Shown here: positions 1 to 64,000 of the stretch, in pieces
Position numbering within the stretch: the first letter of the stretch is position 1
How the letters are laid out: each line of letters opens with the position of its first letter
Assembly (NCBI GenBank): GCA_000708835.1
Contig: DF237387.1
Coordinates: 12,975 to 76,974 of the forward strand
Reading direction: 5' to 3'
From: Klebsormidium nitens
Lineage: Eukaryota > Plantae > Klebsormidiophyceae
DNA: 64,000 bases
The notes under the pieces: model-generated
The model's input: only the letters and a program-made list of their open reading frames with translations
What the model was told of the DNA's origin: nothing
Databases searched by the model: none
Translations under genes and position numbers: made by a program

Positions 1-121
1 GTGAAGAGAATCTGGCGAATAAAATTAAGGTACTGGTTGAGCGAAAGGAAGGCAAGAAAGCGTTTGCTTGCAAGAGCCTGCGGCGCACCTGCGGATGTCC
101 CTTGGACGTCCTTTCTCTCAC

Positions 122-3100
122 TTGCAGCAGCTTCCCGTCCGCCACCAGCGACCTGAACCCGAGGCGGTCCTGCAGGGGATGTGCAAACCCACGTTTACAC
201 ACAAGTTGAAAAGGCGACGACCTTCTCCGGCGCTCAAGTAGCAGCCGCGGTCCCGTTCCTCTCAGTCTGTCAACCACCAGAATCAGGGCGACTGCCGCCG
301 GTGGCCTCCCGAAAGAACAGACCGCGTGGCCTGCCGTCTCGGTTTAGGGTCATACTTTGGTAACTACAATTTCCATAAATGATCGAAGCTCCGGCACTCT
401 TTCGCAAGCCACACACTGCGCTTCAGCCCCCCTTCCATATATCCAAGGTTGCGGACGGCTAATGTACATGCGAGAGACAAGAGATGCCCCATCTCAAAGC
501 CCTCACCTTCCCTCGCATCACCACCAGAAACTGCGCCGCAGGATCGGAGGCGTCCACTCCGGGCGCGCCCAACTCCAGCGCCCACCCGCGCCGCTCCGTC
601 GCAACCCAGTACTGCCCCTTGTCCTTCGCCTTGAACGCGACCATCAGCCCATCTTCCAACGACCCGTTCAGCGACCCCCCCATTTCGAAACCGGGGGCTT
701 CGCCGCCCAAGCTCGGCCTGCGTCCGGAGGGATCCCCCGGGCCCTCCCCGAGGATACCCTTGCCGTCGTATCCTACTGGGGGGGCTGGGGCGGTTACGTT
801 GGAAGCCCCGTCCCGGCTGCTGCTGCGCAGCCCCACAAAGGTGCGGTCAGCGGGATAGCTGCTCGTGGGGGGGTGCTCGGGCCCCAGGTTCAACCCCCCC
901 ACCGCAGCCGCCAGGTCTTCTGCTGGTGCTGCCACGTTTCCCCCCCCGCTCTTTCGCTTGCCGAGCCCCGTTCGGCCCCTCCCGCGGAAGGGGGCCGTTT
1001 CCGGCGGCGGCCGGACCCCCCTGGAAGGCGAACCACTGGTCGGAAGAGCTCGTGCGCCTGACAACAGAAGGCGGCTGGAAGGGTGGGCCGGTCACGAAAG
1101 GGGGGGGTTCCACGCCGGGGGGGAGGATGTCGGCGACGCCGATGTCTGTACCACTGTGAACGGTGGGCAGATTGGACCCGCTGGATTGGGAGCCCTTCTT
1201 GCCGCCGCGACTTTTTCTGCGCAGAATTGCAGGGAATAGGTCACGGAAGAATGGCGGGTAGCCGGCTTTGCTTCGTGGCAACACTGGGAACACTGCTTTC
1301 TGGGCAATCGGGATGCTCCAATTCTCGAGCAGTTTGCGCGCACATAGAAAAACTTACGGTCTTATTACAAAGGCGTCTGATGTTGTGTTTGACGTCCAAG
1401 CTTCTCAGTCAAGCCCTCATACCAGCCATTGGTTTCAACGGTTTCCAAGTAACCATGATTGACCGAAGTGGCGGACGTTCTAGACGGCCCGTAGCCACAA
1501 TAGTCACGCCCTCCCTCACCTGCGGTTCCTCCTGCGGCCCGATCCCCCCGCCTGCCCCCCTGTCGCGGTCACATCACTCCCGCCGCTGCTGCGCCGATCC
1601 TCGGCAGAACCAAGAGAGTCGCCGCTGGAGAACGTCACCAGGAGCGATTTGGAGGCAGACCCCCCCGAAACGGCGCTCGGCGCGAGGCCCAGTTGAATGG
1701 GCTGCTGGCCGTGCTCGGGCTGGGGGAGTGCGCTCGCTTGTTGCTCCGTGGCGACGATGTTCTCGACGGAGAGGGAGGGGTCGAAGCTGCTGGGGGGGCG
1801 TGCCACGGAAGCTGCGGAAGAGGTGGAGAGGACGCAGTGAGAAGCGGACAGAGTCTGAAGCGCGATAGCTGGGGTTACGATGAGAAGGTTTGGGACGAGT
1901 GCAGTGTTGTGGAGCAGAATGTAGGTCTGCAAGACTGCGCTGGATGATTGTTGGGTCAGGTCTTGATTGGCAAATCTGACTATATGAAGGCAGGGGGAAA
2001 GGGTTCAGCAGAAAGTGTCCCTTTAACGAGCACAAATTCGCAGTCTGCTGCCCTTGTTCGCAAGAGCACAAAGATTGTGCAACTAGAGCCTTGTCTCTAC
2101 TTTACGCCCCTGACGGGCTAACTGGCTGGTAAAAGAGAAAGAGCTTCTGTCAAAAGCAATCCGCTGGACAGGAGATGCTCTTCTATACAAAGCAGGAGGC
2201 TCCCGACCTCGAGTCATACTCGATCCTCAAACATCAACGTCGAGGTTCAGAACTCGGAGGCACCTACCTGGGCTTTCTAACGGCAGCTCCCCTCCTTCCG
2301 GTCTTGGCGATACTGCCTGCCACTCGAAATGGCTGCCTACTGCGCCCGGTTTGCCGGGGGCCACGTCCCCATTGCCGGCCAGGGGGCCAGTCTGCGCCTG
2401 GCCGCGGCCCCCCCTGTGGCGCCGGGAGCTCCGCCGCCGCCGTCCCCCGGGCGCCTGGGCTGAATCCTCTCCTGCCGGGCTCTCCATGCCTGGTCAAATC
2501 AAAGGGAGTACAAGGTTAAGAGCGGAAACGACTCGGCGACCAGGTTTTCCACCTCGGCAAAAGCAAGGAACGCAAGGTTCAGAGCGGAACCGACTTGGCG
2601 ATCAGCTTTTTCAAGCCTGGCAAAACCAAGAAGCAAGCACACGTTTAAGAGCGGAACTAATTCAGCAACAGGTCTTCACGCCTGACGACATAAGAAGCGC
2701 GAAGTTGAGAGCGGAACCGACTTGGCGAGCGGAATATCCAGGAGATACGTTGAAGTGTTATATAAGCATACGGAGCTCTACCCTCGGGGCGTGCATGCTT
2801 ACAGGTCGTTGTCACATTATAACAGGCCCCAAATGATGTGAGACGAGTCGGACTACGAAGCGATGAGAGAAAGGCCAGGATAAGGACCTCTCAAGTCAGC
2901 CTCAATCACTTTTGCCTTACGCACATAAGCGGGTTGCGTTGCGACGAGCATACGGGCTAAAGCGCACAACCTCTGGTGAAACCGGTTTGGCGGCACGCTT
3001 TGTTCAAACAGAGGGGCCACAGCAACAAGCGATGAGCCTACGAGATAATGAGCAACAGCTTCGGCTCCGAGGGGCATTAAAGACTGCGCTTTCGAACAGA

Positions 3101-6100
3101 GCCGGACCTCCTAAAGCGCCCACTTACTCCCCTCGACAGGTCGACCTGCAACGTTTCGTTAGACGCCTCCTACCAACCACCCACACGCCGCTCAAGCCTC
3201 GCAATAGGAAAAGGGACACAAGCAACCAGACACCAGAAGGACGAACGAGACAAAAATTGCCACCTGCGACTCCAACGTCCCGACCGGCGCTGTCGACATC
3301 GCCCGACTGCTCCTCCACGTCATCATCGGACGCCAGCCGTTCGGACGGCACGATGCCGTGCGCGACGTACTTGCGGACGGCGCCGCTGGCCTTGACGCGC
3401 ACTTCGGCCCACACCTCGTCGCTGTACTCGCAGCTGCGCGGGGTAATGAGCACGTTTGGCATCTCGCGCACCTGCAAAGAATGAAAGTCGGAAATTTTGT
3501 CGTGAAAGGTCAGGACTGAGCTGAGCGAAGTGGTAGCCCCTTTGTGGTTCGGCCGACCGCCAGGGAGTGACGAGCACTTTGTGGAACCACCATTTATCAA
3601 TCTCTGCGGGAGGATCTGTCGTAAGGGGAATGTTCAAACAAGAGCAGTTTATTTCGCAGAAGGCCTCCGCAGTTCAACCGTCCACTAGATTTGAATTACA
3701 GTCCTGGCTACGACGAGAATAGAAAAGACATGGTCACAAGAATCTGAGAGCGTTCCAAAAGTTCGAGGCTTCAGCCTGTACGTCCGTTCACACCCGAATC
3801 CAAGACTGCAATTTGCTCTTTCTTGGCACTGGATCTGACCCTAGGGCTGCCTGGACACTTGTCAGGCAACGGAAGAATGCTTGCAGGCTAGCAGCCAACT
3901 TTGCCGGCCAGCAAAATGCGCCTGTGATGGTTTTACAGCGGTCACGGAGTAGCTTGAAGAGTGATTGCCGTTGGACAAACGTATGAGAACAGCGACGAAG
4001 GAATCAATACTCACCCAGGCCTCTAGCCACTCTGGCCCTTCAACGCCGTCGAGCGCCGCCCCACCCACTGCCCCGCTGATCAGCGCTCGCTTCAGGGCGC
4101 TGTCGTCGACCAGATGACTGCTGGATGTGTTAATCACGAGTGCACCTGCGCATACGAAAAGCAAAGATCAGCTTGCGGTCTTCGGTCGGAATATCCTTGC
4201 AGATATACTGGGCCACTCTGTGCACAAGTGACTCAGTTCGGAAGAAAACAACATGAATGGGAAAAAGCGGCTTTCAGGTCTTGATGTCCTTTTTCTACTC
4301 GCTTGAGGTAAGAGAAAAGATAGGAGTACTCTGGCCCTGGAGCTTATAGAACAGTCGGCATTACAAGGAAGCAGAAGAGCTCGGAGAGTAAGGCTCGTAC
4401 CTTTCTTTATACTCCGAAAGGCCTGGTCGTCGAGCATCTTGACAGTCTCCTGAGTGAGGGGGCAGTGCAGCGACACGACGTCACTCTGCGCCAGCAGCTC
4501 CTCTAGGCGCGCAACTTCCGTCCCCTCCCGCTGCAACTTGGCCAAACCTGCCTGGGCTCGACCAAAGTCGTCATCCTGGCGAGCAAGAGAGGTACATTCA
4601 GGATCTGAGACCAATCTAAATAGCAAAGGTTCCTTGCTGCTTGGAAGCATTTGTCGCAAAAGCCCTGCTTCTGGGCGGATAAGCTGCAACTATGATCAGA
4701 ACCTCTGTCTTCGAAGTCAGGGACCAGCTAAAGTAACAAACTTAGTTCGCACCGTTATGACGACATAAGACAGCCAGAAAAAACCTACCTATGCTCCTTG
4801 ACCAGCAGTGGCAGATCCGTCTCATGTCAACCTTTTAATAGAGTCCTTAAGAGAAGCCCGGCACTTTAAACCACAAGTATGTATATGCAGCCAAAGAGGA
4901 GGCAGGTTCCCCTTCTTGAAAGGCGGCTCAAATCAGAGCCCTACAAAATCATTCGACTGCAGCTGTGACTTGCCTGCTGTAGGTCCAGAAAGATGACCTT
5001 CATCTTGAACCCCCGGGCCCTCTGCGCCAAAGCCACGGCACTCTTGTCCGTCCCGACGAGGCCAATGACCTTCCCCTTGAGTCGCTTCATCCCCCGCAGG
5101 GAGGTGTATCCCGGTGCCCAGCTTATGCGCCCGCAGCGCTGCGTTGCTAGGTCGTGCGTGCGGCGTAGGAGAACGAGCATCAGTGCCATCGCTGAGTCGG
5201 CTACCTCGTCGGCGCGCGGCCGGTCTATGTGGAAGAGACGCAGGCCGAGCTCGGTCGCCAGGCTGGAATCAACCTGCAGAAAGCAAAAAGAGTTTGTAGA
5301 TACTAAAATAAAAGCAGATAGTTTTGGCCCATAGCGGCGTCATGGGTTTCAAAACGCAGCGTACATAAAGTGGCACGCTTGCCGATATTTGGTTTCGTAA
5401 GTGCGGCACCACGTGACCACTTTCTCAGCCACAATAAAGCAAGAACGTACTATGCAGGGGCCACCATGGAACCAAGTGTATAGACGAACTCTTCAAGGCT
5501 TGGGTAGTGTCAAATGCTGAGTTCGCTGGCAAGGCTTTGTACATCCAGGCAACAGAGATTAAGAATGCCCTTGTGAAGAGGAAAACAAAGGTGGCAGGAG
5601 AGTGGCCCGCTTTACAAAACGACAATATGTTAATCCAGCATCAGGCATCTCAAATCACAGCATTGTGATTACTGCAAGAACTGCAATCGACAGGCTGTCT
5701 TTGCCTTTCAAGCAATGATTGCCCTAACCCACCGCTCATAGACTGTCCGTGCCATTGACTTTTCATCAAGCGGCCGTATTTTGCCACACAATCATAGAGA
5801 CTGCACGATATTCCAACCACTATTTGTTTTTGGAGCATTCCGACTCAAGAAATCCAGCCCCGGATGTTGCTGGGATTACGTTTTGAACCGAGTGATTGAA
5901 GCTGTAGCACGATGTCTCACCTGCTTGTCAGAGGACCCCAGGCACAGGATAAGCTGCACGGGGCTGAGCCTGCGCTGCGCGTTGCGAGGCAGAAACGCAA
6001 GAGAATGCACGACGACCACCGCGGCCGCCTCGATCTGCCCCTTGCCAATGTCCGTGAGCGCAACATGCTCGACCTGTGCCACACCCTGGAGCTCGCGCTG

Positions 6101-6223
6101 CTCCGCTGAGCAGTCTTCAACACAGTTGAGGTACACAACCAGGGGAAGGCGGGGCGCAGAGATTGCGGACTCGGGGGCAGAGTTTCGAGAGCGGCTGCTC
6201 CGCGGTTTTGAGGAGGAAGACAT
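122..6223 (-). CDS. AN: ANGUSTIFOLIA (plant CtBP/BARS-like D-2-hydroxyacid dehydrogenase-fold protein); multi-exon, 3' end runs off the window start
   Basis: Exons with splice sites and matching phases: 5921-6223 (MSSSSKP..VVYLNCVEDCSAEQRELQGVAQVEHV..HSLAFLPRNAQRRLSPVQLILCLGSSDKQ), 4974-5273 (VDSSLATELGLRLFHID..ADSAMALMLVLLRRTH..RGMKRLKGKVIGLVG), 4401-4575 (LEELLAQSDVVSLHCPLT), 4015-4145 (GALVINTSSSHLVDD..ALDGVEGPEWLEAW), 3264-3471 (VREMPNVLITPRSCEYSDEVW), 2268-2491, ~1520-1868, ~507-1218 (RKSRGGKK..LEDGLMVAFKAKD..DPAAQFLVVMRGK; may contain a short intron) and 122-169 (DRLGFRSLVADGKLLQ). These follow the motif order of Arabidopsis AN, including its plant-specific C-terminus. Confidence 0.93.
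2512..2730 (+). repeat. Degenerate intronic tandem repeat, about 4 units of ~62-66 bp
   Basis: The core agagcggaa(a/c)cgact(c/t)ggcga recurs near 2519, 2581, 2648 (degenerate) and 2707, inside an AN intron. Confidence 0.6.
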
Positions 6224-7429
6224 TGCGAATGGCGGGAGGTGCTGCAATCGTCAAGATTGCTTTCTAAAACAGTGCCAGAGGGCCTCTCATTGAGCTTTTG
6301 CGGCGATTCTCCACTCTGGTCCTATGATCTTGATCGGTGCATTGGCTGAGGCAGTGTTGAATCGGCGCAGTGATTTGGGGTCAAAGATGATCTCAGGGTG
6401 GGTCATGGTGGCGAGAAGGCCGCAACCTGCAAAAGCAACCAGAAAATCTTTGTGAATCTGGCAGCTGAAAAGGAGCGGCTTTGCCTTGACATTCTTGGAT
6501 AGCACTTTCTGCTAAAACTTCTTTATAGGAAGGTGATGACAGGCAATGAGGAGCATCCGCCTGATCAAGCTCCAAGAAACCAGCACCGACTTCCTGCAGG
6601 GATCTCCATGACTGGAAAAAGCTCTGTGAGTCTCTCAATCCAAGCAGAGAGAGGATCACCTGAGCAAGGAATCAGGCCCCTTCTGCAGCATCCATTGCAA
6701 TGTTTGTACACTTTGACCTTGTGAAGACAGCGCCGATTAACAGCAGTTGTCCTATTGTAAAAGTGGACCAGATCAAGCAATGCATTGCAGTGAGGGGCTT
6801 GAAAAATACCCAACAACTTGAACTTAGCGTCCTCAAACGCCACTGTACAAGGCAGACAGGCCTCACCTTTCCTCATGCAGTGCTGTTCCCCTCCATGATG
6901 TGCAAGTTCTTTTGAGCTGAATGAACAAAGCATGGGCCTCAGTACTGCGCAAGAACATATAACATAGCGAAAAGAGGCGGGCCAGGGGGTGCCAGGGGAG
7001 CTGCCTGCCGCCACAAGTTCACAACCATCAACAGCTCCCTCAATTGCGTTCTTGATTCAACTTTGAAATTTCAACAGAGACAAACAATTCAATTTCAAGG
7101 AGTCAGAGCGCTGTGTATCCTACTGCTCGTTTCACACCACCTTTCCACTCTGAAGCCAGAGCTGGCGGGGTTGCAGTGTGAATACCTTTATTCGGGCCCA
7201 CGCTAAGCCGGCTCATGTTTGACCGAAGTCACCGAACCCCTCAAAGAAGAGCGTATTCCCACCTTTTGCGCCCGGAGGGCCGAAGCTGGTGCGATCTGCC
7301 TGGCAAAGTCAAGACCCGTAGGAGAGAAGCCAGCATGGGGCAAGAGGCACAAAGTTTGCGAATGGAATCGGATGCGGACACCTTGTTCGGACACTCAAAA
7401 GTGCTCGGGTAGAAGTGTGACCATACCAG

Positions 7430-7570
7430 AACCCTAAGGTCAGTGACTTAGCCGTTAGTAGGAACCCTAATCGTATAGCAGTCACAGGGTAGGGTCTTAA
7501 CCCTAACAAACCGTCTCCGGGAAGGTGCCTAACCCTAACATACCGTCAGTGTTCTGTGACTTAACCCTAA
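7430..7570 (+). promoter_or_regulatory. Array of five telo-box/telomere-like AACCCTAA motifs in the divergent AN / mS33 intergenic region
   Basis: AACCCTAA at 7430, 7463, 7499, 7531 and 7563 (spacing 33, 36, 32, 32), plus TAGGGT near 7490. Telo-boxes are established cis-elements of plant translation-machinery genes. Confidence 0.6.
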
Positions 7571-8055
7571 GGTCCGTCCGGAGGCCCGGTTGCTTCTGGG
7601 CTAGGCCGTACCGCATAAGAAGCGACGGTGCATACTGTGCGCTGCCATTTCTGGTACGGTACCGTCCAAAGCCGACTCTCCCAATGTACGTTTTGCGCCA
7701 GGGGCAGAAGCCTGGCCCTTGAATATTAAATACCTCTAGGCAGCGCAAGCTTGCACTTGAAGTTGCAGAGCTCTGCAAAGTCTGAAGAAGTGCGCAGCGG
7801 CTAGTTAGTCTGACAGCGTTCACAGCAGAGCATCAGAGCGCAGAAGGCATCCGTGGGGCAACTGCTGGATGCTGAGGCGCAAATTTTGCTCTGCAAAGGT
7901 CATCCTGCGGCTTCTTGAAGCCAGTCATTCAGGCGCTCGAAGTTGTGCTGGTCTTAAACAGCCTGTCGTGGCTCTGGACATCATCCAACTAAGCATGTGA
8001 CCATTTTTCCACCACCTGTTGTATCGAAGTCGGACGGCGGTGCTGCAGTGAAACG

Positions 8056-8623
8056 ATGAGCAGCCAGAAGCTTGCTGAGATCTCGGCCCGCATTTTTGGG
8101 AACGTCGTTGGCAACGGGTTGAGGTCAGGTCGGAAAGTCCTCAGTCAACCACTGGTTGGGGAGAAAGTGGTTGCGTGGTACCCGCCAACTCTGGAGGAGA
8201 ATGACGCGCTATTTGAGGATCCAGAAGAGAAAAGGTGAGCGGGAAGCAGAAGCACCAACAGGGTGTGCTGAACCTGTTATGGCAGAGGTTGCTTGGAGCG
8301 CACGGAGATTCTGTCCTCTGGCATTGGCTCGGCGCACTGCTTTCACCAACACAGCTGTACAATGCACTTGCTGGCAGAGAGTCTAGAAAGTTCAAGTCCA
8401 TAGTCAGTATCGCATCTACACTGTCGGCTAACCTGGTGGTGCTTTTTGTCTCAGACCCTTGGAATTCACTGTAGTCATGATGGTAAACGCAGAAGCAATG
8501 CCAGCTTTCCAAATTGCCTGTGTATCTCCTTGTAGGCGTTTGATGATGAACGACCTCCGGAAGCGGCGGGGCAAGGGACCACCAAAGAAAGGGGAGGGTA
8601 AACGTGCTGCTAAACGGAAGTAG
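8056..8623 (+). CDS. MRPS33: Mitochondrial ribosomal protein mS33 (Rsm27 family)
   Basis: Exon 1 8056-8234: MSSQKLAEISARIFGNVVGNGLRSGRKVLSQPLVGEKVVAWYPP..DPEEK. Exon 2 8536-8623: RRLMMNDLRKRRGKGPPKKGEGKRAAKRK*. The GT-AG intron is phase 2 on both sides, and both termini are typical of mS33. Confidence 0.92.
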
Positions 8624-11600
8624 AATCTTACTGGCGCCCATCGCTAGGGCATAGCTTGGGGCGTAGGTTGTGCATGATTCTGCTCAATCGAGTGTCGCTT
8701 TCTAGTTCTACCAATGAGTTGGCGGACAATTATTACCTGGAAGAGATCAGAGCCTGAACAACGGCTCGATGGTGGGTTGTATTGAATTCCCTGGTTTACT
8801 ATATGAGAAGGACTGAGAGGTGAGATAAGGGAATTTTGATGGTCAATAGAACACAACTCCTTGAGCTTAAGAGTACAGCGGTTGTGCGATGTCTTAGGAG
8901 CCTAGGGGCTTGATTCGTGCCTGCTTCTCCCAAGCAAGTTCATCTACGGTAAGTGTCCTTGAGGCACCAAGGCATCGTGATGGTGAATGTTGAGCCCTTC
9001 ACTGCTGAAACTCCTAGCTGCGATCTACAATATTTGCTTCTTTACCTCGGAAAGTTTGTTGAGAACGCATGTAAGGTAGTGCTGAATGCTTTTCAACCAC
9101 TTGCATGTGGAGCCGCTGATCCGATCCAATACTGCAATCTCGCCATGTCAAGAAGGCGCCATGGCACATTATAAGGATTTGCCGTTCAGGCTTGCAGACT
9201 AGCCTTTCGCTGTCTTACATATCTGTCGCGAAACTCAAGAGAATCGTCACCATGGATTTCTACAGGCAGGATATATACTACGAGCAATCGAGGAACTTTC
9301 AATCGAGATTGAACTTGAACTTCCATGGAGCAATCAATCATTGCATCAATCATTGCATCAATCAATGCATTGCTTGCATGAACGACTCAGCCCAAGATTG
9401 CATCGGTGTGTGCTAGTTTACATCGTGGCGCGCATCCAGATGAAGGATTTCTTGGTCAATGGAAATCCATTGTGATACTCGGATGGGATCGAGTCAATCA
9501 AGTACGTACGATGAATCACAGAATCAGCTTATGATGGGGAACCAAGGGGCGCCCGTCAGGCTTGCCTTGCATGCTCAGTGGCAACATATCACAAGGGATA
9601 GTTCTGACTACCAATGCATGCGAGCACGACCGTGTTATGAGATTATGGTGGACACAGCTTATTGTCGTTGGACCTTATTGGAAGCTAGAGTTTCTCAAAG
9701 TGAAATACTGAAGCACTGTCTACCAGCTTCCGGCCCAAGCGACTATCAAGCTGCACCATGTTCCGCTAAAGAACTGTTGTCAGTCAGGTTCTGCAATGAT
9801 TGACCCGTTCCTACCAATCTTCACCAGTCTTCACGCAAGGAGAACTGAATCAAGTAGTGGGCCTAATGTTGCAAGAAGAGTGTCAAAGTCTTTGTCGCTC
9901 TCGTGGTCAGTATAGGAATTCTGGTTCAAGGAGGTTCAACATGAGCTTTTCAGGCATGCCAGTGAATATACAAGCGATGGACGGGGACTTGATCTGGGTT
10001 GGACGTCACTCATTCAACGCCCCGGGGATTCTTCCTCAACCCAACGATTTTGTGAAGTGGGTCCCAGTGTGGTAAGTGCACTTCTCACAAATAGATATCT
10101 CACGCCGCCTTGTTGCGTCAAGGTCAACGCGGAATCTTGTCATCTTGCAACAGCGCTTTGCTTGGATCTTACCAGCCTTTCTGTGCAGACACGGACTGTC
10201 AAGTATTTATTATATAAGCTGCTCTTGATCTTTCTTTCGGCTCGTCTGCAATTTCTAGAGTGTGCCCGAAAAGCAACAATGTGCGAGCTAATGCTCCTAA
10301 CAGCGTGCGCTTATGGTCCAGTTTCGACAGGGAAGGCCTTCTTTCTAGTACGCTCAGAACTTCAGAGGAACTGCCCGAGTTGAGCCAGGTTCTTTGGAGT
10401 TGAGGACTGACAGGATCCGAGACAAAGCTCTTCGATGGGCTCGGCTCTTTCCGAGCCATCGTGTGATCGTGTCGCTTCATTGCTTGAAGCTCACGAGAAA
10501 TCAAAGTGTTCAAACACTGACGGGGCTCCTAAGCAATTATCTCGTGTCCAAAAACGAGACACAGAATACGTCTCCGGACAGCCAAACATGATTGTCCACA
10601 CAGTGCTAAAGTCAACGGGTGTATTTCCCAAACAGTTGTACCGCAACATACAGGGTCTGAATCGAGAACGAGCTTGCTGCTTGATCGATCTGTTTCCAAG
10701 GCAAGTTCACTCGCCTCCTCAGCCCACTACGTTTTTCCACTGTACCATTCTGAACATGTCAATGATGATGTGTGTTTTGATTTTGGGCGTGCACAAAGTG
10801 TCTCTTGGTCCGCACGAAGCGCCCAGCAGCTCGCCTTACCTCCCTGCTTCTCTGTAGCTCTTCTTTCGCAAGTGACCAATCTGATCCACTTCCTGCTCAA
10901 AATGAGCAAGGTCCCAGTCCCCGGCCCTGCTAAAAACCATAGTGCGCTTTGCCAGTTGAGTGTGAAACCCCACCGCTGCGGGGCCTGCAGCAAGCTTCTC
11001 GCAACGGAAGGGCTCGAGCTGAGACGGAAGGTTTGGTCACCATTTTTGAAGGACGGCTATACTAGAGTACTGGGGTCGACTACAAAACTTTTTCTGGTGA
11101 CGTCCGGTCTGCAACCCACGAAGTATGGTTGGTCATAGTTTATTCGTCAGCGGAAAAGGTGTTCTTGTTAGAGAACTTCGTAATACCAGCGCCACAGCCG
11201 AGCCGGTTCATTGGGCGAAAGCACCACGGCTCAGTACGCCAAAAACATTGAAGGGCAGGGAGTCAGATTCATTGGAGCAGCCACTGTCGAAGTTCGACGA
11301 ACCAAAATCTACATGTCAATGTGTTTGTCGGATGCGGAAGCGGCCCGCGGAAGGATTTGTGCATTGATGATCACGACGAGGCGCAACTTGAATCCGGTGT
11401 AATAATGTCTTCTTGTTGCTTCTTGAATTGAGTAATCATGTCAAATGTTTCTGATTGCTTTCGAACAGCCGCGACATGTTTTCCACGAGGGTGAGTAGCC
11501 GTGCTGCACGCTGGTGGCGATCGATCTGAAGACGTCTGAATTAGCTTTAATCAAAGTACAAAATACTCGAAATCCACTGCACCAAATCAGTGTCTTTCCA

Positions 11601-12568
11601 CTGCTGCTGAATCAGATCACTGACACACTGCTTACTCAATGATTGTCATTCGACTTGTGTTTGGCACTCTTCCCTTGTGCCGTTTTATCTGTCCATGGCG
11701 CAGATGGTGTGGACCTCGTAGAAAGAGAGGCCTCGAGCTTGCAGGCGTTTTGCCTCTGGTTGCAAGGTTTTTTCTGAATGCCATATACCATCTCGAAGTC
11801 GCTCGAGGTATGCTCCCTGCTCTGGCGCGCAGAGCTGCTTCGACGTCGGACCCTTTGATCAGCCAGCGAGCACGCGCGCGTGAACACTCTTCATTCCTCC
11901 GCCGCAACCAGTGACTTCGATCTTTCACAGGATACGAACTCAAGAGCGCATGCTTCGCGAAACAATCACTAACTACAGTAGTGAAGTCGCACAACGTACA
12001 GCTATGGATGCTACTAGGTAGTCATAAGGAGGCTGTCCGAGGTTGTTGTAATAGTAGTCTACTGCTGTAGTTACTGATCTGTTCAGCGACCGTAATCACA
12101 CGTCTGTGCCTAGTACTAGTAGGTACTTGGAACTTGGGACAGTCTCGAACACTGCATGCGCCTGCATGCCTGCATGCTAGCCGCTGTACGCCCGAGCCTG
12201 CGAAGGCTGTTAAGCCGGCCTGACCGGGCTGATCTGACCATGTGCGTCACGTGGGTTTCGACTTGTCGAGTCAGTATGTCGGGCCGCGGAGCACTAGCAT
12301 GCAAGGCCGGTGCCGGCGCAAACCTCGTGGGCTCGAATCTGGGCTCACAGGAGCACCGGAGACCACAAAACGTCACTATGATTGGCAGAGCCTGAGATAC
12401 ATACTGCTTTCACCAAGCTCAAACACTGCAATACTCGAGCCTCTGCTTCGGGCCTCTTTGACCGCTTCCTGCAAGCGTTTAGCTGATCCCTGCGCTTTTC
12501 TTAGCCCCCTCTTGGCGGCGCCTCGCAAGCCCCTGTGACGTCAGCCCTTGCGTGAAGAGTCAGCAGCC

Positions 12569-15247
12569 ATGTCGTCCAAATGGGACCCGCAGCAGCAGGA
12601 GGGGAAGGGGGAGGGCGGCGGTGATCAGCAGATAGCGCCGCAGAAGGGCGGGAAGAACGTGTGGCTGATGAGGTGAGAGCTTGCTCGCTTGAGTTTCGGA
12701 AGTTGAGGCCTGCTCTCTATCCGATTCCTGATCAGCATTTGTGATAGATCTCTGATGTCCTTGGTGGTGGTGTGACTGCATGGGAGGAAGGGGGGAGGGC
12801 GGGGAGGGGAAAGGAGAAGGGGAGGGTGCTGGGACGAGGGGGCACCGCAGGAGATTCTTGTGATGGGTCCGGTGAGGGCATGTATTTGATTGCTTGGTCT
12901 TTTGCAAGTCGAGCCCTGATCTTTAAGCTACCTCTGGCCAGCATCCTCAAAAGGCTGATGTCTCTAGTGGTAGATTGGCTGAGAGGGTGCCACGACCAGT
13001 CTTAATGCATGCACGAATTGGGAGCAAGTGCATGGTTGCAACTCTGGAAAATCAGTATTGAGCTGACATACGGTCAACTTCTGTGAAGAGAGGACATTCA
13101 ATCTGCTTAAGTTTCTCCCTTGCCTTTGGCAATCTGTGGCACATGCTTTTGCTTAACCTGTTTTCCTGGATGATCTCTCCTTGGAACCTTTTCGAAACCC
13201 CCTTGGTCTGTATTCAAAAGCAGTACTTAGGGACCCAACGAAAGTTGAACAGAAGCTGATGGCTCTGTTGCAGGATCCTGGTGGGCGGGACTATTCTCAC
13301 CATTGGGACGCTGGCAATGCTGGCCTTCGGTGAGTCTCAGATGAAACTCCAAGATTCGTCAGTGTCTCTGGCGCCTGCTACTAAGTGCTTGGAATTGTTT
13401 TCTGAGGGACAGGCTACGAGATTACAAGTTTAAGTTTAAATCCAAGGAGAAGAAATGAGTACAAACAAGTCTTTTGTAAAGAGCTCCTGACATTTTGTAG
13501 GTATCACTGATTCCGGTCTCGAGGCAGACCTGCCTAGGAGAAGGACTAGAGAGTATTGGGTTGTGAAGCACATGGGGTCGCTGATTGGGAACTGAAACTC
13601 TATCTCAATCATCTGGATCAATGATATTAGGAGCCGGCAACTGTGGAAACAATGCATTTTGGCTCGTTGTCCGGACACAAAGTGATCAGAAATCTTTTCA
13701 GGAAAGACTTCCGACCGCAGATGATCAAAAGGTCGAACGTTCGGTTTTTTGCCCAGGGCTCCCGACCTTGGTCACGGCCTTGCCTTACTGCCGATTGGTC
13801 CGTTATGAGCCCACAAAACCAGCCCACAAGGTCAAGAAGCCCATGCAGCATTTTCGATCCCTTCCCTCTTCCCCCCCCAGGCGCGATCGCCATCCCGACT
13901 GTCCTCCTGGGGGGCGGTTTGCTGCTGCTGGTGAGCCCCCTGCTGATCGGCGGCGCGGTGCTGACGAGCCCCATCTGGGTGCCCCTCGTCGGCCTCACCC
14001 TGACGGTGCCCCCAATCCTGGGCACGATCGCGGTCGCGTTCATCACCTTCGTGCTCGGCGTCTACTGGTTCTGGAACTTCGTCCGGTAAGCATCCCATGC
14101 GACGATGACCATCACAAGTAGCGTACTGGTTGTTTTCTTTGGACATGTGGATGTGGGCTTGAACCCTTCCGGCAGTCAGGAAAAGGGTCCGAGGAAAGCT
14201 CCTCGAGCGATCTCAGGATCTTGAAAGGATACCAACATTCACGACTTGTCTTGCGTTTCCATCTGTCGTTCACGAATTTCTTTAGTGCTCGAAGAAACGG
14301 AGACGGGCGACTCATTCTGTGTTTAATTCACACCTTCGCCCGGAATTTTTTTTTTTCCTGATCGAGGGGTGCTCCTGGTTCGTAGTATCAGCCGTTGTGC
14401 GAAACGGATCACGGAATGATGGAAAGCGATTGTGATCTGTCTGTTTCCGTCATATTCTCCATATGTTGAATTTTTGGTGCTTCGTCTTGATCGGACTGGG
14501 AGCGCTCTCGCGAGCTGCTGACATTTCCCACCGAGACGCAGTATGTGAGTTTCGTTTTGACTGCGCTTTCTCGTTTCATCGGTGAGTTTTGCCCGTCTGG
14601 GCGAAACCTACGGGTTCACCTCGCAACATATGTCAGCTTCTTGTTCAAATTTTGCGCACAAAAACAACCTCCTAGATTTGAGTCCACTCTCGTTGCTTTC
14701 TTCGACTACCAATTGTCACGAAAAAGGTCAGGATAAACCGGCTTTACAGATTCCGTCTTACGCCGCTCTTCTCTCATGAGATATCGCATATTCTCATGAT
14801 CGGCGTGCTTCTTCTTCCCAGAAGCGCTGCTAAAGGCGGGCGAGCGGGCGAAAAGCCGTCGTATGTGGAGAGGGTCCTCAATGCTTGATGTACGTTGCGC
14901 TCGCTTTTCAGTCTTTCTTTCACGAAACCCTTCAACCAGAACCGAAGCCGTCTGACGCTGTCTTTCTGATGCAGTTGTGTCGGCTGTGCTGGTCCTTCCG
15001 CCCTCAAATCCTTTCCCCGTATCAAAGCTGCTGTCCTCCAACAACTCGTCCCGCTCTTACAAGCCTCTGACTCTGGCCTTACCCAACGCGCAGTTCCAGC
15101 AAGACCCGCGAGGCGGCGGAGGATCTCAAAGAGGGCATGAAGGAGGCGGCCTACTGCGTGCAGCACCGCGTGTACGACACGTGTCACAGCGCGCAGCAGG
15201 CGGGCCAGCAGGCGCGTCAGCGCGCGCAGGAGTCGTCGTCGTCCTAG
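12569..15247 (+). CDS. Oleosin / oleosin-like lipid droplet protein, 4 exons
   Basis: Exons 12569-12672, 13274-13329, 13881-14085 and 15094-15247 splice in frame. They give a hydrophilic N-terminus, an ~86-aa uncharged stretch with a proline-knot-like SPLLIGGAVLTSPIWVP, and an amphipathic C-terminus (REAAEDLKEGMKEAA..QQAGQQARQRAQE). Confidence 0.85.
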
Positions 15248-16654
15248 GAATGTTTTGAGGCTCAAGGTTTAGTTTGGGGGGGATCTGTTGGCGGTGTGAA
15301 AAGCTGTCTAAGGAGCGGGACGAATTTTTGGGGAGAAGTAGAAACGGGATCAGTCGGACTGCATACGAGACGAGCAACGGCAAATGAGAACATTGTGCCA
15401 CCGAAAGCCATACGAATGGTATCTTAGCCTAGCCACAAAGCATCGGTGTAAGTATGAGAAGTTTTTAGACGCTCCGGTCAGCGAAGCCTTTGCTTCATTC
15501 CAGGAATACTGATTGAACGATCAGGAATTGCTTCATACATTTTCCGGTCTCCCTGCTTACAATAGCCAAATTTCTCAGGTCGGAATCCCAATCAAGTCAA
15601 TGCAAAAAAATTTGCCAAACAGAAGATTATAACCACAACAATATCTGGACTGTATTGGCTTTGTTTGCTGCATTCCGCATATCGGAGCTCGAGGAAAGCA
15701 ACTTGCTGCACTAGTGGAGGCGTAATGCTGTTTTGCACCAAACATGCTTCTCAACATTCTTAAAAAGATATGCGCTTCCGTCATCGTATATCAAAACCTC
15801 TTGGTAGGAGCAAATCCAGTACGATTCAACGGTAGATGAGAAGTGGGTCCAATTCGGTCAGGATTCTTGTTGTCGTACAGCTTCTCTATATTTCCTACGC
15901 ATATCGGAGAAAACCTCTGCACTGAGCGACCCGTAACTAATTCTACGGAGAAGAGATTCCTGTATAGTGGGTGGAGGAGAATTCCACGTACCAGCTACGG
16001 TCACGGGACCGCGACTTCAACACGTCAGAATAGAAAGTCACCCTCTAGTTTGAAAGCCACCCTCTTTTGAACTAAGGACCTCAGTCTCTTGTCACAGCAT
16101 GGTCTCGGATGCAACGGCTAGACTACAGTAAAACACGATCCTAAGTACGAATACACAGAAGTTCCGAAAGCACAGGGTCGCAAATTGCAGAACATCATCT
16201 TGTATGGGAATGAATGGTGACCTTGAAAAGTTTGTGCAGAAGTTTCCGCTGGGAATCAAATCATTTCAGCTCCTCTGATTTCATTTTATTTTCAGCGAGT
16301 ACATATTAGCGATCGTGTTTGATGCACTCCCGCGTGGCGTTTCACAGATGCACTGCAATCCAGAGCGGACACAACTCTGTGTCGGAAGAGATTCCTTGAA
16401 GTCAGTAATCGTGGTATAAAATAGCATCAAAGCGGAGGCCCGTCCTTCATCCAGAGGGCTAATCAGCTACATAAGGGAACCTATTCTTTTAATTAACGGA
16501 ATCGCGAACGCGACAAGGGCCCGCGACGACAAGGACCGCGCGCGCTATGTCTTGTATTGCATAAGGGAGTGTCGAAGGCATTGCGAATGTCATCTGATGA
16601 CGTCAATTGTGGAAGTTTTGCTGTATTGTTGACGTCTTTCGACAAATCCCCTGC

Positions 16655-19153
16655 ATGGCAACGCGACGAACAGAGCAAACCGGTCAAGAGGACCCAAATC
16701 TCAAGAATAGATTGAAACAGTACAGGGGTGGTTTGCATCTGCCCAATCAACCTTGCAGTCATGCAACGAGTATTGAACAGAGGACGACTTAATCTACTTA
16801 GTGAACATCTATGTAGGGGAGATTGCGCTGATCATTTCGAAAGCTATTCCTCCTGGGCCCTTCTTACGCACCGTAGGGACGACTAGTAAAGAGCAAAATG
16901 AGCAGGCAATGTCCTTTGTCCTCTAGATATTCCTCGCGCTTCGCTTCGTGAGAAGCCTTTGACGGCAATTGAACGGCGGACAGCAGTCACTTGCATGATC
17001 TAGGTTCAGGTTCTTAGGAAGTGCGATCAGGTGTTCCAAAAGACTTGGCATGATATAGTCCCTCGTGAAGAACTGCGAGCTGTTCAGGGAGGGGAGCATG
17101 GGGGGAGCGTAAGCTGACTGGTGAGTTTGATCATAGGTAGTTCTGGGAGGACGAAGAATCAGGATTGGGAAGCTCCTTGTCTTTCCTGAGGAGCATTATA
17201 ACCAAGGCGAACACAAAGCGTTGAATATGACACTTACGGCCTCTTGCGTGAAGTTTCCACTGTCGGCACCGATTCTCCATGCAATGAGCTCTGCAGAAAC
17301 TGCGAACCGAATTCTGGCCCGTGAACAGGACTCCTAGACGAGCTGTTCGCTTCAGAGCACAATACATGGTGAAACATCTGTACTTGACAGATCCATCCTG
17401 ACCTCTTCCTGAGGCTGCTTAATCCAGATGTTTCTGCCGGAGCATCCATCATGCACTGCGAGAAAGCGTTTCGTCCGAACCAGGTCCGAAGTGGGTCCGA
17501 AGTGATTTCACCTGTCCAATCCCGATCAGCCTGCGCAGGCCCGGATCGAGGTATATTCCTCAGAATTCTAGTTATGCAGTATCAGAGACTTCGTGTTGTT
17601 TCCTCCTCTGCCTCTTTCGCAGTTACACTTAGATAACATTCAAATGAAGCATCTTCGAAATCTAAAGCTTGTGGAGAGTAACACAATACAAACCTAATGC
17701 AGAAGGTGGCGCGCAATTGAAAGAGAAGGGGACATTCTGCTTCATACCAACAGCTACTCACTCATCTTGCAGAACAACTAGTCTCTTTACTCGCTCAACA
17801 CCTGATGATTGCTGTAATCTTTTTCCGCCAGATTCCTCTGCACCCAATTCCTCAAGCCAGTCAACGGGTTCAATTGTTCCAGGAAAGTTCAATAACCAAA
17901 TTCAGCCTCAACCCTCAGGCATTGTGCTTTAATTTGGAAGCTCCGTGCAGTCTCAGGCTTATGACATGGCCGCGCCGCGCAAGGAGGGTTCAGGGTTTGG
18001 CCCGCAGCCAGAAGGCGCCAGCGCTCTGGCGCTCGAGAGAAGAAGCATCGCCGTCCAGACTGATCCCGTGATCATAGTGCGCCACGGGGGCCCTAAACCA
18101 GGCGGACAGACCGGTCACTCAGCGGATAATAGCCCTAGCTCTGAGTTGCCGAACAGTGCGGGGGAATCAGGACCCCGGGAGAAGAGCGAGCCACCTGCTG
18201 ACGTCAGCTCGGTTCAGTCATCGGGTGCTCAACTGGATCTCCCCGAAATGAAAGCGCGGCAGCCAAAGCAAGAGGAGGATGCGAACCGGTTGCAAGAAGA
18301 AGGCGGATTGACACTCGGACGAAAGCACAGCACAAGGCCAGATTTACCGGCGTTCTTGATTGATTCTGATGACGAAAGCGAGCCGCGTGTGAAGGAGCAC
18401 AACGGAAAGGACGAGAAGGTGACAGTTCGATGTCGAGGTTTTCATCTCGATGTGTGGATATCCAGCTTCAGTGACGGGCTTCATGATTTCATTGATTGGT
18501 CTTAAAACCGTTTGCAGACCGCGGAAGCAACGGGCTATGAGACTATAGGATGGTTTCGATGCTTTCCCCTGATCAATTTGACTTTCTCTATGCAGCTGGA
18601 GGCAATGTGCGACCTCTTCGACGAAGTTTGGACCAACAAAGCGCTGGTAAGCGGACGACTGGCCAAGCATTTTGGCCTTTGAAGTTTCGGCTGTGACTTT
18701 CTGGTGCCGTTCGTACATACAGCGAATGGTTGCAACCAGAGTGCTCGCCGAAAGAGGCTTTCTTTTCGAGGGTCTCGTAGATACGAGCATAACAGAGACA
18801 CTGAAGGGATGACCGTGAATGGCTCTTGACAACTTCGAACGCTTCTGTTGATGAGTGCTTTCAGCAACTCGATTCCTTCTATTCGTTTCTCTCCAGCAAG
18901 CGACATCATTTCTTTCGAATCTGAACACTTGCGTAGTGCCAGATCGACCAGACCTCTCCCATCTGCGCTGCAGCTCCGCGAAGCTCTATTCTATCTCCAC
19001 TACCTGAGAACAGCTGACGCAATGAATCACGAGAAACTCGTGACCGCGGGCGTCGACACACGTGTCCGTGGGCTGATGGCATACAACCACGACAAGGTCC
19101 GCTGTGCGGCCACCAAACTTTGGGAAAAGCTGCGACTTGGCTTAAACCAGTGA
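16655..19153 (+). CDS. Uncharacterised multi-exon protein with a C-terminal ARM/HEAT-like helical segment
   Basis: ATG at 16655 (MATRRTEQTGQEDPNLKNRLKQYR), a low-complexity coding block ~17945-18420, and a terminal exon ~18900-19153 (LREALFYLHYLRTADAMNHEKLVTAGVDTRVRGLMAYNHDKVRCAATKLWEKL). Internal junctions are not fully resolved. Confidence 0.45.
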
Positions 19154-19917
19154 TTGAGACCGGATGGTCGATTGTGAAAGTTGAGAGACTCGTCAAGATC
19201 GAGCATAGAATGCTGAGTTTGTTAGTTTACAGGGCGTTTAGACTTTTGATACGTAGAGAGTGTGTAGCTACAGTAGTGTGTACTTGCTCGATACAGGCAT
19301 CGATCCGGCAAGTTGCGAATTAATTCGGAAAATTGCTGGCACGCCCTGCGCGCCAATTTGGCTGCATGCATGGGCCGTGTGCTCTTCACCTCACAGCTGC
19401 GATCGTGACACATAAATCTTTCCGCCCGCGCGGTTTCGCAAGTGGGACCGTATGGTCAACGTGCACTAATGCGCCATCCTTTTCAACGGACGTTGCAGTA
19501 CACAACTGCAGCTCGTCTTATTTGTTCTCGCAGGGATCGGATGCACAAATGATCAAACTCACGAAGAATCCGACGATCGCGAGGTTGCAAAACATCCGCA
19601 GGCGTGCAATTATGCGTGATGCATGAAAGAATCAGGTCATAATTGTACCATATCTTGAGTCCGGAATCAAAGTTTGACTCAGGAGGCTCTTCAAAGTGGT
19701 ATAATATCATCTGAGAATCTGGAGCTAACTCACTCGTATCCATCATGCATGCACGCTGCGCGCGTCCATGATTGCAGAGACTCAAGAGCTAGCTCACTGA
19801 TCAGCGTCCTTCACAACACTTGGTTTCCTCATTTGCGTGCGGCAGCCTATCTATACAAGCATGCTCAAACAACTCGCAACGAGAGAATCTCTAGTGTACA
19901 ATTCAGCCGCTGCTTTA

Positions 19918-22900
19918 TCAGATCACCGCTCGACGATCTCTATTCACTGCCGCCGCTGCTGACAGTCCTCGATCTAGGTCCGCCCACAGATCCTCTGACT
20001 CTTCAATCCCAACTGAAAGTCTGAGGTGCCCATCGCTTATCCCTAGCTCGCCCCGCTGAGCCACACTTAGCGAGGCATGGGACGAGGAGGCCGGGTGAGA
20101 CACAGTAGTCGTCACGCCACCAAGCCTGCACCGGACATGGTCCACACAGAATCAACTCCTCCCAAAGCAACGAAGAGTTGAATATTGCATCAACGAGGAG
20201 TTCGTGACACACAGTCACCTAAACTGTATCGTTTTGGAAAAGAACGGAAGGGCGAGAACGCAGTAACGGAGCTATGGCAGACGTCACTATCAAGAGAAGC
20301 AGCGGCTTTCGTGTTGTTCATGTCTGCCTTGTTTTCTTCATCTATGACTGATTCTCCTGATGAGCACTCCCGAGGGCAGCCAATGAACAATCTGGAGCCG
20401 CTGTCCGCAAACAGAATTCTCCGAGCCTTCTGCATGTAGTAAAGCAGTTACCGTCTCTTCACTTCGTAAATCAGCACGCATTTTCAAAAGTACTCGTAGT
20501 TTGTCCGAAACGAGGGAGGGACACAAAAAGTATCAGACAGCCAAAAGGGAACTCGCTAAGACTGCAAGTCATCCCTCTCGCCACACTTTCACCAAAATAA
20601 GTGGTCAGACGTGATCTCGATGTCTTGCGTTTGACGAACAAGCTGACGTGCCAAGATCAGAAACGTAACCAATCAAGTGTATGGAGCGACGGCAGCGAAG
20701 TAAGGGCACTCACGTCGTGGACAGGGTGATTAATCTGAAGGCGGCTACCGCTGCATCCGCCCCCCGAAAACCGCCCACGACAGCAAACGTGACTAGAGCA
20801 ACTTTCTCGTGCCAGGCAACGGCCGTGACGCGGGGATCCCCCTCGAGCTGGCGGCCCAGCGTGGCCGCGTTTGCCCAGGCCTTTTCGACGCGAACCTATA
20901 AGCATTGAAAAAGAAAAAGCTGCAGTCGTTGCAGAAACTCAAGGACTAATAGGATGTAACGGCTGTCGAAGTATTCTGCAATCGAATGGATCCAGCGCGA
21001 TGATATCGTCAAGTGTGACGAGAATGGTTAGAGTACGCCGAAACATTTGTCACCCTGGTTTGGCGCGTGAAGGTTTCTGAGATAAAGTACTACTCAGAAC
21101 ATGTTCGCACAGCTGGTATGATCGGAGTGGCTCTTCAGCAAACGCTCAACTTCTTTGATTCTCAGCAACTCTCGTCAAAATCTCAAACAAGCTTTTTCAA
21201 TTAGGCGCTTGCCGCTCAGGCCCCGTCATTCTCTTCATCGCGTTTCTACTTTCCAAAAGAACAAGTGAACACACTCACCTGCAGCGTCCGGATGCCTCGC
21301 ACCGCCAGCCAAGCGTCCAGCGGGGCCGCCCAAAGGCCCATCCGCTTCACGAAGTCCCTGATCGGATCCACGAGCATCGCTGAGCCGACCACTGCGCCAG
21401 CTAGGAGGTCGTGGTGGCCCCCTAGAAATTTGGTCGCGCTGTGGATGACAAGATCTGCGCCCTGCACCGGAGTGACTGGTTAGCGGTGCTCGTTGTACAA
21501 AGGAAGTAAGAGGGTGCGTTCGCCCACTGAAAAGAGGAGGGGATCAGCGAGGAACGAAGAAGTTTTGGAATAATGGACTGCAGATGAGGAATCTGGAGGG
21601 ACCTACGAGACGTCTTTGGTATGTGTTGATTGCCATGCACAGCCATTGGAATTGGATTTCTCGCTCAAAAAGCGGAGGACGGCGAGGGACATCCGCTGAT
21701 GTTCCTCAGGGCAAGTCTTGGAAACAAAGCTGACGAAGAGGGCTACACCAAGATCTCAAAAGAGACCGAAGTTACTTCCTAATCAGCGAAGCTGCCAAAC
21801 ACTAAGAACTGAAACCGACGTAAAGCCTGTTGTCTCATCCGCTTTCACTAATAGATGTCAGATTCTCAAAGGCTTGTGTTGCTCACCTCCGCCAGTGGCT
21901 GCGACCTGAGGGGCGTCCTAAAGGTGTTATCCACTATCAGAAGTGCTCCCGCTCGTTTGGCCAGCTTGGCAAGCGCTCGGACGTCCGAAAGCATTAGCAG
22001 CGGGTTCGAAACCGTCTCTGCAAAGATCACCACCTTTCGCGCCCGCCCCCTAGCGCCCGACATCAAACCACCTAATCCCGAATCCTCGCTTGTCGATGCA
22101 CCCGACTGGCTATCACGGCAAGTGCACCGGCAACTGCAAGTCTCAACCTCCGTCGAGGCTCTTAACCCCTTCTCACTGCCGTTCTGGAGACTCTGCCCCT
22201 CGTCGTATAGATTAGGTTCTGTTTTGGCGGTGGTAGGGGCTCTTGGCGCACTGTCCGAGTCTGGTCCGAAAAATAGCTTCTCCAAATGTCCGAGATCGTT
22301 GGTGTCCTCAAAACGGACGGTCACTCCGTACCTAGGAAGGTCGCGCCTAAAGAATTCGGTTGTGCCGCCATACGCATCTTGCTGGGCAATCACTAGGTCG
22401 CCAGCGCTCACAGTAGACAAGATAGCGGCGGAGATGGCACCCATGCCTGAAAACAAAGGGGAAACCTGATGGCTGCTAGTCTGGAGTTAGTTGTCTGCTG
22501 TCCACTCAACAAACTAGGCGGCAACCAGAAGAAGTTGACACTTTGTGTGGAGGATCAGAGGACTGACCTTGAGATGGGATTTATTCAAAAGTTACTGCTG
22601 AGTAGGGCTTACATCAGGGGCTTCAAGTGCGCAGTCTCCCACCTATTGGGGCTTCAACTTTCAGACTGACGTGGATGAGCACCACCACACAAAAATATCC
22701 AAACAGAAAGGTACACACTGTTCGCTATGTTCTGGCATCCTCCAACTTCAGAATTACAGAAAGACACTGTGCCAAAGATCTTGGTTGTCCTCATGCTCCA
22801 AAATCCTGTGCTTAGCCCGCTACTCAAAGCTGCACCATACTTAATAGGAATCCACCTCCACTTCCAAGCGCCAAGAGGTCCCACAGCAACGGAACCGTCA

Positions 22901-23371
22901 GCCACTACCAAAGACAGGCAGCGATACACCCCCAACCGACCCGCTCATATGGAATCAACATCTTGCATGCTAACATCTTGATGGAAAGGTGGTGCACGGT
23001 TTACACCACTTCAGGATACCCCAAACCGCCTCACCTGATGATGTGGCCACCCCCGCCTCGGCCCCCTCAAGCGCAGCCACTGCTGCCCCCAGCTCATGAG
23101 CGTTTGGGAGGCCCATCCTGCCATAGCCATAAGCACCCTGGCCCACAACCTGCTCCAACCCGCTGCTTATGGAGTCAAAATCAAACACGCTGGTTTGGAA
23201 CAGGGGGGTGACGTGGGCGTTGTTAGGGAGGGCGGGGGGGGTGCTGACCTCAGCGGTTTGGGTTCCAAGCAAGGGTTTGCGGGGCAGGCCAGCGTGAGCA
23301 GCCAGAGTGCCAAGCAAGAGGCCCTGTTGTGGCGGAACTGAGTGCATCAAAGTGGCTCCGTTGGCTGTCAT
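19918..23371 (-). CDS. Cys/Met metabolism PLP-dependent enzyme (cystathionine gamma-synthase / methionine gamma-lyase family), 5 exons
   Basis: Exons 23035-23371, 21887-22446, 21279-21461, 20714-20895 and 19918-20125 join in frame. Motifs: [53 protein letters not shown]-lysine [37 protein letters not shown] and RLSVGIE. Confidence 0.92.
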
Positions 23372-23988
23372 GGTGGTTGTCTTCCGCTCAAGGCTTAGCG
23401 CCTCTGAGTTGCTTCCCTTTACAGGTGTGCAATGCTGCCTTTATAGAATGAGGATATGTAAGAGCCTGCTCAAGTTGCTGCCCTAGAGCCTGCAGGCGCG
23501 TTTAGAAACGGGGCAAATGGGGAAGAAGGGGCAGCCAGGCTGAGCCACCTTGAGAGATTCTTCTCCACCTTTTATGCTTCTCACATATTGGCTTGGAGTT
23601 ACCAAAATTTACTTCCGCAACTCCGTCTATTATGAGGATTGCTGTGAGCGCTAAGACGCGATCAAAACCTACCATAAGTTTCTACGTTTGCCAAATGATC
23701 TCAGAAAACGGGGCATAAGGGGCATACGTGGAGGGGTTTGCGACATTCAAAAACCTCAGTTTCAAATCCCTTGTTGAAGGCTGCACTCGCAATTGTGTAC
23801 TTGTGTGGTCCTGCTGAAGAGGCGCCCCTCATGCTCGTTTGCCAGGGGCCCCATCAGCGTAAGGCTTACGGTAAGCTGGGAGAGCATCAGTTTGCATGTT
23901 CCAGTGAAGGATATGATTTGTGGTCGGTTGGGGGAGGTCTGCAAGAAACCCTCGACGGATCGCAAGAAGCAAGCAAAGTCTGTTGGAC

Positions 23989-26900
23989 ATGGACCCCTCT
24001 CGCTTTCAGAGACATGTGGAATCATTGCGGGAGGCGAATGCCGCTGGCGATGTCCCTTCCATAACGGCTGCGCTAGAGGATTTGTCAAGGGCCACCTATC
24101 GAGATTACGTAAGTGATTCGCAGAGCAGGAATGTTGTGATCTGGCAAAAAAGGTTATATTCGAAAACAGACTGGCGGCGCCAAAGGTGTCCTGTTCTTGA
24201 ATGCAATTCTTCATGCCTGGGTTCGCTCCCTTCTCGTGCAAGACGTTAAGAGTTGGACATCCGAAGTGCACTTGCTGGTCAAAATGAGACTTGAAGGACA
24301 GAAGCGTGGAATAGACTGAAGCGTGAAATCGAGAATGAACGATACACATAGCTGCATTAAGTGATTGGAGTAGCTTTGAGCTGACACCACATAGCGTCGC
24401 AGTCTGCTTTAGTTCCTGTCTACCCCTTTTCGTGTCTGCATATGAATGCTGCAATTTTAACCCAAACAACATGTGGCCACTGCAGACCATCAAGTCATTC
24501 CTCGTAGAGGCTGGGGTGATTCCGGCCCTCGTGAGCACAAGCGAGGTCCTCCCACAAGACAGCACAGCCCAAGAAGCGAATGGCGCCGTCGCCCTGTGCC
24601 TCTGGGGCCTCTGCATAGGCCACAGGCCAAACAAGATTAAGGTGAGCCCCTGAAACCATTCATGCTTTATGCACCGTTCTTTCTTGTTCCTGTTCATGTA
24701 CCTTTCATTCCTGTCTTTCCTGTTAGCAACTTTAGAGTCTGGCTGGAATGTCCAAAGCCGGACAGCTTGTAGGGTAGAATTGCAAGAGTGCTTTATCGCT
24801 CCACTTTGTTGAATTCCATCATAAGATTAAGGTGGCACCCGCATGATGCTGTCCGTCAGTCGCCGGGAGCCATAGCTGGTGCATTGCAGTGCCATCTTGA
24901 TCCTTGAAGTGTTTCTTGAGAATTTGTCTTCGAAATACCTGTCTATCTGTCATTGAACACCAGTACTCCACAACTTTTCAAGAAGAAGGGCCAGATCAGA
25001 TAATCACGAACTTCTGGATACCTGAGCAGGGATGTGGTTTTGCAGTATTACGAAGTTTTGGCTTTCAGGCCTTTCTCCTCAAAAGTAGCTTCTGCCTTAA
25101 TGTGGTCAAAATCGATCGCATTCGGCTAAAGTCCTATTAGTGAGGCCATCTTCCAGTCGGATGTTAATCCTACGAACCTCTTACAGATTCTGTTGTCTGA
25201 AGGCTAACACAAACTTTGCCATCCCTTTTGCAGTTGGTGGAACAGGGCGGCCTCTCGGTGCTCATCAAGGGCCTCAGTGGTGATGCGCACGAGGACTGTG
25301 CCCAATACAGCGCTCTTGCTGTCTGGAGCCTCTGCTACTCGGTGAGGGTGCCAGCTCTTTGTCATCTCGTCATCCTACGAAAAATCGATATTCTTGGATG
25401 TGCTGGTACACTCGTGTTGAAAAATATTTTGGCGTCTCGAAATTGTGGACTAGCTCGCACTCAAACAATTTCGGCCGGTGGGGTCCTAGTGGTTCACGGT
25501 CTGAGCTTTATGGCTTTCTGCTGATGTGGCACATCAAAAGAGGTCTCCAGTGCACTTTCGCTGGAGCCTTTGACGCTTGCAAATCGGTGAAGAAACTTCG
25601 AAGCGGGGCCTGGTTTGCAAGGTCGCAAAGCTGGCAACGAAGCAACGCGTTCGAGAGGGTGTCTCACAAGAGCCTTCAGTGGTCTTGTGCATAGTGGTCC
25701 CGAAAATTCTGCTCGAGGCGTTTCAACTGTCCCCAATCGATGCTACCGAGTAAACCCCTCGAACATTGCATGAGCCTCGGTCAGAATTGAGGTAAGAGCT
25801 CCACTGAACTGCACCTCTCCGTGGTTTCTCAGGTGCCGGAGAACCAGTTAGCTGCGGCCGCAAGCATTCCTGCCTTGAAGGCCCTTCTCGACCATACCAG
25901 CACGCTCGTCCAGGTCAGTCTGTGGAAGTTGTTCTCTTAGTGCGAGCTGCTCCATTTGCCTTCTCGACAAACTTTCTTTTGTCCGACCAGTTTTTGTAGT
26001 ACGACAAAAGGTCGCTTCCACTATCTTGCTTCGAACCTGTTACTCACTCTGGTGGACGAGAAGACCTCTGACTGAGAGGTGTGCGGCAGAGTACATTAGC
26101 CGAAGAAGCTTGTGGAGCTTATTTCTCTTCGGCTTCAGGATCCCGTTGACTAACTTCAATTGCACGGCTTGCTTCTTTCTGCGGCTTACCGAAACGTTTA
26201 CCACGAGACGCCGTTTTAATCTCTGAAGCCTTTTTCCCTCGGGTACGTTCGTGGGTACTTGGAGGCCGGGCTGTTACCAGCTTCCAATCAGTGTAGTTGT
26301 TTTGTGATTGTAAGAAAGTTGGTTGGTCAGGTTCACGCTTGATTGATCAGAGACACAAATGAGGCCGGGGAATGATGAGCAATAGCAAAACGAGATTTCT
26401 TTTTCACAAAGATGTACCTTTCCATATTTTACCTCGTTATTTGTCAAAATTTTGTGTATCCACATGCAGTACTCAGCGGCGGGGGCTCTCTGGGCCGTCT
26501 CCTCGCACCCCCTGAACCGAGAGCAGCTCGTTTGCGACAGCCGCTTGCTCGCCACTTTAGTTCGTTTCCTTCCCAAAGCGCCGCCCCCCCTGGACGAAGC
26601 CCCGCCCCCAGAACCGGCAGCTTCTTTGCCGGCACCCGGGCCTGCTCCGATTAATTGGCGCCCGGTACAAGACAACCGGGCAGTCTCGCAGCATCCGGAA
26701 GAGCATGGAGTGGCTCGGGCGTCGCTTTCCGGGCAGACCGATACCAGACTCGGCGAATCCGCTTTGTCCGAAGATGTCGAACCGTCTGAAAATGCTACTC
26801 GGTCTGAACCAGGGTCAATCTCTAGGGCGGGGCCAGAAGCTGGGCTGTTACAATTAGGTGCTCTGTTAGAAACTCAACCAGTCGAGCTTGTTGAGCCGTC

Positions 26901-29603
26901 TGCTGATTCTATAGAACGGGCCAGGCCGGCCGAATCTATGACCTCTTCTAGAGAACCTTTGTACGAACGTGACGCTTCGGCAGAAGTCTCAACGCAGACG
27001 TCTCCCCTCAGTGAAGAAGGCCGAAGCCGGTTGCAAGGAGAAAGCTCGGGTGGCGGCGCAATCGAAGGTCGCCACGAATCCGCTTATCGGGAGATTCGCG
27101 ACAGCTGGCTTGAGGCGACCGAACGGCTGAGCGAGAACCTCCAGCGGCAGACCGACTTTCTCGGACGCCGGACGCGGCGCCTGCGGGGGTTGTCCGGAAC
27201 GGCACCCAGTCTGTCGGCAGCCGCGGCAGCGGCGTCTGGCGTCGGTCCGATCGGTCCGCTCCCGAGTGACGGGGAGGCTGTGGAAACGGAAACGGAACGT
27301 TTGGGAAGCGGGTCAGGGGCTTCGCCTGATAGCACTGTGCCACGTGGAGTGTTGGGGTCAGGATCGGGGGTCCCAGGAACAACGGAGACGGAAACGGTCC
27401 TGGCAGAAACGATGGAGACGGTGACACACCTGGACGCGCTAGAAACCTCCGTTGCGTCTGGGCTGGGGTCCGAGAGCGCCGGCGTGTGGGCTGCTCCAAT
27501 TGAGAGGGATCCCCCGGCAGGCGAAGTTCGGCCTCAGAGCAGCGCCGCAATCGACGAGCTCCGCTCGCTGGTGCGTGCCGAGCGTGCTCGGGCAGAGTCC
27601 TTTGTGGCGCGTGCGCGCGCGCTCGTCGCCGAGGAGCGCGCGATCCGCGGCAACATTGGCGCGCTCGAGCGCGAGCTCGCAATTGCGGTCCGCGAACGGG
27701 ACGCCGCCGTCCGCGAGCGGGACCGCACGTCTGCGGTCCTCGGGCGCGCTCTCGCGGCGCTCTCGTCCGCCCGCGACCAGCTCGCAGCCCTCGGGGGAAC
27801 CCTCCGAGCGGCAAACGCTGCCGCACCTCCACGCGTTCCGTCAGCCGTTCCGGCCGGAACACTGACTGGTATCACCGGAACCGCCCCGGGAGTCGAACCC
27901 GAGGAGTACGAGCTCCTCGAGATGCTGGATTCCTCCCCCGGGGTGCCGTCCCCCGACCCACAACAAGCCCGGAAGGCGTGTCTGATGGCGTGCCTTTTAC
28001 TCGGGAACCTGTCGCTGTGCCGCGGGGGGAGCGGCACGATGTTCGAGGGGGAGCGGTGGCCGGAGGCGATGGCGGGCGTGCTGCGGTTTGTGACGGGCCT
28101 GGGGGGGCTGGACGCGTTCTGGGCGACCATGCTGTGGACGACGGTGCAGCCGCTGGTGGACCTGCTGCAGTCGACGGAGCCAGCAGTGCAGGTAGCACAA
28201 CAATCTTGACGCAGTTCTCCCTTTAGTAGCGTGGGAAGTCGTGTGGAGTTCCTCGTGACCGTGGCATTTCGGAGCTTTTGTTGCGGCCTTTCTGAAAATT
28301 TTGTTTTTCAAAGTGAAGGAATTTCAATCAGTTTGGTCCGAGCGAACATGCCAGAGGTTTCCGAGATTGTAAGCACGTTCGCGAAGTGATTGCCAGACTA
28401 GAGAGATCTGGAGAAGGAGCCTGTACTTCGTTGCGAGGTTACAATTTTCAAGCCGCCGAGGGATTGTTAAAGGAATGGGTGGCTCACTAATGCAGGCCGG
28501 CTCTTCCCCCTTTGAATTGCTTCGCATGCATTTCTTGCGCAGGCGCTGTCCCTGTTTATCGTGGGGGACTTATGTACAGGCAACGAGCATAAGCACAAGT
28601 TCATCATGGAAGGCGCGGTGCCGCACCTTGGCCGCCTCTGCACCTCTTCGTCGCCCCTAGTCAGGTCGGCTGCCGCACACGAGTTCTCTGATCATTACAA
28701 ACGATGAACGGAAACCGGCGCCAGAGACCCTATTTCCACCCTATGCCCCTCGACCTATACCCCCGGAACTAGCAAGGAAGAGGTCGAGCCCACTGTCTTT
28801 GAAGGAGTCGATGTGACAGTCTCGCTATTGACAAATGTCGACGTATCGTCGGGCTTGAACCGTTTGATGAGCTGCACTCGCTTTCTTTCAGCCAAGGGTT
28901 TTGACCAGAGTTTGGTGCTACTCAAATCCTGGTATACGAGCTGCCAAGCTGCGAGCTTCAGCCCTGTTGAAAGCACACCTCTTTGAAGAGCCCTGTTGAA
29001 AGCACACCTCTTTGAAGACGCCAGGTCTGACTTCGCAAAAAGTTGGTGTCTCAAGACGTTGTGACATTCTCCGTATCCGAAACTGCGAAAGCACACTTCT
29101 GTGGTTGCTGCGGAAGTTCGTTATGTGGACTTGGCCGCTTTCGTTGCTTGCCGTGGCCGCCTGTTGGCGGCTAACAGTAGCAAGTGTTTGGGGCGGGACG
29201 ATGGTTCTAGACAATGTGGCGTACAGCAATGAAAGGAGCAAAGGCGCCTTGACCTTGTCCGGGCACTGTCACAAACATCTCATCGCACTCTTACACGTTT
29301 CCGAATCGTTGCAGGAGGCTAGCACGGAACGCCCTTCTGCAGCTGGGGATGCGCCCCTCTGCCGTCGCCTCAGCGGGGGATCCCCCAGCGCAAGAAACGT
29401 CTCCCGAGGCCCGGCGCATGGGCAATGATGACGTAAGCGAGTGTGTCATCTGCTGCGATGAGGTCAGCGCCGCAGCTTTCGAGCCGTGTGGCCACGTGGT
29501 CTCGTGCCTCCGGTGCGCGCAGTGCCTCGTCGCGAGGGGGGACAGATGTCCGCTATGCAGAGAAGCTATCGTTTCGATGAACATGCGTAAGAGTAGTTTC
29601 TGA
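23989..29603 (+). CDS. Armadillo-repeat protein with C-terminal C3HC4-type RING finger (putative E3 ubiquitin ligase)
   Basis: ARM-like exons (FLVEAGVIPALV..VALCLWGLC; LVEQGGLSVLIKGL..SALAVWSLCYS; ASIPALKALL; YSAAGALWAVSSHPLNREQL; CLLLGNLSL; FIMEGAVPHLGRLC), a long exon ~26470-28191, and a terminal RING CVICCDEVSAAAFEPCGHVVSCLRCAQCLVARGDRCPLCRE (stop at 29603). Confidence 0.8.
28961..29018 (+). repeat. Intronic 29-bp tandem duplication
   Basis: gccctgttgaaagcacacctctttgaaga occurs twice head-to-tail. Confidence 0.8.
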
Positions 29604-30460
29604 CAGGGGTATGTGGCATTTTGAGGTGGGGTGAGTACTAACGGAGCTGCGAGGTTCGAGAAATGGTCGGTGGTTATGGTGTCAGCAATTGCTGATCGGC
29701 ATTTGGACGATAAGTTACCAGAGGAAGACGAAAGGCGGGTGACGCGAGGTACAAAAGAGGTAATCAAAGGTGTCGGGAAGATGAAAGCTCGCTCGATTTG
29801 AAAGTAGACGTGACCTGTAGGACTCGCTAGACATAGCTCCAGCTGGTTCACATTCGCTGTCTTTGTACATAATAAGCGGTGCCGAAGTTGGTTCGCTCAT
29901 GGTCCTTCGGCCATGCTTAGAAATGTCAACGCAACATGTGCAAAAACCTTGGAATCCACATGCTCAAGGAGTCTCAGTCAGAGCCGTTGAAGACGTCAAG
30001 CTGTGCCCAGGTTGCTTCCTCTATATAAGAATACATAGAGGACGCAGATAGTGGCAGCACGCATTTGCATGCGCATCCTGGCTGCCAGCATCGAGCCCAC
30101 GGGACTAATGGCAGCCTTTGGCGAATTGAAAGAAGCCCTAGTCGATCAACGCAGATGAGAATGATCGACTCGCAAGATCAATCGCGTGTGCCTTATATGG
30201 GCCTATAAAAGCTGTGTGCTATGTTATGACCTGCCGCAACAATTGCGCACATCATGTTCGAGCATTCCTAACCTCTCTCGAAAGCATATGATGAAACTGG
30301 AGAGGGATTCGAAATTAACTATAGCTGTGAATTTCCCGCTTTCACGGATTGCCACAAAATCTAGGCCGCTGATTGCAAACACCATGCGGCTTGCTTGCTA
30401 GTGTACTGTTGTAGTGCATGTCGCAACTCAACAAACTGATCGAACGTATAACTTGGCGCG

Positions 30461-30515
30461 GCGCGGCCGTTGTCCGCGCGCAGACAATTGCGCCGCGCGG
30501 CCGTTGTCCGCGCGC
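30461..30515 (+). repeat. 21-bp perfect GC-rich direct repeat upstream of the DUF262 gene (possible promoter element)
   Basis: gcgcggccgttgtccgcgcgc at 30461-30481 and 30495-30515. Confidence 0.7.
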
Positions 30516-30801
30516 GGCCGTGGCGACGCTGAAGCCAGACGTGCCGGAGGTTTGGGAAGGGGTTTACAAGCCCCAATGGCAAGAGTAAGATTTGGCGGGT
30601 GCAAACTCGAGTGCAACACCAGCCTGAGTCACCTAATACGTGCTACCTATCATGACACTTTCACGAACAGCTTGTGTTGACAGTATTATAGAGGCCTATG
30701 CAGGAGCTGCATTCTAGCTCTCGCAGCTAGAATTTTGGCAGCTAGTGGTTTATGAGGAGGCGCCGCCGCCATCTCCTACCCCAGCCCCCCTGCATGGCGG
30801 C

Positions 30802-33800
30802 ATGGCTGCAGCCCTTCCCCTGCTGGACAGCGTCTCCCGCGCGCTGACTCGCGGCAGCTTGCCTGCCTTGCGTGCAGCATACCGGCGCTGCTTGCATTGC
30901 CAATTGGGATTATCTGCAAGACCAGCTGCAAAGCGCGCAAGGGCTGCCAAAGGTCCTCCTTTTTCGTCCTTGCCAGCCATTCACCGTCGGCAGTCCGTAT
31001 CCGAAAGTCCGGGACATAATTTCGCTGGTGGTGGTACTGAATTGCTGGCGTGCAAAAACCCGCCCACTGTTCTCTGGTCTCTAAGCTCGTTCCGCTCGCC
31101 GTTGCTGGGGGGGCCGATTTGCACCACCTTCTCTCGCACACCACAGCTGACTGACAACCAATTTGGCCACAGCGTTTCTCCACTTTGCGCAGCAGCAATT
31201 GATGTGGAGCTCGAGGATGACTATGGCTACAGGGAGGCGGCAGAGTTGGACGAGGAGGAAGAGGAAAGGGAGCCCGCCCGAGCATCTCGGGATCACGGCA
31301 CGGAGGAGCGCCTGGTGGCCAACGAGAAAATGCTGCAGATTAACAAAGCAGGTGACTGCACAGCCGAACCGTCACATCGTCACACGTTTGTTCCGCCGTA
31401 CCACCACACGTGCTGGTTCAAATCAGGACTGAGGAGGAAGTTTGAAGTTCGTGAATCAGGACTAGTTGTCTCGCATAGAAGGGGTTCGATTCATCTACAC
31501 ACTTGTTCAACAAGTGTACGCCTTTGGAAAAGTTGACGCCTTCGCAGACAGGGCGTAATGCTCCATCGCTCACTATCGTCCATTCAATCTAAGCTTTCCT
31601 CTCTGTTTGCAGACTTTACAGTCAGTTCTTTACTGGACAAGATCTCACGGGCCAAGCTCAACCTGAAACCAGCATACCAGGTACGCTGCTCAGATGCGTT
31701 TCTCGGGATTATCACTACAACAACATCTGATGTGACAAGCGGTGTCCCCTGCCGTCAATCCGTGTTTGCGTGTAGCTCAATCAGGCACGAGTAGTGTGAG
31801 CTTCTTTCGCAATCGGTCTTGGGTCAACCAAGCCAGCGGGGCATAAGGCTTTGCTGTTGCATGTGCTCAATCGCTGCTGTCACATCCGGTGCAGAGGGAC
31901 TACGTCTGGGACAAGAAGACGGCTAGCAAGCTCATAGAGTCACTCCTGGTGAGCTGACTCGTGTCCAGCATTTGCCATGGATGAGTCCACGTTGCACACT
32001 CTTGGCTTGCTGACTTCCTTTCATCCTGTGTCTCTGACTTCCTTCTTTGCGTTGCTTGTTTCCCAGTTGAGCCCCATCTTAGATGCATGCTCACCTTTCT
32101 TCGACTCCCTTACTGTGCGTTACTTATTACGGAGGGGTACTGTGTGCAGCTCAACATTCCCGTCCCCACAATGTTCTTCCACGAAAAGGTATGCCCTGGC
32201 CCCCACTCTCCGCAACTTCCCGGCTTAGGCATCAGTCTCCCGTTTCAATTGTCCACCATGCCCTTTGTTTTCTTCTTAAATATACTGTACCCCAGTTTCA
32301 GATATCTGCCATAGAGCTACAACCGATGGGTGTGGAATGGCTTGAACTCCCGAAATAACGGATGTTACTCTCGTGAGCATCGTGAAGGCGAATTCGAGGG
32401 TGCCAGGATTCCCTTTAGTGATCTAAAATGGGACGAATATCGAAGTCTTTGAATGATGAAAGGAATCAAACAATGCCATGCTTTTAGAACTAGAGGCGGT
32501 GACGATGCAGGAGCGCGGCAAGCTGGAGGTGGTCGACGGCAAGCAGCGCCTGACCAGCATATGGTCCTTCATCGTCGAGGAGCGCTTCCCGGACGGCACC
32601 CAATTTCACCTCACTGGCCTCGAAGTCTTGCGCAAGGTATGCCTAGAAACCTCTTCAGTTACATAGTTGTAGCGGGCTTTTGCGTGGTCGAGGTGGGCTC
32701 GAAGAAGCGCACTGGTTTGAGGCAGGCACAACGCCAGCTCGCAGCTGCAGCTATAAGGTCGAGGAACTTTCCTCGAATGCATGTTATCAATGGCCATCTT
32801 CGCTTGCTCGGCTGTTCGAAGGGAAGATAAACTTTGATCTATGATCCTGTACAGGCAAGTAAGCCGCGCAACCTTATTTTGAAATGTCGGAGTACAAAGC
32901 TGTGCATCCTTTCGTTGACAAGAAGTCTTCGGTTTGACTACGAAACTTTCGTGTTGCTGCGCTAGCTGTTTGCATTGGTCCTAGGACTGCCAAGGATCGC
33001 TCTTTATATCGAACTCAGGAAAGATACTTGCAAGGACGTTGATGAGATCACTTGACTAAGGACGGATATCGTTGGATTGGAGCTTAGGAGTTGGTAGGGG
33101 TGCGGAGGAGGTACCTTTTGCGGTCCGATTACTCGTAGCCTGACCTTATTCTCTTGGTCTATGAACACTTTCCTAAGATCCATGCTCTGTGTGTGCAGCT
33201 GAACGGTCTGCTGTACAGCGACTTGAACGACGACCTCAAGGAGTCGTTGCAGGACTACGCGCTTAACGTGCACACCATCAGCCGCCACTCCGACGAGGAC
33301 GTCGTGTTTGAGGTGCGTTTGCATTTCGTGATCGTTACAAAACGTGGAGCCACTCTCAAACAGCCATGTACCAAACCGTGGGAAGGCGAGTTCTAAGAAT
33401 AAGTATCGAGGTCTTGCGCACACCGCGGTATCTCCTTGGAGTATCGGTTTCGGGGCACCGGCCTGGGATTCCCATCCCTTGGCACCGTTGCACCCCCTCT
33501 GATTCAATCATCACTTTGCAACACGTCCTTCGTAGCAAAGTCTGGGTCTTGTTGCGAGGTTCGTGCCTTAATATAGCTCAGGAAAGAAAGCCGTCGTACG
33601 ATATCCTTTTCGGTTGCCCACGTAGAACCTTGTCCCGCACGCCTATTCAGGTGTTCGATCCGGCCTCCCGTCCTGACCGACTCAGCGGCATCCGCCGGTC
33701 TTGGTACTTTTGGCCCCATATACCCATACGCGGATTGTCCGATGCAAAGATGGATTGCAGTGAATGTTTATTTACCTTCCTTTCATGTTCAGGTGTTTGA

Positions 33801-36181
33801 GCGGCTCAACATGGGCTCCACGCAGCTGAACGAGCAGGAGCTGCGCAACTGCATCTACCAGGGCACGTACAACAGCCTCCTCGAAGACCTCGTCCTGGAC
33901 GGCTACATGCTGCTCGCCATGCACGCCGACGCGCCGCACAAGAGGTGACTGGTCTCGAGTTGCATTTGATAAGCCTACAAGTCTGCGTAGGGCATGCATG
34001 GCCACGTCAAGCAGTCAACGGCGATGGGCCCCCGAGAGGCTGTACCTTAAGTTTAGTCCGTGAGAAAAGGCTTAGACCTACTGAGTGTGCATTCATGAAG
34101 CTTGGAGCTCCGACGCGCATTATTAAGGTGATTAAGTCGAGCTTTGTCCTTCACTTTCTTGGTAGCTTTTCCCGTCCTCAGGAGGCGGCACCCCGCAATT
34201 GCCTCCTCCGTTTCGTGGGACCTGTTCTCGCTTGCACACTGCGCCGCGCCCACTGTGATCCTGAAGCGTGCGTGGTGCCACGTGCAGGATGCGCGACCGG
34301 GAGCTGCTGCTGCGGTTTTTTGCGCTGCGCACGACCGGCGTCGAGGGCTTCATGCTGCCCGTCAAGACGTGGCTCAACGAACAGATGCGCCAGTGAGCCC
34401 CGCCCCAAATGATCCTGGAAGAAAAAAGCAGTAGCCCAAAACGTGACGACCAAATCCTGAGAAGGAAAAGGAAAAGTAACAGGACTGGGAAAGGCAAGAT
34501 ACAATCAGCCGCACTAAGGACCGATACCCTGGACTCATAAGTTCACCTGTTTCACACCGCACCTAGACACCAAAATAAAGCGTACCCGTCCCGACAGGGT
34601 GAACTTGATGTTGTCCTGGCTTTACACTAATATCTTGACTTGTCAGTATCCTTCTCCACATTACCCTATTTCCGCATGAACAAAGTTTTCCCTGACCCCT
34701 AAGTTGCAACTTCCAATCGTGTCCTTTAGTATGATCGCGCGTGGATCCCCTTGCGTGCAGCAACATGGACGTGTCGACCGAAGAGGCGGCAGCCATGAAG
34801 GCGGACTTCGTGCGGAGCGTCCGGCTGGCGGTGGAGGTCTTTGGAGAAGACCACGTATTCCGCGTCCTTCGGTGAGCCTGTTTCCGGCTTCTGGGTTTAG
34901 ACTTTTGGGGTCGTTGATTCGTGATCTTCATTGACTGGGTCGCCGGCATAGAGAATTGTGCTGTGTGAGAAATGCTGATACGCATTGCGATAACAAACAC
35001 GGAGGCTGCAGTCAATAGGGTAGGGTTCATTAGGACACCAAACCAACCGATGTGAAGGCGGTATTCAGTGCTGATAAGACCGAAAAGAGATTTGCATCTC
35101 CATTTTATGAGTTGCTTAGTCTCCTTCAATCCTGCGATCACGCGGATCGGCCACCATTGCAAGTTTCGTGACCGGCCGCAACGGCTACTGGGCTGCCTCC
35201 TAGCGTTGCGGCACCAGAAACGTCTCTTACGAAGGTGTAAGAGGACATCATATCGTGCGCGAGTCGCAGCAACTTCCAGTCTCCGAGCATTCGTTTGTTT
35301 CGACCACCAAGCCATTGAGCTTCATCTGTGTAAGCGAGTGACGGCTGAATTTGCGCAGGAGAGCATGCGGCAGCTGGGTAACTAGTGTGGGGGCGTGTCG
35401 TGCAGGCCCGGAGTGCGCAAGGCGGACGAGCCCAAGTGGGACTCGGAAGTAAATGTCGCTCTCTGGGACACCGTCATGGTTAGTTCTGTATTCCCGCCGC
35501 ACATCGCGCATCGCACATCACTTAGACGATTTGTCGTTCTTTTTAAACCTCCGCGGCATTGGTTCAGATTTAGAAAGGTTAATCCAACAACTGGGTGTGC
35601 CAAGTGCGCTTGTTGTGCTCACAGATCAGAAAAGCAGAAGGAGAAAGAATTGCGTCGAAAAAGTCGCTCCTACCGAAACGCGCTTAAACGGCTTGTTTGC
35701 CCTGTGCAGTTCGGTTTCTTGCAGTTTCAGGACGATGACGGCATCCTGGCGGCCCGGAGCGAAATCAAGAAAGCGCTCATGGACCTGATGACAAAGGTAA
35801 GCCAATGCGATGTGCCAAGAACATCCACGTTCTGGCTGCTAATGCGCGACAGGTACTCCCATGTTTCGTCCTAGTGCGAAGTGGGAAAGAAACGAAGCAG
35901 ACACGATGAAGCCTATGCTTATCAGGTGCTCTTGCAACAGAGAACCCTTCAGGGACCCTCTTTTAAGAACCAACTGATAATTTTCCCCTTCCTGATTGAC
36001 ATGGTATGCGAATCTTCTTAAGTGCACTTTTGTTGAGACAATGAACTTATTCAATCTTCAAATGCAGGATACCGAATTCCGACGCGCACTCGTTTCCAGC
36101 AGAAAGGCACTCAAAACCCGCTGCGGTAAATGGAATAAAGCACTTGGTAAGGTCCTCGGTTCGCCACCTGTAAGAGACTAG
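30802..36181 (+). CDS. DUF262 (GmrSD N-terminal / ParB-like) domain protein with a putative organelle transit peptide; 13 exons, ~477 aa
   Basis: In-frame exon chain: 30802-31033, 31193-31351, 31613-31680, 31895-31948, 32150-32188, 32511-32636, 33199-33312, 33793-33944, 34288-34392, 34761-34871, 35406-35478, 35710-35796, 36068-36181. Hallmark motifs: [82 protein letters not shown] and [17 protein letters not shown]. Confidence 0.9.
34987..35072 (-). pseudogene. psbA: Nuclear insertion of a plastid psbA (D1) 5' fragment (NUPT) within an intron
   Basis: The minus strand reads [29 protein letters not shown], against the D1 consensus [29 protein letters not shown]. The flanks are non-psbA, and it lies in intron 34872-35405 of the DUF262 gene. 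Confidence 0.9.
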
Positions 36182-36884
36182 GGGTCTCTCAAAAAAAGGT
36201 GGGACAACTCGAGATCGTCAAGGTCCAATACATGAAGTTGGAAAAGTTCAGTCGATGGTTCTAAAGTTGGATGCCATCAAGATGATGAGCACGTGAGAAC
36301 GCGACCGGTGCTCCCATAAGATATATGCCTACTGTACATTTGACTACGGGTCTTCCGTACCAAGCCACGCACCTGGGACAAACCAGAACTTCAATATGGA
36401 TGACGTGCACTATCCCTTGCATTCATATGGCAAGAGCGCAAAAGTGGCCGGACACGCAGGAAATCAATAGAATTGCACATGTGTGGTCGACCGCCGCACA
36501 CGCGCGGCAAAGTTCCCTGGCCTAGCTCACATGAGAACTGCATGAGTAAACCAGCTTTATAAAGGCCATATTTGACCACAGAGTCGTGTTGAACATGTGG
36601 AACGACTTGATTGCTATTATGTATAGGCCGCATGTACTGATGCACATGCAACATGGTTCATCCGCGGTTTTGCCGCTCTGGGGGAATAGATAACGCGTAC
36701 GAGATTAGCCAATTACGCGAACAATGCTCACGCAGCCGTTAAATGCTCAATTGGATGATTAGGCTGCACGACCTTGCCCATAAACTGAGCGTCGAACCGG
36801 CGTACAACATCACGCAACTTTAGTTCCAAGACGCGGCCCCTTCGAACGCCACTTGAGCCCCTCCGAGCAGACTAGCAACTCCCA

Positions 36885-39800
36885 TTACGCCCCGTTCTGC
36901 TTCGTTTCCGTGCTCGCCCCCTCCAGCTTCCTCAGAAACTCCAACGTCTTAGTGTACGCAACATCTTGCCGGTTCAGCGGCTTGCACGCGTTCACGTGAT
37001 CAGTCCCTCTGAGCACAATGAGATCCCCAAAGCCCGGATAGGCTGACTCTATTGGCACCACTTCCATGCGCAGCTTCACGCCGCCGTACGCCTCCACGAC
37101 GGGGGTCACCTTATCCTCGCTGAAGTTGATGACGTCCACCTGGCGAACGCGCATTGGACGGCGGGTTAGGCAAGCAACCTCCGGTTAGGTTCCAAACCTC
37201 TGCTCTGACTTCTGCATGACGCCTCGGTTTACGTGCAGACGTGCAGGACCACTCCGAAGGCCCAAAGAAGGAGACGCTTGCGAACCATCTGTTTTGACGT
37301 GTATAGGACGCTGAATGCGCGTTAACCCGAAAAACCCGGACATCACCCTACAGAGCCGGCTTGCTTACATTACCCTTCAGAAGCCAGTTTGAATGCCGGT
37401 TTGTTTGGGGACCGCGAAAACTGCCCACCTGAGTTTGAGGCTTAGGACTAGGCTACGGAGTCTGCGTAATCAAGCAATTATGGAGACAAACATGTGTACA
37501 TCAGTCGGATGCCCTGGGGATCGCCTCAAGCACTCAACCACTCACCCGGCCCTTCTGGTACTCCTTTTTGAGCAGCTTGTTGAGCTCCTCCAGCCGGGGT
37601 GAACCAGACCGCAGCTCGCCGACCTGCGAGTACCGGATGGGTTTTGCTCACCGAATTTATGCTTGTGCAAACCCTGCTCGAAAATGAGGCACTATCCATG
37701 GACAGTTTTCCGGAGATGTAGGGCTGGGTAGGCAGAAACAGAAGTGAGACGCAGGTGTCTAAGTTGACGTCTCCATCCGAGGCCGGTGGGAGGCCAGTAG
37801 AACAAACGGGCACTTGTTGGTGGTCAGGGAAGAGACGTGAGGATGACGCAAAGAACTAAGGGAAAAGCACACAATTACAGAATGGAGGCGAAACGGAGGT
37901 TAAGAACAGAGTTGGAAATAGTAGAAACAACATCAATCTTTGAAGTCAACTCACTGCGGCCGCTGGCCGCAGCACGACGCCCATGCGCGAGGGCAGGTCC
38001 GCGAGGCGGCTGCCAAAGTGCGGGCAGCTGTAGAACACGATCCCCCGGATCCGCTCCCCGAGCGCCCGGTACTTCTCCTCCGACCGCACCAGCTGCAGCA
38101 TCTGCTTCGCAACCAGGCCCCCCAGCGAGTGCGTCACAAAAATCACCGGGCGCTCGCCAACCCCGGCCGCGAGCAACTTTTCCAATAAGTGCGCGCTTAA
38201 CTCTTGCAATGGGAGGGTGGCCCCCGACCACTCAGTCAGGTTGGTTTTGTACTCGGTGGACAGCAACCGGGCGGAAGGCAAGTCTTTCGCGAGCCAGTCG
38301 GTGGGCCAGCAGCCGTCGCCCTCGCGCGGCCGGTCCTCTTCCCGGAGGTCTTCTACCACCCCCCCGGCTTTGATCGCACTCGTTTTGTCGTCCGTCATGC
38401 GCCAGGTTTTGTACGCGCCCCCCATGAGGCCGTGGATGAAAACCACGTCGAGTGCCGGCTCGGAGATCAACGGTTCAGGGCAATCCCCCTTTTCCGGGGG
38501 GTGGGGGAGCTGTACGGGGCTAGATCGGGCGCCGCTTGCGCCGTCGACCTGACCCTCTCCCGCTCTAGTTGCCGCTGAGTGCATGCTAGCCGGCGCGTTA
38601 GGCAACAGCTTCTCTACTCCTACTTTGACCGCTACTTTTTGCCGTGACGTGACCTCGCCCTGTCTGTCCGAAAACTCCTGCAGCACCTCGCGGACACTGT
38701 CCGCTGTATCACCCGGCTGATCATTCCCAGTGGCAGCGTCCGGTTTACTTACTCCCTCACTTGTTCCGCTCTTTCCGTTTCGTTCAGTTGCGTCGCCCTT
38801 ACTATGCTGCGCACCAACTGCTCCGCTTCCCTCAGAGGCTATCCCCTCTTCCGCTTGTTCCGACGCTCCCACGCTCTCAGTTCCGAGCGACTCTTCTCCC
38901 TTCCCTTCGCCTATGACCGTCGCCGCTGGGTGCACCAATCCGGGCACTTCGCCCTCGCTCTCCTGCCCACTTTCTGCCTCCCCTTGGCCTGCGCTTCCTA
39001 CTGGGACCTTCGCGCTCGCCGCTCTTCCACCGTTCGAAACTTCCCTCTCACTCGAAGCCCCCTTCAAAGCTCCGCCCTCCCTAGCTTCCTCAACTTTCGC
39101 TGCTTCGCCCGTTCCATTCGAACCCAGATCCGTTACTCCGGCCGATTCGTTCGCAATCTGACCTCTCGACCCTCCACTCAAGCACGTGCGAAAGTGCGGG
39201 GCGGTCGGATCAAGCAGGTAGATTCCGTCAAGGTATCGAGGCCAAGGTTTCAGTTCCAGCCCCTCCCCCTCTCCCGTCCCGCACCGCTTCCAAAACGCGA
39301 GGTGCAACAGCGTCTCCTTCGCAAAACTCCGCAGTTTCAGATCGCCTTTCTGGGCTGCCACCCGCCCGTCGGCGACCTCTTCCAGCCAGTTCACCAGCGC
39401 CTGGTCGCCCCCAAGAAGCGCCCCCAACTGCGGATGAATCGACAAATTTGCCAGAACTCGCAGCGCATGACGCTTCACATACGGCCGTTTCTGCTTCGGC
39501 GGCTTCGCGGGCGCTTTCCCGTTCTCCTTCGTCACCCCCGCGCCCTCGCGCGCGCTCTGCCACTGCTGCGTTGACACCGTCGCGCCGAAGTGGGCCGATC
39601 TCAGAAACTGTGTCAAGAGCGCGTAACCCCCCGCGTCCAGCACGCGCCGCTGCCGCGCGCCGTCCTCGGCGATCACCTCCGCCAGCGCTTTCAAAGCGTT
39701 CGACACCGCGAGCAAAACGTCCGCTTCGGCGACCGGCTTCGGCGGGCCCTTCCTGCCGCCCCCGAACGAAAACCACCCGCGCTTCTCCGGCGCCACGTCA

Positions 39801-42800
39801 GCTGCCACGTCAGCACCAACCGTCACCGCCTGCTGGGCCATAACTTTCTCTAGCTGGTCGAGCGCGGACTTCGCAGCAACCACCGCTTGGTTCTGCAACA
39901 CTCCGTGTGCGTCCGTCGGTTTCGGGCCCGCTTTTTTGGCGTCGTTACCGACAAGCGATAACAGAGTCGCCAGCCATGCCTCCATTAGTAGTTTCCCGTC
40001 GGGTCCAAGCGCATCGATGCTCAATTGAAGGGTCGCAGTAGCGGACGCACGGACGTCGGGGGGGCTCGCAGGATGCGACGTCCACTTGAGGAAGATCTGC
40101 GGAGAGGCGTAAACGGTTGGTAAGCTGTGCTCAAATCAGCCGCGTATGAGAGACAATCGTCGATGGTCATCTGTTTCTTGAGATCCATGAGAATTCGACG
40201 TAAGTGCTCCCTTCTCGTGAGAAGCAGAAGCCCTTACTCACCTTCGAGGAAACACGAGATCGTTGGACTGCATGAAGGGTCTCTCGGCGACTATACAGGG
40301 CGGATCATCAGTACGCTTGATGGGGCCACAGTCGACCAAACACTAACACTAGCCAGTGGCTATCTTCGCAGACCGCAGCCTCCAGCGGCGATCCAATCCG
40401 GTTGCACCGCCCTTCTCTTCTCTCCAGCCCCGCACAGAAGAACAAGTACAACTGTCACGACACACATGACATCTCACCGGGATCCAAAGCTTCAGCTCGT
40501 CCTTGTCCACGTCCCCCTCCCTCGTCAGCAGCTCCAGCAGCCCCGCCAGAGGCCGCTGCACGGCGCCCCCCAGGCGCTCGTCGGCCGCCAGCCGCCGCAA
40601 AACCCCCAAACCCTGCGCGCCCAGCCACCCGCGGCTCTCGGGGCTCCGGTTGGCGCACGCGCCGAGCGCTCGAACGCCCGTAGACGCCAGGGCGGAGATG
40701 CCCCCCGGGGAGAGGCGGCTCGGGAGGGCGGGGTCGTGGAAGAGAGTGCCGGCCAGCATGCCAAGGAGAGGGGGGGTCCACGTGGCAGCCGCGCCTTCGG
40801 CCCTGGATGAGGGGGTGGAAAGAATTGGTGATTTGAAGGAATCCAGGCAGTCTTTCCTTGCATGAAACCAAAGAAGTTCCAACGGCAAGTCCTTGGAAAA
40901 GGTAGCCCTCACCACCTGTGCTATAAAGTTCAAAGACCTACGAAAGATCAAGCGGAGAGGGTTACGCTTTATCAGGAATGTGGTGAAGGATAACGCGTGA
41001 CCAAGTCGGGCAAGATTATACCTGACACCAAGCACCTATTGTTAAACGCTTCTTGATCCCTTGGTTTCTTTATAGACCGGAATACACGAATTATCAAAAC
41101 CTTTGATGATGCAATTCTCACGTCCGCAGGGATCACCAACGATCCTGCTAAAGCCATATCGAGCAAGAACTAATTATGTCGTCGTTCAATCTGGAAATGA
41201 TGGGTCTTTCGACTCAGGCGCTCTCCTTCAATGCAACAAACAGAAGGCTTGCTTACCACTCCGTCTGGTCTTTCGCAAGCTCCTCGATCGCCCTCGCCGC
41301 ATGAAACTGCACGCTCGGATCGGGGTGCCTCAGCGCAGCTTCGAGCGCTCCCCCATCGCCGTCCAGGCACGCAATCTGCTCCCTGTTTTTCGGCGACCCC
41401 GCTGCCCACGTGGCAACAGCCCACGTCGCCAGCTGGCCGCCCAGGTTGATCTCGTCCAGGGCGGGGCTGCTCTCGCCCCCCAGTAGGAAACTACCGAGGC
41501 CGCTCGGCCCGCTGCGCAAAGGGTGATCTCGGCGAACTACACCCGGAATATGATCCGGGATGGTGAATCCTACCTTCCGAGGCGTGCTGTTTACTGCAGA
41601 CTGTTCTAGCGGTGGTACACTGTCCGCAAAGACTCCTCTGAACAAGCCGAATGGTTGTTGACTGATGAACAACGGCTGGGAACTTGAAGTAGATGCCTGG
41701 GAATGGCTCGATCTCCGCTTCTCGTCCCCCTGACCGACCGCGGCGCTCCTTTCCGACGAAGGGATCCCTTTCAGGTCGCCTTCTAAAACCTCCCGGCCTG
41801 AAGAAGAAACGCGCTCGCTTCCTTCCCAAGCCCGCTGAACGCCTACGATAGACGTGTCTCCCAAAACCCGGATCCCGATGCCCTGCACTCCGCCGCCGTC
41901 CCTTCCGCCCAGGCCCCTCTTCCGCCGTTCCTCTTCTTCGTCCAAATCCCGCTCAAACGAGCGCATCTCTTGCAACGCCGTGGCGATGTCGTCAGGGTCT
42001 GCGTCGGAAGACAGGTGGATGCCACGTGTCCAGCTGCTGACGTCAGGCCCCGCGACGAGCTTCGCGAGAGAAGCGACCAGAAGCCTCTGGCCGGGGTGGG
42101 CGTGGTCGATGTCTTCTAGGTCCTGCAGAGGGGGTGGAAGCTGAGGATAAGTCGCTGTATGACGGAGAACAAAAGCTAGGCCTCCTTATTCGAGTCTCCA
42201 TAGCTGCATTTCAGAGCGCTGCGTGTGTAATCGCTTGCCAATGAATTTGCTTTGTCGACTTCGTCTATGGTAAAAGAAGGGTCACGGAGGACGATTGAGC
42301 AGCAGGAGGGATTACTCGAATCGTTCTTGCCCAGCAGGACGTCTTACGAAGTAGAGCACGACTCTTCAAAGCTTAACGGAAACGGGAACATAATCTGTAT
42401 GATTGTCGAAGCTCCATCGTCGTCAAATGCAAATCCATTCACCGCCCCCTCATTCCTTAGCCCTCAACCCAACAAGATTCTAGCACAACTTATCAACTGA
42501 AAGTTCTTAGACGAACTCGAAAATGGAAGAACCAAACCAAGCCTATCAGAACCAGTCGAAGACATTTCCGCTGAGGTCTCACCTCTTCCAAGTCCCAGTC
42601 CCTGGTTGGGGGCAGCATCTGCACCCGTGGCAACATATCACAATACTTCAACAGCCGCGGCACGGCCCCCCGCTGCGCCAGGACCGCCCCCGCCGTCCTC
42701 TTGTCGTCCAAAAAGTAGCCCAAAGCCCGCGCCGCCTCGTTCCTAACCGCAGGTTCTTCCCGGCTGACCTGCCCCAGTAACCACCGCAGGATCTTCCCCT

Positions 42801-43818
42801 CCCCAGCGCGCGCGATTGCGTTCCGCCGCTCGCGATTCGCTGCAAAGTCAGCGATTAACGCCGCTATGCGAGCCCGTAAAAGCGAGCGCCCCCGACTGTG
42901 CACATCCTCCATCTCTTCCAGAGGGCCCCAGAGCACTGTCACGAGACAGCTCGCGAGCGCCCCCGCAGATGACGTCATTGCCGATGTGGCAGCCGACAGC
43001 TCTTCCCATTGCTCGGCGGCTGCGCTCGAAACCTCGCGAGCGCGGGCCCGGACCTCATGCGCAGCCCCGCGCATGCTTTGGGATGCGGAGCGCATCACCG
43101 CCCGAGGGTCCGTGTTCAGAACCTTGCCAGGTGTCACGTCGCCGTTGGCCACGACGGCTGCCCCCCCGGAGAGAAGAAGCGCGGCCAGAGCGCCGTACAG
43201 GAGGGTGCGTCGGGCGCTCTCAGGGGGACGTTGATGAGGAGGTGTGCTTAACGAGGGGTTTGGAGACGATACAGAGGGGGCGCCGCTGAGATCGGATGAG
43301 AGGCCAGGCGTTTCGCTGCTGAGCCCCCTGAATTCGTGGGCAGAGTGGTCGTTGAGGGGCTGGAAAGGCTGAGCATGACCAAAGTGAAAACGCTGGTCTC
43401 TGTCGGTCCTGTAGTGGCGGACGCTGCCGTGTGCTGGCAAGAGGGCACACTTCAGACCCGAAGGGTGATGCAGCAAGGGGGAAAGAAGTCTGCCGGGAAG
43501 TGGCTGTGAGAAGCGACCCCCGCTTTTTGCCGCTGACGTCTGCTGGCCCCTTGGAGAAAGACTTTCAGCACTCTGAATAAAGGCAGACTCCCTTTTGTCA
43601 GAGCCGTTTCCTGTTATGCTCCCGCTTGCGGCTCTCCGTTGAAGATCAGACTCTCTTTCACACTCCGGACTTGAGGACCTTGCCCCAGCATGCTCTTGCT
43701 TGCCCCCCCTGGCCCCTACTCCTAGACCTTCATCAGAAGTGCGCCAAACTTGGCCACTTTCTGCAACTGAGTCCCTGCGCTGGGAAAGCTTGCAGAGAAC
43801 TCGCCTACGCAGGGCCAT
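36885..43818 (-). CDS. SERAC1-like alpha/beta-hydrolase (PGAP1-like lipase domain) with N-terminal ARM-like repeats and a probable mitochondrial presequence
   Basis: Start MALRRRVLCKLSQRR at 43818. Approximate exons: 42583-43818, 41257-42122, ~40463-40803, ~40243-40290, 37955-40097, 37546-37623, 36885-37139. Motifs: LDVVFIHGLMGGAYKTWR, CWPTDWLAKDLPSARLLSTEYKT, lipase nucleophile FVTHSLGGLVAKQ, GIVFYSCPHFGS, VVPIESAYPG and catalytic-His TDHVNACKP. Confidence 0.88.
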
Positions 43819-45220
43819 GTTTCAGCCCAGTCCTCTCACAGCTCTCAGGCAATCATTGCAAGGGCCATGCTTGATTTTCAAACATGGAGTCCTGTCAAAT
43901 GGTTCATCGACATGGACAGGCCAGAGGCTCAGAGAGCCCCGCCACCACCAGAGCCGTTCTGCAGGGGGTAAAACAAGAGTTGCATTTCAATCAATCAATC
44001 TACCCAGAAGCTGTGGTTAGGAACAGCGAACAAGTTAACTGCACAAAAGGTTGAACCTTCCGTATTATACACCTGAAAGCCTGAAGGCTGCCCCAAAGTC
44101 ACGGTGTCTAGTACACTGCATCTGCCAAGAAACAGGGTAATCAAAACGACCGAACGAAATGACAATCAACAACTTCCTGCATGCGGAGCTTTACCCTCAT
44201 AGTGGTGGTTCTGAACGACTATAAATCGCCGCATCTTTCTGACCTAGAAGATGGCGCTTTCCATCTTGCTCTCAAACTACTCGGAAGAAATCATATTATA
44301 CATGTGAAGAATGCTGAACTTTTTTACTACTCTCTGGATACTTTGCATGGACTCAGTCAGGCACTTCCACAACAATATACATTTCAACAGCTGTCACAAC
44401 ATTGTTGGATGAGAGCTGCACCACTAACGATGGCCTGCTGTAAAGCAGACCAGCACCATCTCAAAGGTTTGACTTGGGCCTGTAACAAGTTCTCACCTCT
44501 TATATTTCCACAGCGTCACAGCATTCTGTCAACGAACTGTCCGGCGCTCACGATTCCAAGCAGCTCCCTACAAAACGAACACCCCTGGACTTGCAGCAAT
44601 GTAGAACATCAATGCAGCTTCTTGAACTCCTACAATTTCAAACAAGCTTTGGAAGCTGCTGTGCTGCTTTTTGTTGTGAACAGCCTCTGGCATATTGTGC
44701 ACTGTCATCAGCTGGAAATTGCAGACTCAAGTACACCCGAGGGTGAAGCGGGAACTCCCCGGGTATGAGTTGCCGGGAAAATTAGCCCTTTCGCGGCCCC
44801 GGTTACCGTCTCGGGCTTTCGCTTGGGGGATCCCACATGGGCCTTCCGGCCATACGGTAGTTTTCGTGAAAACATGGGGCGAATCGCTCCGATCGCACGG
44901 CTTCGCGGCGAATTTGCGCTCGATCGCGGAGTTGCCCCGGGCACGCACTTGGTCGACCCGGAGCAGCGGCTACTTCGGGCGACCGTGCTCGGATTAAAGC
45001 ATGGGTTTTGGTTTACCGGTTGTTAGAGGAAAATTATAGCCAGAATGAGCAGAATTTAAATCATTTGTGTTGGACGTGCTATATGTGATTTGTCTGAGCG
45101 GATTTTTGCGTTTATGGTTACACTGGCGGTACGTACTGGAGGCTACTGGAGGCTCGTCAGTATCATTCCGTTACCTGAGTCGGTCTGGACCACTAGATTC
45201 CAAGGAACGTACCGCGAGAA

Positions 45221-45229
45221 AAACCCTAA
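45221..45229 (+). promoter_or_regulatory. Canonical telo-box AAACCCTAA
   Basis: Exact motif ~1.4 kb upstream of the SERAC1-like ATG and upstream of a possible plus-strand gene at 45588. Confidence 0.35.
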
Positions 45230-45587
45230 AGGCTGACACATGTTGGACGTCATCGTTCTTGGTCATTCAGTATACCTCGAAACGTTCAATGCAGCACTGA
45301 GAGGAGCAGCTGCGCAATGCCATCCTGCAGCTGGCCAAATAACCTTTTTGAGGGTGCTCATGATGGGCAATCAGAAATTGCCCGCATTCCTATGCTCCGG
45401 CCCGGCGCTCCTGCTGGCTGGCTTGGTGTTAAACCTACTATCACGATGAATCAATTAGAATGTTTGCACTGTTGTTGATGCACCACTGCTAGCATCATTC
45501 CATCGTCACGTGATTGTTACCTCTTGCTAGACTGGGCAGCTGTGCCTCGGAGAATAGGACCTGTAGAACCTGAGAGAAGCTAGTTAA

Positions 45588-47227
45588 ATGTCCAATGCTG
45601 CCCCCTTTGCTGCCCCCTTGGTTGACTTTGACCCAAGACAGTACGAGGCAGCGCCAGCCATTGCACTGTCAGGGAACTCCCAGCTGCCAACTCAAAGCTG
45701 CCTTTGGCAATGCACCGACCTGTCAACCATAGCAAGCGAGAAACCAGACTGGGTTCTCATGCTTTGCAAAGAAGCATACCTGAAAGCTCTTCCAGGTAAG
45801 TTGGAGATCAAGGTAAGTTCCAGGAAGAATGATGCAGTTCAGGAATTGCAGCCAATCTACGCTGGCTTGGGAGCTGAATAGAGCCCCAATTTGGGAATGG
45901 CCGCAGGTTTTAGAGATTGATTTAACTGTTCTGTCAGGTTGCATCTTTCAGGGAGCCATGGTTTCAGGATGGTGGCTAATTTGAGCTGGGTTCTGCGTGA
46001 CGACGACGGTTGGCAGGTGGTTTCGCCCCTTACCAGCTATTTTCCTTCACAAAGCTTCAAGGCGAGGTTCACAGGACACTTGATATTTTCATAAGTGGAT
46101 TCGCAGATTCAAATGGCCTCGCAGAATTCTCTTGATGGTTTTGACAACTGAGCAGCATCGTGCACTTATCAGTCTGCCTTGATGAAAGATGAGCTACGAA
46201 CAGAGTCCTGCTGCTCATTTCTGCTCATTGCCTCTGCACTTTTTTGGTAACTGCAATCCCGAGAGCTTTCTGCAAAGCTAGCTGGCTAGCTCCTTCTGCG
46301 CAGCCCTGTGTTCTTGGTCAAGCCCCAAAACCCCCCCAAAAAATCATCCTCTTGAGGAGACCTTCGTGTTTCAGTCATTCCTTGTACATCTTTCATGTAA
46401 AGGACTGCGCCTCTTTGTTGTGTTTCTTTGTGACAGTCTAGAGTTTGGTCACGTGCAAACGCCCCAAGTGAAGTTGTCTTTGTCTCACAGGTGCTCTTGA
46501 CTGGGCTACCTCTTCAATGCTTTACTCCGGATGGTCTACTCTTCACAGCAAAGAGTTGCACTACTTTTGATAGGCTTGCGGCCGGTTCCTTCTACTATGA
46601 AACGAGGCGAGGTTCCTTCCAAAAATAGACATAAGAAAACCAAACTTCAGCCTGACAACAGGGACTGGGCACACATGATAACAAGTCACGAACCTCTCAA
46701 TAGGTATGTTGTGTGAATCGGAAAAGTAAGGACGGACGCTACAGGGGCATGGGATCGCTCTTGCAAAGTGTTTCATAGCAGAAATTCGAGCGGGCCTTGC
46801 ATCATCAGAAGATGCTTGCTTTCAAGTCAGCTTTCCTGGTGACATACCGATTTGCGTTTCCGGTTCTCTCTTTTCTTTGTCTCGTCCCCAAGTTACGAGT
46901 TTGTTTGAACTCAAACATCTCAAGAAACATCAGGTCACCTGTTTGCTCGAAGGTGATATCGAAGTCAGGAGCCGTAGTTCAAGCTTTATGGACCGTTTGC
47001 TTCCTACCGACCAAAGTCGGCAATCGTGAGAGACTAGACATTTGAGGTTGAAAACTGCCCCCGTTGTGGAGAAGGCTTTGTATGGTGGAGCTGGCGAGGT
47101 CGCGGCGCATGGCCGCATCTTTTTCGAATCTTCGTCATGCAATTCTGTGGTCGCTTGCAGAAATGGGGTCCGACCTCGTGAACGACCAGCCGTTGCAATG
47201 CTGCCAACTTGCGAGTCAAAAGTTTGA
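45588..47227 (+). CDS. Possible uncharacterised spliced gene
   Basis: ATG ORF MSNAAPFAAPLVDFDPRQYE..LKALPGKLEIK ends at a good AAG|GTAAG donor (~45812), and there is a coding-like segment near 47042-47227. No family recognised. Confidence 0.2.
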
Positions 47228-48462
47228 AAAGAGGAAGCAAACGCTCGGGAGGTGAGTTTGCTGTATTGCAGCCCGAATTGTTTCAAGCTTGGCTTCAAAG
47301 AGTTCAGATTCAAGTCCAGCCATACTTTTCTTGTTGCCCGCGCTGAAGGGTCCATGCCGGATTGACGGCACACTGAATCACCTTCAACGGTTAAGCGAGT
47401 TGATTAGGACTCGGTTCTCATTTGAACTCGGCAGTTAGCACGGTGCAGAAGCATGAGATGATGTTCTGCGTTTCCTGTCCGAAGCAAATGTGAAGCTAAA
47501 GTACGTACAAAAGAGGATCGACGGTCATAGCAAAACAGGGACGCGGGTGCTGCCACCTTGCCCAAAAGGCAGTCCGTTGAACAGGTTGTTAGAGCGCACT
47601 TTCTTAGGCTCTCGATCAAAAGTATCGGGCGGTTGAGCCTTCACGTCTTCGAACACCTGTACCGCATGCGAGCCCCTGATTTCCAGATGGAAAGTGCACT
47701 CACCAAAGAACGAAGGTCCCTAAACATTGCCACTTTCGTTTTGCAGGAGGATAACAGCCGGCCAAGATTTCTTGGTCTTGACTCCCCATCCCTGCCTTAC
47801 AAGAGTCGAATTCCCGGCCTATCAATTGACCACTTCCATCGTGTAAACAGGATGGTGACTTATATAGGCCAACAATTAAACTTACATATGTAGTTGCAAT
47901 CGTCACTGCAAGAGTCATGACTGAAGATGAAAATCGATTGTCGGACTGCTTCCAAGTACAAGTTTTGACGGTTTCGTTCAGATCAACTTGCCGCGGCCGA
48001 GCTTACAGTCGAAACGTCATATGAGCATAGTACGTGATTATTGGTGGTACCATGAAACCGAGGCCGTGCCGAGAGCCTCGTGCATATTGACAATGGTCCC
48101 TTAGAGGTTTACCCGCGCGGCCGTATATACGCACAGTGCGTACACACGCGCGCATGCCAAGCTGATACGCATTGATCGGCCTGGCCGGCCATACATGCAG
48201 CATGTTAGATATATGCATGGTATATCAAGGCGGGACCGCTTACCGTCAAACATGTCGGAGGGTAATTGATTAATTCAGGGCCCAGGGCCGGGATCGTGCA
48301 CTCATCATTGCATGGCTTCGATGTTTCACAACGCGTGGTGTGCACGATTATTGCAGTTGCAATTCCGGGGTGAGTACGGGAGTTGGACACCAGTATATGC
48401 TCTCATCATAAGGGCGAAGTAAGTAAGATAATGTCCATCATACCCAGAATTAATGTTACCAA

Positions 48463-51400
48463 TCAAGAAGGCCTGGCTTTTTTTGACGCACGACTTGTAT
48501 TTGAAAAGCTTCCCTCCGGTTCCTTCTTCTTGCTGCAGCGGCGCTCGGCAAGCTTCTCTATGTACTTCCAAGGTTGAGAAGGGTCAACCCCAGCCGCAGC
48601 CATACTAGCCTCGACCGCTTCAATTGCTGCAGCCTCATCCACGTTACCTCTCCGCATGACGTCTTCTATGATTATGCACAGTTTGCGGAACTTGGAGAAA
48701 TACCTGATCTCTTTCACCCGCCCCCTCCTCCATGAACAGCCGTACAGATCCTCCAAATCCCTCAAGGGAAGCGGACAGCCTGGCTTGCCATGTGCCCATT
48801 CACTCCAATATTGAGCTACACACTGGTAATCTCTTCCTACCGTGTAACCCGAAACCCATTCGGGAAGGACGGTCGCATTCGAACGAACCCTCACAAAGGC
48901 CTGTCCGACGTCTGCGCTTTCTCTAAGAAGTTCGCCGTCCAGCTGGACTTCTCCACTGGGCTGTACGCCACCAGTCGTGCTGCTCGCTGGCCCCCCCTCT
49001 GGTGCACTACTGTATGCAGGCACCCTCTCCGGTGCGCGGCTGTTCTCTCCCCCCTCCTCTGGTGCGTGGCTGTCCGCGGGCACCCTCGCCGGTGCCCCGC
49101 CGTTTGAGGCGACCGCGTCCGAGGCGCGGCTGTCCGCTGCGCCCCCCTCTGGGGCTTGGCTGTTTTCTGTTCCTCCTTCTCGGGCAGGGCTGCCCGTTGG
49201 ACTCCCGTTCGGTGCGCGTGTGTCCGCGGGCCTCCTCTCTGGTGCGCAGCCGTTGGCGGCGACCGCGTCCGGTGCGCGGGTGTCCGCGGACGTCCCCGCC
49301 GGTGCGGGGCTGTCCGAAGCGCCCCCTTCCGGTGCGCGACTGTCCGAAGCGCCCCCTTTCGGTGGCACGCAGCTGTCCGCGGACGCCCCTGCCGGTTCGC
49401 GGCGGTCCACAGCTCCCCCGTCCGGCGCGCAACTGTCCGCGGCGCCCCCGTCCGGTGTGCTGCCGTCCGTTGGCACACTCCCCGAGCACGCGGCCGCTCG
49501 TGCGGCTGCTCTTAAGGCAGCCTCTGTTGCTGCCGTAAGCGATGAGCTCGGGGGCCGAGCGAAAAAGGTCGGATGGCTTCTTCGGACAGCGGATTGCCCG
49601 CGCTCCACGGCAGTTGAAGCCCCACGTTCCCCGGTCGAGGAGGGGCTCGGAATTGCCCCAAAACGTTGGCCGGAACCGGAGTCCTGAAGGAGTCTCCTTA
49701 GTCCCGCCACCTCCTGCGCCAATTCCGCGATCTGCTTGAGGCCCGCTCGTTCCTTCTCCTTGCAGTCGCGAACGTCGCGTTGGATCCCAGCCAACAGTGC
49801 CTGATGATCCCGGAGGAGTGTAATGACCTGCATAGAGCATACTCCAATGATTTGGGAGGCGACATGATGAGCGCGTCCTACGATATTTGACAGAAGAAGA
49901 GGGAAGCAAAAGTACGCCCGTAAAAGCATGCGCGGACCTTGCCGAGTTGCATAAGGACATCTCCGAAATGGATGACCGACGTGTCTCCTTTCCGAACAAA
50001 ATCAGATACGAAGCTGACGTTTTATTGGCCCGTTCATCGACCGACACACTTGGCAAAGCCTTTGTCAGGGTCTGAATAGGGCTGTGGTACACCAAGGAGA
50101 TACTTCGCTTGAAACGAAGACCTGCCCTGCTGACACGGTGGTCGTGTTTTGAATCAACCGTGATGCATTGTCCAAGCGAAGCGGTCTCACGGAAAGAACT
50201 TTGCTTATCTAAGCTCCCGAGGAGAAAGCATGCAGATCATAAGTTTCTTCACGCAGGTCAATCAGAACTCCGACCCCGATGGTGTAACGTACATTGGAGC
50301 AACACATCATAACAGTTGACTTTCAGCAAACAATCTGAACAGATGGGTACGTCTCTCTAAACCTTGAAAGCTAGTTCGGGATTCACCTCGGGTGGCAGGT
50401 TGATGAGTTGCGGCGGGGCCTCCGGTGCGTTGCACGCTTCCAAGACCTCCGCCGCAAACGAGTCCCAGTCATCGCCCTCAAAGATAGAGTGGTAGATGAT
50501 GGGGTGACCGAGGTACTTTTCAAGGCTTTGTAGCACGGCCACGTCCTGGAGGATGACCGCACGCAGCTCAATGAGCAGCTCGACGAAGCGCTGTGCGGCG
50601 ATGTCCCGCTCAGCCACGGGGCGAGTGAGATTCTTCTGCAGAGACTCGGTGAAAGTTAGCGTCTCTTCAAAAGAAGCTCTTTCTCCGTACGATGTACGCT
50701 GTTCGTCTCCTGATAGCAAATCGTAGTGCCCGAGCACGGCGGTGACAACAACCTCAGCCAAAGGAGAAGACCTTATTGCCGTGACCGGTGTGTTTTTTAC
50801 TACTGTATGGTTCTCCAATTCGGTCCCGAGCGCTTCCTTTGAGCACGACTTGACCGGATTTTGAACACCCGGAACCATTGACCTCCAAGTACAAAGTGAA
50901 GTCTTCAAGTCTTCCTCGGAAGCCGCGGTTTTGAAAGAGCAAAGACCGTCTGATATGCAAGAACTCTTGAAGAATGGCGCAGGCATCTTCTTGGATTAAC
51001 GCTCTCTTCAACCAGTGACTAAGGGGAGAAACTCACGTTCCTGATGTACGTGAGCGCATCTTCCGCCCACGGAAAGATCTTGGCCGCTAAATCTGGATGG
51101 TTGGTCTCAGGGCGTGCGCGGCCGCGCTTGAGCACGTACGCCTTCCGGTCGTCCGAGGAACCAGCATTGATGAGCATGGCACCGACCGGCAGCTGGTTGA
51201 GGTAGGACGTCCGGAAGTGGTCGTAGATCCAGCGTCCAAGTCGGGCGCTCTCCCCCTCTTTTCCACTGCAAACATCAAAGGCAGTGATGTTATCTACTTC
51301 TCGATGCAAACATGCAGGCAAGCCTTTGCATCTTTAAGAGACTCCTGAAGACACGTTGTGCAACCTAAACGGCCTGCCTGCACAAACGCGATGCCTGACA

Positions 51401-54400
51401 GCGGCTGTGCAAGCGATGAGGTATCAAGTCGTCAGAATGAGGACCTCGGACAATCGATATACGGACAGATTCTGTAGATCGAAACGATCCTCGCCAAAAC
51501 TTGGGCAACAGGTATGCTTGCAAGGGTCAGACCATGGCAAAGCTGTTGGGAGGGAAAGCGCATAGATGTGGGCCAGGCTGCTTACCCATTGTCTTCGGCA
51601 TGCCTGACGGACGACCCACGTGGCGCGTGGGTGATCTTGCTGCTGACCACGTGCTCGTGTTGAAACATGGTCTTGAATTGCTTGAGCTGGGTGTCGTACT
51701 CCATTTTCTCGAAGATGTCGTCGTTCTCGTAGAAGAGCGGAAACTTGTTGTACCTGCGTCAAAAGGACAATGGTGTCGTGACACGCTCTGACGGTTCAAC
51801 ATACGAGGTGAATACGTATTCCACTTCAAACCATCGTCACTCTGGGAAAAGATCGACAAGCTTGGTGGACCGAAGGAACATAAAAGGGAAAAAGGTCAGT
51901 GCAACCGACAGCAACAATCGACAGCAACAACGGGAGCTGAGCCATTCCTTGCCTAAGCCTATACGCAAAAACTCTGAGAGAGAGCACAAGTCCCTTACCA
52001 GGCGGCCCTTGAACTGAAGTCTGGATATGAACCGGGCTCCGGGAACAGGATATGAAACGTCTGGAAGAGCTGGAACGCCACGGCGCCAACGGCGCACTCC
52101 TCCACGTTCTTGTGGCGGAAGCCTCCGAAATATTCAAGCCGCCCGTTCTGAAAAAGTGAGTACTGACTGCATAAACAACTCGAACTGTACTGGCTGATGC
52201 TTCTAAATCATGTTTCTGGCTTGGCTTCAGTGGAGGCAGATCGAGAAGAACTTCGTACTAAAGGGGCTTCAAAACCTGACGCAACCCCTACATAAGCGCC
52301 TTGAGAACGTTGGCCTTCAGGGCATTATAAGACCGTTTCAGGACTGCCTCGACGGGAAGTTCAGGCTAATCTTTCGTTTCTCTTCATCCAAAACACGCCG
52401 CGTCTTCACCGCTTCAGGGCTCTGCCACGTACTACTTACCTTGTTCGTTTTGCCGCAGTAGCTGACGCCGCCCACGAAGAGAGGGACGTCAGGTCCAACA
52501 TTAGTGAACTTTTTGCAATACAGATCCGGGAGGTCGATGCTGCGGCCGTCATCGCCACGAAGGACAAACTGGTGCGAAGCCAGAAACATTCCCCTGTCGC
52601 AAACGAAAGAGAAACTTACGGCTCTGAGCACAAACCAGTGGCAACCAAACGCACATGTAAGATGTCGAGTGCTCCACGGTCTTAGTTTGCTGCTAAGCCA
52701 AACAGCAGTGCTTCGCACAGGAAACCTCGATAAAGTTGGCGCCAGGTTAGCTCGGGGTTAAGATGGGCGCAAAACCTTAGAGCCACCGAAGGAAGCCGAC
52801 AAGGCGCTCTCAATCTCAGTGCTCAGTGCAGCTGTCCCTCAGTGACAGCGCTCACTTGAAGGCCAGCTCTTACCTCATTGTGGTATGCTGATGGGCTGAA
52901 TCCACCTCCTCGCCGTCGTTGAAGGCGGTGTTGGGACAAGCTGCATAGAGCCAAGCCTGACAAAGCCGCAACTTCTCCTCCGCTGTGTACCCGTCCGACT
53001 CCGTCCCCGCTTGGCGGTCGGCGCAAGTCCTGCAGATAATACTTGAAGCTTCAGCCTTTCATGTCCGCTTGTTGTTTGATCGAAAAGTCTTTGACTGTTG
53101 GAGTCGGTTTACGATTTTGACACCGAAAGTAGCACTATGCAGTAGATTAACAATTTGAAAGCGTTAGTTGAGAAGCAGAGGTGCAAGGAAACAAGCATAA
53201 AACTGGATTCAAAACGTTAGAGACGTGTGACCGGTGTTCCAAAGGTCCTCCTAATCAGTGGGAAGGACATATTTGGGTCCGCTTTGATATACGAGATGTC
53301 ATGCACCACAGCCTGACGCCTCGCATATTTCCCACAGCTATCACCATAGCCTCTTGCCTATGCGGGGACGGCAAGACGGCATCGGAAGTAGTGACGCAAG
53401 TTCATGCATACGGTGTTCGGACCACAATAAATGAATTGTGGAAATCGAGCTGGCACCCCACCGGATTTTCTTCTGCCCTGTGTTGAGCTGCGCAGCTTTG
53501 AGAAGTTGTTGCATGGTTGGTATAGCGCGAACGTCGCAAGATTGCTCGTGTATGCCGTCGAGGTTGTCTTGAACGAGCGCGAAAAACTGCATGCCCTTGA
53601 CGAAGTTGTTGACAACGCCGAATGACTGCAAAAGGAACGAAAGTCCGAAGGTCAATGTCGGAGTGTGAGAGTTTTGTGACTTTCGGTGCACTTGCAACGA
53701 GCAACGGAGTCCCCTCTCTGAGCGTCGGCGAAAGCTCTTCTAAGGCCCATACGACTTTCATGATTCACAGTGGCGAATCAAGACAAAGATCCAGAGAACT
53801 TTCTTACTTTTGTATCAGGTACAGGCAGGTAGGTGCAAGCAGGCTCAACGTAACATGGAGCATCTACTGGCAGATCTGATGAGAGATGAAGAATTTAATC
53901 TTTGTTACAAGACACAAGACACAGACCTGGACCAAAACTGGTGGGGCGCTGAGGCACGTGTTCGTTTCTACTGTTTGTAACATCGTCAAGGAAAACGATG
54001 CCCATCTCCAGCGACCCACTTATCCTTGAGCTTACCATATCCTTGTTGTTGAGTTGGCCGAGGAGATTGACCGCGAGAGCAATCCTGCTGGTGGTGATGC
54101 GCGGGCCGCATGCCCACTCCGGAAGAGCCTCTTGGCGCAGCAAACCTTGGACGTAAGGATTCCGCGGGGGAGCCCACGGACCATCGGCGGTGCCGTGACC
54201 GTTGGTTCTGCAGAAGTTCTGGAGAAGGAAGCAAAATGAATGAGACTCTTACAAGTTGCCACAAAGTATACGACTGGCTGGCTGGACTGGTGGGTACGAG
54301 CGGGTTCCGTAACTACCACGTGTAGCAATAGTGCCAATTCGCTCAAGCATGTGTGTTGTCGAGAAGAACCCCTACGGTCTTAGGTCGGAACTTTGCAGTT

Positions 54401-55639
54401 TCATTCTCGCTCCGAACATTCTTGAAGAACTTAGCAGGCAGGAGACGCGTTACTGTAAGCGATACTTTGTGAGGGGGCTTGAGCGCCGTAGGGTCAGAGA
54501 TTTTTACAAGCTGACGTCAGCAATACTCGGAGGAACTGCAGTACCTAACCGGACAATAATTCTGAACCCGACTTTGAGACGGACGGTTGGACTCCTTCGA
54601 GCGCTTCAAACCAAAAAAACGAAAGAGCTATTGCATTCGCTGTTATCGACTGTCCGCAAGGGCCTGGAACATTGCGAGCTCGCGGTTCGTGGACATGAGC
54701 TGACGTCAGCAACACCTGATCAATTTGCGCTTTATGGAACGACACTCTTTTCAAACAAGACGGTGTTATGTAACCGTTGGCCGTTTCAAAGCTGTAGCAC
54801 GGTATCGCAACGCTGTAGCGACTTTTCAAAAACGGACTGGACTACTGCCGGCTTGGAGGTGCTGACACGAGATGACGTCAGCAATACGGTGAAGAAGCAC
54901 ACTGTCTGGCCACACCCTTTTTAGAAAGCACTTCGGACAGGCATTTGGAACCGCAGATTTTAATGGAGCCCCCGCTCCTTGATTGCGAATAGAAAGACGA
55001 CCGCGCACTCCTAATCATTTTCTGCCAAAGAGGTGATAACGCCCGGTCGAAAGTGTGAACGCACCTTGTACGTCCTCAGTGCCCGAATGTAGTCCTTGTA
55101 ACTCTTGGGCTTCAGCTCGTCGACCTTCATGATGGCTGCGGTCCAGTTGGCCTGCGCTTGCTGGTCCTCATGGCTCATGTGCCCAGGCACCCCGGTTCCG
55201 CCCGGAGATTCCGCAGCATCAGCGGAACCCGGGGCCGCTTGCCCAGAAGTCTGCTCGCTTCCATTCCCAGAGGTCCCCGGCTCCGCTGAAATACCGTCGA
55301 GCACGCTAGTGCCCGCTCTCCGCCCCCCTCGCCTACTTCTCCCGGCCCCCGTGCTCCCTCCCCGACCGGTTGCCCTTCTCACCGGAGCCCCAGTCGCTCC
55401 CCCGGTCCCTTGGTTCCGTTTCCGTTTCCGTCGCGGGGCTTCCGGCTGTGGTTCTTGGGGGATCCCCTCAAAGTTCGGCGATAGGACGTCCCCGCCGCCA
55501 GCAGCAGCGGCAGTCCTTCGGCCGCGCAAATCGATGGGCACGTCTTCGCTGTCTTCGTGCTCTTCCTCGCAGGTTGAGCGCGGTGGAGGTGAAGCTGGGC
55601 CCGGATTCTTTTCGATGCCGCTTCGAAAGAGCAGAATCT
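48463..55639 (-). CDS. Crypton-type tyrosine recombinase/transposase (NDC10 domain II-like YR + C-terminal GCR1_C), preceded by a 2A-like peptide
   Basis: Ten exons join without stop or frameshift: 55065-55639, 54036-54218, 53462-53625, 52874-53029, 52440-52593, 51999-52147, 51586-51753, 51037-51265, 50363-50635, 48463-49827 (3416 nt). Motifs: DRQAGTESDGYT, FVLRGDDGRSIDLPDL, GKTNKNGRLEYFGGFRHKNVEECAVGAVAF, PDFSSRAAWYNK, KITHAPRGSSVRHAEDNG, RLGRW, FRTSYLNQLP, KIFPW, AAQRFVELLIELRAVILQDVAVL and GCR1_C-like YTVGRDYQCVAQYWSEWAHG..LRDLEDLYGCSWRR..YFSKFRKL. Confidence 0.92.
48988..49470 (-). repeat. Coding tandem repeat, about 16 units of 30 bp (10 aa; consensus ~ADSRAPEGGA), in the Crypton last exon
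   Basis: TDGSTPDGGA ADSCAPDGGA VDRREPAGAS ADSCVPPKGGA SDSRAPEGGA SDSPAPAGTS ADTRAPDAVA ... ENSRAPERVP AYSSAPEGGP. Confidence 0.9.
55596..55619 (-). other. 2A-like (StopGo) ribosomal-skipping motif GIEKNPG/P
   Basis: The minus strand reads ATT CTG CTC TTT CGA AGC GGC ATC GAA AAG AAT CCG GGC CCA = ILLFRSGIEKNPGP, in frame with the recombinase. Confidence 0.7.
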
Positions 55640-56132
55640 CTGAAACACAGATCACGAGCGATTACATAGCGTCGCACCTACTCACAAGAACCTGCTCGCA
55701 ACTTCTTCTGAGGTTGTGCTTCAATGTCCGTTGAGTTCTATCGGAGACTGTGGCGTGGTCTTTTAATCAAAGAGTATGGCCTTTCGACATGGTTCGAAAA
55801 GTAAGCTAGCGAACTTGTCAACGCCTTGTCATTGGTCAAACTAACATGTGTACCTCACTTGAGCACGTTGGCTGGAGGGTCGAAAACTGGGGTCAAAGCC
55901 ACTTGCTTCTGATCGAGACTGGAGTCGACAAACGCATTGCAAAGCAGCTTAAGTTGCTACACCATAGGTTGATCATAGAGTGCGAAGCAGACGATGCCAA
56001 TCAGACCCCTAGAGAGGCCCACATTCCAAGATCATTAAAACGGCCTGGTTGTGGGGCATGAACAGATTCTAGTGCCTTTCAAAGTAACCAGGGATACAGA
56101 AGAGACAACATAAGATGGCATGGAAGACATAC

Positions 56133-57277
56133 CGATGATGGCTCGGCTTAGCGCTTGTTGGATCCCAATGTTGAGATCCTTATGGAACTTCTCCGGCAGC
56201 CCACGTTCGCTCTCCAGCCAGTAGCGAGTGCTTCCCACAGAGCTGGTCCAACCTGTAAACGAATGCTTGGCAATGAAGGAACGATCTCAAAATTGAAAAC
56301 AAAACTGAAACCTGTGACAATGCTAGAGCATCTCCGCACGTTCAACCTAGTGGCCTGTTAACAGAGTGAAAGTCGACTGTACTAGCTGATTTGGAAGCAC
56401 CACCTAAAGCTCGGGGCTCCTGCACGAAGCGGCCACGATAACTACCCACAATCGATATTGCAGACCCCCTCTACGGAACACCTTCTACCTTGAACAGGAA
56501 GATCTCAGATTGATGCGGCAGCCCTGGCGCATCACCTACCATATGGTGAGAGAAGATGCGATAAAGCTATCAGGAGCTGACCGCAACATTGAGCAATCTA
56601 GTAAAGTACATATCAGAAGGGTGTCTGATGCGGAAGGTATTTGGGGGCTCACACAGCAGTTGCCGTGCCGTTGCGAGAGCCGTCTCCAGCATCTTTCCGC
56701 GCCAGCTCTCTTGCAACTCGTGGAGCTCATTCAAACGGCGTGCAACTTCTGCTTGAGACTTGGCCTTGTCGTCAACCTGACGCTGCGTGCGTCCGTCAAT
56801 CCACTCTGCATGGTTGGAAGATGTTCTGTAGTCAGTCAGAAAAGCTGGTTACGAAGACTTCATACTACAAGGTTTTGCTATACTACTGAGGGTCACAGTC
56901 AGAAACTTCCCTTTCAACTGCTGAGCTGCTGTAGGCACCAAGGGGCAGTCTTGCTCTGTGCCAGGAACCAGCTTCATGGAAGGGGCTTTACTGAATTGCC
57001 AAGTACATTCCAAGCGACAATCGCCCCTGCACGAGCAAGATTCATACCCTTTGATCACCGAAGCAGAAACTGTTGTTGTAAGCAAGTATGATTTATCATT
57101 AGCAATCATCACCTTGGCGGTCAGGATCAATGCGGAAGTAGCCCGCAGCGACAGTTCCGCTGCGAGAGTCTGCTGGCTTGTGCTTCTGACATCGGTACTC
57201 CATTTTACCATGCTTGCCCCCAAGCCGTCCATGTGAAGCATGAGCCCCACAGCAATCACATTGGAGTTGGAAGACAT
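56133..57277 (-). CDS. Upstream in-frame exons of the Crypton transcription unit (Cys/His zinc-finger-like motif plus helical segment)
   Basis: Three phase-1/phase-1 exons: 57113-57277 (DVFQLQCDCCGAHASHGRLGGKHGKMEYRCQKHKP), 56653-56805 (EWIDGRTQRQVDDKAKSQAEVARRLNELHELQESWRGKMLE) and 56133-56252 (CWTSSVGSTRYWLESERGLPEKFHKDLNIGIQQALSRAII). The last phase-1 donor matches the phase-1 acceptor at 55639. A further candidate exon ends at 57771 (GGGG|GTAAG). The start codon is unresolved. Confidence 0.6.
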
Positions 57278-60200
57278 CTGCAGATGTCCAAAAGGATCTT
57301 TGAGATTTATCAAAGATGAGGAGATTCATCAAAGATGAGGAAAACAATCAGCATCATCATAAAGAGACGGGCTCCTGTGGCAACTTATACCCAACTTGTA
57401 TTCCTCGCACAAGCGGTCAGACTCGCACGTTGAAACAAAGGCACCAATAAAATCCAAGACCTCTATGGTTATCTAACCAAACGACTGCCAGGTCGGTGAG
57501 CTGCCAGGCTGTGGCATGTACGGCCCACCAAACTATCCCAATATTGCATCGGCCTCAGTCAATGTCATCAATGGACAAGGCTTCTGAAAGGCCTCCATCC
57601 ACATTTAGACACAACATAAGGGCAACCAGGCAAGTGAGACAGCCTGCTGCATGTATGTCCACGAAGCCAGGCGTCAAAGCAGATTAGTGAGAGGCATGCC
57701 AAAACTCAGAGCAAGAGTAGGCACTGTACATCTGACCTGGCATTCAGAGAAAAGAAATCAAAGCTCTTACCCCCTAGCTCTTCTATCATGATGGATGCCA
57801 TAGAGTCAGATGATGGCTTCAACACACTGCAGGGTGCAGACGACTCTCTAGCTGTGTATGGGCTGTCAAGTGTGGAAGATGCAGGAGGGTGGCTGTTTTT
57901 GTGATGCAGCTGGGTTCTCTGCTTTAGATTCGGATTGGTCCTATGCTTTGGAATAGAGGCATGATGGAATAGAGGCCTGACGAGCTGTAGCCCCAAGCGA
58001 GCTACCAGACAAGGAGGTGAGCTTCTGCAAGATGCTTAACCCATCCGGAACCCTCCCAGCAACTGCGATTGCCACAAGACAGTGGTGCCCGCAGCAGGGA
58101 AAAGAGGCAATCCTACTCAGCTGCTAAAGCTGACCGAAGAAGATGGAAGCATATGTCCTGGACCACTGCTCACACTGCACTCCTCCCAATGTTTTGACCC
58201 CCTTCTTCCCAGCAGAAGGTTCTGTCAAGGCGTCTTCCTCTCCAGCTCTCAAAATCTGGTTGTGGCAGTGGCAGTACCCGGCATTGGACAACCAACTTGC
58301 GGTACCAAGACTCATGATCTAATAGAAGTACCTAACAGGGCGCCCTGTGATCAAATTGAGGTATCAAAGTCTTCAGGTATTTGCAAGGTTTGGTTTGAAA
58401 TTTGAATTCTGAGCAGATGGGTTCAATCAACGGTTTACTGTGCAAATTGGTTTGCACGAGCGTCGGCGGCAGAGGGCATGCACGCGGCGGCGGGCAAAAT
58501 GACTTTGCCGTACGCGCTGTAGTACGAAGCAGGGCTACAGGTACTCACATAGACTCTCCAAGGCGTACAATTATTCCTTCAGTACTTAGGACTACTTTGT
58601 AGTGTCTTGATCGCACGATCGCATGGTTATCGCCCGGTCTAAAACCGGGGATCGCATGCGATTCCCAAGACTGTCGCCAGGGAAGGGGCGACTTATACGG
58701 TAGCTGGCCGGGAGCTGCACACATTTGGAGCGTCGCCAGCTGCTAGCTGGTGCCAGTGCTGGCGCCTCTGATCAGTCTGATGGGCCAGCATGGGCCAGCA
58801 TCGTCAGGCAATCAGGCAGGCGCCGTCATTTTGCGTGTGTCGCATGTACACCATCGTACTTCTGACGTGAGGGGCTCATCATTGGCAATGCATAATGAGA
58901 TTCAAGAACCAGCTGCACCAGGAGCGGAGTTAGGGCAGGAAGGCAGCTGGCGGATCAAGAAGAGATGGGGGGAGGATCGTACAGCTCATAGAAGGATGCG
59001 GAGGAAAGCAGGCTGGTTGACTGCTAACGGCTAATGCGTTCGGCAGTTTGGGAACGAGTATAGGCGTTTGGCAAGGCGGGCGGGCTACCTTCAAACGTGG
59101 CACAATTGACTGGGGCGTTGACAGAAGGGCCGGCCCGGCCGCTTCTCTGCACGGGGAATGCCATGAGTAGAGTGGATAAACGGCCGGCTAATCTGTTTTC
59201 TGGTCGGAATTGAAAAGACTGGAAGAGGGCAGGGCTGCCCAACTGATGCAACAGAACTGTTTACGATTGCCAGGGAGTCGTTGACAGGCCCTTGACAGGG
59301 GGTACGGGCCGGCACTGGAGGCGAGCAGGCGAAGTTCAGTTTGCGGCCCCTTTGCGGCGGACCTGCTGGCAAGTTGGAAGTGCGTTTTTATGACGGTGAG
59401 CCCAAGCAAGAGCAACAGCGGCAAGGTCATCTTCGGTCGCTTCGTGAAGGGGGAAGGAGGTTAGGAAGAAGGAGAACTTGGAGAACTCGAAAGCCGGTCC
59501 TTGCCAAAATTGTAAGAGACCTAATTTGTCTTCGAAGCTTCGATCACCTCGTGGCAGCGTTCTTTCTTGAAGAAGTGGAACGTTTCTGTGAGAATTTTGT
59601 GCAATGGTTTCCCAACTCTCAGGGTGCGAGCAGCTGTGGGGCATCTGCTACTAAGCCAGCCGTAAATATTTGACGAGATTCGGCGCCATCGGAGAAGTGC
59701 CGCTGATCATCTGATCAAGAAAAGGCCACTGCTGGAGATGCACCTCAGCATGGAGCCTTCGCTCGAATTTCGGAACGGCTGACCTGTACGCCGGTGTGAC
59801 GGTGCAGGCAAGTGTCGATCTGCTCAAGACAAAGTGAGGGCACTCGAAGAAGAGATTTGATGCTTTCGTCAGCAGCCGGGCAAAATCCTTCGCAGGTGGA
59901 GTCAGGATACAGGCCCGGGACTCGGCGGGTCTTGTGCAGTCGATGGAAAGTAGGGAGCGTTCAACCTAAGATCTGAGAAACGCTTTGTGTGGCCCGTGCA
60001 GAAGAGGTCTTAGAAGACAAGGTGTGAACAGCAACGCCACGTCAGGGTGCGAAAAGGTGAGTGAAAGTCCACGAAAGTGATATTGCATATCCTTATCCGC
60101 ATATAGCCGCATGAACAGTGTTGCTTTCAAAGATGCGGGGAGTGGGATTGCAAATGGGCTTGCAAAATGGTGACTAGGGGTAAGTGTCGTCGTTCATAAG

Positions 60201-61358
60201 GGATGTCAAAGCTGGTGAGTGGTAGACTCCCTTTTGCGAGATGGTCAACAATCGTGTTGTGTTCTTGGGCCTTTTCTACGTCTCGGTGAAAGGGTGGGTC
60301 GTGCGTCAACGCGTGGCCTGCGGTGCTTGGGGCCATCGCGCTGGTGTGCTTTCATATGCACGATCTCAGTGGTGCCTGTACGTGAGGCAATCTCCTCTGA
60401 ATCCGAAGAATAAGTGAGCGGTTAGACAAGTGGCAACTGAGTTCGTAAGGTTTCGACGTCCGCAGCAAGGCCCAAGTACGCAGGTAGGGCAGACTGCTTG
60501 ACGACAAGTCGTTGGATGGTGGGCCTTCATTAAGGCTATCTCAAGTGACGATCTATATAAAATCAATTGCACGACGCACGCCCGGCGCGGCGCCCTGGAA
60601 CGCGCCGTGATGTGTATATATGGTCATGCATCAAATTGCCACACTAAGTTTAGGCAACTACGCACAGTTGTGAATTTTGAAATCGAGGTGAGTCGGAAAC
60701 GGCATGTGGTGTTCAGCGTGCTGCATGTCAACGTACTGTGCGGTGTGGTGTGGACTGCGTCACCGACTGGAACGGTTAACTCGCGCGGTGTAGTTTTGCA
60801 GGCAGTAAGCGGCGAGCCCAAGTTGCAAACCGCCAATTAACGTGCGGTGTAACACATCCTCAACAGTGCGATGCCATGCGGATCGGCCGTCATTGATTGT
60901 AGTCCACGCGGTAAGAGTCCAAGAGGCTTTTACTAGCAGCATACGGTAGTGTTTGGGCTGCACAGTTTTTACCTAGTATAAGGCCCGTGGGACCCGGCGT
61001 CTTGTGTGCTCAATATCATGTAAAACTGGACATTTACAAGCCCTAAGCAAAATATGTCACCTATATCAATACAATAAGTAAGCATGGATGGCTAGTACAA
61101 GCATTTGTCGGTCTTGCCTTCTGCAAGTCGTCGCCTTGCACAACGGCTCAACAATTGCGAAGATTTGCTGGTAAGTCTGCAAGGCTTTTGGCACTATTTG
61201 GCAAGGCGTCATGCGGTTCTGATTAGCTCTACCGACCGCCAAAAAGCTGGAACTTGGCTGGACGCTCGAAGGACTGCCGGAGGCTATGGCGAGAGCAACA
61301 ATTGAAACACCAACAGCTCCTAACCAAACAACAGCCGGCAAGTCAAAGGACAAGTTAC

Positions 61359-63280
61359 CTATCTGGGGGTTAAAAACCTAGACTCGACCTGGACGGTCGA
61401 AGCGAGCTGCCTCGACCCTAAGTCGTAGCTGCCAGACAGGAAAGAGCCTGACCCATCAAGATCCCAAGCAGACCCGGCTCCCTGATTGGTCGACGCCACA
61501 CTCGTGTCAGCGGCCTGCTTGCTAAGCTGCCACCACACCTGGTCCATAGACGGCCGCCGAGATGGGTCCTTGCACAGGCAGCTCAGTGCGATTGCGATGT
61601 AGCGCTGCGCTTCAGCCATGTCGTACGCGCCACCAAGCAAAGGGTCGATCAGCTCCAGCACCCTCCCTTTGCGAGCGTACTCTTCCCCGGTTTCGGACAG
61701 TCGCTCGACCAGGCCGCTCTCAAGTTGCCGCACCACCGGACGCGCGGAGAGGACCTCCAGGCACAACACGCCGAAGCTGTAGACGTCGCACCTCGGGGAC
61801 AAGAACCGAGCTCCCCCGTGCAGGTATTCAGGGGCCATGTACGGCACGGTGCCCTTCACCATGGTGGACGTCACGTGGCCCCCCGCACCGCTCACCAGGT
61901 GTGCAAGGCCGAAGTCGGTGATGCACGCGCGCACCGGGGGTCCCTCCGCCAGCAGGATGTTCCCCGCTTTGATGTCCCGGTGCAGCATCGGGGGCTGGAT
62001 GTCATTGTGCAGGTAGTTGAGGCCTCGGGCAATATCTCGAATCACACCAGTGCGCTCTTCCCAGGTGAGCGCCGGTCCCCTGCCCTCCCTTGCAGCATGC
62101 AGCTGCCCGCCAAGGCTGCCATGCGGGAAAAACTCCAGGACGAGCAGGCACTCTCCCGCGTCGACGCAGACCCCCAGCAGTGGCACCAGGTTTTTGTGCC
62201 GGACCTTCTCGAGCGCCTCCACCTCCACGCGCCATGACCGCTCCTCCACATCGCCGCGCCCCAGGCGCTGCAGCAGCCGCTTCACCGCCACGACCCTGTT
62301 CGGACCTCTGGAAAGGGTCGCCTTATACACGATTCCGAAGGAGCCACGTCCGACGACATTGGCATCGCTGAAGTCGTCCGTCCCCTCCCTAAGCTCGGTT
62401 AGTGTGTACTGCCCCTGATAACGTGGCAGCGGGGAATTATGCTTTGGGGGTTGCCTCGGCTGGGGCCTTGAACCAGGTTGCGGGGATAAAACAGGTGGCT
62501 CCGACGTCGGGCGTCTCTGAGGAGGCTGCCGCGGATTGGGCTTTGGGATTCGGGATGACTGGGCATGTGTCGTAGAGTGGGGGGACAAAACTGGCGCAGA
62601 AGGAGCTGGGTTTGTCGGGGCAGAAGGGAATGTGCCCGCTGAGGACACCAGGTTTTCGGCCCCATCTTCTGCGTCTTCTATTTTCTCCAGGGCCACCCCA
62701 GCCTGCCGCATCTGGTGGCGCCTTTTTCTATGGTATAGGACACCCAAACAAATGGCAAGGAGGAGCAAAGTCGCCCCCGCAACCACTGCCCCGATGATGA
62801 TGCCCAAGGGTTGATTATTTCTTGGCCATTGCAAATCAGGGTTCCCGTCAAGGATATCTTTCTTATCAAACTTCACCAAAGTACTAGGAACCATGCCAGA
62901 GAGATTGTTATGTCCCAACAAAAGGCCCCAGAGGTAGGCGGGCTTGCCAAGTTGTGAAGGAATGTTGCCAGACAGCGAATTGAAACTCAAATCCATTAAT
63001 TGGAGTCTGGTGAGATTGCCAAGCTGAGGAGGAATGCTGCCAGACAGCAGATTGTTTCCCAGTTCGATGAATTCGAGGTTGGTCATGTTGCCAAGCTGAG
63101 GAGGAATGCTGCCAGACAGCTTATTGTTCTTAAGTTTTAGAGATTGGAGTCTTGTCAGATTCCCTAGCTCGGGAGGAATAGTGCCTACCAGGTTGGGGCC
63201 TTTAAGGTCCAATTCCGTCAGATTTGTGAGCATACCTAGTTGAGGTGGTATGGTCCCATTAAGTTGTATGTAGTCATAGC
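61359..63280 (-). CDS. Leucine-rich-repeat receptor-like kinase (RLK/Pelle family); 5' exon unresolved
   Basis: Plant-type LRRs (LxxLxLxxNxLSGSIPPQLGNLT), TM IIIGAVVAGATLLLLAICLGVL followed by HRKRR, and a Pro-rich juxtamembrane region. Kinase motifs: VGRGSFGIVYK, VAVK, HKNLVPLLG, HRDIKAGNILL, DFGLA, GTVPYMAPEY, DVYSFGV, CLCKDPSRRPSM. An acceptor (ctaac..cttag) lies at 63281. Confidence 0.93.
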
Positions 63281-64000
63281 CTAAGCGAATAGGTTAGCTG
63301 AGACAGGAGGACTCCAGGATACTGAAGTTGGATCTCGTCCATTGTAAGTGGAGAGACTGGGAAGATCAGCCAGCACCAGCTCAGTAGAATGATGAGCTGA
63401 GGCCTGTGATTGGGCAGCATGCTTGCTGGTGTGGGTTGCAAGTCGACTAAGAATCCTTCTTTGGCTTCAGAAGCTGGCCTGAAAACATGGAAACAAAGGT
63501 AGGCATCAGTACACTCCCTTTCTGCCACATTGATCTGACCAATACATAGAGCCAATTTTGAATCTTCTACTTGCAACCCTAGAGGGCAGATTCAGTCGTT
63601 TGTTCTGACACCGACGTCAAGTTTTCTGTTTACAAACAAGAGGTAGAAGGCAATATGGCCCAGCCTAGCTGTGGCTAAAAAAATTGTGTATCAAAGTGGG
63701 CTGATAGTGATATCAAAACCGGGTCAAAACCAAGGAACAAACCAGAAGGAAACAGGGAGGTTTGATAGTGAGGTAGTTTAGACGATTAGATATTGCACTG
63801 TCAATCTGGAACGAGAATACAACAGACATTCAGTAGTTTTGCACGATAAGCTGTAACACCTCAACACCTAAGTCCTGTATAGACCAAGAAAGTCGCCGCT
63901 AGCAATCGTTTTTTGAAGTAGTAGCATTCAGCCCCACATTCTCACCAATGATGTAGCACAACAGATAATCGAAGTCAGTCAGGGCTATTGTGACGGTTGG

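Follow-up and report, generated by a model that had tools for sequence, protein, structure and literature searches.

What kind of gene is the CryptonF-like recombinase of the alga Klebsormidium nitens, a mobile element, a domesticated host gene or a foreign sequence, and what does its reading frame encode? The gene lies on the minus strand of the 64-kb stretch of DNA analysed here (the window) and corresponds to the annotated protein GAQ88550.1, whose 14 exons, separated by 13 introns, specify 1286 residues; the joined coding sequence is a 3861-nt frame identical to it. All 13 introns are spliced in contigs from each of three RNA-type runs (X5, X9 and X13, from three studies), and a single 4551-nt contig holds the entire spliced message. 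The RNA-type label of these runs is a guess, yet their contigs skip exactly the GT-AG introns; none of the 13 is joined in contigs of DNA run X1, among the joints listed (15 of 25). The original prediction had ten exons, from 55639 to 48463. These are real, with GT-AG borders and one stop-free frame on the minus strand, but that model had no start codon: the contigs add four upstream exons, giving 13 introns rather than 9 and a start ATG at 57801 (Table 1). The leader length listed for exon 1 is a lower bound, its 5′ limit at 58405 being as far as the contigs reach. An in-frame GT at 50362 was considered as the exon 13 donor and is ruled out by the spliced contigs, in which the donor is 50386. 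The exon 5 linker is of low complexity, poorly conserved, and contains a basic RRKRKR run (55433-55416) that may be a nuclear localization signal.

Table 1. Features of the recombinase gene, in window positions
Feature	Position	Strand	Residues	Content and evidence
Exon 1	57771..58405	-	1-10	Leader of at least 604 nt with five upstream ATGs; spliced contigs
Exon 2	57113..57277	-	11-65	Cys/His-containing pre-2A leader; joints in 3/3 RNA-type runs
Exon 3	56653..56805	-	66-116	Pre-2A leader; spliced contigs
Exon 4	56133..56252	-	117-156	Ends within upstream 2A peptide (..SRAII); spliced contigs
Intron in 2A peptide	55640..56132	-		493 nt, GT-AG; between 2A positions -15 and -14
Exon 5	55065..55639	-	157-348	2A core, linker, start of recombinase N-terminal domain; spliced contigs
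2A/StopGo core octapeptide	55596..55619	-	164-171	GIEKNPG/P; predicted skip G170/P171
Exon 6	54036..54218	-	349-409	Spliced contigs
Exon 7	53462..53625	-	410-463	Spliced contigs
Exon 8	52874..53029	-	464-515	Spliced contigs
Exon 9	52440..52593	-	516-567	Catalytic R528 (LRGDD) and K564 (GKT), by sequence
Exon 10	51999..52147	-	568-616	Spliced contigs
Exon 11	51586..51753	-	617-672	H659-x-x-R662
Exon 12	51037..51265	-	673-749	W685 and putative nucleophile Y694
Exon 13	50387..50635	-	750-832	NDC10_II match ends here; donor 50386
Exon 14	48463..49827	-	833-1286 and stop	Low-complexity linker, then GCR1_C
Tandem repeat in exon 14 linker	49019..49484	-		30-nt unit (10 aa), ~15 degenerate copies
GCR1_C DNA-binding domain	48610..48843	-	1161-1238	Pfam E=1.3e-8
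3′ untranslated part	48371..48462	-		Covered by RNA-type contigs

The spliced protein matches both profiles against which the original prediction had proposed to check it, NDC10_II (aa 519-806, E=1.6e-25) and GCR1_C (1.3e-8). These are the only two Pfam families found on full-length GAQ88550.1, with no reverse transcriptase and no DDE transposase, and 18 flanking frames gave no relevant family besides kinase. The five motifs named earlier as catalytic candidates are all present: LRGDD (52562-52548), GKTNK (52454-52440), THAPR (51632-51618), LGRW (51240-51229) and RTSYL (51213-51199). Residues R528, K564, H659, R662, W685 and Y694 are retained in all three full-length K. nitens copies, and the order of the motifs matches that of CryF1_PI, _PS and _RO when compared by eye with the Kojima-Jurka alignment. 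The putative catalytic R, K, HxxR, W and Y are at the same places as in fungal and oomycete CryptonF; these assignments are sequence-based because the AlphaFold model, from a four-row alignment, was uninformative (pLDDT 34). Searches of PDB sequences returned nothing beyond low-complexity or chance matches. Domains, motifs and flanks together support an intact CryptonF-like tyrosine recombinase (YR) with GCR1_C in an algal (K. nitens) context, as originally proposed.

The leader of the frame ends in a 2A/StopGo motif, in frame and within an open reading frame that continues on the spliced message. The core octapeptide is GIEKNPGP in the gene under study (P0001) and in P0002, and NVESNPGP in P0006. 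The motif is present in all three full-length copies of this one species, although P0006 is only 64% identical in the recombinase. Both versions conform to the tested core, (D/G/C/N)(V/I)ExNPGP (PMC12846837). A match to this core is expected by chance at 1.6e-5 per protein of such size, and the pattern occurs once in the six frames of the 64 kb. Positions -13 to -10 read ILLF, ILLL and MLLL in the three copies; a leucine run upstream of the core has been associated with skipping or reduction. An active IFV 2A (activity 0.45) has the C-terminal end LIRAGIESNPGP. The joint that completes the peptide, 55639/56133, is present in X5, X9 and X13 and absent in DNA run X1, and RNA structure directly downstream of the motif is unremarkable (z 0.59). 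The motif begins 20 bases inside the start coordinate of the original prediction, which makes no mention of it. Another Klebsormidium protein, UPI000B56B393, contains two LLRGGVESNPGP motifs.

Sequence conservation is high upstream of the predicted skip site and falls directly downstream of it. Ahead of NPGP, P0001 and P0002 share 64 of 70 residues; past it, the shared fraction in several linker blocks falls to 8-11 of 20. An ungapped alignment of P0001 with P0006 covers aa 107-170, where, with the octapeptide left out, they score 75 against 44 for the best of 1000 shuffles; the octapeptides themselves differ at three positions, and all three changes fall inside the consensus. The pre-2A leader gave no Pfam match, no Atlas lead (best 0.75) and no match among 27 shorter candidate proteins.

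The explanation we judge to be the probable one is that the gene, which is transcribed and spliced, belongs to a CryptonF-type family that is old and low in copy number, likely a YR DNA transposon, and that its frame holds a conserved 2A predicted to skip at Gly170-Pro171. Skipping of this bond by the ribosome would yield a 170-aa (19 kDa) leader and a 1116-aa (120 kDa) recombinase starting at Pro171. Incomplete restart or stalling may cap recombinase output even where the message is well transcribed, a role also proposed for LINE 2A peptides. The predicted 2A likely either splits the product into separate leader and recombinase or limits the output of the latter. If it behaves like other CryptonF enzymes, the recombinase would catalyse excision and integration of the element, acting site-specifically at a short terminal motif. 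A wider proposal, which we regard as evenly poised, is that Klebsormidium Cryptons are a DNA transposon family using viral-type StopGo, with a conserved 19-kDa leader and a recombinase made from one frame. Since the 2A peptide is complete only after intron removal, splicing and skipping would, on this proposal, jointly control recombinase supply.

In K. nitens the family comprises four proteins, each on its own contig (GAQ88550, GAQ92643, GAQ92565 and GAQ91375). The contigs of the other three are short (15-36 kb) and one of these proteins is partial; several copies are dispersed and partly broken. Metagenome fragments also belong to the family, one of them altered at otherwise invariant residues. 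No near-identical copy of the GAQ88550.1 gene was seen, the closest having a pS of ~0.20. Purifying selection acts between copies (dN/dS 0.26 over 105 codons). Such selection is expected for transposons too. The borders of exon 12 are equal in the 64%-identical subfamily, and the introns are therefore old. A word-based search with the YR region covered 6981 candidates (707-2251 aa) and found only the three K. nitens proteins, and scans for related DNA gave 235 and 124 pattern matches in metagenome contigs and 328 in viral contigs, with none confirmed. The unit is 10 kb or longer. CryptonF transposons are characterized by a terminal direct repeat or donor motif of 4-6 bp and lack TIR and TSD. 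In the flanks of the unit, shared words and recombination-site-like inverted arms are at chance level, and neither terminal repeats nor long repeats were found. Neither ends of the element nor an empty site or circle came to light, and contigs of the one DNA run held no DNA joint among the joints listed (15 of 25). DNA contig depth is ~20 over most of the gene. A LINE-like remnant considered upstream of the gene had no Pfam support.

How far do these data distinguish a transposon from a domesticated Crypton, that is, a fixed host gene for a DNA-binding protein or site-specific recombinase, with paralogues that are old duplicates and a 2A serving host regulation? Domestication stays a candidate, because the copies are few and old (pS ~0.2, dN/dS 0.26) and termini were not found, but we consider it the less likely reading. 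Expression with full splicing in three studies, 13 host-like introns behind a long leader, the age of those introns and the flat DNA depth are all in keeping with it; indeed, steady, fully spliced expression is equally compatible with a host gene. Set against this, the catalytic site is whole in all three full-length copies, in contrast to Cbf2/Ndc10 and Gcr1, and partial, apparently decaying copies are present. Introns, moreover, are compatible with mobility according to the available text of PMC13465315, and are mentioned for active Chlamydomonas elements in a figure legend of PMC9977147. A different doubt concerns the motif within a Crypton-type gene: only 821 of the 3,271 non-viral 2A-like peptides tested in one screen were active, and the available text of PMC12846837 has viral 2As with G at -7 favouring other upstream motifs. 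The motif might then be a relic without activity, or it might belong to a folded domain of the leader, with only a 139-kDa full-length protein made. The ~64 conserved upstream residues, against roughly 20-30 needed by a 2A, would fit such a domain. However, conservation stops at NPGP, the leucine run is correctly placed, and where the subfamilies differ the substitutions all conform to the tested consensus; we think this reading improbable.

Least probable by far is that the gene came recently from a fungus or oomycete by horizontal transfer, or that it is assembly contamination. By features, the Atlas clusters closest to the protein consist mostly of diatom, Mucoromycota and oomycete proteins, and CryptonF transfer between fungus and oomycete is documented (PMC3212892). 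Yet among the 6981 candidates there is no close relative outside Klebsormidium-like records; the subfamilies are merely 64% identical while having exon borders in common; GC3 values are 0.73 for the core and 0.67 for the LRR receptor kinase gene beside it; and transcripts were recovered in several studies. DNA contigs run unbroken across flank and gene at the 3′ side, and assembly contamination of the locus is excluded. An ancient transfer into the lineage may have occurred, but because chlorophyte CryptonF elements exist, vertical descent is at least as plausible as acquisition from fungi or oomycetes.

We also compared the gene with known systems. The novelty first claimed for the green lineage was overstated: according to the available text of PMC9977147, CryptonF-1_cRei is an active, mobile transposon of Chlamydomonas reinhardtii, with terminus CACCG and target CAYCG. 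Compared by description, it is likewise a green-lineage CryptonF labelled with YR and GCR1_C domains, but its mobility and terminus are demonstrated, whereas for the Klebsormidium gene mobility is a proposal and no ends were found. Among the papers listed by our literature search, none reports CryptonF in streptophytes. As in fungal and oomycete CryptonF (PMC3212892), one protein combines a YR domain with GCR1_C at its C terminus, and the DR..DGY, LR, GKT, HxxR, GRW and Y motifs come in equal order. The Klebsormidium gene differs in its ~300 extra N-terminal residues, which include the 2A motif, in its long low-complexity linker, 13 introns and lack of a detected terminal repeat, and in size (at least 10 kb versus 1.8-6 kb for listed CryptonF elements). 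In a gapped alignment, the published fungal and oomycete proteins begin near the aa 300 position and have no NPGP string. The yeast proteins Cbf2/Ndc10, Gcr1, Msn1 and Hot1, domesticated CryptonF derivatives, resemble it in their NDC10_II and GCR1_C Pfam matches and as transcribed, host-like genes. Cbf2 and Gcr1, however, have lost the catalytic site (PMC3212892), whereas the Klebsormidium gene retains it and has dispersed paralogues.

The predicted 2A resembles the 2A/StopGo peptides found in RNA viruses (IFV type, with G at -7) and in APE-type non-LTR retrotransposons (L1Tc, Ingi, CR1, Crack; PMC3708506): it has the core octapeptide and a leucine-rich upstream run, and it stands near the N terminus, before the catalytic domains of a mobile-element enzyme. 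Unlike them, it precedes a tyrosine recombinase, without reverse transcriptase, and lies in a streptophyte nuclear gene, split by a spliceosomal intron. Natural StopGo, as the available text of PMC12846837 describes it, belongs mostly to viruses; the cases known from cells are chiefly retrotransposons, together with a few animal genes, and it was not found in plant viruses. The literature searched places 2A in RNA viruses and retrotransposons, with no report for a DNA transposon. If the proposal is true, this gene provides the first case of a natural 2A in a tyrosine-recombinase element. It would also show a native StopGo at work in the plant lineage, whose viruses apparently avoid this device. 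A conserved, expressed 2A before a tyrosine recombinase would bring translational recoding to DNA transposons, indicate a leader protein of unassigned role in Crypton biology and provide a native streptophyte 2A, possibly useful for co-expression in plants and algae. The gene also extends the range of CryptonF to streptophyte algae, and K. nitens is a sequenced species that can be cultured.

The original prediction had joined ten exons in frame with canonical splice sites. These exons lie on the minus strand, have GT-AG sites and form one open frame, but that model has no start codon and stops short of the full gene. One of its exons is a 100% match to the K. nitens protein P0001 (GAQ88550.1), annotated there as a 'putative transcription activator'. 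The stretch is present in 20 of 24 listed runs, from seven studies, and four runs were used for splice joints. Thirteen introns were spliced out in each of three RNA-type runs from three studies (the RNA label being a guess), and the DNA run (X1) skipped no intron among the joints listed (15 of 25). A single 4,551-nt contig has exactly the length of the spliced message, and the supported exons, joined from the ATG, give a 3,861-nt frame of 1,286 residues identical to P0001. The gene thus has 14 exons, four beyond the ten-exon model. On one spliced message the frame runs through the leader, a 2A peptide, the low-complexity linker, the recombinase and GCR1_C. The CryptonF-type recombinase gene is real, expressed and intact. 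The linker repeat is longer and differently expanded in a second copy, P0002, and a third, P0006, has a different repeat.

Features at the Crypton locus and in its flanks (window coordinates)
Feature	Position	Strand	Detail
Spliced contig	58405-48377	minus	
Start codon (ATG)	57801	minus	
2A octapeptide GIEKNPGP	55619-55596	minus	residues 164-171
Exon missing from P0002 annotation	54218-54036	minus	
Exon matching P0001	51265-51037	minus	
Exon-13 donor	50386	minus	from spliced contigs
Linker repeat	49019-49484		30 nt (10-aa unit)
Inverted arms	48208-48226		6 bp, 7-bp spacer; palindrome-rich stretch
Neighbour gene	45500-47916	plus	intron 47250-47744
Intron removed in run X9	59395-60000	plus	GT..AG
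Broken frames	59450-60400	minus	directly upstream of Crypton leader
X1 DNA contig	58624-61500		depth 10.5
LRR receptor-like kinase gene	61359-63293	minus	plant type

The predicted CryptonF-like recombinase with a GCR1_C C terminus is confirmed by Pfam, which places NDC10_II at residues 519–806 (E 1.6e-25) and GCR1_C at 1161–1238 (E 1.3e-8) and finds no other family on P0001; CryptonF is defined by a tyrosine recombinase plus GCR1_C (PMC3212892). By eye, P0001 has the same motif order as Phytophthora and Rhizopus CryptonF in the supplement 3 alignment of that paper: DR..DGY, LR, GKT, PDF..WY, KxTHxxR, GRW, YL and LQD. The structure model of the protein is uninformative (pLDDT 34), and the nearest Atlas clusters, which are diatom, Mucoromycota and oomycete proteins, offer a lead only.

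The octapeptide GIEKNPGP is the sole 2A core match in the window in six frames. P0002 carries the same octapeptide and P0006 carries NVESNPGP, both matching the core (D/G/C/N)(V/I)ExNPGP; in that core, G has been confirmed as functional, and an N variant showed about 90% activity or higher when assayed (PMC12846837). The preceding exon encodes the upstream portion of the 2A peptide, across a 493-nt intron removed in all three RNA-type runs. A core match has a chance of 1.6e-5 per protein of P0001's size; since the motif was noticed post hoc, its conservation outweighs this figure. P0001 and P0002 are identical at 64 of 70 residues before NPGP and at only 8–11 of 20 in several linker blocks after it, and residues 107–170 of P0001 align with P0006 without gaps, scoring 75 without the octapeptide against 44 for the best of 1,000 shuffles. 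Positions −13 to −10 read ILLF, ILLL and MLLL in the three copies and fit a leucine run tied to skipping and reduced output in a preprint of 2026 (10.64898/2026.06.17.732966). However, that preprint's screen found activity in only 821 of 3,271 peptides, and viral G-type cores tend to accompany other upstream motifs (PMC12846837). The active IFV 2A peptide ends LIRAGIESNPGP (PMC12338488, supplement 2). Another Klebsormidium protein, UPI000B56B393, has two LLRGGVESNPGP motifs, one residue off the P0006 2A (PMC12338488, supplement 3), and may share an origin with the Crypton 2A.

Three further K. nitens proteins are encoded on separate contigs of 15–36 kb: P0002 (GAQ92643.1), 92% identical to P0001 over the core, P0006 (64%) and P0007, a partial copy. 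Metagenome and Logan fragments of the family are also present. In the DNA run, short bubbles from paralogues hold at least 32 listed differences, and the translation of one is the sequence of P0002. From 29 differences over 105 codons in the two fuller bubbles, pS is 0.20, pN 0.058 and dN/dS 0.26; a third bubble was left out because its three listed differences, all synonymous, may be an incomplete set. DNA contigs cover most of the gene at a depth of about 20, which gives no sign of a near-identical copy. The borders of exon 12 are identical in both subfamilies in raw gene calls, indicating that the introns are old. The P0002 annotation lacks one exon, yet a DNA paralogue bubble covers it; that gene model is probably incomplete.

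The upstream neighbour is the receptor-like kinase gene, with a GC3 of 0.67 versus 0.73 in the Crypton core, and contamination as the source of the gene is excluded. No element ends were found in the flanks, and a domesticated Crypton in place of a putatively mobile element is a real rival. The inverted arms downstream of the gene are not above background, as seven similar cases lie upstream. The predicted catalytic residues, R528, K564, H659, R662, W685 and Y694, are kept in all three full-length K. nitens copies; the catalytic site is lost in the yeast derivatives Cbf2 and Gcr1 (PMC3212892).

Other features border the gene. The plus-strand neighbour is transcribed and spliced, and Pfam matched none of its tested frames. 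Run X9 removes a plus-strand intron at 59395-60000 in a contig carrying the Crypton message as well, which suggests that an opposite-strand transcript overlaps the Crypton 5′ region. One X1 DNA contig, at 58624-61500, has about half the depth of those over the gene. By eye, the broken frames include pieces (LPT..RL, CxxxC, ES..LFFECP) that we take to resemble an L1-type LINE ORF2 C-terminal zinc knuckle, with no Pfam support.

CryptonF is not new to the green lineage, being already published and active in Chlamydomonas (PMC9977147). No report from streptophytes was found in the literature searched; for K. nitens, the relevant passage of a Penium preprint names DIRS and Ngaro alone. Published 2A peptides outside viruses, in the sources available, belong to retroelements, both non-LTR and LTR, and to certain animal genes. 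No 2A in a DNA transposon was reported in the literature searched (most subscription papers, Repbase and preprint supplements lying outside its scope), nor any tyrosine recombinase element with a 2A of its own, judged by title and abstract start. These Crypton peptides are absent from the Rao 2025 table, which has eight green-plant rows, two of them a different Klebsormidium protein with LLRGGVESNPGP; preprint supplements may list them without context.

If the predicted 2A acts, the ribosome would skip the Gly170–Pro171 bond, yielding a leader protein of 19 kDa and a recombinase of 120 kDa that would start about where published CryptonF proteins begin. By analogy with non-LTR elements, for which such a limit has been proposed (PMC3708506), partial restart or stalling would limit the recombinase made from an abundant message, and five upstream ATGs in its 5′ leader may limit output further. 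From what is known of CryptonF, the recombinase would be expected to act on a short motif at the element's end, as CryptonF-1_cRei has been shown to do (PMC9977147). The leader protein is likely to have its own function, because conservation reaches further upstream than 2A needs; it has no known relatives in Pfam, Atlas or 27 shorter candidate proteins. Its conserved, intron-split 2A motif sets this gene apart from published fungal and oomycete CryptonF.

Follow-up and report, generated by a model that had tools for sequence, protein, structure and literature searches.

Does a Crypton-type recombinase gene of Klebsormidium nitens encode a 2A (StopGo) peptide, so that one spliced mRNA could give rise to two separate proteins? 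The question is raised by a stretch of 64,000 nucleotides on contig DF237387.1 (hereafter the window), in which the initial annotation placed a 2A-like motif at the N terminus of a tyrosine recombinase encoded on the minus strand. Here, we find that the motif is real and conserved, and that it likely yields a separate 170-residue leader and a 1,116-residue CryptonF-type recombinase. The features of the gene are collected in Table 1.

Table 1. Coordinates of the gene and its exons, in window positions
Feature	Coordinates	Strand	Content	Evidence
Gene	57801 (ATG) to 48463 (stop)	minus	14 exons, 1,286 aa	
Exon 1	57771..58552	minus	long 5' leader, 7 upstream ATGs, first in-frame ATG 57801	RNA contigs
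Exon 2	57113..57277	minus	leader protein aa 11-65, CxxC-x19-CxxH pattern (putative zinc binding)	joints in 4/4 runs
Exon 3	56653..56805	minus	predicted long helix of the leader protein	joints; low-confidence model
Exon 4	56133..56252	minus	N-terminal portion of the 2A-like peptide (..IGIQQALSRAII)	splice sites, joints
Intron	55640..56132	minus	493 nt, GT-AG, phase 1, splits the 2A-like peptide at E157	4/4 runs
Exon 5, start	55596..55639	minus	C-terminal portion of the 2A-like peptide, ILLFRSGIEKNPG/P; core octamer 55619-55596	
Exon 5, rest	55065..55595	minus	poorly conserved linker, basic RRKRKR at aa 226-231, recombinase start	
Exons 6-13	50387..54218	minus	tyrosine recombinase core	Pfam, alignment, joints
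Exon 14	48463..49827	minus	coiled segment, 30-nt tandem repeats, GCR1_C, stop	

We assembled the exon chain from GT-AG sites and then checked it against transcript contigs from four runs (of 24 listed) belonging to four studies; these contigs were taken as RNA because they skip GT-AG introns, none of the runs being on record as RNA. Four other runs that carry the K. nitens species label contain a fraction of 0.00-0.03 of the words in the run search, a figure that bears neither way on insertion polymorphism. Translation of the spliced coding sequence exactly matches the database protein P0001, that is, K. nitens GAQ88550.1, which its source annotates as a "putative transcription activator." All 13 introns are seen as CT..AC joints on the plus strand in each of the four runs compared, and the contigs show no sequence differences from the gene. 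Exons 1, 5, and 14 lie together in single contigs (X9 record 16, 4,551 nt; X5 record 11, 5,823 nt), and the 438 letters separating exons 1 and 5 in the former correspond to exons 2 to 4. The continuous reading frame on these two contigs bears out the single spliced mRNA that had been proposed. On the 5' side contigs extend to 58405 (X9) and 58552 (X11), positions that do not mark true starts, and on the 3' side they stop at 48371-48412.

The intron that interrupts the peptide had been predicted with the donor ATCG/GTATG at 56133/56132 and the acceptor TTTCAG/AG at 55640/55639. Both sites were found at these positions, and the corresponding joint (55639-56133, CT..AC on the plus strand) is present in contigs of all four runs, so that the motif is retained in the transcript contigs rather than being spliced out or lying upstream of their starts. 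The contigs correct the second acceptor used in the leader to 56805.

Immediately after the TTTCAG acceptor, positions 55639-55596 of the minus strand encode ILLFRSGIEKNPGP, in agreement with the location first given for the motif. The octamer GIEKNPGP occupies residues 164-171, with the predicted skip between G170 and P171 (between 55599 and 55598), and is in frame within one continuous 1,286-aa ORF with coding sequence on both sides. The sequence EILLFRSGIEKNPG/P fits the published StopGo core (D/G/C/N)(V/I)ExNPGP, a widened form given by Li et al. 2026 (PMC12846837), and does not match the older strict consensus D(V/I)ExNPGP. According to the same source, G at p12 is as frequent as D, and G-type motifs favor P at p15, where the peptide described here has K. 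The upstream LLFRSG agrees with that paper's text description of the L-rich motif 5, ending in (A/G/S)G, which lies outside the four motifs assayed there. A helix is predicted with low confidence upstream of the core (aa 137-162). The G-type variant initially attributed to infectious flacherie virus (IFV) is on record as AGIESNPGP in a table of PMC8623073, with ~99% activity. By its sequence, we assign the peptide to the 2A family; assignment to class B 2A peptides was ruled out, as there is no W at -16.

Composition predicts 5e-4 occurrences of the octamer for each six-frame window and 2e-5 for each protein, a rate at which scanning very many windows meets some octamers, and a lone hit could thus be due to chance. 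Chance is excluded here by the conservation of the motif in homologues, where the octamer recurs with differing residues in six of eight sequences; in addition, none of 100 shuffles matched the longer pattern. Since the intron is also spliced in four of four runs, we consider a chance match or a gene-model artefact highly improbable. One other NPGP in the window (plus strand, 55226) was rejected as an antisense chance match without the E.

A profile search reached 1,491 proteins at E<=0.001, and the homologue survey covers the 150 listed among them. Eight sequences, drawn from the listed matches plus P0001, P0002, and P0006, cover the site; the set includes Logan and JGI records and its members may not be independent. 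The initial annotation had made its proposal depend on NPGP being kept at this site in homologous Cryptons. Among the matches listed, homologous copies do keep it, with the full octamer at the same position in 6/8 site-covering homologues. The octamers start with GIEK (twice), NVES, NVET, GVEQ, and GIEV, and the six complete peptides end LLFRSGIEKNPGP, LLLRSGIEKNPGP, LLLRGNVESNPGP, LLLRGNVETNPGP, LLIRGGVEQNPGP, and LLIRAGIEVNPGP. In the two remaining cases, the P0063 record begins at MNPGP, so that earlier core residues are absent from it, and P0127 reads VDPGP, with DPGP in place of NPGP. The P0007 model begins within the recombinase and does not cover the site. P0095 and P0127 were transferred from the distant to the close set on the basis of their alignment.

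We observe that L-L-x-R and E are invariant in the six complete peptides and PGP in all eight sequences, while K, S, T, Q, V, and M occupy the free x position across homologues. Variation falls mainly where StopGo tolerates it (G/N at p12, I/V at p13, and the free p15), with E and NPGP fixed. Identity to P0006 amounts to 15/30 over the final 30 aa leading to the site, compared with 6/31 before and 6/30 after this segment, and conservation ends directly after the final Pro. Protease cleavage at the site was also considered and found no support, the residue variation obeying StopGo rules. Among the distant Crypton-like hits listed, neither the octamer nor a one-off variant was found (0/125), and an N-terminal extension of at least 100 aa occurs in only 6/125 cores, a count that includes members of a Tilletia cluster. 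As judged from these sequences, the motif occurs only in a Klebsormidium-type clade rather than in Cryptons generally.

A degenerate scan of IMG/VR with the pattern from the window gave 41 matches in 40 contigs. Forty of these translate under a stricter pattern, 39 of the 40 in frames of at least 300 aa and in 34 distinct contexts overall, and the 41st reads FLLRSGIESNPGP. Of 16 viral ORFs that were scanned for domains, six carry RNA-virus-type domains (helicase in four, capsid, and dsRBM) and ten have no Pfam hit. Over the last 20 residues, as many as 13-15 are identical to IMG/VR peptides, an identity that arises partly by construction because the scan pattern was derived from the Crypton peptides. 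On the evidence of these sequences, an L-rich G-type subtype exists in long viral frames. One viral contig (L007) contains two such 2A-like peptides, 48 aa apart.

The Klebsormidium peptide resembles RNA-virus 2A peptides (motif 5, IFV) in its core, in its L-rich run ending in (S/A/G)G, and in its position after an N-terminal leader. It differs from them in lying in a nuclear intron-containing gene, in being itself split by an intron, and in standing upstream of a DNA recombinase, and its activity is a predicted one. APE-type non-LTR retrotransposons (L1Tc, Ingi, Rex1, L2, CR1, and Crack; PMC3708506) likewise place a 2A near the N terminus, before the catalytic domains, where it has been proposed to separate and down-tune the enzyme. 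In contrast to these elements, the gene described here encodes a DNA-transposon enzyme, with no reverse transcriptase or APE domain detected, and its family has a G/N core, whereas GD(V/I)ExNPGP was used to find theirs.

On the strength of the sequence, the peptide probably works as in a StopGo polyprotein. The peptide may instead be derived from a 2A and skip weakly or not at all, leaving mostly a 1,286-aa fusion in which the motif serves for pausing or attenuation, or belongs to a functional helix. Retrotransposon 2As vary in activity down to inactive ones (PMC3708506), and in a pooled screen in human cells few non-canonical variants, 139 of 1,969 with one substitution, were highly active (bioRxiv 10.64898/2026.09.24.754024). 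The DPGP of P0127 and a homology to P0006 that runs past the exit tunnel to ~60 aa upstream of the site would also agree with such a loss of activity. We nonetheless judge it unlikely, as the variation obeys StopGo rules, conservation halts right after the final Pro, and near-identical peptides are located in long viral frames.

As for the second product, P0001 contains Pfam NDC10_II (aa 519-806, E 1.6e-25) and GCR1_C, a DNA-binding domain (aa 1161-1238, E 1.3e-8), an architecture given for CryptonF (PMC3212892). The catalytic residues R-K-H-R-W-Y are intact (R528, K564, H659, R662, W685, and Y694); in an alignment of 41 cores (three K. nitens proteins and those hits from P0012 to P0062 whose cores have at least 330 aa), the R/K/R/W/Y columns are invariant in 41/41 and H is present in 39/41. 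The gene had been called a Crypton tyrosine recombinase, which these domains and residues uphold, and by its domains it is of the CryptonF type. Downstream of the skip, the predicted product starting at P171 measures 1,116 aa and 119.8 kDa, somewhat smaller than the ~1,125 aa first estimated. Its RRKRKR patch, which is basic in five homologues too, is likely a nuclear signal. A PDB sequence search with the single protein gave nothing significant, and metagenome scans (queries A1 and A3) and a viral scan (query A1) yielded no confirmed relative. The 30-nt tandem repeats of exon 14 (48979-49455) encode 10-aa units, and the length of this region varies between copies.

The predicted leader, with 170 aa and 19.3 kDa, ends in NPG. 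It has no Pfam hit, none of 851 candidates proved to be a relative at E<=1 (proteins of 30-706 aa searched), the best score in an atlas search was 0.77 and thus under the noise level, and comparison with 40 viral loci gave nothing below E 0.13; outside the copies described here, no relative was detected in these Pfam, protein, atlas, and viral-locus searches. An AF2 model from three sequences reached a pLDDT of 48. The "zinc-finger" label attached to the leader derives from one CxxC...CxxH pattern, seen in P0001 alone as other models do not cover or share the region, and is taken as putative. A helix motif, A-L-x-x-A-R-x-x-L-x-W, is common to the leader (exon 3) and P0006. Because this likeness lies ~55-60 aa before the skip site, and so outside the exit tunnel, it suggests at the sequence level that the leader has a role of its own; the term "accessory factor," used initially, is a guess.

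The family has five K. nitens models: GAQ88550 (77-kb contig), GAQ92643 (15 kb), GAQ92565 (16 kb), GAQ91375 (36 kb), and GAQ83498 (173 kb). They are taken as five loci. The GAQ83498 model (P0009) ends at the same residue as exon 7 in the window. The four models that include a recombinase core group in a single long-branch clade, made up of two subfamilies that are ~64% identical, and the motif is conserved in both. The tree is a quick version built from 60 of 115 eligible cores (the four from K. nitens and the first 56 others by identifier); it carries a long-branch warning and supports just one clade with two subfamilies. The nearest relatives outside this clade are ~30% identical, and both named ones among the five checked are fungal. 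CryptonF of fungi and oomycetes (PMC3212892) and the active CryptonF-1_cRei of Chlamydomonas (PMC9977147) share with the Klebsormidium gene the tyrosine recombinase with C-terminal GCR1_C, the intact catalytic residues, and the low copy number. The gene differs from known CryptonF in its ~30% identity, its long separate branch, and the 170-aa leader with the 2A, a combination lacking in 125/125 distant hits.

More tentatively, the five loci and the intact active site lead us to place the gene in a low-copy Crypton family with present or recent mobility. Should the skip be real and the gene belong to a domesticated, Crypton-derived host family, the 2A polyprotein would be a cellular one and not that of a transposon. 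Domestication of CryptonF is documented in fungi, with yeast Gcr1 and Cbf2/Ndc10 as examples, but the catalytic site has been lost from those fungal genes (PMC3212892), whereas all six residues are intact here. A clean 14-exon gene in the transcript contigs of four studies, with no sequence differences, points toward a host gene, and its ready transcription would also fit a domesticated one. Introns are common in Cryptons. Terminal repeats above chance were not found, flank-shared 7-10-mers being at chance level in a comparison in which a single copy cannot reveal repeats of 5-6 bp, no empty site was seen, and no second copy of the gene is present within the 64-kb window. Against this, an active algal CryptonF, which likewise carries GCR1_C, has just a 5-bp terminal motif, invisible from a single copy (PMC9977147), and the two subfamilies together take up at least five loci, of which two are on contigs of ~15 kb. 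Domestication appears the less likely reading, and the gene is tentatively viewed as part of a family that is or was mobile.

Known StopGo chemistry predicts that, at G170/P171, the L-rich helix and GIEKNPG in the exit tunnel would block the Gly-Pro bond. The leader (19 kDa, ending in NPG) would then be released, and translation would restart at Pro171 to give a 120-kDa product that holds a putative basic nuclear signal of its own along with the recombinase domain and GCR1_C. An element with one promoter would in this way make the leader in an amount at least equal to that of the recombinase, and recombinase output may be restrained. The role we favor, by analogy with the proposal for L1Tc (PMC3708506), would be a helper protein co-produced with restraint of the recombinase. 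The transcript leader (57802-58552, minus strand) includes a 63-codon upstream ORF at 58315 among its seven upstream ATGs, and these could be a second brake on translation.

The peptide would have been gained once, before the split of the two subfamilies, and its source is probably an RNA virus or a retroelement. A more specific possibility, which we put forward tentatively, is that mobile charophyte Cryptons captured an RNA-virus 2A and that, through skipping, a single spliced mRNA yields a new leader and the recombinase. Under such a capture, the leader might regulate the direction of recombination or might suppress host silencing, in keeping with viral leaders, which often act against host defense.

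At the outset, no report was known of a 2A in Cryptons or other tyrosine recombinase DNA transposons, and our literature search likewise found none for a Crypton or any other DNA transposon; subscription journals, Repbase reports, and theses were poorly covered and bioRxiv supplements lay outside the search, so that an earlier mention is possible. The main texts of the recent 2A surveys consulted contain neither "recombinase" nor a word starting with "transpos," and the mobile-element cases in the literature consulted are all reverse-transcribing elements. StopGo is described as frequent among RNA viruses, scarce in cellular genes, and almost missing from plant viruses (PMC12846837; bioRxiv 10.64898/2026.09.24.754024). 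The accessible part of Table S2 of Rao et al. 2025 has no GIEKNPGP, RSGIE, or RAGIE among its entries; its eight Viridiplantae rows comprise Chlorella and a different Klebsormidium protein, UPI000B56B393. The 2As predicted in the latter (two LLRGGVESNPGP) are of a similar G type but differ from the Crypton peptide in sequence and position (80-93 and 231-244). Among the papers listed, PMC10641963 alone includes both a 2A term ("2A-like") and "Crypton," with an abstract about GTF2IRD2 misannotation, and a paper naming both Klebsormidium and Crypton deals, in the text available, with Fanzors.

As far as its sequence indicates, the peptide is a known recoding signal in an element class for which no earlier report was found. 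If the reading holds, the gene would be the first case of a StopGo polyprotein in a DNA transposon, with a native 2A of a streptophyte that splicing puts together. The presence of a conserved 2A in such a gene would bring recoding to a new element class and would indicate that nuclear DNA acquired a 20-residue module from an RNA source. It would also expose a hidden second protein of Cryptons, whose mechanism is poorly known, and offers natural G/N variants, including the motif-5 class, tuned on the green-plant ribosome.

Several further features were observed around the gene. Three TGACGTCA palindromes, 170-190 nt apart, lie at 54506-54896 in the 846-nt intron that follows the motif exon; they resemble bZIP sites or element-binding sites. 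In the region 58500-60500, contigs spliced at a GT..AG joint (59394-60001, plus strand, X5) enter the first exon of the recombinase gene and contain no long ORF, possibly representing a divergent or overlapping non-coding transcript. An exon of an LRR receptor-like kinase adjoins the recombinase gene at 61359-63293 (minus strand). On the other side, the last exon of a convergent spliced gene (47745-47916) ends ~450 nt from the end of the recombinase transcript and thereby brackets the right boundary of the element.
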